A stretch of DNA of 64,000 nucleotides, taken from Mytilus trossulus (taxonomy: Eukaryota). Position 1 is the stretch's first letter; each line of letters starts with the position of its first letter. The notes under the pieces were generated by a model that was not told the origin of the DNA, did no database searches, and saw only the letters and a program-made list of their open reading frames with translations. This document shows positions 1 to 64,000 of this stretch, in pieces. Made by a program: the position numbers and the translations under genes. The stretch spans positions 6,014,001 through 6,078,000 of the forward strand of contig NC_086373.1 in the NCBI RefSeq assembly GCF_036588685.1, in the 5' to 3' direction.

Positions 1-222
1 TGACAAGTCTGCCACATTTTGTCAAGCATGCTACATTTTGCCTGACACATTTTGTCAAGCCTGCCACATATTGTCAAGTCTGCCACATTTTGTCAAGTCT
101 GCCACATTTTTGTCAAGTCTGCCACATTTTTGTCAAGTCTGCCACATTTTTGTCAAGTCTGCCACATTTTGTCAAGTCTGCTACATTTTGCCTGATACAT
201 TTTGTCAAGTCTGCCACATTTA
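1..222. repeat. Minisatellite, ~19-21 bp unit (TTTGTCAAGTCTGCCACATT), ~11 copies, cut by the window start
   Basis: The unit is directly visible in tandem and explains the repetitive ORFs 38..241 and 90..287. Confidence 0.95.
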
Positions 223-789
223 TGTCATGGAAGCCAGATAAAAGCAAGTCTAAAATATGCTGGTGTTCATGTTTAGGTTCATTATAGTGTAGTTCAAGAT
301 TTTTATAACATCAATAATTTTAATTTTATACAAATATTTTAACAGACATTTAATGATGTTTTTATATTAGAATGTGGAATAGAAAGTCCCTGAACAAATA
401 ATTTTTTTTTTTAATTTATTTTGTTGATAAAATTAAATATTCAATTACATGTATAATCATTTATGACTGCCTGTCTATTAACCTTCTGATAAACCCTTCC
501 CAAACACTTGAAAGTATGAGGGCCCCTGTATTGCCAGTGTTTTGTATTTGGAATAAATAACAGGAAACACAAATGTGAATAATTTATGGATTTGATTATA
601 TTGTTGTTGTTGTTTCTGTTTGTCATTCTGTATGTCCCCTTCTGACCAGAGGGTTGGAGGAAGGGGGAGGTTTGGAATTAAGAGCTTCTATTTAAATCAT
701 GATGTCAATTGACTTAAAATGTTTTGTGTATTGTGACATGCAATAACTATTTTTAAACAGATATTTATTTTAAAGATTTCTTTTAACAG

Positions 790-843
790 GTTGAACTTGC
801 TAAATCCTTGAAAGTTGAACCAATGAAAATTATACCAGGATGA
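790..843 (+). CDS. Possible terminal coding exon of an upstream gene (VELAKSLKVEPMKIIPG*)
   Basis: Pyrimidine-rich acceptor ttttaacag| at 789, 17 open codons to TGA, then a long AT-rich UTR-like region. Peptide not recognised. Confidence 0.25.
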   Translation, partial: VELAKSLKVEPMKIIPG

Positions 844-1109
844 ATGGGCTGGATTAAAAATGAAAATGAAGAATTAAAATGACAACTTTATGATTAAAAT
901 AATTATTTGTGCAATTGATTTTCTGTGATAATGTGCTCATAACGTAATTGTTTACAAAAATTATAATATAGTTAACTCAACATCTATGTTTTTTTTTAAA
1001 ACTTTTTATGTAAGATTTTAATCTAAATGATGTTATAAAAGATGTTGTATTTGTATAGTATACACCTAACACCTGACATCACCATCTATAACCTGAGTGG
1101 GATCTGAAG

Positions 1110-1244
1110 TCTGAATTATACAATTACATTTTATATACACATTCACAAATAAGATTCAGAAACAAGCAATAACATAAACACTTGTTGCTTGTTTCTGAAT
1201 CCTACTTGTGAATATGTATATAGAATTTAAATGTATAATTCAGA
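1110..1244. repeat. Imperfect fold-back palindrome (MITE-like)
   Basis: TCTGAATTATACA...GATTCAGAAACAAGCAA pairs with TTGCTTGTTTCTGAATC...TGTATAATTCAGA. Confidence 0.75.
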
Positions 1245-1433
1245 TTTTCAAATTAAGATATTGTTTACACTTATCCTGAGGAGCAATAATTTTTATAAAT
1301 GATCATGAATCATGACAAAATAAATAATAACTTTAGCAATTGTTGTTGCCAATTATATTGCCATAAATATCCATGCCTAAGTCTTGTATCAAAGACCTTT
1401 ATGAGACAAACTTACTGTCTATTATTAAGGTAG

Positions 1434-1794
1434 TTATTGCAAACCCAATTGAACCTTTCCATAGATTCACCTGATAGTTACCTGTCCATTAATCTATCAG
1501 AGTAAAAAATCTATCTGCTAAATTGATAGAAATTACATGTTTCAATTTTCTTTTGGAAATAGGAATAATGTTGATTTTTTTCAGAAACCAACTTTTATTA
1601 ATGTTTGAATCAGTGTTTACATTCAACAGATTAAAAATATTATACATTTTAACTCATATACAGTTTTTTTTAAATAGTAAACATGTTATTTTTATCTAAT
1701 TTAGCAGACACATTTTTTACTCTGGTAGATAAGTTTAAATGGACAGGTAACTATCAGGTGAATCTATGGAGAGGTTCAATTGGGTTTGCAATAA
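1434..1794. mobile_element. MITE-like element with ~58-bp terminal inverted repeats
   Basis: TTATTGCAAACCCAATTGAACCTTTCCATAGATTCACCTGATAGTTACCTGTCCATT (1434-1490) is the near-perfect reverse complement of 1738-1794. Confidence 0.8.
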
Positions 1795-2419
1795 TATGAT
1801 AGATTTTTGTCAGTAAAAATATTAAAAAAAAAATAATCTGACAATTATATGTATGATGGCTAATGTGTGTTTTCTAACAATCAGAGTAATATAGTGGATA
1901 AATCTGTGCTGAAATATATATAAGAAAACATGACAGAAATTAAATTGTATGCATATTGTTGCTTTGATAAAATTAACTCAATGATTTAAATGTACAAAAT
2001 TCTGTTCATTTACATTCTATTTGTTACAGTTTTATTGGTTACATTTTGATATTTATATACAAAAGATGATTTTATTTTCATATGCATTTTGGAAGGTATG
2101 AAACTTGAAATAAATGATTATATAAAAAACAAATTGTTGTTGCTTTTATACAGAAGTATATAGAAGGAAAGAGAATTCAGTTAATGTATAAGAGACGAAA
2201 GATTCTGTGATGGTCTTTAAAGTACAACACAATTATAGGCCAGAAAATGATGAAACTTTTTATTTCATTTTCATAAAGTCTAAACAAACACAAGTATTAG
2301 TGGACATTAAAGTTCTTCCTTATTTCAATAAGGAATTGGAACTGACCCCCCCCCCCCATATCCCCCTCCAAAAACCAAAACAACAACAAAAAAATCCACC
2401 ACTTTGTTAATGGTTTCAG

Positions 2420-3318
2420 TATAAGCTTGAGAATATATATAGTTTACAGTTCCCAGGTATAAGCTGGAGCATATATATATATTGTATACACTTCCCAGGT
2501 ATAAGCTAGAGCATATATATATATTGTATACACTTCCCAGGTATAAGCTGGAGCATATATATTGTATACAGTTCCCAGGTATAAGCTGGAGCATATAGAT
2601 ATTGTATACACTTCCGAGGTATAAGCTGGAGCATATATATATTGTATACACTTCCCAGGTATAAGCTGGAGCATATATATATGATGTATACAGTTCCCAG
2701 GTATAAGCTGGAGCATATTTATATTATATACACTTCCCAGGTATAAGCTGGAGCATATATATATTGTATACAGTTCCCAGGTATAAGCTGGAGCATATAT
2801 ATATATTGTATACACTTCCCAGGTATAAGCTGGAGCATATATATAATGTATACACTTCCCAGGTATAAGCTGGAGCATATATATATATATATTGTATACA
2901 CTTCCCAGGTATAAGCTGGAGCATATATATATTGTATACAGTTCCCAGGTATAAGCTGGAGAATATATATTTTGTATACAGTTCCCAGGTATAAGCGGGA
3001 GCATATATATATTGTATACAGTTCCCAGGTATAAGCTGGAGCATATATATATTGTATACACTTCCCAGGTATAAGCTGGAGCATATATATATTGTATACA
3101 CTTCCCAGGTATAAGCTGGAGCATATATATATTGTATACACTTCCCAGGTATAAGCTGGAGCATATATATTGTATACAGTTCCCAGGTATAAGCTGGAGC
3201 ATATATATTGTATACAGTTCCCAGGTATAAGCTGGAGCATATATACATATATTGTATACACTTCCCAGGTATAAGCTGGTGCATATATATAATGTATACA
3301 GTTCCCAGGTATAAGCTG
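2420..3318. repeat. Minisatellite, ~38-46 bp unit (TATACA[C/G]TTCCCAGGTATAAGCTGGAGCA(TA)nTTG), ~22 copies
   Basis: Tandem units with a variable internal (TA)n; source of the spurious minus-strand ORFs at 2325-3399. Confidence 0.97.
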
Positions 3319-4209
3319 ATATAAAAGACCAAGAAATGTCAACTTCCAGTAAATACAAAGTTTGATTAAAAAAATTATTTTACTGATGAATGGATTCAAT
3401 TGTTATTCTGTACTAGTTTAGCAGCGAAAATAAATCAATTCTTCTAAGTGAAAAGAGATGTGGTATGAGTGCCAAATGATATAACTTTCAGTGCAAGTTG
3501 CAAAGTGTAAAAAGTAAAAAATTATAGGTCAAAGTATGGTCTTTAACAAGGAGCATTGGCTCACACTGAACGAGTAGGGGTGTCAATACTTAATTGATAG
3601 ATGCGTTTGGTTCTTTTGCCCACCCTTTTCATATATTTTAGATTTTGAAAGTGCATACCTTTATGTGAAAATGTAACCTGTCCTATATTGTTTGTGTGTT
3701 GTGTTGTTAAATTTAAAAATGGACAACCAAAATCTCAAAAGAGCAAATTGGTTCAGAAAAACACAGCTAGTAACAAGGAGAAAGATGGCAGACAAAGAAG
3801 TTACAAATACTAATTATTTGTGTCTGAACCACAATCTTATTGTTTTATTTCAACAAATAGTTGGTTATTGTTTATTCTTGAGCAACTCAAATATTCCAGT
3901 ACATATAAACATGGAGCTTTGACATCTCTTTGACTGTTGGTATCTGTTAATAAGGGAACGACAATTTGATTTGACAGAGGACGGGTAATTTGGAAATAAA
4001 ATGTATAAAAAAGCCACATGTACTTTTCTTTTTGAATTCATCATGCTCTGGTTTTATTTTTTTTATTTTACATGACAAGGAAAAGTATTTATACATTTAT
4101 AATATCTATACAAAAGATTTTGTTACCGGTTCCTTCTATCTATAAAACAGTGTAGTATTAAACAGGCATTTATAGAGCCAACATTGTACGAAATTAACCT
4201 GATCGAAGA

Positions 4210-4896
4210 CTAGAATAAAAAATTTGTAAGGGTTCCGCGGAACCCAGTGTCTCGCCTACTTTTGCTGTAAATTGCATGCTCAACCAAAATGAGGAAAAAA
4301 ATCAATAAAAATATTCCTCTTGATACTATCTTATGACTGTAAGAAGCTTCTGTCCAAGTTTGATAAAAATCTAGGATAGTTAATGAATCTAATAAATGTT
4401 TTGAAAACTTTAACTGCAGACTGTATGTAATGTTAACTGGAAGAAAATCTAAGTCCATTTAAAAGTAAAATACAGAAAAAATGGAGTTATCTTTTTACAA
4501 AATTTACTTCTGGATACTATCTTATGATCATAAGCTTCTGTCCAAATTTGGTACAAACCCAGGATAGTTTAAGAAAGTTACTAAAATTTTAAAAACTTTA
4601 ACCACAGAGTGAATGTAATGTATCCCCGCAGAAAAACCAAGTCCATTTAAAAGTCAAATACGGAAAAAATGGATTTTTTTTTACAAAATTTACTTCTGGA
4701 TACTATCTTATGATCATAAACAAGCTTCTGTCCAAGTTTGGTAGAAATCCAGTATAGTTTAAGAAAGTTATTAAAATTTCAAAAACTTTAACCACAGAGT
4801 GAATATTTGTTGACGCCGCCGACGACACCGACGACGACGGAATGCAGGATCGCTTAGTCTCGCTTTTTCGACTAAAGTCGAAGGCTCGACAAAAAG
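4210..4896 (+). mobile_element. Non-autonomous Helentron-like (HINE-type) interspersed element with internal ~180-bp tandem repeats
   Basis: GTCTCGC motif near both ends; three internal repeats of GATACTATCTTATGA...AAGCTTCTGTCCAAGTTTG; (GAC/GCC)n microsatellite; 3' hairpin TTCGACTAAAGTCGAA followed by an A-run. This is the usual bivalve HINE layout. Confidence 0.65.
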
Positions 4897-5170
4897 CACG
4901 ACTTAACTATGATAGTTTAAGCAGATAGTATTTAATTATTATGTAAAAATCACCAATAAATGGCAATTTTAGACATGAATATCAATAATGTGGTCTTTTT
5001 TTTTTTATAATTTTTCTGTTTACAAAACTTTGAATTTTTCATAAAACGAAGGATTTTCTTAACCCTGGCATAGATTACCTTACCCGTATTTGGCACAACT
5101 TTTTTGGAATTTTGGATTAAATGCTCTTCAACTTTGTACATGTTTGGCTTTATATATATTTTGATATGAG

Positions 5171-5212
5171 CGTCACTGATGAGTCTTTCGTAGACGAAAC
5201 GCTCGTCGGGTG
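5171..5212 (+). ncRNA. Minimal type-I hammerhead ribozyme (slightly degenerate) within a retrozyme-like repeat (~4960-5250)
   Basis: CGTCA-CTGATGA-GTC-TTTCGTA-GAC-GAAAC-GCTC-GTC-GGGTG. Confidence 0.7.
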
Positions 5213-5395
5213 TACTAAATTATAATCATGGTACCTTTGATAACTATTTATCTCCTTTGAGTAGTCGACTGAAATTGCTGGCGAAATTTCTGCCTGTAAT
5301 AGTTTTCCAAGATAAAATGCAAATCTAACTTCATAAGGAAATGTCGCAGACAGTTTCGATAAATATGGACAGTATATCTCAACATTTTAACATTT

Positions 5396-5738
5396 CAGTC
5401 AGATTTCTCTATACGGCTATTTTGCCAGACGAGATGATCCCACGGCCCCAGCTTGTCTGGCAAAACAGCCGTTGGACGTCAGAGGAATCTCGGACTATCC
5501 CACGGCCCCAGCTTGTCTGGCAAAACAGCCGTTGGACGTCAGAGGAATCTCGGACTATCCCACGGCCCCAGCTTGTCTGGCAAAACAGCCGTTGGACGTC
5601 AGAGGAATCTCTGACTATCCCACGGCCCCAGCTTGTCTGGCAAAACAGCCGTTGGACGTCAGAGGAATCTGGGACTATCCCACGGCCCCAGCTTGTCTAG
5701 CAAAACAGCAGTTGGACGTCAGAGGAATCTCGGACTAT
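5396..5738. repeat. 60-bp tandem repeat (5 copies) derived from the right arm of a fold-back element
   Basis: Unit ATCCCACGGCCCCAGCTTGTCTGGCAAAACAGCCGTTGGACGTCAGAGGAATCTCGGACT; 5396-5433 is a diverged reverse complement of the unit. Confidence 0.92.
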
Positions 5739-5999
5739 TTAAAACTAGATCTCAAATGGTGTTTGTGGCAAAGTTTGTTACTAAGTAGCCCTAAACAGTT
5801 TTAGAGGGGAAGGTTTTTGTAAAGGTTAACCGACGACGAACAAGTGATACTAATTCGTGTCAGATGAGCTTGAAATGGGTCGTGCCTCACGTGTTGTTGC
5901 CGACAGTGTGGTTTAAGATAAAAAGTTTATATTTTGTAACTTTCAGAAATTTGTGTATATAACCATGTTATAAAGAACTGTCCATTAGATTGACTCAAA

Positions 6000-6235
6000 T
6001 TCTGTCCGCAGTGAAAGAGGGTCTTTAGAAATACTGTGAAACGATTTACTCGCGTAGGGGTATTATATAACCATATGTGGAATCTTCAAAATTCTAAAGA
6101 ACTCCTGGATAATTTTAAATCTCGGTCTGTTTCTGAAATTAGTTCTAACATAACTTTTGATTTTTTAAACCTGTGTGCCACCATTTGCCATGTGAAAATC
6201 AAATTATATTGTTTTTGGAAAATACTCTGAACCAC
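6000..6235 (+). pseudogene. Penelope-like element reverse transcriptase fragment
   Basis: Translation NHMWNLQNSKELLDNFKSRS...ITFDFLNLCATICHVKIK resembles the PLE RT motif 'MWILKNSKELL...TFDFSTLYTTIPH'. Confidence 0.65.
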
Positions 6236-6456
6236 AAAATTTATTCCTACGTGACGTTTACATTTTCTGACGTTAAGCATGCGAAGCAATGAATGTGGTT
6301 TTAAATTTGATAGATGCTTTTTGTGCTGTTTGTTAAATATTTGTTTGTTTTGAGAATATTGTGGCATAGTGATGACTGCTGTACCCATATTTTGGGTCCT
6401 CAATGCTCTTCAACTTTGTCATGATTTGTTCGGCTTTAAAACTGGTTTGATCTGAG

Positions 6457-6498
6457 CGTTACTGATGAGTATTATGTAGACGAAATGCGCGTCTGGCG
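6457..6498 (+). ncRNA. Degenerate minimal hammerhead ribozyme in a retrozyme-like repeat
   Basis: CGTTA-CTGATGA-GTATTATGTAGAC-GAAAT-GCGC-GTC-TGGCG. Confidence 0.6.
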
Positions 6499-6884
6499 TT
6501 TTAAATTATAACCCTGGTACCTTTGATAACTATTGACTATTTAACCTAGTATGTCTGTTTTGTTCACGTGTCGATGTAAATATAATTTAATTTGATGCGA
6601 CTGTCATACAAGTGAGAGGTTAAGCGTAATAAAACCAGGTTCAATCCACCATTTTCTACATTTGAAAATGCCTGTACCAAGTCAGGAATATGGCGGTTGC
6701 TGTCCATTCGTTTGATGTGCTTTATCTTTTGATTTTGCCATTTGATTATGGACTTTTCGTTTTGAATTTTCATCGGAGTTCATTTTTTTTGTGATTTTAC
6801 TTTTTAGTTGTAATGTTTGAAAATAAAGATATACAAGACAGCAAAACCAAAATCTTTATATTATCTTAAGCCTAGAAATAGTAT

Positions 6885-7495
6885 ATAAAATTGAGAATGG
6901 AAATGGGGAATGTATCAAAGAGACAACAATCCGACCATAGAAAAAACAACAGCAGAAAGTCACCAACAGGTCTTCAATGTAACGAGAAATTCCCGCACCC
7001 TGAGGCGTCCTTCAGCTGGTCCCTAAACAAATATATACTAGTTCAGTGATAATGAACTCCATACTAATTTCCAAATTGTACACAAGAAACTAAAATTAAA
7101 ACAATACAAGACTAACAAAGACCAGAGGCTCCTGACTTGGAACAGGCGCAAAAAATGCGGCGGGGTAAAACATGTTTATGAGATCTCAACCCTCCCCTAT
7201 ACCTCTAGCCCATGTAGAAAAGTAAACGCAAACAATACGTACATTTAAAATTCAATTCAAGAGAAGTCTGAGTCTGTTGTTAGAAGATGTAACCAAAGAA
7301 AATTAACAAAATGACAATTATACATAAATAACAACAGACTACTAGCAGTTAACTGACATACCAGCTCAAGGCTTCAATTAAACTGATTGAAAGATCATGA
7401 TTTCATCATATGAATATCAGGCACAATCCTTCCCGTTAGCGGTTTAGTATCATACCATCATAACATATATGAGAAGAACATTACCCATGTCATAT
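6885..7495 (+). repeat. Interspersed repeat family (ATAAAATTGAGAATGGAAATGGGGAATG...); other copies at ~12670-13550 (+), ~17520-17810 (-), ~20200-20330 (-), ~37895-38105 (+)
   Basis: Copies align by eye within the window; class not determined. Confidence 0.8.
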
Positions 7496-7599
7496 AATAT
7501 GTTCCTGTTTAAACTACATATTGTTAGCTTGGACTCGATATACACACAAATCAAAACGGCACAAAAAAGAGGGGCAAAAATGCTGGAGAGCGTCAGTGG

Positions 7600-7685
7600 T
7601 TTATACGGGAATCGAACCCGTTAAGATTCAAAGAAATGAACTGTTGTGCTATTACAAATACGAAGTAACCACTTGACTAAGCTAA
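7600..7685 (-). mobile_element. tRNA-derived SINE head or degenerate Pol III unit
   Basis: Minus strand has A-box TAGTCAAGTGG and B-box GGTTCGATTCC, but no intact cloverleaf. Confidence 0.45.
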
Positions 7686-8442
7686 CACATTTGTCAACGA
7701 CAAATGAGAGTTTTTAACGACCTTGACTGGCTATACAGACCTTGCACGGTCGGCGTTTATCAAATGATTAGATTACAGTACATATACCTGAGTGAGATCA
7801 CATGTAATTTTTCGTTTAGTTCAACTTTCGTTCACAGACCGGGTTATGTTCACTAATAATTTGTTTGTTTTGCCTTGATGGTAGTTTTTGTAGTTGAAGG
7901 TGTCCGTGTCTTTAAAGATCAACAAAACCTACACACTAAAAATTATCGTGTGTATAATAGCTAAAATCAGAATTGTATAATATGAATACGATTATTTTAA
8001 ACTAAAAGAAAATCACAGAGAAAATCAGAAGCATTTGAAGGGGAATTAGCTACGAAATAATGAAAAAAATGAAGAAAGATTCCTTTTTGTTCACTTTTCA
8101 AAGAAAGTGAAACAGTGAAACATTAATTACTTGTTAGAAGACAGTTTGGTTCAATTCAGGCAAAATAATGTAAGAAACAACGTTAACATCGCTGATGAAT
8201 TATTCACTTGCAAGTGAATAATTCGACCTCATTGAATACTTATTCAAAGGCACTTCATTTTAATCCGAACTGAAATAGAATGATCATATCAATAACATAT
8301 GCAATAAAGCCAATAGGACAAAAGGCTTCCTTAAGTGAAATCTAAACATAGGAGCAACTTCAGTAAATGAAAATGCATACAAAAGCCTCGCAAGACCAAT
8401 AAATAAACTCATCATAGATACCAGGACTAAATTTAGTATATA

Positions 8443-8484
8443 CGCCAGACGCGCGTTTCGTCTACAAAAGACTCATCAGTGACG
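8443..8484 (-). ncRNA. Intact minimal type-I hammerhead ribozyme
   Basis: Minus strand: CGTCA-CTGATGA-GTC-TTTTGTA-GAC-GAAA-CGCGCG-TC-TGGCG, with full catalytic core and GUC cleavage triplet. Confidence 0.85.
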
Positions 8485-8519
8485 CTCGAATCCAAAAAAG
8501 TTAAAAAGGCCAAATAATA

Positions 8520-8885
8520 ATAGAGTATGCAAGTCCAGTATGGGACCCATGATTTAAACCCGAAATAGATCGTTTAGAAATGGATCAGAGAAGAGCAGCA
8601 AGATACGTGTCCAACAAACACCATAATCACTCAAGTGTCAGCAAAATGATTGAGCACCTGGAATGGCCATCCCTAGAAAAAAGCGAAACGACGCTAGGCT
8701 AACTATTCTCTATAAAATAGAACACGACAAAGTGGCTGTAACTAAGGAAGTTCGTCTTATGCAACCAACACGACTGTCGAGGAACATGCACGACAAAAGT
8801 TTCCAAATTCCCGCAAGGAGAAGTGATTAGAGGAAATACTCATTTTTCCCCGAGAACAATCAGGGATTGGAACGCTCTCCCTCAC
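8520..8885 (+). pseudogene. 3' fragment of a CR1/L2-group LINE ORF2
   Basis: EYASPVWDP...IDRLEMDQRRAARYV...SSVSKMIEHLEWPSLE...YSFFPRTIRDWNAL, with stops and frameshifts. Confidence 0.85.
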
Positions 8886-9346
8886 TGACAAAGCTGATCT
8901 AAATTATCAAATTTGGGGGGGGGGGGGGGGGGGGGGGGGGAGAGGGGGGGGGGGGGTCTGACAAACTGAAAACATTTTTTTCTTTCAATTTTAGCATGAC
9001 ATATAGTGGCAGCTTAGGGTGAAACAAACATTTTTTTTTTCTCAGGGTCAAAAAACAAATTATTTTTTTCACAAAAAACTGGAAACAAACTTTTTTTCCC
9101 CAAAAAAAACCATAGCCCCCCTCCCGAAAATCAAATGGTTCCTGCCTTACCAGCAGAAGCAGAAGCAGAACCCTTTATATAAAGATGGGTTATGTATAAT
9201 TTATGCGTGACTGTCCAGTTATCAAAAGGAAAACAAATGTTAATATTGAATGTGAAACAACGATGGGTTAACACTTTAATTGGCTGATTCGACCCACAAA
9301 ACCTCAATTTTATTCAGGTAAAAACGATGATTAGTATGCGTGATTT

Positions 9347-9443
9347 CATCTTCGCTAGCCAAGGGTTACGATCCACTCCCGCGGGAGTGCCCGCTCTCTT
9401 TAAGAAAGCGGGAGTGGATCGTAACCCTTGGCTAGCGAAGATG
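9347..9443. mobile_element. Short MITE / perfect 36-bp inverted repeat
   Basis: CATCTTCGCTAGCCAAGGGTTACGATCCACTCCCGC ... GCGGGAGTGGATCGTAACCCTTGGCTAGCGAAGATG. Confidence 0.85.
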
Positions 9444-10962
9444 GCGTGATTTAACCTATAATATGAAATCAAACAGACATCGAAAAGTTTAATTGAACGA
9501 GTCTATTCATAACTATATGTTTATATCGGGTTAAATGACCGTAGGCAGTCGTCAGAGGTCACCTCAATGGTTACCTAGATGTCTTCTACATACACACGAT
9601 ATGAGTTTTCATTAAAAATTCAGGATTAATGGCTCCAAAGTATGCTAATTTTAAGATTTCCCAAAAGCCAGGAGTTATTTTGGTAGTACCTGTGTTCCCA
9701 AGGTAAGATTTTTCTTAAAGGCAGGTTAAAAATTTGCAGGTAGAAAGGTGATACATGTAAAACTCAGGACATACCTTAAACTTAAGGCAAAACAAAATAG
9801 AAAGCTGTGAAAATTGGTAAATTTGGATGAACAGATAGGGATTTTTAATTGGTGTTTTGACACCTACATAATAAAGAATTTCTAGAATATTTGTTATTGC
9901 AGTTAGTTAAGTTTTTATTCTGCTTCGTTATATTAAATTTTCAAATGTAAAATTGATATGCTCTATCTTATGGAAATTGGCACATGTAGGAAGTAATCTT
10001 TTCATTAGTTGACTTTTGTAGGAGTTATGAGTATTTGAAGCATGCTCAAAAAGGATCTTTACTTGATATTTTTTTTCTACTTCGACCTGTCCTTGGATAA
10101 GACATTTTCGGAGGAAGAATTAATAAAAAAAAAACAATACAGACGATTTTTTTATAGCTCATTTTTCTAGCCCCAACTTCATCATGTCAGGCTATATAAT
10201 TTCTTAATACAATTAGATATTAACATTTTTGTGTGGACAAACTCAAGTAAGAAAGTAATATGAATAAAACCATACGAATAGTACTTGAATGCAGGTTCTC
10301 AGATACCATTTTCCATAGTGATATCACATTATCCAGAAATGCACAAAATCAAAGATGTGGAACCTAATTCATCATAATTATTGCAATGAGTGTGTCCTCC
10401 ATGACAGTCTTGAACATTAAAACTAATATTAAATAAAATGGTTAGTATTGGGTTCAGGTTGACTGTCATTGTGCACAACAGTTTAATATAGAACCCTATG
10501 GACAAAAACTCTTTTTGTCAGAAAACACTGTAAAACTGATAAGTGTTCACACTTTTTGGATTTTATAAAATATGTCTATGTCTGAACCGTTCGCCCTTCG
10601 CTGTCGTGTAAAAAACGACATAAAATAAAACAAAATCACTCAACATAGTCCTTAAAGAATCGGAGACAAATACACTCAAATTTGACATCGCCTTCTATTT
10701 AACTTCTGAAATGTGCTATCGTTACTTGAGATTTAACTATGAAAATCGCAACTCCTTAACATTATGCCACCTCTGGTATATAGTCAAATAAAACAAAGGA
10801 CACAATTATGTAAGGTTAATAGGTGGGTCAGATTTATAAAGATTGCTGTGAAACACGCCTACTAAGATATCGGAATCATAGTAAACAGGAACTGACCGTC
10901 TTTTATTGGGACTGGTGTAAACAAAACAGGTGCCAGTGGAATTATCTTTGGTGACAAATCTG

Positions 10963-10972
10963 TATATAAATA
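10963..10972 (+). promoter_or_regulatory. TATA box of VWA gene copy 1 (paralogous box at ~14416-14425 for copy 2)
   Basis: TATATAAATA ~55-70 bp upstream of the first ATGs, conserved in both duplicates. Confidence 0.6.
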
Positions 10973-11015
10973 AGTATACTATTCTTGTGCAAGTCATTAC
11001 ATGATATAAACCAAT

Positions 11016-12389
11016 ATGGTACACAACATTATGAATCCACTTGGTAAAATGGTTATGGCTTTGTTGTTGTTTGTAACCCCCGTAGAATCAATGGCTGTCA
11101 ATGGTTTAAATCAACAAGTACAACGGGACATTGGGGCCATCGGCGCTGGTGGACAAGCACTGGATTTAGCCTTTGTTATGGACTGTACTGGGAGCATGGG
11201 ATCGTATATAGATACCGCCAGAAAACATATTCAGGCTATTGTTGACGAAATTGTGACTTCTTCTAACACCACCGTTCGCTTAGCTTTGATTGAATATCGA
11301 GATCATCCTCCAGAGGATAATACCTTTGTTACAAAAACATATAATTTCACAGATTCCGTGTTCATGATGAAAATTTGGCTAAATGCTGCGCGCGCCTCTG
11401 GAGGTGGTGATGGTCCCGAGGCAGTGGCTGAAGCTTTGTTTAAAGCCACGAAACTGTCATGGCGTCCCGAGGCTACCAAAATAACTGTTCTGATTTCTGA
11501 TGCACCTCCCCATGGACTTGTTCCGTCACAAGACAGTTCGTTCCCCAACGGATCTCCTACTGGGCACGATCCAATGAAGATAGTTCGTGACTTAGCTCAA
11601 ATGGGGGTGACCTTATATGTTATTGGTTGTGAACCCGCTATACTTCCATATAAAGACTTTTTCATGGCACTTGACTATTTGGCCGGTGGGCAATACGTAC
11701 CTCTGTCGAGACCAGAGCTTCTAGTAGATGTTATAACAGGCGGGGCTAAAGAAGAACTATCGATTCAGAAATTCGAAAAACTTGTGAATGCTGAGGTCCA
11801 GAAAGCTATTGCAGCAGGAGGCACTGTTGATAAACAAAAAATTTCACAAACTATATATAACCAGCTAGTAAATACGGGAGCAACGTCAACTCATTTGTTA
11901 TTAAACAACGCAACGTTAGAAGGCACAACTGATGCTGCAAAACAAATAGCATCGGCTACATCTATGGCGGAAGTGCGACTTCATTTTCATATGGCCACTG
12001 CAAAACCTGTCTTTTATCCAACATATGTTCCAGGACACGGCGTTTATCCAACGTATGCTCCAGGACACGCTTATCTTTCAGGGACGTTTGCACCTCGTCC
12101 TACACTTGGTCCAATATACACTTATCCGCCAGGATATACGGGGAAGACTTTTCCACCAACTCTACTACCAACTTTCGCTCGATATCTTACTCCAGGTCCA
12201 GGATACACATATCCACCTTTTAAACCAGCTGTTTTAACAGGATCAGGAGGCTCCGGTTCTGGAACAGGCACAGGAGCTTTAACAGGAACGGGAGGATCCG
12301 GTTCCGGTACCGGGGACACATATAGTGCTGTTCATTCGGGAATTAGTATCGATCAAGTCGATAGATTAGTACAGAAAGCTTTTGGTTGA
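11016..12389 (+). CDS. Intronless secreted von Willebrand factor A (VWA) domain protein with Tyr/Pro/Thr/His-rich repeats and Gly/Ser/Thr linker, copy 1
   Basis: 457-aa ORF. Hydrophobic N-terminus MVMALLLFVTPVES (true start probably 11031 or 11049). VWA beta-A/MIDAS LDLAFVMDCTGSMG, then EYRDH, GGGDGPEA and ISDAPPHG (vwkA-like VWA subtype). YPTY(A/V)PGH repeats. AATAAA downstream at ~12445. Confidence 0.9.
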   Translation: MVHNIMNPLGKMVMALLLFVTPVESMAVNGLNQQVQRDIGAIGAGGQALDLAFVMDCTGSMGSYIDTARKHIQAIVDEIVTSSNTTVRLALIEYRDHPPEDNTFVTKTYNFTDSVFMMKIWLNAARASGGGDGPEAVAEALFKATKLSWRPEATKITVLISDAPPHGLVPSQDSSFPNGSPTGHDPMKIVRDLAQMGVTLYVIGCEPAILPYKDFFMALDYLAGGQYVPLSRPELLVDVITGGAKEELSIQKFEKLVNAEVQKAIAAGGTVDKQKISQTIYNQLVNTGATSTHLLLNNATLEGTTDAAKQIASATSMAEVRLHFHMATAKPVFYPTYVPGHGVYPTYAPGHAYLSGTFAPRPTLGPIYTYPPGYTGKTFPPTLLPTFARYLTPGPGYTYPPFKPAVLTGSGGSGSGTGTGALTGTGGSGSGTGDTYSAVHSGISIDQVDRLVQKAFG

Positions 12390-14453
12390 TTTCACATCTA
12401 ACCGTTGGATTACGGATTATTATATCAATAAGTTCATAAATCATAATAAATATCAAAGAATAAGGTAATTAAATTATTTATGCATATTTGATTGGCCTAG
12501 AAATTACGGAATCTGTACATGTCAGTTTTTACCGTGACTATATGTCTGTCGACGTCGTAAACTGTTTTTTTCTCTACAATTGTATTGGTTTATTGAGTGC
12601 TGCGTCTCAGTAAATCAAAGTTTGTAGTTATTTGGTGATATGGTATGTCAGATGATTTAGTGATTGACAAATAAAATTGAGAAAAGAAATGGGGAATGCG
12701 TCAAAGCGACAACAACCCGGCCATAGAGCAGACAATAGCAGAAGCACACCAATGGGTCTTCAATATAGCGAGAAACTCCCGCACCCGTAGGCGGTCTTCA
12801 GCTGGCCCCTTAAAAATATGCATACTAGTACAGTGATAATGGAGGTCATACTAAACTCCGAATTATACACAAGAAACTAAAATTAAAAATAATACAAGAC
12901 TTATAACGGCCAGTGTCTCCTGACTTGGGACAGGCGCAATATTGCGGCGAGGTTAAACATGTTTATGAGATCTCAACCCTCCTCTATACCTTTAGCCAAT
13001 GTAGAAAAGTTAACGCATAACAGTACGCACATTTAAATTCAGTTCAAAAGAAGTCCGAGTCCGATGTCAGAAGATGTAACAAAAGTAAATAAATAACAAT
13101 AACAATTATACATAAATAACAACAGACTACTAGCAGTTTAGTGACATGCCAGCTCCAGAGCTCAATTAAACTGATTGAATGATTATGTCTTCATCCTATG
13201 AATATTAAGCTCACCAGTTAGGGGTTTAGTATAGTATTATCAGAAAATAAATGAGAAGAACATAACCCGTGTCATGCCAACAACTGTTTTTTTTTTAAAT
13301 AAATGTGTTTAGTTCCGATGCAAAGATCCTTTAAGTGAATCAATATTAAAGCCAAAATATGTAATCTTTAATGATCTGACAACAGTATCATAACTATATC
13401 CCTTCTTGATAAGTATGTTTAAAGGTTTTGTAAGCTTTTAAAGTGAAAACTGACATTTTGTGCTTTGTAAAAAATATTACCATAAAAGATTGGATGTGAA
13501 ATACCTGAGAGTATAAGATGTCTGGATTTTGAGTTATATTTACGAATTATTTCCTAATACCGATGATAAAATTTAGTAAATGTTTTGACACGTTTGTGAT
13601 ATCGAAAACCCTGGTGTAATATTTTTTCAGTAATATATACATAAATTTTTCTCGCTAAAATCTTATACGTTGTTACATACACGAGCGAATCGAACAAGTT
13701 GAGATATATAAACACCATACGAATAGTACTTGCATGCAGGTTCTCAGATACCATTGCCCATATTAATATCACATTATCCAGAAATGCACATTATGTGTTC
13801 CTCTCCTAGCTTTTTTAAAATCATAATCATTGCATTGAGTGTATTCCTCCCTGACAGTCTTGAACATTAAAACTAATATTAAATAGAATGGTTAGTATTG
13901 GGTTCAGGTTGACTGCCATTGTGCAAAACAGTTTAATATAGAACCCTATGGACAAAAACTCTTTTTTGTCAGAAAACACTGTAGAACTTGTAAGTGTTCA
14001 CACTTTTTGAAATTTGAAAAAAATATGTCTATGTCTGAACCGTTCGCCCTTCGCTGTCGTGTAACAAAAGACATAAAATAAAACAAAATCACTCAAGATA
14101 GTCCTTACAGAGTCTGAGACAAATACACTCAAATTTGAAATCACCTTCTATTTACCTTCTGAAATGTGCTATCGTTACTTGAGATTTAACTATAAAAATC
14201 GCAACTCCTCAATATTATGCCATCTCTGGTATGTAGTCAAATAAAACAAAGGACACAATTATGTAAGGTTAATAGGTGGGTCAGATTTATAAAGATTGAT
14301 GTGAAACACGCCTACTAAGATATCGGAATCATGGTAAACAGGAACTGACCGTCTTTTATTGGGACTGGTGTAAACAAAACAGGTGCCAGTAGAATTATCT
14401 TTGATGACAAATCTGTATATAAATAAGTATACTATTCTTGTGCAAGTCATTAC

Positions 14454-15707
14454 ATGATACAAACCGATATGGTACACCACACTATGAATCCACTTGGTAA
14501 AATGGTTATGGCTTTGTTGTTGTTTGTACCGCTCGTAGAATCAATGGCTGTCAATGGTTTAAATCAACAAGTACAAAGGGACATTGGGGCCAGCGCTGGT
14601 GGACAAGCACTGGATTTAGCATTTGTTATGGACTGTACTGGAAGCATGGGCTCGTATATAGATACCGCCAGAAAACATATTCAGGCTATTGTTGACGAAA
14701 TTGTGACTTCTTCTAACACCACCGTTCGCTTAGCTTTGATTGAATATCGAGATCATCCTCCAGAGGATAATACCTTTGTTACAAAAACATATAATTTCAC
14801 AGATTCCGTGTTCATGATGAAAATTTGGCTAAATGCTGCGCGCGCCACTGGAGGTGGGGATGGTCCCGAGGCAGTGGCTGAAGCTTTGTATAAAGCCACA
14901 AAACTGTCATGGCGTCCAGAGGCTACCAAAATAACTGTTCTGATTTCTGATGCACCTCCCCATGGACTTGTTCCGTCACAAGACAGTTCGTTTCCCAACG
15001 GATCTCCTACTGGGCACGATCCAATGAGGATAGTTCGTGACTTAGCTCAAATGGGGGTGACCTTATATATCATTGGTTGTGAACCAGCTATTCTTCCATA
15101 TAAAGACTTTTTCATGGCACTTGACTATTTGGCCGGTGGGCAATATGTACCTCTGTCGAGACCAGAACTTCTGGTTGATGTTATAACAGGTGGCGCACAA
15201 GAAGAACTGTCGATTCAGAAATTTGAAAAGCTCGTGCAGGTTGAGGTCCAGAAAACTATTGCAGCAGGAGGCACTGTTGATAAACAGAAAATTTCACAAA
15301 CTGTATACAACGAGCTAGTTAATTCGGGAGCAACATCGACTCATTTGTTATTAAACAATGCGACGTTAGAAGGCACAACGGATGCCGCAAAACAAATAGC
15401 ATCGGCTACATCTATGGCGGAAGTACGACTCCATTTCCATATGGCAACTGCAAAACCTTACACGTATCCAACATATGTTCCAGGACACCCCGTTTTTTAT
15501 CCAACTTATGCTCCAGGACACGCAGTTTTTTATCCAACGGCTGCTCCAGGATATAAAGCTCCAGGAGGAACGTTTACAGGAACAGGAACAGGAGCGTTAA
15601 CAGGGTCAGGAGGATCCGGTTCCGGTACCGGGGACACATATAGTGCTGTTCATTCGGGAATAAGTGTTGACCAAGTCGACAGATTAGTACAGAAAGTTCT
15701 TGGTTGA
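14454..15707 (+). CDS. Intronless secreted VWA domain protein, copy 2 (shorter repeat region)
   Basis: 417-aa ORF almost identical to copy 1 over the VWA domain; true start probably at MNPLG (14484) or MVMALL. Confidence 0.9.
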   Translation: MIQTDMVHHTMNPLGKMVMALLLFVPLVESMAVNGLNQQVQRDIGASAGGQALDLAFVMDCTGSMGSYIDTARKHIQAIVDEIVTSSNTTVRLALIEYRDHPPEDNTFVTKTYNFTDSVFMMKIWLNAARATGGGDGPEAVAEALYKATKLSWRPEATKITVLISDAPPHGLVPSQDSSFPNGSPTGHDPMRIVRDLAQMGVTLYIIGCEPAILPYKDFFMALDYLAGGQYVPLSRPELLVDVITGGAQEELSIQKFEKLVQVEVQKTIAAGGTVDKQKISQTVYNELVNSGATSTHLLLNNATLEGTTDAAKQIASATSMAEVRLHFHMATAKPYTYPTYVPGHPVFYPTYAPGHAVFYPTAAPGYKAPGGTFTGTGTGALTGSGGSGSGTGDTYSAVHSGISVDQVDRLVQKVLG

Positions 15708-16082
15708 TTTCACATTAAATAGAGGACGTTTTATCGTGATTAAAAGGATTATAATATAAATAAGTTCATAAATCATAATATAATCAAAGAAGAAGGTAAT
15801 TAAACCAATTATCTGCATATTTGATTTGCCTAGATTTTACGGATAAATATAAGCTTTTAACGTCACTTAAAAACCTTTTTGGCTGTCGTCGTATACTGTC
15901 CTAACAACTTCTTATAAACTTTATAGCTTTATTGACGGATGCGTCTGTGAAAAATAAATTTGGTAGTACTATATGTGATTAAATGGTTCTTTCATGACAA
16001 ATCCATGATACTTTAGTTAGTTGAATCCAACGTCGCGTCCATCACCTCGTGACAAAAATGTTGGCATCATGGTAACTTCCAA

Positions 16083-17030
16083 TAATCCAGTCAAACTAAG
16101 TTTTAACCCCAAATTAATTGCTACAGAAAATGTTTAATTTCAAATATATAGCATAAAGCCCTAAATATTCACAGAAAAAGTCCCATACAATCTAACTTGA
16201 GGAAAGAAAATTCAAGATCAGCATTTTTAATATCCTATATAGAAATTAACATTGGAAGGGGAGGTAACTCCACAAAAATGAGTCTCTTTTTGTCAGTTTT
16301 TGGTTGATTTTCTTAAAATTTATTTGAGTATGATACATTGACGGGATTATAAGTTCGTATTTGGCTATATTATATAGTTTTCTGCTCATGAAATGTACAA
16401 CAACGAAGTTTTATGTGTATTTTATTTTTATTTGTGAATTTTTCATTAAAGAAATTGCAAATTTGTGGCTTTGTGTCCATTCGAAAAAATACTATGATGT
16501 GAAAATTTTGTATTGTTTGTATCTGTATATTATATTTGTTCACCATTTACCTTTTTAAAGAAACTTTAAACCACAAAAAGAAGAATATATACTTAATTAG
16601 TTTTATTAAAGAGATTCTTTACCTTGACATGTTGAAAAATTCAAAATATGGTCAACTAATGAATTATGAAATCTAGATTGCAGCTTGAGAAAAGATATGA
16701 AAACGCCGTTAGAGTTGTTTATTACATTCTAAAGACGGCTAAAATACTAAGAATCATTCTGTTAAATAGAAGCGGAAAAGTTTTAATTATAAATTTTTAT
16801 CAATATTTCTTCTTTTTTTGCGGAGTTCTCATAGGCTCCCTTTTTAAATCACGGCAAATCTACGTAGGAATTTTAAATCGTGATCTTTTAGTCTTCCTCA
16901 AGATAGATTTTATCGGACATTTTTCTGTGTATATTTAAGGTATAATTGTAAAGATTACTGAAAATTTTAAAATATTCTGTTGCAATTACTTTAAGGTTAG
17001 GGTCAAATTTATGCTAGATTGACTGGACTA
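16083..17030. mobile_element. Non-autonomous DNA transposon with degenerate TIRs
   Basis: Left TAATCCAGTCAAACTA...TAATTGCTACAGAAAAT versus right ATATTCTGTTGCAATTA...TAGATTTGACTGGACTA. Confidence 0.6.
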
Positions 17031-17969
17031 CAACACATATTGATATTGAGCGAACAGGTGAACAAGTCTGATCATACACTGAACTAACTTTCACGCTTAA
17101 CCATAAGACCGCCAGCCTAGGCTTGTAAAATACTTTTCTAGACACCAACAAAGTTCAACGATTTTTTTGGTAAAAGTTGGCTTCGGACTAGTAGATTCAA
17201 AATTTTATTATGAATACTCATATTGATCCAAATTTTATTCAATAACTTACAACAAGTATGAGATACTACATATAAAACAGTTTCTAAATTCTTATCAACT
17301 GATTAGATTGATGTATATCAGAAAAAAAATCCCTATATACATATTAATGTATATAGGAAATGTTTTCCGAGGCAAGTGCCTGTGATCTACTACAAGGTAT
17401 GGCACATTCATGTCTACTACCTACTGAAATATAAAACTTTACATAAAAAGTTGACGCTATAATGTTCATTTGGGAAGTAGAATAATTAATGCGACCAGAA
17501 ACGGACTCGGTCTTCTTTTAAACTGAGTGTCACAGTGTGTGTATTTGTTTGTTTGTTTTTTCTACATAGGCTTAAACCATGCATGTTCAACCCCGCCGCA
17601 TTTTTGCGGCTGTCCTAAGTCAGGAGCCTCTGGACTTCGTTAGTCTTTATTGATTTTAAAAAGTTTCTTTATATATTTCGGAGTTAAGTATGACGTCCAT
17701 TATCAGTGAATTAGTACACATTTTGGTCTGGGGGCTAGCGGTTGTGTTCTTCTCTTCGATCATGGTGTAATCTCTTTGATACATTACCCATTTCCATTCT
17801 CAATTCTATTTTGTAAAAGGAAACAGTTTTCTATCGGATTTTTGGCTAATTGACTAAAAAAAATCTAAAGTATCTATAATCTGGTGTACGACCTATAATA
17901 ATACCTTTTTAAAACTGCCCCAACTGCATGGACTTCAATCAATCATAATAATACTATTCAAGATAATAA

Positions 17970-19070
17970 CAACAAGAGTGCACACACTGAAATGTCTTGC
18001 CTTCTTTTTGTCGAGCCTGCAACTTTTGTTGCAAAAAGATCGACATAGGGATAGTGATCCGGCGGCGGCATTAGCTAACTTCTTAAAAGCTTTATATTTT
18101 AAAAGGTAGAAGACCTGGATGCTTTATACTTTGTATATAGATGCCTCATGTTACTAACTTTCTGTCAGTCACATGTCCAATGTCCTTGACCTCATTTTCA
18201 TGGTTCAGTGACTACTTGAAAATAAAGTTAAGATTATTTGTAATGTTAAATTCTCTCTTATTATAAGTAATTGGATAACTATATTTGGTATGTGCGTATT
18301 ACTCGATTTATTTCGCTTGACTGGGCGGAGTTTAACCGGTTCGCTCATAATAAACCAGGCCATCTATAGATAGGTGTATTAGGATAAACTCATCAATGAA
18401 GTGTCAAGTAATTCTTTTGTAAATTCCTTTGATGACACTGATAGGTGATGAGAAATCAGTAATAATTATAACGGCAAATCATCCTTATCACACACATCTT
18501 CAAATAGACTGTCCTTATGCAAATTAAAACCTAGCTCCGCCCGAACAGTTGAAATAACATTGGTAATACCTTGCAAGGTCCTCATGCCCGTCAGACAGTT
18601 TTCACTTGACCTTGACCTCAATTCATGGATCAGTGAACAAGGTTAAGTTTTTGTGGTCAAGTCCATATCTCAGATACTATAAGCAATAGGTCTAGTATAT
18701 TCGGTGTATGGAAGGACTGCAAGGTGTACATGTTCAACTGGCAGGTGTCATCTGACCTCGACTTCTTTTCATGGTTCAGTGGTTATAGTTAAGTTTTTGT
18801 GTTTTGGTCTGTTTTTCTTATACTATATGCAATAGGTCTTCTATATTTGGTGTTTTTAATGATTGTAAGGTGAACATGTCTAGCTGACAGGTGTAATCTG
18901 ACCTTGACTTCATTTTCATGGTTTAGTGGTCAAAATTAAGTTTTTGAGTTTTGGTCTATTTTTCTAATTCTTAATGCATTAGGTAAACTATATTTGGTGT
19001 ATGGAAATATTTTATGATCTATATGTCTGTTACACAGGTTTTATTTGACCTTGACCTAATTTTTTGTGGG
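17970..19070 (-). mobile_element. HINE-like element with ~150-bp internal repeats (TGACCTTGACCTCATTTTCATGG); related fragment at ~45130-45391
   Basis: Terminal hairpin GTCGAGCCTGCAACTTTTGTTGCA...TCGAC, (GGC)n microsatellite, repeated TGACCTTGAC units. Confidence 0.65.
18297..18568. mobile_element. MITE nested in the HINE, with TA target-site duplication
   Basis: GTGCG-TA-[TTACTCG...GGGCGGAG ... CTCCGCCC...GGTAA]-TA-CCTTGC; removing the insert restores the host repeat. Confidence 0.65.
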
Positions 19071-19889
19071 CAGTCCATATATCACGATAATGACCAGTTT
19101 TTCAAGAACTATTATATAATTAAAGGCTGTGTTATGTGTGACTAGTTCCTCACATGTTGATTCCTAGACCTGAAAACCCTTCTGGATAGTTATTTCAATG
19201 GCAATCATATTAACTCAATTTTTATTAAGCAGCAATAATACTTCATTTGGATTTTCAACAAAATTGCAGCTTCTGGAATTAACGAATCACCATGACCGTA
19301 ACTTCGAAGAATTAATTTTCAGTTTTTGAGCAGTTGCATTGTGTATTATCTAAATTGATACAGAACTCTTTTCAGAAAGACCATGAATTACCCATACCCT
19401 CTCATTGGAGTTTGAAAACCTTATGCCTGTTCTAGTTAAGATTCTTTGGATGGTTATCTATTGTTGAGAACACTTGAATGGATGGTTTTGTGTAATCTTA
19501 GTGTCCATTTTTGTATACCAGTATAATATTTTTTTGTCTTATCATACAAGCATACAAAATGATCATACACTTAGCCCATAGGGAAGGATGAGATAAACAG
19601 GGGTTTTACTCATCCTTTTTTTGTGGAAAATCTTAATCTTAAAAGGAGTCATGGCAGACCCTACACTAGAATTATTCAAGTCAAATTTGTTCAAAGATTT
19701 CAAGAATGTCTTGAAAAATGTGATAAAATTAATCAATAGATAAATGTACAACCACTGAGGGCAACAACCTTTACTGGTATTTGAGTTTCACAAAGAATTG
19801 GAATCAATAGCTATAGAAACAAAAATAAAAAACATGTGATAATCAATGTCTTTTTAATGTTTCATTGATTTTCTTCCTCTCTTACTAGT

Positions 19890-22800
19890 TTAGAAATTCC
19901 TACAATGAAAGAAAACATAAGGTTAGATGAAGGATTATCCAGAGAAGCCACCATTTCATAGCAAGCTCTATACATTCAGTATATAGGTTTTTACTTGATA
20001 GTATGATTGACTTTACAAACAAAATCTATACCTTATAACTATATATATATATATTAACATGGCATATTTTTAGGAACCAGTTTAATTGCAATTGTCCCAA
20101 GCTGCCCTTTGTTAGTCAATGTTGAATGTTTTTTTAATTTGGGTTCATTTTTATGTTTAAGTGTTTACCGACGTCTTTTTTTACTGTACCAGTATATTTT
20201 TTGTTTCAAAGCCATCTGAAGCGTGCCTCTGGGTGCTGGGTTTTTCTTGCTGTGTTGGTTTTGCCGTCTGCTGTTTTCTGGTTGGGTTGTTGTCTCTTTG
20301 ACATATTCCCCATATCCGTTCTCAATTTCATCATATTTGAATTTAATACACTTGTTTTGTTCTTTATCAAATTTAAATTAATCTATTTTACATGTTTTAT
20401 GACAAACATGAAAACTGTACTTCATACCTTATTTCTTTTTTAAATCTGGGCAATGTATATATAAACACTCACCACTTGACTATCTAAATGTATATTAAGC
20501 ACCTCAAGGAAGCCAGGTTGTTAAAACCAGCCATTTAAACATATTTTGGCCATGAAGGAGTGTGTTGAGACTACAATGTACCTTAGGCCCTAGGATCCAA
20601 CTTCCTTTATAACTTAACTAACATCCTGACATTTGTTCTATAGTGTAATACTTACTTGGCTATAAGACCATCACGTTTGCCCAATCTGTTCAATGAATCG
20701 TCAGATTCTCCCTACAATACACAATGTCAAATTATCAAAATGGTTTCACATCGTATACATTACAGAATTATGTAAATGCCAAGTAAATGATAGAATTATG
20801 TAAATGCAAAGTAAATGATGCATCATTTTTTTAAATTAAAATTTACGATTACTTAAGCATTTCCCCCTTCAATTCAAACACGACTTTTTAATTTACAAAC
20901 TAACATTAATCAAAAATCCCTGTGATCAACCCTTAATAAATGAATTAGAAGTATTTTGAGATACCAATTTTAGATATAAACATAGCAATAGCAAATGTTG
21001 ACAAATGAGTTGTCTCCATTGATATTTTACCACCCCTGCATTCAACCACAGATTGAACAAGTGGTTTAACTTGGTTGCCTGTCCTGATAAACCAACCCTG
21101 GATGAGTCATCAAAACCAAAGGTAGTCTTCACAATAAATTTGTGTAGCAATAAGGCTGATGCACATATTATGAATAAAATTGTTTAGTTTCTACCAGTGT
21201 GTATATAAAATCTTACAAACCCAATTTAAACATTACAAGCCTGGGAAGGAGAGCATGTGCCAAGGCATGAAAACGGCAATTATATAAGGTTGCCTCCCTT
21301 GATAAAATACCATTACTCAGATAAATTGGCGTTTAATGCCACTACCAGCACTATTTCATGGACGAGGAAGCAAAAATGCCGGTATAAAACAGACAATCCT
21401 AGTGAGTAGTCAACTTTGGTTGGAATAGAGGAGGCTCGCCACGCCACTATGGATATGAACTAGATCTAAGTGCTGATGAGCTAGTGATGTAGTATACTGA
21501 GACTACTATATCACTTGACAACACCTGATGAAAGAAGTGGCAACATTTTGGTTATCTCCCCCGATAACTTACCATTCTCCTGATTCCTCCACAGATGGCA
21601 AAGGTTGTATAACTTCCGGTCATTCTTCCTGTGGTGGTGTCAACCTTTAAATAGATTAAATGCTTTAAAGTAAGTTTAGAAAAAATAATTTCTACAATAA
21701 ATTTGTTCAAGGTTTATCTTTAATTGTTGAAGAAAGGATTTAAAGTTGTATTTTGAAATATATACATATATAATAATCATAATACTTGTATTTAGACCCT
21801 AATTTTGGTCAAATTGATAATCCTTATGTTGTCTATCACGTCTTCTTATTTCATATAAATCAATGTTAATGATTGATGTTGGTTTACATTGTGATATATC
21901 ATTTAATCTGATTCTAGTGACTGGGGTCACCTTTTTCTTGACATTTCATACAAAAACATCTGTTGACAAAGTATGCAGCTTTATACATTTATCTTTATAT
22001 TTTTATTGAGAAAATTATATCTAGTTTTTGATACAGTTAAAAAATTACAAATTGACATAGGATTTGGTGGTTGTTGTTTTTTTTATGTGGTTCATAATTG
22101 TTTCTTATTTAATCATATAGATCAGAACCTTGGTTTTCCTGTATGAATGGTTTTACACTTGTCATTTTTAGGGCACTATAGAAATTTAGCATGGTGGTTC
22201 TGGTGTGAGCCAAGGCTCCATGTTGAAGAGTGTACTTTGACCTATAATGGTTTACTTTTACAAATTGGGACTTTGATGGAGTGTTGTCTCATTTCTCATA
22301 CCACATCTTTCTACAATGTATACCTATTGACACATGTAAACATTATCCTACAGTTTGCAAGTCCATTTTGGTTGTGTACCTTCCTACTACTTACATCAGC
22401 AAAGTTAATTTGGATTGAGGCATGATCCTTGGCAGAAATAATTCTGTTGCTGGCAGAACTGTAAAAAGTAAAATTTTATAAAATTAGGTAAACATTTTGT
22501 AAAAAAAAAAACATTGTTTTTTCCCCACCCACAACCAACTTGTTGAAAAACATGAAATTTTCAATTTAACATATCTTATATCTAAATGTTAAGATATAAT
22601 ATCTTTTGTTAGAAAAGTTAGGTAAGCCAAAACAAATAATTATTTGATTGTTTCTAATGGTGGTTTCTGGACAATTAGTTTGTGATGATTCTATCCAAAT
22701 CTACATGTATATCTAAAAGCAAGGTTTAATCCATAAATCATTTCAGATGTCCCCATCCTTAACCTTGTAGAAAGTGCCATGTAACTCCTACAGCAATAAA

Positions 22801-23105
22801 TATACTACTGAAAAAATTCATTATGCTACCCTAAAATATATTTTGGTTTGCCCAAACCCTACTCAAAGATCTAGGCAATGGGTAGGTACATTTGTACATA
22901 CAGGTAAGCATTTCCTTTTTTATCAAAAATTAAAATGTCAGATGTTTTTGAATTCTTCATGCCTATTTGATAAATACTTTTTCACATAAGGACATTATAA
23001 GATTTTGATTAGGCAGGTATTTTCAGTGTAGGTTATCTTTTTTTAATGGCCTTACCATTTTCTTGGGATGTACATGTCCACGAATTCTCCTTGCTCGTTC
23101 TGCAT
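19890..23105 (-). CDS. RPS21: 40S ribosomal protein S21 (eS21), 83 aa; coding exons 23105-23056, 22458-22395, 21644-21573, 20711-20656, 19899-19890
   Basis: All introns are GT-AG and the phases fit (50+64+72+56+10=252 nt). Translation [83 protein letters not shown] is clearly eS21. ATTAAA poly(A) signal at ~19853-19858. Confidence 0.97.
20486..20600 (-). ncRNA. Candidate intronic H/ACA snoRNA in the last intron of RPS21
   Basis: Sense to the host gene. TTGG...CCAA-closed hairpin, H-box AAAATA (20547-20542), second hairpin, ACA (20491-20489) plus 3 nt. Confidence 0.4.
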
Positions 23106-24483
23106 CTTGTTAACTAAGGTAGTCACCTACAATCAAAATATTTCATTAGTTTTTTTTAAATAGCTAGAACTGTAAATGCATAACAGCTTAACCAAGTTCG
23201 GTGATACAAGTATGATAACCAATTTATTGTTATGGGGTCTATTTTATGACGTCAAACCTCAAAATTCAATTACTTTTACATTTAACTGTTCCTGTTGGTT
23301 ACAATGAACATGATTTTTCATAACACATCATGTCAGAGGGAACACACATTTTATCTATAGACTAGAGAAAAGAGGTAATACAAAAATTATTATGTTGTAC
23401 TGTTACATTTAAAATGTACACCACTGTCCCAGGTTAGGGGAGAGTTGGGAACCTGCCAAAACGGTCATCCTACCATATCCCGCTTACACTATGTACTTTT
23501 ATATCAATTCTTATTTTTTCTAATTTCCACAGCACAATGATTTTACTTACACAAGTTGTGCTTACTATACAATACACCTTATCGCTAATCCCAGCTACTT
23601 GAACTTTTGACACAAACAACAATCACTTTTCGATTGTGGTGTCAGATCTTTTGTTTCATTACTTCAAAATTTTACAGGAACCTGTGTGATATCCAGTAAT
23701 GGCTGACAAATAGCATAAGGTGTATTGACGTTATCCTTTGTCACACTTAAACCCCAATGACAATGTTTAACAATTCAAATGAGATAACAGCCTAATAAAA
23801 TTTGTATGCAAAACTTGAATGAAAAACAAATGTGTAACATATAAACAAAGGACAACAACTGAATTACAGGCTCCTAATAATGACGTGGGGCAGGCAATAG
23901 AATTGACTTTTCAATATTTCTCCTACAGGAAAAAACAGAGCAGTTGCTTGGAAACACACATAGGATTTCCCATACTTTCATACTATTTCCACCTCTTTCT
24001 AAAAAATCTGCCCCCTATCCAACATGGCCGAACTAACCGTGAAGAGCCCTAATCACAAAATTTATATTAAAACATAGTTTTAAAATGTCAGAACATCATT
24101 TGCATATCCATCTTGTAAATTTGACATAGATATAAATAAGTATGCCTTATGATAAAATATTTAAGATGTGCTTTGAGGATGATTAGTAAAGAAGACGTAA
24201 TATTTTAGAATTTAATTTCCGATTTTCTCAAATTCCCAGTTGGCAAGACAGGTAATACTTTTCATTTTTTTCACTTCTTTAAATGCATTAATCAGATGAC
24301 AAAACGTTGAGGGGGTTCCCAATATTTATTTAGTACAACATATATGAACATTTTAATGTAATTGAGGAGAATTGGGTGTATAATAAGTAGTACCAACTCG
24401 TGTGTTCGCAAAGCAAGTTAAAAAGGAAGCACATGTGAGATTACCCAGAATGCAATATAAGTGGGTAATATTTCGTCCCTTAC

Positions 24484-24505
24484 CTCTCGGCCCTTTGAGA
24501 AAACC
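24484..24505 (-). promoter_or_regulatory. RPS21: RPS21 non-coding exon 1 with 5'TOP-like pyrimidine tract
   Basis: Minus strand TTTTCTCAAAGGGCCGAGAG|GTAAG. Exon 2 begins at an acceptor (23126) 21 nt before the ATG, so an upstream non-coding exon is required. Confidence 0.7.
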
Positions 24506-25062
24506 CTTGCTGCCGTCTGCAATCAAGCGTTTGACGTTTAAACAGACGACAAAGCTTACGCATTACATCAAGAGTACTAGACGATACAAAGTTTTCATGA
24601 AAAGTGAGAAAAGATGGCGGAGTGACAGCACATTTTGTTGAGAAGAATTTTATCTCATTGAGCACCCCACTTGGTTTAATACACATTTATTTTGTGAATC
24701 ACAAGACAAATACTAAATAATACGTATCTCTTTTAAAGATTTTACCCTGCATTTGTAATTTTAGTGCCGATAAATAAGGGTTGCGTCCCTCTCAGTATTT
24801 TCACGCCATTGTTGGCAAACACTTGCACCTTTTTTCTTGTTCTCTCCGTTCATTTACATTCTCATCTTAAGATCGTGTCATCTTTTTAAAGTTTTATTTA
24901 TAATTGCAAACTAGTACGATACAAATATTTAGGTGTACACTTCCTGTCAAGGTCGTTGAACTGCTTTGCACATAGAAACTTTAGAAAGCTATATATATTT
25001 ATATTATATATAAGTACTCTCATCTGGAACTAACATTTGCTAGACCATCATAATAAATCCAC

Positions 25063-25800
25063 ATGTCAGAGGCTAAGCTTGTTAAATACCTACAGAAAGT
25101 TAAACACGAACCGCCTACTGGAAGACGAAAAAGAATACCCGTTATCCTATCAGACAGCAAAGGATTCTCCCTGCGAAATAACATTGTAGAACAGTTTGAC
25201 AATAATATTGTATGGTGGTGTAAGAAATCAGTCAAAGTTGAACAAAGTTATAGCTGGCTAAAAAGAATATTGCCAACAAAATTATATCAGCTTGGAGATA
25301 TTGCCCTCTACATCTGGCTAGGTACATGCAACCTTACTACAAAAACTCCAGACTCAAAATATATAAACCTTACATCAGAAGAAATAAGCTCCATTGAACA
25401 TTTAACAAAACATCTGGAAAACTTCAAAAAACTTATTGCTGAATATCCACAGGTTAAACTTACATTTCTAGAAATTCCAGTATATTCGATCAAGGCCTAC
25501 AACCAACATCAAGGACATACTGAACCCCTTATATTTAGAGATCAAGACAAAGCATTAGCAGAGCAAATACATATTGTTAACCAAGAGATTCGAAATCTAA
25601 ACCAGTCAATAAATACACACTCTCCAGATTTCTCAGTATTTTTAAAAGCCAGATCACAACACCGCACTCGGTCACATAGAGATACTTGGGAATACTTTAA
25701 CTTCAACCTTTATAGAGACGGCATCCACCCTAGCCAACATCTAGCCCAAGTCTGGCTACGAGAAATTGCAAAACGTATCAAAATTGATTGCTGGGAATAG
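25063..25800 (+). CDS. ORF0: SGNH/GDSL esterase-like protein, 245 aa
   Basis: Block I ILSDSKG, block III WLGTCNL and block V DGIHP in the expected order and spacing. Confidence 0.8.
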   Translation: MSEAKLVKYLQKVKHEPPTGRRKRIPVILSDSKGFSLRNNIVEQFDNNIVWWCKKSVKVEQSYSWLKRILPTKLYQLGDIALYIWLGTCNLTTKTPDSKYINLTSEEISSIEHLTKHLENFKKLIAEYPQVKLTFLEIPVYSIKAYNQHQGHTEPLIFRDQDKALAEQIHIVNQEIRNLNQSINTHSPDFSVFLKARSQHRTRSHRDTWEYFNFNLYRDGIHPSQHLAQVWLREIAKRIKIDCWE

Positions 25801-26101
25801 GAATAACTTGAAAACTCCATTGATAAATAGTTGCTGCTGTGGTCTGCATGGAATGCCAAGCTAACCTACACAGCAACTAGCTATTCAACAACAAATTACA
25901 AGTGTCAACCTAAATCATTATTGATATCAGCTTATTCAAGCCATCTACCTAACACCACCAATACCTATTACAACAACCGCTTACACTCGAATATTTATAT
26001 TATACTAAATTATATGTGCAGTCTGCCTGGAATGCCAAGCTAACTAGCACAATAATTAAAAACAGTATACTAATATAATAGCAGGCGAATCCATTTCAAG
26101 C

Positions 26102-28399
26102 ATGGAAATAAATAAGGTAGCGAGACCGTCAAGATTAAGAAACCCTCCAGTGATATACACGCCAAGTAGTATATACCAAGGAAAATCACAGCAAATGTCG
26201 TACAACTTAAATGCAAGAAAAGCGCTAGATAAGAAAATGGACGCTGCTGAAAGGGAACTGGAAATAGAAATAACATTGAAAGCTGGAACCTTAGTCATCA
26301 CTTGTAATGCAGGGACATATGAAGCACTCAAACATGCCATATACAAATACTATAGCGAATCCAAAGAGCTAAGTTACAAACTACATACAAAAACAAGTAA
26401 GGCCAATATAGGCAGCTCTAGCAATCAAATCATGACTGTTGAAGAGTCGTTATCAATCAAGTTTAAGAACACAGCTAAATCCAAACGACAACTATACCGT
26501 ATCAACATGTTCAACACAACATGCAAAATAGATGCTAATGGGTATATGCTACAGGACTTTATTTCCAAAGACTTGCTCAACATCTGTGAGGACTTCAAAG
26601 CTGACAAATCCTACAAGAATATAAACATGCAAATCAAGAACATCTGTTTAAGTGCTAAAGAGCAGTTAGATAAAGCAAATGGTCTAAGCAACAGTGGAAA
26701 AACTGTAGACAAAGGGACAATCAAACCAGCTGATACTGCAGTACATACTTCAACAACATGTGAGATCAACCCAAACCAATACAATCTGCTCAAAAATAGA
26801 CCAAACCATAATGACAACACATTACAGCAGATGGCAATAGAAGAAATATCTACATGCTCAAGGGAAGGAGAAGAACCTACTAATCAAAAAATACAGAATG
26901 ACAAAATCCTAGCAATTGATGAGAGCCGAGAAACCTCTAAGACCGAGGAAAACAGTGAATGCCAAGGATGTGAACAACCGATATCAAATACATCAGCAAT
27001 TGAGTGTTCAGCATGCAAACTCTGGTTTCACACTTCATGTGAAGGGCTAACTGAATATCACATGGAAAACCACATATATGACTCATTTACATGCTCCTAT
27101 TGCAAAACAATAGATCTAACAATACCATTTGAAGATAGACCATACCAAGAAGAGACTCTACCAAAGCAAATTATGAACAGCACTCATATAGAAGTCTCAA
27201 ATGAACAACTAAATTTAACTACCCCCCAAACCAACATTCATAAAGAAAACAAACTAGAAGGAGGGGTAACCAACAGATCTGAACACCAGGAAGATGAAGT
27301 ACCAACAGCTCCACAGATCTCTAGAAACTCTGAACAAAGCAATACGGCTCCTCTAATTTATGATGCAAAAACTAAACCAAAAAGAGCCAAGAAAAGAGAT
27401 ACAGAGCAAATCATAGAGCTACAACTTGCTGAAAGTAAAGCAAAAATCTCAAACTTGGAAGAGCTAAACAAAGAATATAGGACCACCATCGATATGCTAT
27501 CAGTCAAGCTAGGCATACCTTCGTCTGTGGGATATAGCAATTCACATCCAACAATGACACATGCTACTAGTATCAGTGCGCTAGAATCCAAAATGGAACA
27601 TCAAATTGAAAAACTAAGGATGGATTTCCAACATCAAATGCAGATTATGAGTCTTGAACTCAGACATACTTCAGAAATTAATGAACTGAAATTGAAACTC
27701 CAGTTAAAGGAGACAGAATGCAACAATATTATGCAAAACTCAAGTCTTGGAACAAACAGCAATACTTACACAATACCAAGTAATAACTGGTATGGATTTT
27801 CAATGCGCAATACTCAACAAACAAATCCACCACCAAATTGGTATGGAATGCCAGGACATAATACTCATGCTACTTATCAGCCAACTCCACCGCCAGTATA
27901 TCAACATATGAGACCACAAGTAGTCATCAACCCGTATGGTAGACAGCCTTACCAAACCATGCCAGCCACAAATCTCCAACACCCTTCAATACCATCATTT
28001 ATCCAGAGGTCACATCATCCTCAACATACAGGGAATAGTCATATACATAATCAAAGGCACAGGGCAATGCATGAACAAATACCAACACAAATGAACAACA
28101 AGGGTACAAAACAACAGCAGAAGGTCATCAACACGCTAGAAAAACCACTGCAAGAACAAAGAAAGGTACAAGATAAACCTCCCTATAAACCAACTCAAAC
28201 AGATAACTCAACAGATATTGGCATCCCTACAACGGCTAATGAACCAAACCACCAGCACTCTACAACTACCATCAATAGAGAAAAACAAAAAGAGAAGCAA
28301 ACCCAGGAGACAAATAAACACTCTACTGAACAGCATTTTTTAGGGGTAGACAGAGCCTCAACAGTGGACTGGCTAACCAAAACGCCAACATCACAATAG
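26102..28399 (+). CDS. ORF1: PHD-finger / coiled-coil retrotransposon protein, 765 aa
   Basis: C4HC3 PHD finger CQGC...IECSACKLWFHTSC...FTCSYC; heptad-like coiled-coil segments; Q/P/H/N-rich low-complexity C-terminus. Confidence 0.85.
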   Translation: MEINKVARPSRLRNPPVIYTPSSIYQGKSQQMSYNLNARKALDKKMDAAERELEIEITLKAGTLVITCNAGTYEALKHAIYKYYSESKELSYKLHTKTSKANIGSSSNQIMTVEESLSIKFKNTAKSKRQLYRINMFNTTCKIDANGYMLQDFISKDLLNICEDFKADKSYKNINMQIKNICLSAKEQLDKANGLSNSGKTVDKGTIKPADTAVHTSTTCEINPNQYNLLKNRPNHNDNTLQQMAIEEISTCSREGEEPTNQKIQNDKILAIDESRETSKTEENSECQGCEQPISNTSAIECSACKLWFHTSCEGLTEYHMENHIYDSFTCSYCKTIDLTIPFEDRPYQEETLPKQIMNSTHIEVSNEQLNLTTPQTNIHKENKLEGGVTNRSEHQEDEVPTAPQISRNSEQSNTAPLIYDAKTKPKRAKKRDTEQIIELQLAESKAKISNLEELNKEYRTTIDMLSVKLGIPSSVGYSNSHPTMTHATSISALESKMEHQIEKLRMDFQHQMQIMSLELRHTSEINELKLKLQLKETECNNIMQNSSLGTNSNTYTIPSNNWYGFSMRNTQQTNPPPNWYGMPGHNTHATYQPTPPPVYQHMRPQVVINPYGRQPYQTMPATNLQHPSIPSFIQRSHHPQHTGNSHIHNQRHRAMHEQIPTQMNNKGTKQQQKVINTLEKPLQEQRKVQDKPPYKPTQTDNSTDIGIPTTANEPNHQHSTTTINREKQKEKQTQETNKHSTEQHFLGVDRASTVDWLTKTPTSQ

Positions 28400-31300
28400 G
28401 AACTCTAAACATCCAGAATATAAAAGGCAACTCCATTTACCTACAAACTATTTTGAAATCAATAGATATACTCTGTATCCAAGAACACTGGATCCTATCA
28501 CTGGAAAAGAATATCATAAAATATATCAACAAAGACTTTATATCTTACGTCAAATCCGTTGATGATGAAGATCCCATAATAGACCATAAAACAATCAGAG
28601 GGTATGGAGGAACAGCAATTTTTTGGAATAAAGATCTAGAGAAATCAATAAATATAATGCCTGATGGTAACAACCGCATCCAAGTAATCACAATCAACAG
28701 CAGTCCACTGAAAACATGTCTAGTCAATGCCTATATGCCATCCTTACAAGTAGCAGGAGATCTTGACTATAAAGACACATTAGATCAGATCTCAGAAATA
28801 ATAGAAAAATACAAAGACTCTTACCAGACAATTATTTGTGGGGACATGAATGCTTCATTACACAGAGATAACAGAAGACGTGACCAAAATTTAAAGGAGT
28901 TCATGAGCAACAACAATCTATCTTTAGCCAACAGATATCCAAAGGCTCCAACATTTTTCCATCACAATGGGAAGTACACCTCCCAAATAGACTACATAAT
29001 GTTCCCCGAAACTACAACTGGGATACTAAACTCCAATATAGTCATAGAGGACAGACATCCTACGAACACCTCAGATCGTGACGGCTAATATACCCATGAA
29101 GATCGACAAAACCTCAACTCAACTAGTCAAAATCTACACTAGACCAAATTGGGCAAAATGTGATAAGAACATATACACATCAACGTTAAAACAAGAGCTG
29201 GAATGCGAAAGCCGAGGAAAAGAAAGTAGTGTGGAGGAACGTATCAAACTTCTTGAAAAATCAATTCACAAGGCAGGAAAAAAATCCATACCCAAATATA
29301 GACAACTCAAAAGTCTAAAAACAGTAGGCAAGGGTATTTGGAACAGAAAAATAAGCGAAGCATCTAGAGACTCAAAGAATGCCCACACTGTATGGAAAAG
29401 GAAAATGAATAGTCATCAAAATGCTGACATGGAAAAAATCAATCTGACTATCAAAAAGCGAAAATTAAGGCAGCTACAAAGACAAGCCTACGCCTCCAAG
29501 AAAGAAAAAATTATCAACGATATCATGCAAGCCTCCCAGAAAGACAGCAAAACCTTTCATAAACTTGTGAAACAACAAAGATCTAAACATGATACCAACA
29601 CAGATATACTATATATTGGAAACAAAGCGTTCGAAGGAGAAAAGATTCTATCAGCCTGGCAAACACATTTTGAAACACTGGGAACACCAAACTTTGACGA
29701 AAATATTTTTGACCTGGAGCGTTTAGAATTATCAAAATTACAAAATAACATCATACCGGAATTGGACATTCAAAAAGAAGAAATAACAAAAGCTACACCA
29801 ACAGAAATTGAATCTGCAATTAGAAAATTAAATACAGGAAAAGCTTCCGATGAGAACGGCATCGTATCGGAACACTACATACATGCCATTGATGTAATCA
29901 CTGATGAAATAACTGACATTATAAATCAAATTTTTGAAGAATTAGACGTACCTCAGAGTCTAAAAAATGGAATTTTGACACCTGTTTTGAAAAAGAAAAA
30001 AGATAAAACTATACCTGGAAACTACAGAGGTATTGTTGTCACTAGTATATTCTCCAAGATATTCGAAACAATCATAAAAGACAGACTAGAACCTGAGCTA
30101 TTTCCATCACAAAATAATCTACAGAGGGGATTCACAGAAGGCGCATCAAGCCTATTTACAGCTTTTATAGTCTCTGAAACAACTATGCTATACAAGTTCC
30201 TAAAGATTGTACTAGAGCTATTAACATTAGACGCAGAAAAAGCTTTTGACACTGTTACCCATGAAATAATGCTGAACAAAATGTTCCATGATGGGATTAG
30301 AGGAGATATGTGGGTATTACTGAAAAACATCTATACCAATATGACACTGCAAGTTAAATGGGGAGACCAAACAACCCAACATGTCAACATACAACAAGGA
30401 ATACGTCAAGGAGCTAAACTATCTACTCTCCTGTACAAAAGGTATAACAACACTATCCTAAATGCAATCACAGGCAGTCACCTTGGAGCAAAGATTGGTA
30501 CCATCTGCGTAGCCTCACCAACCTGTGCGGACGACATCGCATTACTAGGGGAACCGCATGATATACAAGCAATGCTCAATATTATTGAATTCCATACAAA
30601 GAGAGACATGGTGAAAATAAACCCAGAAAAATCAGAAGTCCTATGCACATCTAAAGGAAAGAATTACCAACAAAAAGCATACACCCTTGGTGAAAAACAA
30701 ATCAACAGAGTAGACAAGCTAAAACATCTTGGTATTACAAGGAACGTCAAAAGCAAAGTAAACACAGATGAAAGGCTAAAAACTGGTAGACAAACCATAT
30801 ATGCACTTCTAGGATCTGGCCTACATGCACGTACAGGAATGTGCCCGTTAGTACTCTACAAAATCTGGAAAACATATGTAGTCCCAAGATATCTCTATGG
30901 TCTGGAAGTACAAATCTGCACAAAAGCTGATATATATGAGCTGGAAAAACTACAGAGGAAAATATTTAGACAATTTCTCAGTCTACCTGAAAGGACTGCA
31001 TCCTCTGCCCTATATATTCTCCTAGGAGCTGAACCAGTTGAAACTGTACTAGACAGAAATATGCTTTCGTTATTCCTTACAATCTCTCGGCTAGATAATG
31101 CAATAGAAAAGAAAATCCTAAAATGGGAACTTGAAATCGGAAAAGACTTCACAGAATCCTTCATAAACAGAATAGACAAAATTTTAAATAAATACAGTCT
31201 GCCAAATCCAAAAGAAATTTTAGAAAACCCGCCATCAAAATACAAATGGAAAAACATGCTGAAAAAAGCCATAAATACATACTGGTCAAATATCTGGAAA

Positions 31301-31801
31301 GAGGAATGCTTGATAAAAACAACGATTAAGTACTTGACAATCCAGGAAAATCCTACTGAAAACCCACATAATATCTGGAAAGCTGCCAGAAACAATCAGA
31401 ATGACATTCGAAAAGCAGAATTCAAAAGTAGACTAATAACTGGAACCTACATGCTACAAACAACTAAAGCAAAATTTAGCAAAAATCAAATTTCAGGAAT
31501 ATGTGAGCTATGTACCAAAGCTGAGGAGGACATTAAGCACTTTCTGCTGGATTGTGAGTCTCTGGAGAGTGTTCGTCTAAAACAGATGAACAAACTTTTA
31601 TCTCTAACCGAGTTGAAAGGGGGAGGTGATAAAGCTATTTATAAAGAGGAGGATGTACTTCAAATTATAATGGACTGCTCGAAGCTATCAACAACTAGCC
31701 TATCCCACCTAAAAGCAATTGACCTGATAGAAATAGAAAAACAATCTCAAACTTTCTGTCACCAAATGCATAAGGAGCGCACCAAAATACAAACACGATG
31801 A
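28330..31801 (+). pseudogene. ORF2: apurinic-type endonuclease + reverse transcriptase + C-terminal CCHC, broken by one frameshift at ~29078
   Basis: APE motifs TLNIQNIK, LCIQEHW, ICGDMNA, SQIDYI, TSD. RT motifs NYRGI, LDAEKAFD, GIRQG, CADD, KHLG. C-terminal CELC...HFLLDC. The APE frame is open from 28330, upstream of the annotated TTG start at 28453. Confidence 0.92.
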
Positions 31802-33533
31802 TACATGAAGTAGAGGCTGAAGTGAAACCGCTGAATCATCCAAGTACTTTTCTTCAAGACCCTCAGCAAAGTGAATTTACATTTAAACAACAACACTGTT
31901 ATTGTATCCAGCTATATAAACTGCATATATATATATACAAAACGGAAAGATGGACCAAGCAGTCTGCATGGAATGCCAAGCTAACTGCCCCCATCTACGA
32001 CTAGATTAGCTGCTTACATCTAATTATATGCTAAGACCTTGGCAGAAGTTCACCTTTTACTTAAATTTTACGATATATACGAAAGTTTTCAGTTTTTTGT
32101 TCTTTTACTAGCTAAAGATATTTTTTTATTTTTTAATTGGTTACCTTATCTATTAAAAGCAATTACCATACTGCCATATTTTTAATCCCATTTATATTCT
32201 TTTTTGTTTGAACTACTTATTTTTACCTTTTACCCTTTGATTTTATCATTTTTCTGTCACATTTAAATCTTTTAATTCCTTAAACATATGATAGTAACGT
32301 CTCATAAAAAGGGATCAAAACTGTTTTTAAAAATCATAAACTCTAACCTAGGTAGAATCATAAATGATGTAAATAGCACATAATTTTAAACTATTGTTCT
32401 TAAAATTTACAGTTTTACCTGTATATAAGGTTTTTTAAAACTTAAGCACCACACCTCACTGTAAATATCTGTAAATATTTTAAAACCATATATCCCCAAG
32501 TGGGAGTGCTCCGATATATAACGGAGGAATATACCTGAACAGAACAGAACAGAAACCCTGGGAATAATTCAAACAAATAAGATTTACAGAATTGTGATAT
32601 GGAGAAAGTAAAGATATAAATGAATATCGTAAATGTTTTATAAACTATCCGATGGGACACGTATCTTAGAACTGCAACACCAGCTATAAACAATTAATTG
32701 ATTGTTAACAATTTGTCAAAAATATTCAATAAAAAAATAACTTCGGGTACTCGCTATCATGAAATTTCAAAAGTACACATCTCGAGCTTATGAGTGCATA
32801 TAACTATCCCAAGTATAGGAGCCAGAAGGTCTGGTACTTAGAAATATTTCAAACACTAGTCAGCAAGAATTGACGAGTTAAAATATTATGATATATTTTA
32901 AAGGTGAGCAAAACAAACAGACATGCTAGGTAAAAATGTTAAAAATTGGAGTATAAGTGTCAACAGCTTAGGCAATCTAATACTGGAGTAAAGAATCGAC
33001 AGATTGCAACAGAGTAGCATTATAACAGACTCAAGTTAGGAGCCGGTAATTCAGTGGTTGTCGTTTATTCTAACATGACGTCCTTCAAACGCTTTGAGTA
33101 CACACCCGTGGTAAAATATGAATATATTGCATTGGCTGTTCCGATCGTACTCCCACGTCATATGGTTTTTTTCTGAATGAAGTACCCGACGTCATAGAAT
33201 GATGACGTTATAATTTAAGCATTTTACGGGAAAATACACGCTTTTAATACCGAAAATCATCACAACAAGGAAACGTAAACAAATGATGCTAAAATGTGGT
33301 ATAAGCCAATTTTTTATATACATAGAAGACATATAAGAAAATTATCATTGAAATTCATCCAAATCTATCTAAATAAGTTTTGTGAATAGTTTTAGCTTGT
33401 CACTTATTCTGTTTGTTCCGTTCTTTTACGGCAATCTAAAAGTGCGTTAATTTATGGGAACGGCAAATAATGGCCTCCACCTAGAGCGCTTCGATCCAAA
33501 ACAATTGGCGTATTTGTTCTATTAGAATCGAAA

Positions 33534-33684
33534 TAATTCATGGGGGCTTGAATATATCTAGATTTTACCACGGGTTGTCCCTTTATGCCGATATTTTACC
33601 CCTCGCTATCGCTCAGGGTAAAATATTTGTCATAAAGGGCCAACCCGTGGTAAAATCACGATATATTCAAGCCCCCATGAATTA
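33534..33684. repeat. ~150-bp near-perfect fold-back hairpin
   Basis: TAATTCATGGGGGCTTGAATATATC...TTTTACCACGGGTTG pairs with CAACCCGTGGTAAAA...GATATATTCAAGCCCCCATGAATTA. Confidence 0.88.
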
Positions 33685-34579
33685 TTTCTTAAATTACTGC
33701 TGTCACGTGTACATACTTGTGTTTCGTTTAATATTTTGTACGTGTTACTGTAATAGGCCGTTAGTTTTTTTCGATGGAATTGTTTTAAGTTTGTAATTTC
33801 GGAAACTTTTATAACTGATTATGTGGTATAGGCTTTGTTCACTGTTGAAGCCTATAGAATACGGTGACCGATAGTTGTCAATTTCTGTGTCGTTAGTATA
33901 GGTCTCTTGCCAGGAGGTGTCTTATTTGTTTTTTTTGTTTTATGTATTAAGAGAGATAACTCTAATTTAATCTAAAGTAGGACTTTCCACTAACTCGCCC
34001 TGATCCCATAAAGTCCCCGTTTTTCATCAAATTGCGTTCCTTTGAAAATGGCTTACAACAATTTTTTTCACTTCTTAAAATAAGTTTATTTCTGAAAAAA
34101 CAAGATCCTGCAATCAATGCCAACAAAATAAATATAATGTAGAATATTTTATGCACATATCTTATAGAAATTTGGATACCCAAAGAAGCCTGCATTGTTA
34201 ATCAGAACGGTATCTAATATATAAGAACAGGTTGAATTTTGCAACCACCTTAGCACACACAAGCTTATTTTCTCTGTATGTGTCAAACCATTTTGGATTT
34301 TTCTTTATCCCTAATACTCTTTAACTACGAACTAAATCTTTTTTGAGGGTCACTAATAAGTCTTTTGAAAATAGAACGTGAGTCTGGCATACGAAGTTAT
34401 TGCTAATCATTTGAGCAAATTTTGGGATTACAAATTTTTACGTTTAAGCGCAGCTTTTGATTACATTTGCGAGCATCGATTTTATAGGTAAAACATGCAA
34501 ATTAACCTTGAATTTGTTGTCAGCAACTGCGAATTCTCTCAGAACTGTACTAAATGTCTCTTTTTTTGGAAAAGGGGAG

Positions 34580-35165
34580 AGGGTGTTCAAGTTCGCTGCC
34601 ACGTCCACTTTGTGTTTTCTTTAAATGTATTTTTATTTGCATCTATATGATGATTTAATGATATCCATTTCAGCTGATGTTTTTAACTCTGTTCTTATGT
34701 TGAACTGTTACATCACTGTCCCCGGTTAGATGATGGTTGAGCGCTCACAAACATGTTTAACACCGCCACATTCTTAACTGTGCAATTCCCAAGTCAGGAG
34801 CCTGGAGTTGATTTCACAAAAAAGCTTACGAAAATTGATAGTAAGTTATGAACAATTCAGTATAATTACGATACATCTTAGTCATAAGTTTTTTTTGTAA
34901 AACTGACTCCTGTTATTTAGTGGTTGCCGTTGGTTCAGGTCTGTCATATTTTATCTTCGTAAACTATTTAGTTATGAATCAGGTCGTTAGTTTTTTTTAA
35001 TTGTTTCATATTTTGTCATTTGTCGGTGCCTTTTATAGCCGACCACATGGTAAGTTTTTTTTCTCATTGTTGAAGGTCGCACAGTTGCCGTTAATTGTTT
35101 ACATCCACTTTAATTTTAACTTTGGTGGATAGTTGTCTCATTGGCAATCATACCACATCTCCTTC
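34580..35165 (+). repeat. Interspersed repeat ending ...AGTTGTCTCATTGGCAATCATACCACATCT; shorter copies at ~3452-3570 (-), ~22130-22310, ~33800-33905, ~57215-57330, ~59835-59905 (-)
   Basis: Shared 3' motif in several copies; SINE-like 5'-truncation pattern. Confidence 0.7.
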
Positions 35166-36607
35166 GTTTGATAAAATAAAGATAATTCATTAGAAATAAG
35201 ACTATCATGAATTTATCATGAATTTTAATTCAATCTCTGAAATATTCAGATTTATACTTCTTCTCTAGTAGTCAACGGAAAAGTTTGTTTTTAATTTTCA
35301 AAAGATTGTCCACACATCTATTTTCGGTCTGCTCTGCCATTTACAAATAAACACGGGATCAACATTTTCGAAATAAATAAATGCTGAATGTTTCAGAACA
35401 AAATAATAAATTAAAAATCATATCAAACAATGCTTTTCTATATAGAGTGGAACCAGTTTCTGTATTAGAATGCTCTGTGCAAATTAATACATTCTAAATA
35501 CAAATTTACTTGTTCAATTTGTTTATTTTTCTGGTGTGGTAATGAGTTAGTTTACATCTGTACAAGTAACATGTATATCTTTATTCTCACAAACCAAATT
35601 ACAAAGTTAAAGAGAAAATTATACATGTACAAGTAGAAAATTCTTCCGAAAGCACAGACAATTCCACTCGTGTCGAATACAGGTAGTTATACATAAGAAA
35701 TATTGAATCTTCCGAATCATAAGTTTTCCAATTAATTTTTGTTGGTGTTCCGGCCTCGGAACTAATTTGGTGAAATAATTTTTGATTCTTCATCTGTGTA
35801 CACTTATTATCTTTTTTTAGGTGCAAAATTTTTAAGTAAAACTATTTCATACAATAATTTCTACTTTATTCCAATCCAATTTTTTTAATCCTGACCCTTT
35901 TTCGTGAAATTTTGAATCTTTGATTGAATTTTTCTATTTTTTTTCGATGTCCCCTAAAATTATAAGGTAATGGTTTCTATCACACTGCGTGGCCACATTC
36001 TGTCTCAAAGCTTCTGATTTTTACTTATTTTTTTCTATACACAATATTTTTCACTCACTAGTATTTACGAATTTTGAAATAAATGAAATCATCCTATGAA
36101 CAGAAACATTTATTTTAAAAGTATCAATCATAGCTATACGTTATATAAAGTGAAGAAACTATACAGACATAAAAAGAGAAAAATAAAAAAAATCCCGCCC
36201 AAATCATTTCACGACTCATTAAAGAATGATTTTTGGGATAGAATTACTGTTCCAAATGTGCTTGTACAAAAGATCTTTATCGACTGCTTAATTCATGCAC
36301 TCACAAATCTTCAAGCATAATGTTACCTAGCAGAATAGCCGTATTTTCCAAACATTGCTTATTTCTAACGAAAAGTTTTGTAATCTAAAAACAGAAATAT
36401 CAGTTAGAAGAGTCGTATATTAAAAATAAATGGATCATTTTAAAACACAGTACGGACATTTTTTTCTTATTTTCGAAATTCTGGAAAACTGCCAAAGGTT
36501 ATTACCTATGTATGTGGTTAGCTCACGGGCATAGCGTGGTCACTGTTCTCTATCAATCAGTCACTCATTATATCATATTTAAAGGCTACTCAATCGAGTA
36601 AATAAAT

Positions 36608-39600
36608 ATGGAGGCGACAGAAAATGAAACAGGACAACGCAAATATTACAGCAGTGGTCAACCTTTCCGTTCGAAAAAGTGTAATTTTGACAGATTCATA
36701 CCGTATCGTCCGAATTTGGATATAAACACGTCACATACAAAATTACTGTCTCCAGTGAAACATTCACAGAAGGAACCCGGACAATACAAGGATAAACAAA
36801 AAGTGTTTTATAACAAATTATTATCTGGTGCATTCGATTCAGAGGAACCTAGAATTCTACCAACGATACAAAGAAATGATTCGGGATATTCAAGTAAGTA
36901 ATATTACTCTATATTCATGTTATAAATTACTTATATTTGATAAACGAGAAAGGAATTGTCCATTTTTTAACTGTGACATTTTACGAAATAATAATTATTA
37001 CATATGGCTTGTGATTCAACTGTCACAGTAGGAATATTGGTCTGGGTCCAACACCACTGGTAGATTGATGCTTTTTAAATTATACGTCTCTACAATCTTT
37101 AAGGTATGCTAGGCTTTAGAATGAGCTGCCAGTGAGATTCGTAAGCAAGTATCTTTAAATAAGTTCAAGAACTTGATAATTTCTTGGTCTGGCAGCTCTT
37201 GTCAATGTTTTGCCTGCAAAACCAGTTAATTTATATTCATTAATTTTTTGTTTAATGCTTTATTTTCAGCATGGCAAATCTATTTTGTTATCTTTGATAT
37301 AGTGCTTCTGTTGCTTTGTGCTAATTTAGTAACTAACTAATCTATATGTGTTTTTAATGTGCTTTCTATGTGCAAACCCTTTTAGTTTTGCTTTCAAAGT
37401 TTGTTTTTAATTCATAATTGCACGCATCAGTGTATGTTTAACTTGTAATGTGCTTATTAAAAGAACCTTTGTGCTGCTTGTTTATATACTGATACGAACT
37501 CTTGCTTTATATGTTTAATTTTGTGTGCATGACTTAATATGTATGTTTTGTTTTACTTGTTGTTATGTCGGTTTTAAAAGCTCTTCAGAGCTTATGTTTG
37601 TACTTGCAATGCTTAGAGAGACTCTAAATAAAGCTTTATGTCTTATGTCCCATCTTGTTCTAGGTCCAACACCGCCACTGGCATGTTGATGTTTTGTGTA
37701 TCATATTTATTATCTTGTTCTAGGTCCAACCACACCACTACACTCCCCATTTTTTGATTCCACAATGGACAAAGTGTTTGGTTCCCCTGAATGTAAAGAA
37801 GACAGAAGACGTGTTGTTACCTCTCCATCATGTATCATGGATATGCCTTGTTTAAGGAACGATTTTTGTGAGTATATCCAATAATTGTCTTAAAAAAAAT
37901 TGGGAATGGAAATGGGGAACTTGTCAAAGTGTCAACAACCCGACCTAAGAGAGAAAAATATAAATGACCGAAGGCCACCAATGGGTCTTCAACACAGCAT
38001 GAAAATCCCGCACTCGGATACAGCTGGCCCCTTAATAAAAAAAAAAGTGTACAAGTTCAGTGAACTTTGACGTCATACTAAACTCCTAAGCATACGAATA
38101 AACTAAGTCTATACACTATCAAATACAAAATACTCAGTGTATGACCATCTAAATTTCATTCAATGAATTCATTTTATAACAATACCGTTACTTTGATATC
38201 TTTGCTTTAAATTAGAAAAAAATAATCTAATTATTTAAACTGCGTAAATTTTCCAGAGGGAGCTAAATTTGAATGCATATTTCTAACAGCAATAATTGTC
38301 CTTTAATTTATAGATTTGATATTTCAGTTTCACAAGGGAAATTTGAAACAGAAATTATGACAGAAGGGACAATTTTTTAGTTCCCTAATGTTGATTTTCA
38401 TTTTTTGGACGTCGGCGTTTCTTTATGCCATTCCAATATGATGGTTACATTTTCCAACTCGTGCACTATGCTTGTTTCAGTAGTGATGTTTTAGATTTCA
38501 ACGAAAGTTATTGTTTAAGTCAAGGATTACGTTATCCTACAGCTTTTTCTGGATTCACTCATAGATACATAAACTTATTGATCCCTCGAATACATTTTGT
38601 TCTTAAAGGATACCAATGAAACACTGTAGTACGATCTTCGAATATTGTTTTATTTGATCTTATTTTCAATTGTTTTTGATTAATACGTCTTGCAGTCTTG
38701 GAAATTATCAATTTTCTTCTCGCGCACCCCTCCCCCCAAAAAAAACCAAACAAACTCGGATTTTTGCAAATACAATTTTCCTGTTTGTGCAGCGTTACTC
38801 TTGATATATACTAGAGTAGTATCCGATTTCCTTTAGTCTGTTAACTACAATTACTAACATATTTAATTTTATTTGTATTTATTTTTTTGTCAGATACAAA
38901 TGTGTTAGACTGGGGTTCTACAAACCAGATAGCAGTAGCGTTGCAACACATAACATACATATGGAACGCCGATACTAAACGGTGTATACAGATAGAAGTA
39001 AAGTCCGGAGATGTAGACAATTATTACGTGTCTTCTCTTTCCTGGAACCCAGGAGGGAAACTTGTAGGGATAGCTGATAACAGTGGAGAAGTCATGGTAA
39101 GTTTAAAACTAGTCGTAAAAGGATCCATTATTTAACCAATATCGTTTTTATAAATACAAAAAAGCTTATCAATTCCCTTTAAGTAATCCCCAAAAAGCTA
39201 ACCGAAAGACTTTTTTTAAAATTATTTTCACCCTCAAATCGCTGATCCAATATACGTTTTTTTACTCGAACTTCCGCTTTTTATATTGCTATCTTTAAAC
39301 TGAGTTTACATTGTTAAAATATGTTGTCATTTTGATTTCATTGTGTTTTGCTGGTACATTGTGATAGAAATACATACATTGTTCATAGCATATGTCTTTT
39401 GTTCGTTAAAATTTGTGCTTCATGGCAATCTGAAGAGTCCAGATTGGAAAAGTTCTATACCATATTACATAATTTTGACATATTGTATCTTTCTTAAATG
39501 CAAAACGTAAAAAGAATTTTATGGAAAACAATTTCACTTATCAACGTGGTTGCAATAAATATCAGTGCATGTCTGTCATGAACATTATTGCAATGAATAT

Positions 39601-42600
39601 TTAAATGAACAATATTTGTGTTTCTAGATATGTGACCCAGAGCAAGCCAAAATAATACAACAAACACCACTGAAATGTAACGCGCCTGTTGGGGTCATGC
39701 GGTGGACACAGAATGGCATATTCTGGTATGTACATTAAAGAAGTGTTAATATCTGATTAGGTGTAATATTACGCATTTACCTTAACATGAGCGTCTGAAT
39801 CAGATATTCATTTAGTATTCTTGAATATTTTGGGCAATTTTTCTTTTTTTTCTTTATTTTGTCCATTAATCTTCATTCGTTATATCTAAGCACCACATTT
39901 TATCTTTTGTCTTTTTTTTGTCCAGTCTTTAATGGTGCCCTATTTTTCTGTACATTTTTCTCTATTGTGTAAGCACCATCCATACACATTTATACATCAC
40001 ATCACCTTATCATTAATAAGCAAATCGGTCGATTCTAAAGAAGGACAACTCGACTTCAAAAACTTTCCATTTATAAATTATATCCCTACGTGCGCTAGAA
40101 GGATAGGTGACAAAAGGTGCTTTTTATGTCATTATTTACCTAAATAAACCAATAAAATATGCAGAAATGCAGCTTTTGGTGAACAAGAAATATATTAAGA
40201 CCATTTTGAGCCCAAACCACTTGTCCGTGAGTTTGCAAAATAGACAAATTTAAATTTCCAGAAAATAAGTTTTTTTGTAGTATTGGCCAAGCATGTTCAA
40301 GACTAGAAACGGGTTGACTAATGGCGTATAGAAAGGTTATGTATGTACAATTCTGGATATATGATTGGTTTCTTTAAAGTTAAACTTATATTTAGAAAGC
40401 TTAGACAATTGAAAAAAATGGTCGAATAGTTAGTAATTTTGGTGGTCTGTATTTCTATTTTTAAAGGTTAACCCTACTTGAAGAAGGGAGAAAAGGCCGG
40501 GGGGGGGGGGGGTAATTGAACTTTTGGTGTTGCCGATTTAACGTGATTTAAACGCTCGTTGTTTATATCTGTTGACGTCTTTAGATTTGTATTTATAAGT
40601 TTAAGATTTTGAATATTTTCCAGTTTTCTGACTGTAATTAATCACTTTTAATTAAAAAAGTATGTTTTAACGTTTTTGATTATTGGGACTTTATTCGCCA
40701 AAAAGATGGGGGGAGTATTTCGCACAATAACCCAAAAACATTTTTAGCAGTTATCATAAAATTTCATTCGAAAGTAGCCCAGTAGCAAGAGCTTAGGTTG
40801 CAGCTCTTTTCTTTTAAGCTATAGAATGTGCTAAAATCTCATAATTTGTAAGAATAAAACTTGGAAAACACAGGCATATTAAAAAACAAAATGATACAAT
40901 TCTGAAATAAAATATGAGGAAAAAGCTCTCATTTTACGGAGAAGATTAAAACTAGATGCTCTAAAGAGCCTGTGTCGCTCACCTTGGTCTATGTGAATAT
41001 TAAACAAAGGACGCAGATGGATTCATGACAACTTTGTGTTTTGGTGATGGTACCGGTAATGTGTGTTTGTACATCTTACTTTACTGAACATTCATGCTGC
41101 TAACAATTATCTCGATCTATAATGAACTTGGTATTTTTAAGTGGAAAATGTTAGTAAAAATTTACAAATTTTATGAAAATTGTTAAAAGCTGACTATCAA
41201 GGACAAGAACTCCTTAGGGGGTCAATTGACCATTTTGGTCATGTTGACTTATTTTAAGGTGTCACTTTACTGAACATTCATGCTGCTAACAATTATCTCT
41301 ATCTATAATGAACTTGGCCCAGTAGTTTTAAGTGGAAAATGTTAGTAAAAAATTACAAATTTTATGAAAATTGTTAAAAGTTGACTATAAAGGACAATAA
41401 CTCCTTAGGGGGTCAATTGACCATTTTGGTCATGTTGACTTATTTTTAGGTATCACTTTGCTGTACATTATTGCTGTTTACAGTTTATCTCTATCTATAA
41501 TAGTATTCAAAATAATAACCAAAGACTGCAAAATTTCCTTAAAATTACCAATTCAGGGGCAGCAACCTTACAACAGGTTGTCCGATCCAAATTTCACGGC
41601 AGATAGACATTCACCTGATAAACAATTTTCCTAAGCCAGATTTGCTCTAAATGCTTTGGTTTTTGAGTTATAAGCCAAAAAACGCATTTTACACATATGT
41701 TCTATTTTTAGCCAGGGCGGCCATCTTGGTTGGATTGCCGGGTCATCGGACACATTTTTCAAATTAGATACCCCAAAGATGATTGTGGCCAAGTTTGGAT
41801 TAATTTGGCCCTGTAGTTTCAGAGAAGAAGATTTTTGTAAAAGCTTACGACGGACGACGACGACGACGAAGGACAACGGACGCCAAGTGATGAGAAAAGC
41901 TCACTTGGCCCTTTGGGCCAGGTGAGCTAAAAAATGAATCGGATTATCGTACACGTTTTCTTGATAGATATAAAATTTAACCATTAAAACATTTGTGCCT
42001 TTAAGCTAATCTATTTCACATAAGTTTACTGATGTTCATGTTAATTTCTGTAAATTTTTGCCAGATCAATGGTGGAAATGTTTTGTAAAAGTTGGTAGAA
42101 TTTTTCCATGCTAGTTATCGCCCCTGAATTTATATTTCAGTGGCAACAGAAACGGATCAATTGTATTACTGGATCCTCGAACCCCCAATATGGTGGTGGC
42201 TGAATTTCTGGGACATAAAAGAGAGGTCTGTGGACTAGAAATAGCAGACGGTACAAATTACATGGCTAGCGGAGGCGATGAGGGAATAGTTTACATTTGG
42301 GAATTGAGAACAATAAAATGTTACAGAGAAATCAACGCTCATTCTGCATGTTCAAAAGTAAGTTAATATTTGATGATATAAATTCACAAAATCCCAAAGA
42401 TAAAACGCTTACACTTCGCACACATTTACTTTTATATATTAGAAAACAATGAACTCCTGATCATATAACTTAGTTTTGATTAATTGCTTCGGATGTTTTA
42501 TGAATGGCTGTCTTTAAAGATGACATTCCTTCTCCTTTCATGCATTACCTATCAAATAATACTAATGGTATCAATTCAACTGGACCTGTCCTTGTTTCAC

Positions 42601-45600
42601 CGAAAAATCTAACGACAAAAACTACTCAAAAGCTGTGAACAATTCCGTATACTAACAATTCATTAATACACTTACTTTCAATTTTAGTAGTTAGATATTT
42701 ATGTGAAGAGCAGGCCATTTACGCATTTTGATAATTATGGTGACCTAACATACGACTGATTACTGGATTAATGTACTGAGCAGCATGATGGAAGCCACTG
42801 GTATATTAAGTGGCACAGAACTGTCATACTCTTCCGACGTTCATGACTTTATGTTATAGATTTCTTTGGGTTCATCGTGCTGGTACTTTGCCGAAATTAA
42901 ACATAACTGACTGTTAATGACGAAATATTGTTCACAATTCTGTTTTTATATATGTTTGAAACAATTTTTAAGGGTGGGGTATAAATCATAGCTAATGCAC
43001 CTCTAACACTCAAAACACACAATTTGAGGTTGCTTGTATATTATAAAAAGATGTATTTATAGGCTTTGTCTTGGTGTCCATGGAGGAAAAGCGTCATAGC
43101 TACGGGCGGTGGGTCCAGTGATGGGTATATCAAATTGTGGCATGTGCATACGGGAGAAAAAATGGCCGAAATATACACGAAATCACAGGCAAGTTAAGTT
43201 AGATGTTCACATACGATTTATTCAGAGTTTTGTGACAACAAAGGTGCAAGAAAATATTTACAGGTCCAAGTTAAAAACAGTCTAATTGTGCAATTAAGGG
43301 ATTCTGCAGCTCACACTACTGTCCACCAAAAGTGGTGGGAAGCCGTTCCATATCCTTATGTTGTCTTGGAAGAAGGAATGCCTGTAAGTTGATGTACGAT
43401 AAATCGTGTTGTGTGTCCTCTTGCTACGGATGATGTAGTATGTAGCTCTAGCGCTGGTAATGCTACGAGGCATTTTACTATCCTGTACATCATTACTGCT
43501 TTGCAGTTGGCCCTCCTCTCGGCTAGTGATTGCCACTGTAGAGTTTATAGCATTGATGTTACACTGCTGTTTTGTTGGTAGTTGTTCAATACACACCGGG
43601 CTGATCTTCTTTGCACACTTTCTAATTTCTGTATGTTAAGGTTGGTGAACGGGTCCCAGACTGAGCATGCATACTCAAGCAATGGTATTACTAGCGTTGT
43701 GTAGCATGACTCAGCTTTTGTTTGTTGGGGACAGTGCTGAAGATTTCTTTGGATGAAGGTCCTGGTTGAATTAGCCTTTTAGCTATACTCTCTATGTGGA
43801 TGTTCCAATTAATAGTTTTGAGGATTGTGACGCCTAGATATTTTGCTGAGTCAAACAGTTCTAAATTGTGCCCATGAATGTTGAAGCTTGTTAGATCCCT
43901 GTGGTACCCCTGATTTGACTGATGCAGTGTGAGATGTTTTACCATCCACAACGACTCTCTGATTTCTGGAGCTGAGGAAGTCTCTGATCCATTGGAGTGT
44001 TGGCCCGCTTATACCATAGTACTCTGGGTCTCTCGTGAGGGACTTTGTCGAATGCCTTGGAAAAATCAAGCAAGAAAAGGTCAATTTGCTCACAGAGATC
44101 TATGTTTTTAGTCAGGTCCTGTATTGTAAGGATAAGTTGTGACTCGCAGGAACTTTCGGACTCCATGTTGAGCGTCATTTAGGATGCCGTGGGTATCAAG
44201 ATGTTTTGCAATACTTATGCATATTATGTGGTCTAGGATCTTGCATGCGACAACAGTCAATAAAACTGGACGGTAGTTACTGGCACGTGATTTATCTTCT
44301 TTCTTGAAAATTGGAACAACAAAGGCTTCTTTCCATTCAGGTGGTATGGTGCCTTGATTTATTGAGAAATTATTGAGAAATTGGTAAATGTTTCTGCTAG
44401 TGCAAGCTCTTTGGTACGTCTTGTTGGGGTCACATCTGGAACAGCTGCTTTGTGGATGTTCAAGTTGCTTAGCAGTTTTTATACGCCATTTTCAGTTACA
44501 TGTATTTTGTTCATTGATGGATGTGGACTCTTTCCTTTATTCGGTATGGTTTTGATATCCTCACTGGTGTTGAATACAGATGCAAATTGATCATTCAGAA
44601 TTTTTGCCTTCTTTTCACTTTCTGAGTATATGTGAGTCCATCTGTATCTTTGAGAGATGAAACTTCAACAGATTCGCATTTCTTACTTTTAATAAATCCC
44701 CAGAATCTTTTAGGGTTTGCTGATACTTCAGGATTAATGCTGTCGTTAATGAAGTCTCTATAAGCTTTCCTACATTATTTCTGTGTTGCGGCTTTTAATC
44801 GATGATATCTGTCAAGATCAGTCTTGCCTTTTCTGTCTTGTGAGTTTTTTTTTAAATTTTCTGGTGGATCCAGGGTTGATTGAATCTTGAGGATGACATT
44901 TTTGATGGTACTGTTTGTTCAAGTATGGTAAGTAAGCTGGTTTTAATGAATTCCCACATTACAGTTATAGAGATTTCCAGGTTGAATTTCTCCTTAAAGT
45001 CTGCATCTAATTTCATAGCCTTTTCAACTTGTTCCTTGGCATCTGCCTTTTTCTAAATAAATATTTTTCTCTTTACAGGTTTGTTGATTTTAGCTGTTAT
45101 ATCAATATCGATGTATACAATGTCATGATCACCTTGACCTCATTCTGATAGTTCAGTGGTCAAAGTTCAGTTTTCGAGTTTTGATTTCCCCTCAACACTA
45201 TACATGCAATAGGTCAACTATATTTGGTGTATGGAAATATTGTATGTAGTACAGTCTCGTAGGTTTTATTTGACCTTAACCTCATTTTCACGGTTCATTG
45301 CTTAGTGTTATGTTTTTGTGATTTGGTATTGGACTATCAACATAAAATCAATGGTTACTAAAGAAGGCGATACATTTCAGTGTGCACTCTTGGGTTGACT
45401 AAGGTAAAAACTGTCCGCCACGAAATAGCACAATAGTATCGGAAGTGCTGTTAAACACTACTGAATCATTCAAATAATCTTGTTTGCAATAGTTGTTTCC
45501 AGTCGGAAAGAAAACATGACCAATAGAGATAAAAATCTTTAAATTCTCATTGGTCAATTGTAATAAAACGATCTCTGAAAATAGAAGGTAAAATTATATC

Positions 45601-47391
45601 TTGTAAACGACTCATTAGTACAGATTTTATTCTTCACATACTTTATATAAAGACAAATATTAATGTCAATTCGGAACATAACTCAAAACTCTTGACCCCC
45701 AAATACATGTACTATAGTATTTGTTTTGATTTTTACCTGGCGCTTTATAAAACCGATTGATTATCCATGCGTAAATCTTTTGTAAATTTTGAAGATTTGC
45801 AGTCTGTTGTGGTCAGAAAATTATAGGGAGTTAGCATCAGGACATGGGTCAATGAAAGCCGATGATAATGATATAATTCTGTGGAGAATGAACCGGTTTG
45901 AGTTTTCTCCCTTGGCAAGATTGAGTCAACACTTAGGACGACCCCTCCATATGTCACTGAGTCCCGACAAAACAACAGTTGGTGAGTTTTGAATAAAAAA
46001 GTTGTGTGAGAATTCAATTAAATACTTTTTTATTTAAGCACATTATACTTATCAGTACAAGAATACTTACATAACATATAATTTATATGATTAAATTGCA
46101 TAATACATTGAAGTGCAACAAAAAACCACAACGACAAAGCAACACACACAGAAACGAACTATAATATGACAACTGCCATTTTCCTGATTTGGTACATGAC
46201 ATTTTAATAAAACATGGTGTGATGAACCTGGTTTTGCGGCTAGCCAAACCTCCCGCTTTTATGGCATTGTTAAATATAAAAGTAACATGAAAACATTACA
46301 TGAAAGGACTACAGTACAAATAAATGTCATCTACAATAGATACTCCACAATGCTTTTCAATATAAAATGTGTAGTATATTCTCATAATTTATTGCTTTAG
46401 AATACCATACGTCATATTTTTTCAATAGTGAGAAAAGGGTTAAACATGAGAGTCGAGAGAGTTGTCTCATTGGCACTCATACTGCATTTTATATCTTTAC
46501 ACATAGGAAAAAGTGACCAGAATGATCTAGCTTCTCAATGGCAGCATATCTTCTTAAATTTGGAGGTTAACTTTTTTCAACAAGGTGTCGGCATTCTTTA
46601 AGGAACGAATAGGTGCCTCTCCTTGTCGCCCTCTTCTTGTTTTCAGATGGATGGACTTCCTTCAGACACTTGTCAAACGCAAAAAAATCCAGGAAGACAG
46701 AAAATTTAATTTCACATTCAGAAATATGTATGATTGTCTTTTTATTAACAATCCAAACATTTCTGATTGGGCTCCATAAATATATCTTCCAGAACTTGAG
46801 ATTAAAGGAAACAACCGACAGAGCTTACTCCGCTTCAGTTTTGAACTTTTACCTCGAAATTGACAACAACGATCATCTCAATGCCAGAATTAAAGATAAA
46901 CAAGACGATTTTAATTTTGAAAATATTACAATGTTAACTGCTGTATCCCAATTTCCAAAATATTATGGTATTGAGACGACCGCTGCTGTCCTTTTTAGGT
47001 GTAGTAGCTCTTCAACTGTTTCACTTTTTGTACATCATTGGCTATCATATATTAGGCTTTGAGTATTCCTGGTGAAGGAAAATCCAGAAAACGTATACAT
47101 TTATCATTTATAACGTGTTGTTTTCATTTTTTGACGTGTTACCTATTACGTCTGGTTGTTTTGCTTACACATTGGTTGTCAATTTGATTGTATTCTGTGC
47201 GACTGTCATTTAAGTAAGAGGTTAAGCTATCTTTAAAACAAGGTTTAATTCTTGATGACTAATCTCTTTTTGTAGCTTCTGCTGGAGCTGACGAGGCATT
47301 GTGTTTATGGCAGTGTTTTCCGGCACAAAGACGGAATGGACGTGATGGGAGAGACTCGTCACCATTGGCATTAGGAAGAAGTATAAGATGA
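36608..47391 (+). CDS. CDC20: CDC20/fizzy-family APC/C activator (divergent, possibly cortex-like), 458 aa; exons 36608-36893, 37724-37867, 38894-39096, 39628-39725, 42141-42357, 43063-43188, 45795-45981, 47276-47391
   Basis: C-box DRFIPYR; DFYTNVLDWG; GHKREVCGL; ASGGDE; KALSWCPWRKSVIATGGGSSD; SQICSLLWS; ASAGADEALCLW; C-terminal IR* tail. Exon lengths sum to 1377 nt in phase. The family call is firm; orthology to canonical CDC20 is not. Confidence 0.92.
37085..37650 (+). mobile_element. 5'-truncated LINE 3' end in CDC20-like intron 1
   Basis: NELP...RKQVSLNKFKNLIISWSGSSCQCFAC ORF2 terminus, T-rich 3'UTR, AATAAA plus (TTATGTC)2 tail. Confidence 0.6.
40950..41935 (+). mobile_element. HINE-like element with ~190-bp internal tandem repeat in CDC20-like intron 4
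   Basis: 5' GTCGCTCACC; duplicated internal unit; (GAC)n; 3' hairpin AGCTCACTTGGCCCTTTGGGCCAGGTGAGCT followed by an A-run. Confidence 0.7.
43290..45130 (-). pseudogene. Decayed CR1-group LINE ORF2 in CDC20-like intron 6
   Basis: SCESQL, LDFSKAFDKVPH, WIRDFLSSRNQRVVVDG, SGVPQGS, AKYLGVTI, SFFQDNIRIWNGFP. Several frameshifts, and the YADD region is deleted after SGVPQGS. Confidence 0.9.
46520..47095 (+). pseudogene. Penelope-like RT fragment (smaller fragment at ~39990-40090)
   Basis: FNFTFRNMYDCLFINNP (RYIDD-equivalent), ELEIKETTD, SASVLNFYLEID, DKQDDFNF. Confidence 0.75.
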
Positions 47392-49794
47392 ACTTTGTAT
47401 AGATATAAATGGAAATAAAACAACCTTTTTGAGACACAAAGAAGAAATGGGAGAATGGAAATGTTGACAAGAATTGTTTTTCATTTCGAGTTAATTTTAA
47501 TACTTCTATTGTTAAAACATGTTTTTCCTTCCTGCTCATTCATGTTATTTACGAAATTTTGACAAAAGCTTATTCTGTTCAACAACTGTTCTTATTCCAA
47601 ATACTGACAATGTTACTTCTAATTTTCCCGTATTGTACTGATAAATGGACTAATTTTTTTTATTGATAGCCGACTTTTTGATACAGTGTAAACTTACCTT
47701 TTTTTAGACACAAATTTCGTTGTGAAAAAAAACCCCATGGACTTTACCCAAACCTGGAGAGAAACGTCTTTTTTTTTTATCACGTGACAGTATTAAGAGC
47801 CAAATTTGGAACAAAAATATTAGTCTTCACTTTTAATTCTTACTATAATAATTTAACTTAATTGTTTAACAGTTAACATACAGTCTAGGTTTAATATATT
47901 TTACACATCCGATGACAGTCAAACCTTCGTTACCAAATGAAGCTTCTTCATGATGAAACAACAGTATCTAGAACACAGTTTCATATTTTTGTGCAAAGTG
48001 GACTTGTTTTTTGACAGTCAAAATTACACTTTACACCAAAACCAGTAATCATGCGCGAGTCATTGGGTTTCGTCGACACCATTACGAGCTCAACTTACGG
48101 GAAAATACTGGAATCAATCACACCACATCTTATTAAATATACAATTACACGTTGTATTTCATATTTGACGGTTGACGTTGTGTGCCAAAATTAGGGCAAA
48201 TTATCATCACATACAATAATACTGAAGTAAATAATTTCAAAAAGCTTAAAATGATGTTTTTAGGCACACCAAGCAACAGTAAGTTTATCCATTTTTCTAA
48301 CAGATACCAATTGTTGTCATTCGAATATGTACCAAAAAAACCTACTATGTATTACAGTCGACACTTACTACCTGTTATTTCTACAACGGAATGTATTTAG
48401 GTTGCATACTTACCTAATACATACAAAGAAATATGAAGAAAGTATACGTTGTTTAAATCCTGTATATCATCTTGCCACGTGACATTAAGCAAGTAATAAC
48501 CAACGAATCAAGTACCATGTAATTTATTTAGAATTATATGTATACTGTTATTTTATTAACATTACAACTGATTTTGCAATGTTTCAATGATTATATATAT
48601 GATATATTTACTAAGTATATTTTACAATTGTTATGTGGTAATTTTTTTTACTTTATGTTGGCTGTTTCCTTTTTCTATACGTTTTCGAAATAAAAATATT
48701 AAAAGTAATGCATTACTTTATTGTCTTTGTCTCGCCAAATCATGAAATAAAAAAAAGTTAGAAGAAAAAAAGACAATATAAATTTCATGTGTCCGAAGCG
48801 CTTTCTTATGCGTATGATGTGTTTGAACTTTTAATATTGCCATTTTATTAGAATTTTTCGTTTAGAATTTTCCACAGATTTCTCATGAAATCACTTTTTT
48901 CTCTGGATATATCTTCACCAGAAACGCTCGAGGCCAATAGGTGAAAACCAAGGATGTTAGGAATCGAAACAGATAGAGAGCTCGATGCCCTAAAAAGAAC
49001 CTAAATAGTAACATATTTAGAAATGGAAACAGACGGACAAATATGTCAACAAAGAAAAACAAAATGCCATATAGTCAAAGCACATACGAAACACTGAAAA
49101 CCTTTTATACAATTTGTGTGCAGTTGATTGATCAGCAGTACCAAATCTACGTGTTTTTTTTTCTTTTGAGAAACATATCGGTTACAAATTGCATTAAATG
49201 ATTAAAAATAATGTCTTTTGAGTATCATATCCTGTGTTATCTGAAACAGAGGCTTTCTATAAAGTTCAACGAATTATTATGACCTAGTTTATGAAGTGTT
49301 GTTTTCTTCTTTCTAAAAATCTAACAATTTGAAGAGTTCTTAGAAAACCTTTTAAAGTGTTAAGTTGCGGCTTAAATTTGTAAATCGTGCAAGTGTACCA
49401 ACATAACCTACGCAAAACGGAAATAAATACTCTTCAAATACATGTATAAAGAAAATTTTAAGAGCAATCTGGTATCTTTTATTTTACAAGTTTCATTATT
49501 CAAAGTTCATGATTTATTTGTGACCTTTGTAACTTATTATCATCCCTCCAATGAACAAGGTCAGAACAACACTTTGGAGATGCATTCACATGCTTACATG
49601 TAAAAATATCTTTTCATGATGTATAACCATATGAGACTGCATAAGATTTCATCATCCCCAATGAAAGTTATATCCCCTTAAAACAATTTCTTTTATTTGC
49701 ATTTTTCTTAAAAAGTATAAGAAATAGAATCGATTTAAGCTACTCGGCTTATCATCCCTCCACTGGGCTTATCATTTAAGTAGATGATAAGCGC

Positions 49795-50455
49795 AGTAGT
49801 CAGCACAAAAATGAAGTTTCATTGATATGGTAATGTTTAGAAATGTACTGTTTACAAATTTTTGAATTTTGTGAAAAACTAAGGTTTTTCTACCTCAGGC
49901 ATATATAACCTTAGCTGTATTTGACAAAACTTTTTGGAATATTGGTCCTTAATGCTCTTCAACTTCGTACTTTATTTGGCCTTTTTAACTTTTTTGGATT
50001 CAAGCGTCACTGATGAGTCTTTTGTAGACGAAACGCGCGTCTGGCGTATATACTAAATTTAGTCCTGGTATCTATGATGAGTTTATTTACAACCTGTGGG
50101 TCGATGCCACTGCTGGTGGAGATTTAATTCCCGAGGGTATCACAAGCCAAGTAGTCAGCACTTTTTGTGCTGACATGAATTGTCATTGATATGGTTATGT
50201 TTATAAATTTACTGTTTACTAATTTTTTAATTTAAAAAAAACCCCAAAGGTTCTATACGTCAGGCATAGATTACCTTAGCTGAACTTGGCAAAACTTTAA
50301 GAAATTTTGGTCCTCAATGCTCTTCAATTTCGTACTTTATTTGGCCTTTTTATTTTTTTTTTGATTCAAGCGTCACTGATTAGTCTTTTGTAGACGAAAC
50401 GCGCGTCTGGCGTATATACTAAACTTAGTCCTGGTATCTATGATGAGTTTATTTG
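49795..50455 (+). mobile_element. Tandem dimer of a ~366-bp hammerhead-containing retrozyme-like unit
   Basis: Two head-to-tail units with hammerheads at 50005-50046 (intact) and 50371-50412 (core mutated to CTGATTA). Confidence 0.85.
50005..50046 (+). ncRNA. Intact minimal type-I hammerhead ribozyme; predicted cleavage after C50041
   Basis: Stem I CGTCA/TGGCG, core CTGATGA and GAAA, stem II GTC/GAC, palindromic stem III ACGCGCGT. Confidence 0.88.
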
Positions 50456-63075: not shown

Positions 63076-64000
63076 AGTAAAGATGTATATTGAGAAGGCG
63101 AACAACATTGATGAGCATTGAATAAACAATAGAATAATGGAATTACTGACACAAAAACCGTCAGATTCTTAAACTCTTTAGCCGAGTTTGTTTTATTATT
63201 CAATTTACTCATTGTTTGGTATAATATACCTGCGCCACATTTGAAAAGCAGTAGATTGTCAGCTGTAATTAACAGCATGCTGAACCAATGTTTGATTTTT
63301 ATCAGCTTACATGTTGTATTACATTTTGATAATTAGTATTTTTATAACACTTTTTGTGGTTCACTAAACCAAAACTTTGGAAAAACTTAACGGAGTTAAA
63401 CAGAATTTTAGCAGCAGCTTCATTCATTTCCGGAACAGCATTTAGAAACGTTATTGTAAATCTGCGGTATTTTACTGATAGGTGTATTAAATTTTGTTTC
63501 GCAGGCAAAAATTTAGATATTTTCTAAAGTTTAAGTGCGGTTTCGGTTTCACCTACTTTGTCAATCCTTTGTTGACGTAACGAAACGTTAACAGAATTCT
63601 TATCAATATTAAGTAGCAATATCAAAGTCAAATTTTAAACATGTGTATTTTTTAAAAAATATGGACAGTAACTTTGTGATAAAAATAAAGTTACCAGAAC
63701 GAAGCTATGATTGTTTTTATTTTTTTCCTAAAGTGTCAATGATATTAGTACTGTTTATCATTTGAATACAGTCTGGTTAAATTCCTTTTTATAGCAATAC
63801 TGGTAGCTTTGATAACCCTTCTTAATATTACTAATTAAACTTTCTCAAAATGGTTGTTCATGTTTTAGACATTTGAAGCAACATTTTGAAAAATACATTA
63901 TTCATTATTCTATAACTTTTTGTTAGAGGGATCTTTTTTTGTAATAAGAGTAACATGCTGTTAATTGTGTTTAGAAAACAATAACTTTGTCTAAAATTCT

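Follow-up and report, generated by a model that had tools for sequence, protein, structure and literature searches.

A conserved slippery heptamer as a likely programmed −1 frameshift site between ORF1 and ORF2 of Proto2 LINEs

How ORF2 is translated in LINEs is a long-standing question, and a non-LTR retrotransposon in Mytilus trossulus makes us ask it again: how do ribosomes enter an ORF2 that has no ATG of its own? The window is the whole stretch of 64,000 nucleotides that was analysed, and all features described here lie on its forward (+) strand. ORF1 of the element (26102..28399, 765 aa) ends with the TAG at 28397-28399, and ORF2 (28342..31801) is read in the −1 frame.

A sequence-only reading had proposed a retrovirus-style −1 shift at this junction, and re-reading of the letters agrees with its description of the site. 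The TGA at 28327-28329 is the last stop that the −1 frame meets ahead of the shift site, the slippery heptamer T_TTT_TTA at 28336-28342 stands in X_XXY_YYZ phase with ORF1 (codons CAT TTT TTA GGG), the −1 frame runs free of ATG as FFRGRQSLNSGLANQNANITIGTLNIQNIKGNS into the APE domain, and 57 nt, stop included, separate the heptamer from the end of ORF1. The APE domain downstream of the heptamer is recognised by Pfam (PF03372, E=1e-12), and in the window's copy the first in-frame ATG of the −1 frame is located 267 nt inside the endonuclease. Comparison of sequences makes it likely, with a probability of roughly 0.87, that the conserved heptamer is a programmed −1 frameshift site giving an ORF1-ORF2 fusion of ~1,900 aa. 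That size (747 + 1,155 by arithmetic), which had been predicted earlier, holds for the family and fails for the window's own copy, which is unable to make the full fusion because its ORF2 is broken: 8 nt are missing after 29077 compared with the 99% identical sibling L045 and with an RNA-guess contig.

Heptamer and −1 frame across families

The own-genome set consists of 26 families with an intact junction and 142 fetched copies, and the external set of 34 relatives from other assemblies, 30 of which form the 56-element set together with the 26 own families. Conservation across copies and distant families, which the sequence-only reading had named as a check on its proposal, was found for the heptamer and its phase, and likewise for the overlap in the −1 frame. 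All 26 own families and 117/142 copies have an in-phase X_XXY_YYZ from which the −1 frame stays open as far as the endonuclease, and so do 30 of the 34 external clade members, where the median endonuclease identity is 36%; a canonical heptamer was not found in the other four (L202, L215, L222 and L266). The heptamer types swap (T_TTT_TTA, T_TTT_TTG, A_AAA_AAC, C_CCT_TTT, T_TTT_TTT) and the phase stays constant. The 30 external heptamers comprise 21 TTTTTTA, 6 TTTTTTG, 2 AAAAAAC and 1 CCCTTTT, and on the tree four branches have TTTTTTG and two have CCCTTTT.

As a background, 3 of the 12,967 codons of ORF1 in 20 related families have TTTTTTA in phase. Among 24 family representatives, TTTTTTA is located in the overlap in 22 (0.24 expected), the remaining two having another X_XXY_YYZ, a heptamer of any type stands in phase in all 24 (3.6 expected), and the −1 frame is open to the endonuclease in all 24 (1.1 expected) over a span of 42-375 nt, although these expected counts overstate independence because the families share ancestry. 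Going 5' from the heptamer, one meets a stop in the −1 frame about as soon as from anywhere else in ORF1 (median 13.5 vs 15 nt, p=0.87); the −1 stops are of ordinary density upstream and there are none downstream. In a phase-blind test, T6 runs were in the slip phase in 98/100 own copies and 27/27 external ones, and T6 runs in the ORF1 bodies were spread 4/4/2 over the three codon phases. The slippery arrangement was seen at none of 25 junctions of LINEs outside the clade.

Two findings that would have spoken against the shift, ORF1 and ORF2 in one frame or an ATG ahead of the APE start, are absent from most elements and present in some: 39/56 families have no ATG before endonuclease codon 4, the in-frame ATGs of the other 17 fall at scattered positions between the heptamer and that codon, and in the copy L061 a seventh T puts ORF1 and ORF2 in frame. 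ORF1 ends only past the start of the endonuclease coding sequence in 10/24 own families. Five RNA-guess contigs from five runs cross the site colinearly and without indel, such contigs being prone to lose rare variants, and three raw RNA runs gave 0 reads covering the junction; among runs recorded as RNA, none was listed as a carrier.

Other explanations of the junction

ORF2 could instead be translated separately, through reinitiation after termination or from a non-AUG start, as has been put forward for mammalian L1, with the heptamer being incidental. According to passages of a 2016 review by Atkins (PMC5009743), initiation on L1 ORF2 is thought to be AUG-independent; in the present material, an in-frame ATG does occur close to the endonuclease in 17/56 families, and sister lineages with YADD or QADD in the RT, in which the heptamer is absent, begin ORF2 at ATG, some of them with TAATG or ATGA overlaps. 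However, the 39 families without ATG and the 10 of 24 in which ORF1 ends only inside the endonuclease coding sequence fit this poorly, and it leaves unaccounted for the heptamer, its phase and a −1 frame that is open, over at most 375 nt, back to the heptamer only; we regard it as very unlikely. RNA polymerase slippage on the T run, where one added U would align the two reading frames in part of the transcripts, appears more improbable still. The genomic run length does vary (in F11, T6 twice, T7 twice, T8 twice, T9 six times and T11 once), and L061 with its T7 has the fused frame. Yet codon phase should be irrelevant to a polymerase and is fixed here in the T6 runs, C_CCT_TTT variants occur, T9 as the commonest expanded run preserves the phase, and the five bridging RNA-guess contigs, with their loss of rare variants, contain no indel. 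Six bases are also a short run for polymerase slippage.

Two further explanations deserve next to no weight. If TTTTTTAG|G were a 3' splice site, ORF2 would be joined to an upstream exon, and an AG does follow the pyrimidine run in 19/26 own families; moreover, the public Mytilus gene model P0004 enters the ORF2 frame right here, presumably through this AG. Nevertheless, the AG is absent in 7/26 own families and 19/30 external elements, so that the splice acceptor, which the sequence-only reading had raised against its own proposal, fails as an objection; A_AAA_AAC variants have no pyrimidine tract, and the RNA-guess contigs show no joints across the site. It is just as hard to credit that the letters are kept by protein-level conservation of a Phe-Leu-containing tail of ORF1p. 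Frame 0 reads FLxxGRAS in several families and is open for at least 10 codons past the site in 56/56, but FL elsewhere in ORF1 is written T_TTT_TTA in only 3/16 cases, KN, PF and FF are also found at the site, GCCTC downstream of it stands in three codon registers, and the expression of ORF2 would be left unaccounted for.

Downstream of the heptamer and comparison with known systems

A canonical retrovirus-type stem-loop or pseudoknot 5-9 nt downstream was not found. Across the 56 elements the mean folding z is 0.07, with 3/56 under −2, and a perfect-stem scan placed just 6/56 above z 2; the fold search covered simple stems, and pseudoknots are excluded by it insofar as their first stem has to be strong. 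The structure AGC..CAG-TGGA-CTG-GCT proposed earlier for the window did not survive: 28350-28385 folds at −4.7 kcal/mol (z 0.17), which is no better than shuffles, and the best of five windows at this junction reaches z −1.36. The HIV-1 frameshift site has a downstream stem-loop, whereas the Proto2 element, which is non-LTR, differs in that no conserved one was found downstream of its heptamer.

Two other characteristics recur in this region. The motif GCCUC, at 28355..28359 in the window and 13 nt past the heptamer, is a candidate unstructured stimulator on account of its recurrence: it is present in 11/26 own families (0.38 expected) and 14/30 external elements (0.48 expected), i.e. in 25/56, starting at +11, +12 or +13 and in three codon registers. 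The other is the position of the ORF1 stop, which is never less than 30 nt past the heptamer (0/56) and is exactly 30 nt past it in 15/56; these fifteen belong to three branches whose spacers are only 37% identical and which use all three stop codons. In five own families and two external elements the stop is over 200 nt or 123 nt off. Neither characteristic is universal, since GCCTC is missing in 31/56 and the stop is distant in these seven.

That GCCUC might pair with the 3' tip of the element was considered in 25 elements and rejected for this clade, as cognate pairing is not above non-cognate pairing (p=0.06-0.39; p=0.78 with accessibility). The region after the heptamer pairs with the tip at a median net −3.2 kcal/mol in these 25 elements, and within an element the terminal window pairs somewhat above the remaining ones (mean z ~−1.1; 11-13/25 in the top tenth); against shuffled termini there is no excess (mean z −0.42, first window only), and the terminal stems vary without matching variation in GCCUC. 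The host 18S rRNA contains one GAGGC, and the best pairing sites on it did not coincide across elements, at most 12/56 sharing one.

In the proposed frameshift, most ribosomes would stay in frame 0 and release ORF1p, and a minority would slip on U_UUU_UUA to yield ORF1p(1-747)-linker-APE-RT. Such a slip would set a high ORF1p:ORF2p ratio and tether the enzyme to ORF1p multimers, like Gag-Pol. The pause that promotes it probably has a source other than a stem-loop: it may be provided by a protein on GCCUC at the mRNA entry channel or, alone or together with that protein, by a ribosome terminating 11 codons ahead, and the heptamer alone may suffice at low level. We offer only tentatively, as the less probable case, the scheme in which a ribosome terminating at the exact-30-nt stop parks the next one on the heptamer and other branches use a GCCUC-bound protein. 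If true, this would add a new class to the known frameshift stimulators, with ORF2p output coupled to the ribosome load on ORF1.

Passages of PMC5009743 describe U_UUU_UUA as the HIV shift site and A_AAA_AAC as being among the most shift-prone heptamers, and HIV-1 gag-pol shares with the Proto2 element the same U_UUU_UUA and a structural ORF followed by a −1 enzyme ORF with no separate start. The Proto2 fusion would stay uncut, barring a host protease, because no protease domain was seen in the element. The same passages describe the PRRSV nsp1beta/PCBP frameshift, in which a C-rich motif, short and unstructured, lies 11 nt to the 3' side of the shift site; GCCUC begins at a similar distance, but it is a different motif, is a candidate only, and is restricted to 25/56 elements. 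As for LINEs, these passages name no −1 case in animals and give the initiation of L1 as unknown. On the other hand, ORF2 of Dictyostelium TRE5-A and TRE3-A, which are likewise APE-type LINEs, is said in passages of another review (PMC5911963) to need a −1 frameshift, so that the Proto2 case appears to be a variant and not the first. The two differ in that TRE5-A and TRE3-A belong to another, Amoebozoan lineage and the Proto2 signal has been followed across 56 animal families. An in-phase heptamer over 56 diverged families would give a defined mechanism that predicts an ORF1-EN-RT fusion and not free ORF2p, and it supplies a frameshift signal, apparently without RNA structure, in dozens of naturally occurring versions. 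In annotation, such ORFs should not be taken as broken or spliced.

The host element and its placement in Proto2

The heptamer is located in a full-length element of ~7.95 kb with three ORFs and a (GAACA)n tail (24604..32554), which matches the sibling L045 at 99% identity across 24604-32549; no target-site duplication was seen around it by eye. We place it in the Proto2 clade of the RTE superfamily, the RT being near-identical by eye to M.edulis_315/319_LINE (all but 2 of ~215 residues agree by eye with M.edulis_315_LINE), for which Martelossi et al. 2023 (PMC10294476) give the label Proto2 in their Table S7; the trees of the present analysis were built without named reference elements. This family shares with the window's element an APE-RT ORF2 and a short tandem tail, and the Proto2 plan, in which a single ORF encodes APE followed by RT, LTRs are absent and the 3' tail is tandem, is present. 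The RT active site reads CADD or VADD (one AADD) in the frameshifting group and YADD in the four Repbase Proto2 references compared. The word 'frameshift' is absent from the main text of PMC10294476. RTEX (RTE-X), suggested first by the esterase described below, was dropped as the matching family is labelled Proto2; other classifiers sometimes assign Proto2 elements to RTE-X (PMC10294476).

What the sequence-only reading called ORF1 is the second ORF of the element, as an esterase ORF precedes it. This ORF0 (25063..25800, 245 aa) is recognised by alignment and structure model: S, D and H of the predicted triad are invariant, and the model (pLDDT 92) matches SGNH hydrolases in Foldseek at E=1.6e-7, which indicates an SGNH/GDSL esterase-like fold with a predicted Ser-Asp-His triad. 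ORF0 has no Pfam match and no PDB sequence match. An esterase ORF sits upstream of many related elements, and in ZfL2-1, CR1 and RTEX, too, an SGNH esterase is located upstream of the RT gene (PMC3905857); the Proto2 element differs from these in having the esterase as a separate first ORF before the PHD-bearing ORF1, three ORFs in all. The esterase passages of that paper name CR1, RTEX and Penelope, and Proto2 is not among them.

ORF1 consists of an N-terminal alpha/beta domain, a PHD finger near 26960-27103 (PF00628, E=5.6e-4, under the curated cut-off), and coiled-coil-like and low-complexity parts. The model of its N-terminal domain has no Foldseek match and weak KA1/TBP-like matches (best VIA Z 6.9), which are within the range of common arrangements. 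ORF2 comprises the linker, APE from 28390, RT at ~29993-30733 with the CADD motif, and a C-terminal Cys/His domain. Repeat comparison revealed a 24-nt motif at 25842..25865, the first of three copies (the others at 26021 and 31962), which occupy the inter-ORF gaps and the 3' UTR. Directly before the tail, fold prediction places two tandem hairpins at 32493..32528; they are predicted in most relatives, with both stem sides varying, and by analogy with LINEs in general they are likely to be a recognition signal for the RT.

The site joining ORF1 to ORF2

The junction between ORF1 and ORF2 of this Proto2 LINE is real and conserved, and it most likely serves a programmed -1 frameshift (probability about 0.87). 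In the window copy, the sequence-only reading had placed the features correctly: a TGA in the -1 frame (28327-28329), the slippery heptamer T_TTT_TTA in ORF1 phase (28336-28342) and the ORF1 stop (28397-28399). The -1 frame continues into the APE endonuclease as claimed, and its first ATG lies 267 nt inside the endonuclease, in agreement with the proposed ATG-less entry. ORF2 of this copy is broken because 8 nt are missing after 29077. In a minority of translation rounds a tandem -1 slip on the heptamer would yield residues 1-747 of ORF1p followed by 1,155 further residues, with ORF1p as the presumed main product.

A search with the endonuclease start gave at least 150 scored matches in the same genome, and 142 copies were retrieved. 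The first 70 loci, clustered at 80% identity, formed 25 clusters, two of which were merged to give 24 families (median identity 36%), each represented by one hand-picked copy, chosen for its intact junction in F8, F11, F13 and F22. All 24 representatives carry a heptamer in phase (22 T_TTT_TTA, one T_TTT_TTT, one C_CCT_TTT), where 12,967 ORF1 codons predict 0.24 for TTTTTTA and 3.6 for any heptamer type, although these expected counts, like all those given below, are optimistic, since families share ancestry. Between heptamer and endonuclease the -1 frame stays open in 24/24 representatives against 1.1 expected; upstream of the heptamer it closes as at other ORF1 positions (p=0.87). Without hand-picking, 117 of the 142 copies are connected. 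Read row by row, the other 25 comprise 7 without a junction, 15 that retain it but carry an indel, a stop or a rearrangement of their own, and 3 of further families, one apparently truncated and two with a G within the run. Two more families with intact sites bring the total to 26. The 21 families with usable RT form one clade (100/100), separate from 18 other LINEs.

Among 108 metagenome and MAG loci, 53 contained the endonuclease start (34 in the clade by score, 15 non-clade, 4 with too little upstream DNA). The heptamer and the -1 overlap, whose recurrence in other copies and relatives had been proposed as a check, are conserved here too: 30/34 clade members have an in-phase heptamer (21 TTTTTTA, 6 TTTTTTG, 2 AAAAAAC, 1 CCCTTTT; in L208 and L282, with two candidates each, the one followed by GCCTC was counted). 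In a FastTree phylogeny of 67 rows (3 were left out because their RT was short), TTTTTTG is spread over four branches and CCCTTTT over two; judged from these sequences, what is conserved is the pattern rather than the letters. When phase was ignored in the search, T6 runs lay in slip phase in 98/100 own copies and 27/27 external ones; within ORF1 bodies the three phases hold 4/4/2. No heptamer was found in the -1 ORF overlaps of non-clade LINEs (35 loci, 25 with an upstream ORF, 5 overlapping ORF2 in -1).

Clade members L215, L202 and L266 lack a canonical heptamer; in L215, ORF1 and ORF2 share a frame with one TAG between, perhaps a case of read-through or a private indel. The 24 LINE-bearing contigs L265-L288 are filed under bacterial MAGs that bear the titles Sedimenticola sp. 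or Ca. Thiodiazotropha and are probably host-animal DNA; one ORF2 among them (P0005) is labelled a bacterial reverse transcriptase.

Other readings of the junction

Splicing at the AG after the run could join ORF2 to an upstream exon, and a splice acceptor here had been named as evidence against frameshifting, but this AG is missing in 7/26 own families and 19/30 external members. Five contigs guessed to derive from RNA (X1, X2, X3, X6, X7) also span the site with no joints or gaps, though this evidence is weak, as their source runs are not recorded as RNA and rare forms are lost in contigs. Slippage of the polymerase on the T run would fit the differing run length between copies (F11, L061), but it would leave phase free, and C_CCT_TTT exists. 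If ORF2 were instead started separately by reinitiation after ORF1, an in-frame ATG would be available in 17 of 56 elements (26 own-genome families and 30 external members with the heptamer); it is absent in 39, so that the expectation of ATG-less copies held for these and failed for the 17, and in 10/24 families ORF1 ends within the endonuclease coding region. Peptide conservation might keep the letters at the site, but FL is written this way at only 3/16 other places.

The T run ranges from 5 to 11 across copies of family F11 (L076, L132-L151), and the commonest length, T9, retains slip phase. In L061 a seventh T puts ORF1 and ORF2 in a single frame; the site is normal in its sibling L058. 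In L057, L060, L065, L080, L051 and L193 the overlap measures 200-380 nt, and both frames stay open past the heptamer.

Context downstream of the heptamer

The context of the shift site is unusual in being apparently structure-free. The hairpin proposed downstream in the window copy was not borne out (z +0.17 to -1.36 over five folded windows), no conserved fold was found from +6 to +75 nt downstream of the heptamer (mean z 0.07, 3/56 below -2), and a perfect-stem scan put only 6/56 above z 2. Pairing with the element's 3' tip as a stimulator lacks support in this clade, and pairing with 18S rRNA gave no clear case. A novel stimulator in place of the stem-loop is conceivable but less likely than not. 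GCCTC occurs in 11/26 own families against 0.38 expected, and independently in 14/30 external members against 0.48; it starts at +11 (11), +12 (3) or +13 (11), therefore in three codon registers. This spacing matches the 11 nt of the C-rich motif of PRRSV (PMC5009743).

A frame-0 stop within 30 nt is found in 0/56 elements, against 18 expected from shuffling or 30 from local stop density, and at exactly 30 nt in 15/56; in these the spacers share 37% identity, and the stop is TAA, TAG or TGA. These exact spacings lie on three branches, the majority in one subclade. A stop at 30 nt lies 11 codons beyond the codon in the A site, and 30 nt is about one eukaryotic ribosome length. Published sources describe bacterial ribosome queuing at about 27 nt (PMC7544508) and modulation of SARS-CoV-2 frameshifting by stop position, via a different proposed route (PMC8168617). 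It is just as plausible that ORF1p requires 10 or more residues of tail.

Related systems and element anatomy

A -1 shift is predicted in rotifer Athena retroelements. Full-text literature searches brought up no paper on a frameshift in Proto2 or on a slippery heptamer in an animal LINE; Repbase/Dfam entries may mention one. A -1 frameshift in LINEs is already stated for TRE5-A/TRE3-A, where a figure legend gives it as required (PMC5911963), and relative to that legend the Proto2 site is a new variant with an apparently structure-free context. For Paramecium LINEs, a +1 shift or read-through has been suggested (PMC5405496). Parts of PMC5009743, PMC3905857, PMC5408684, PMC5006619, PMC5753468, PMC5014426 and PMC10294476 were also drawn on.

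Alignment with a 99% identical sibling bounds the element at 24604 to about 32554, with three ORFs: ORF0 for an SGNH esterase, ORF1 (765 aa, including a PHD finger) and ORF2 for APE-RT. The esterase ORF, also found upstream of related elements, has S, D and H invariant across 9 aligned sequences and a structure model with pLDDT 92 that matches SGNH hydrolases in Foldseek (E=1.6e-7). Compared by eye, the RT differs at only 2 of about 215 residues from that of M.edulis_315_LINE, classed as Proto2 in supplement rows (PMC10294476), which makes a Mytilus mussel the probable host. As second cistron, ORF1 begins 300 nt past the ORF0 stop (25801-26101). A repeated 24-nt motif built around a small hairpin core (25842-25865, 26021-26045, 31962-31986; also listed for L046 and L064/L067) occupies the ORF0-ORF1 interval and the 3' UTR of families F1 and F3, and may act in ORF1 translation from a three-ORF RNA or in RNP assembly; family F17 repeats a different motif at the same places. 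A double hairpin is predicted before the tandem tail (32493-32528, and in 24 relatives), its stems changing on both sides from family to family, and the tail units vary by family.

A 34-nt inverted repeat (88%) lies on either side of the LINE at some distance (23844-23877 and 33036-33069) and probably represents two copies of another repeat. Two similar long exons with von Willebrand A domains (11010-12389 and 14427-15707) belong to host genes unrelated to the LINE.
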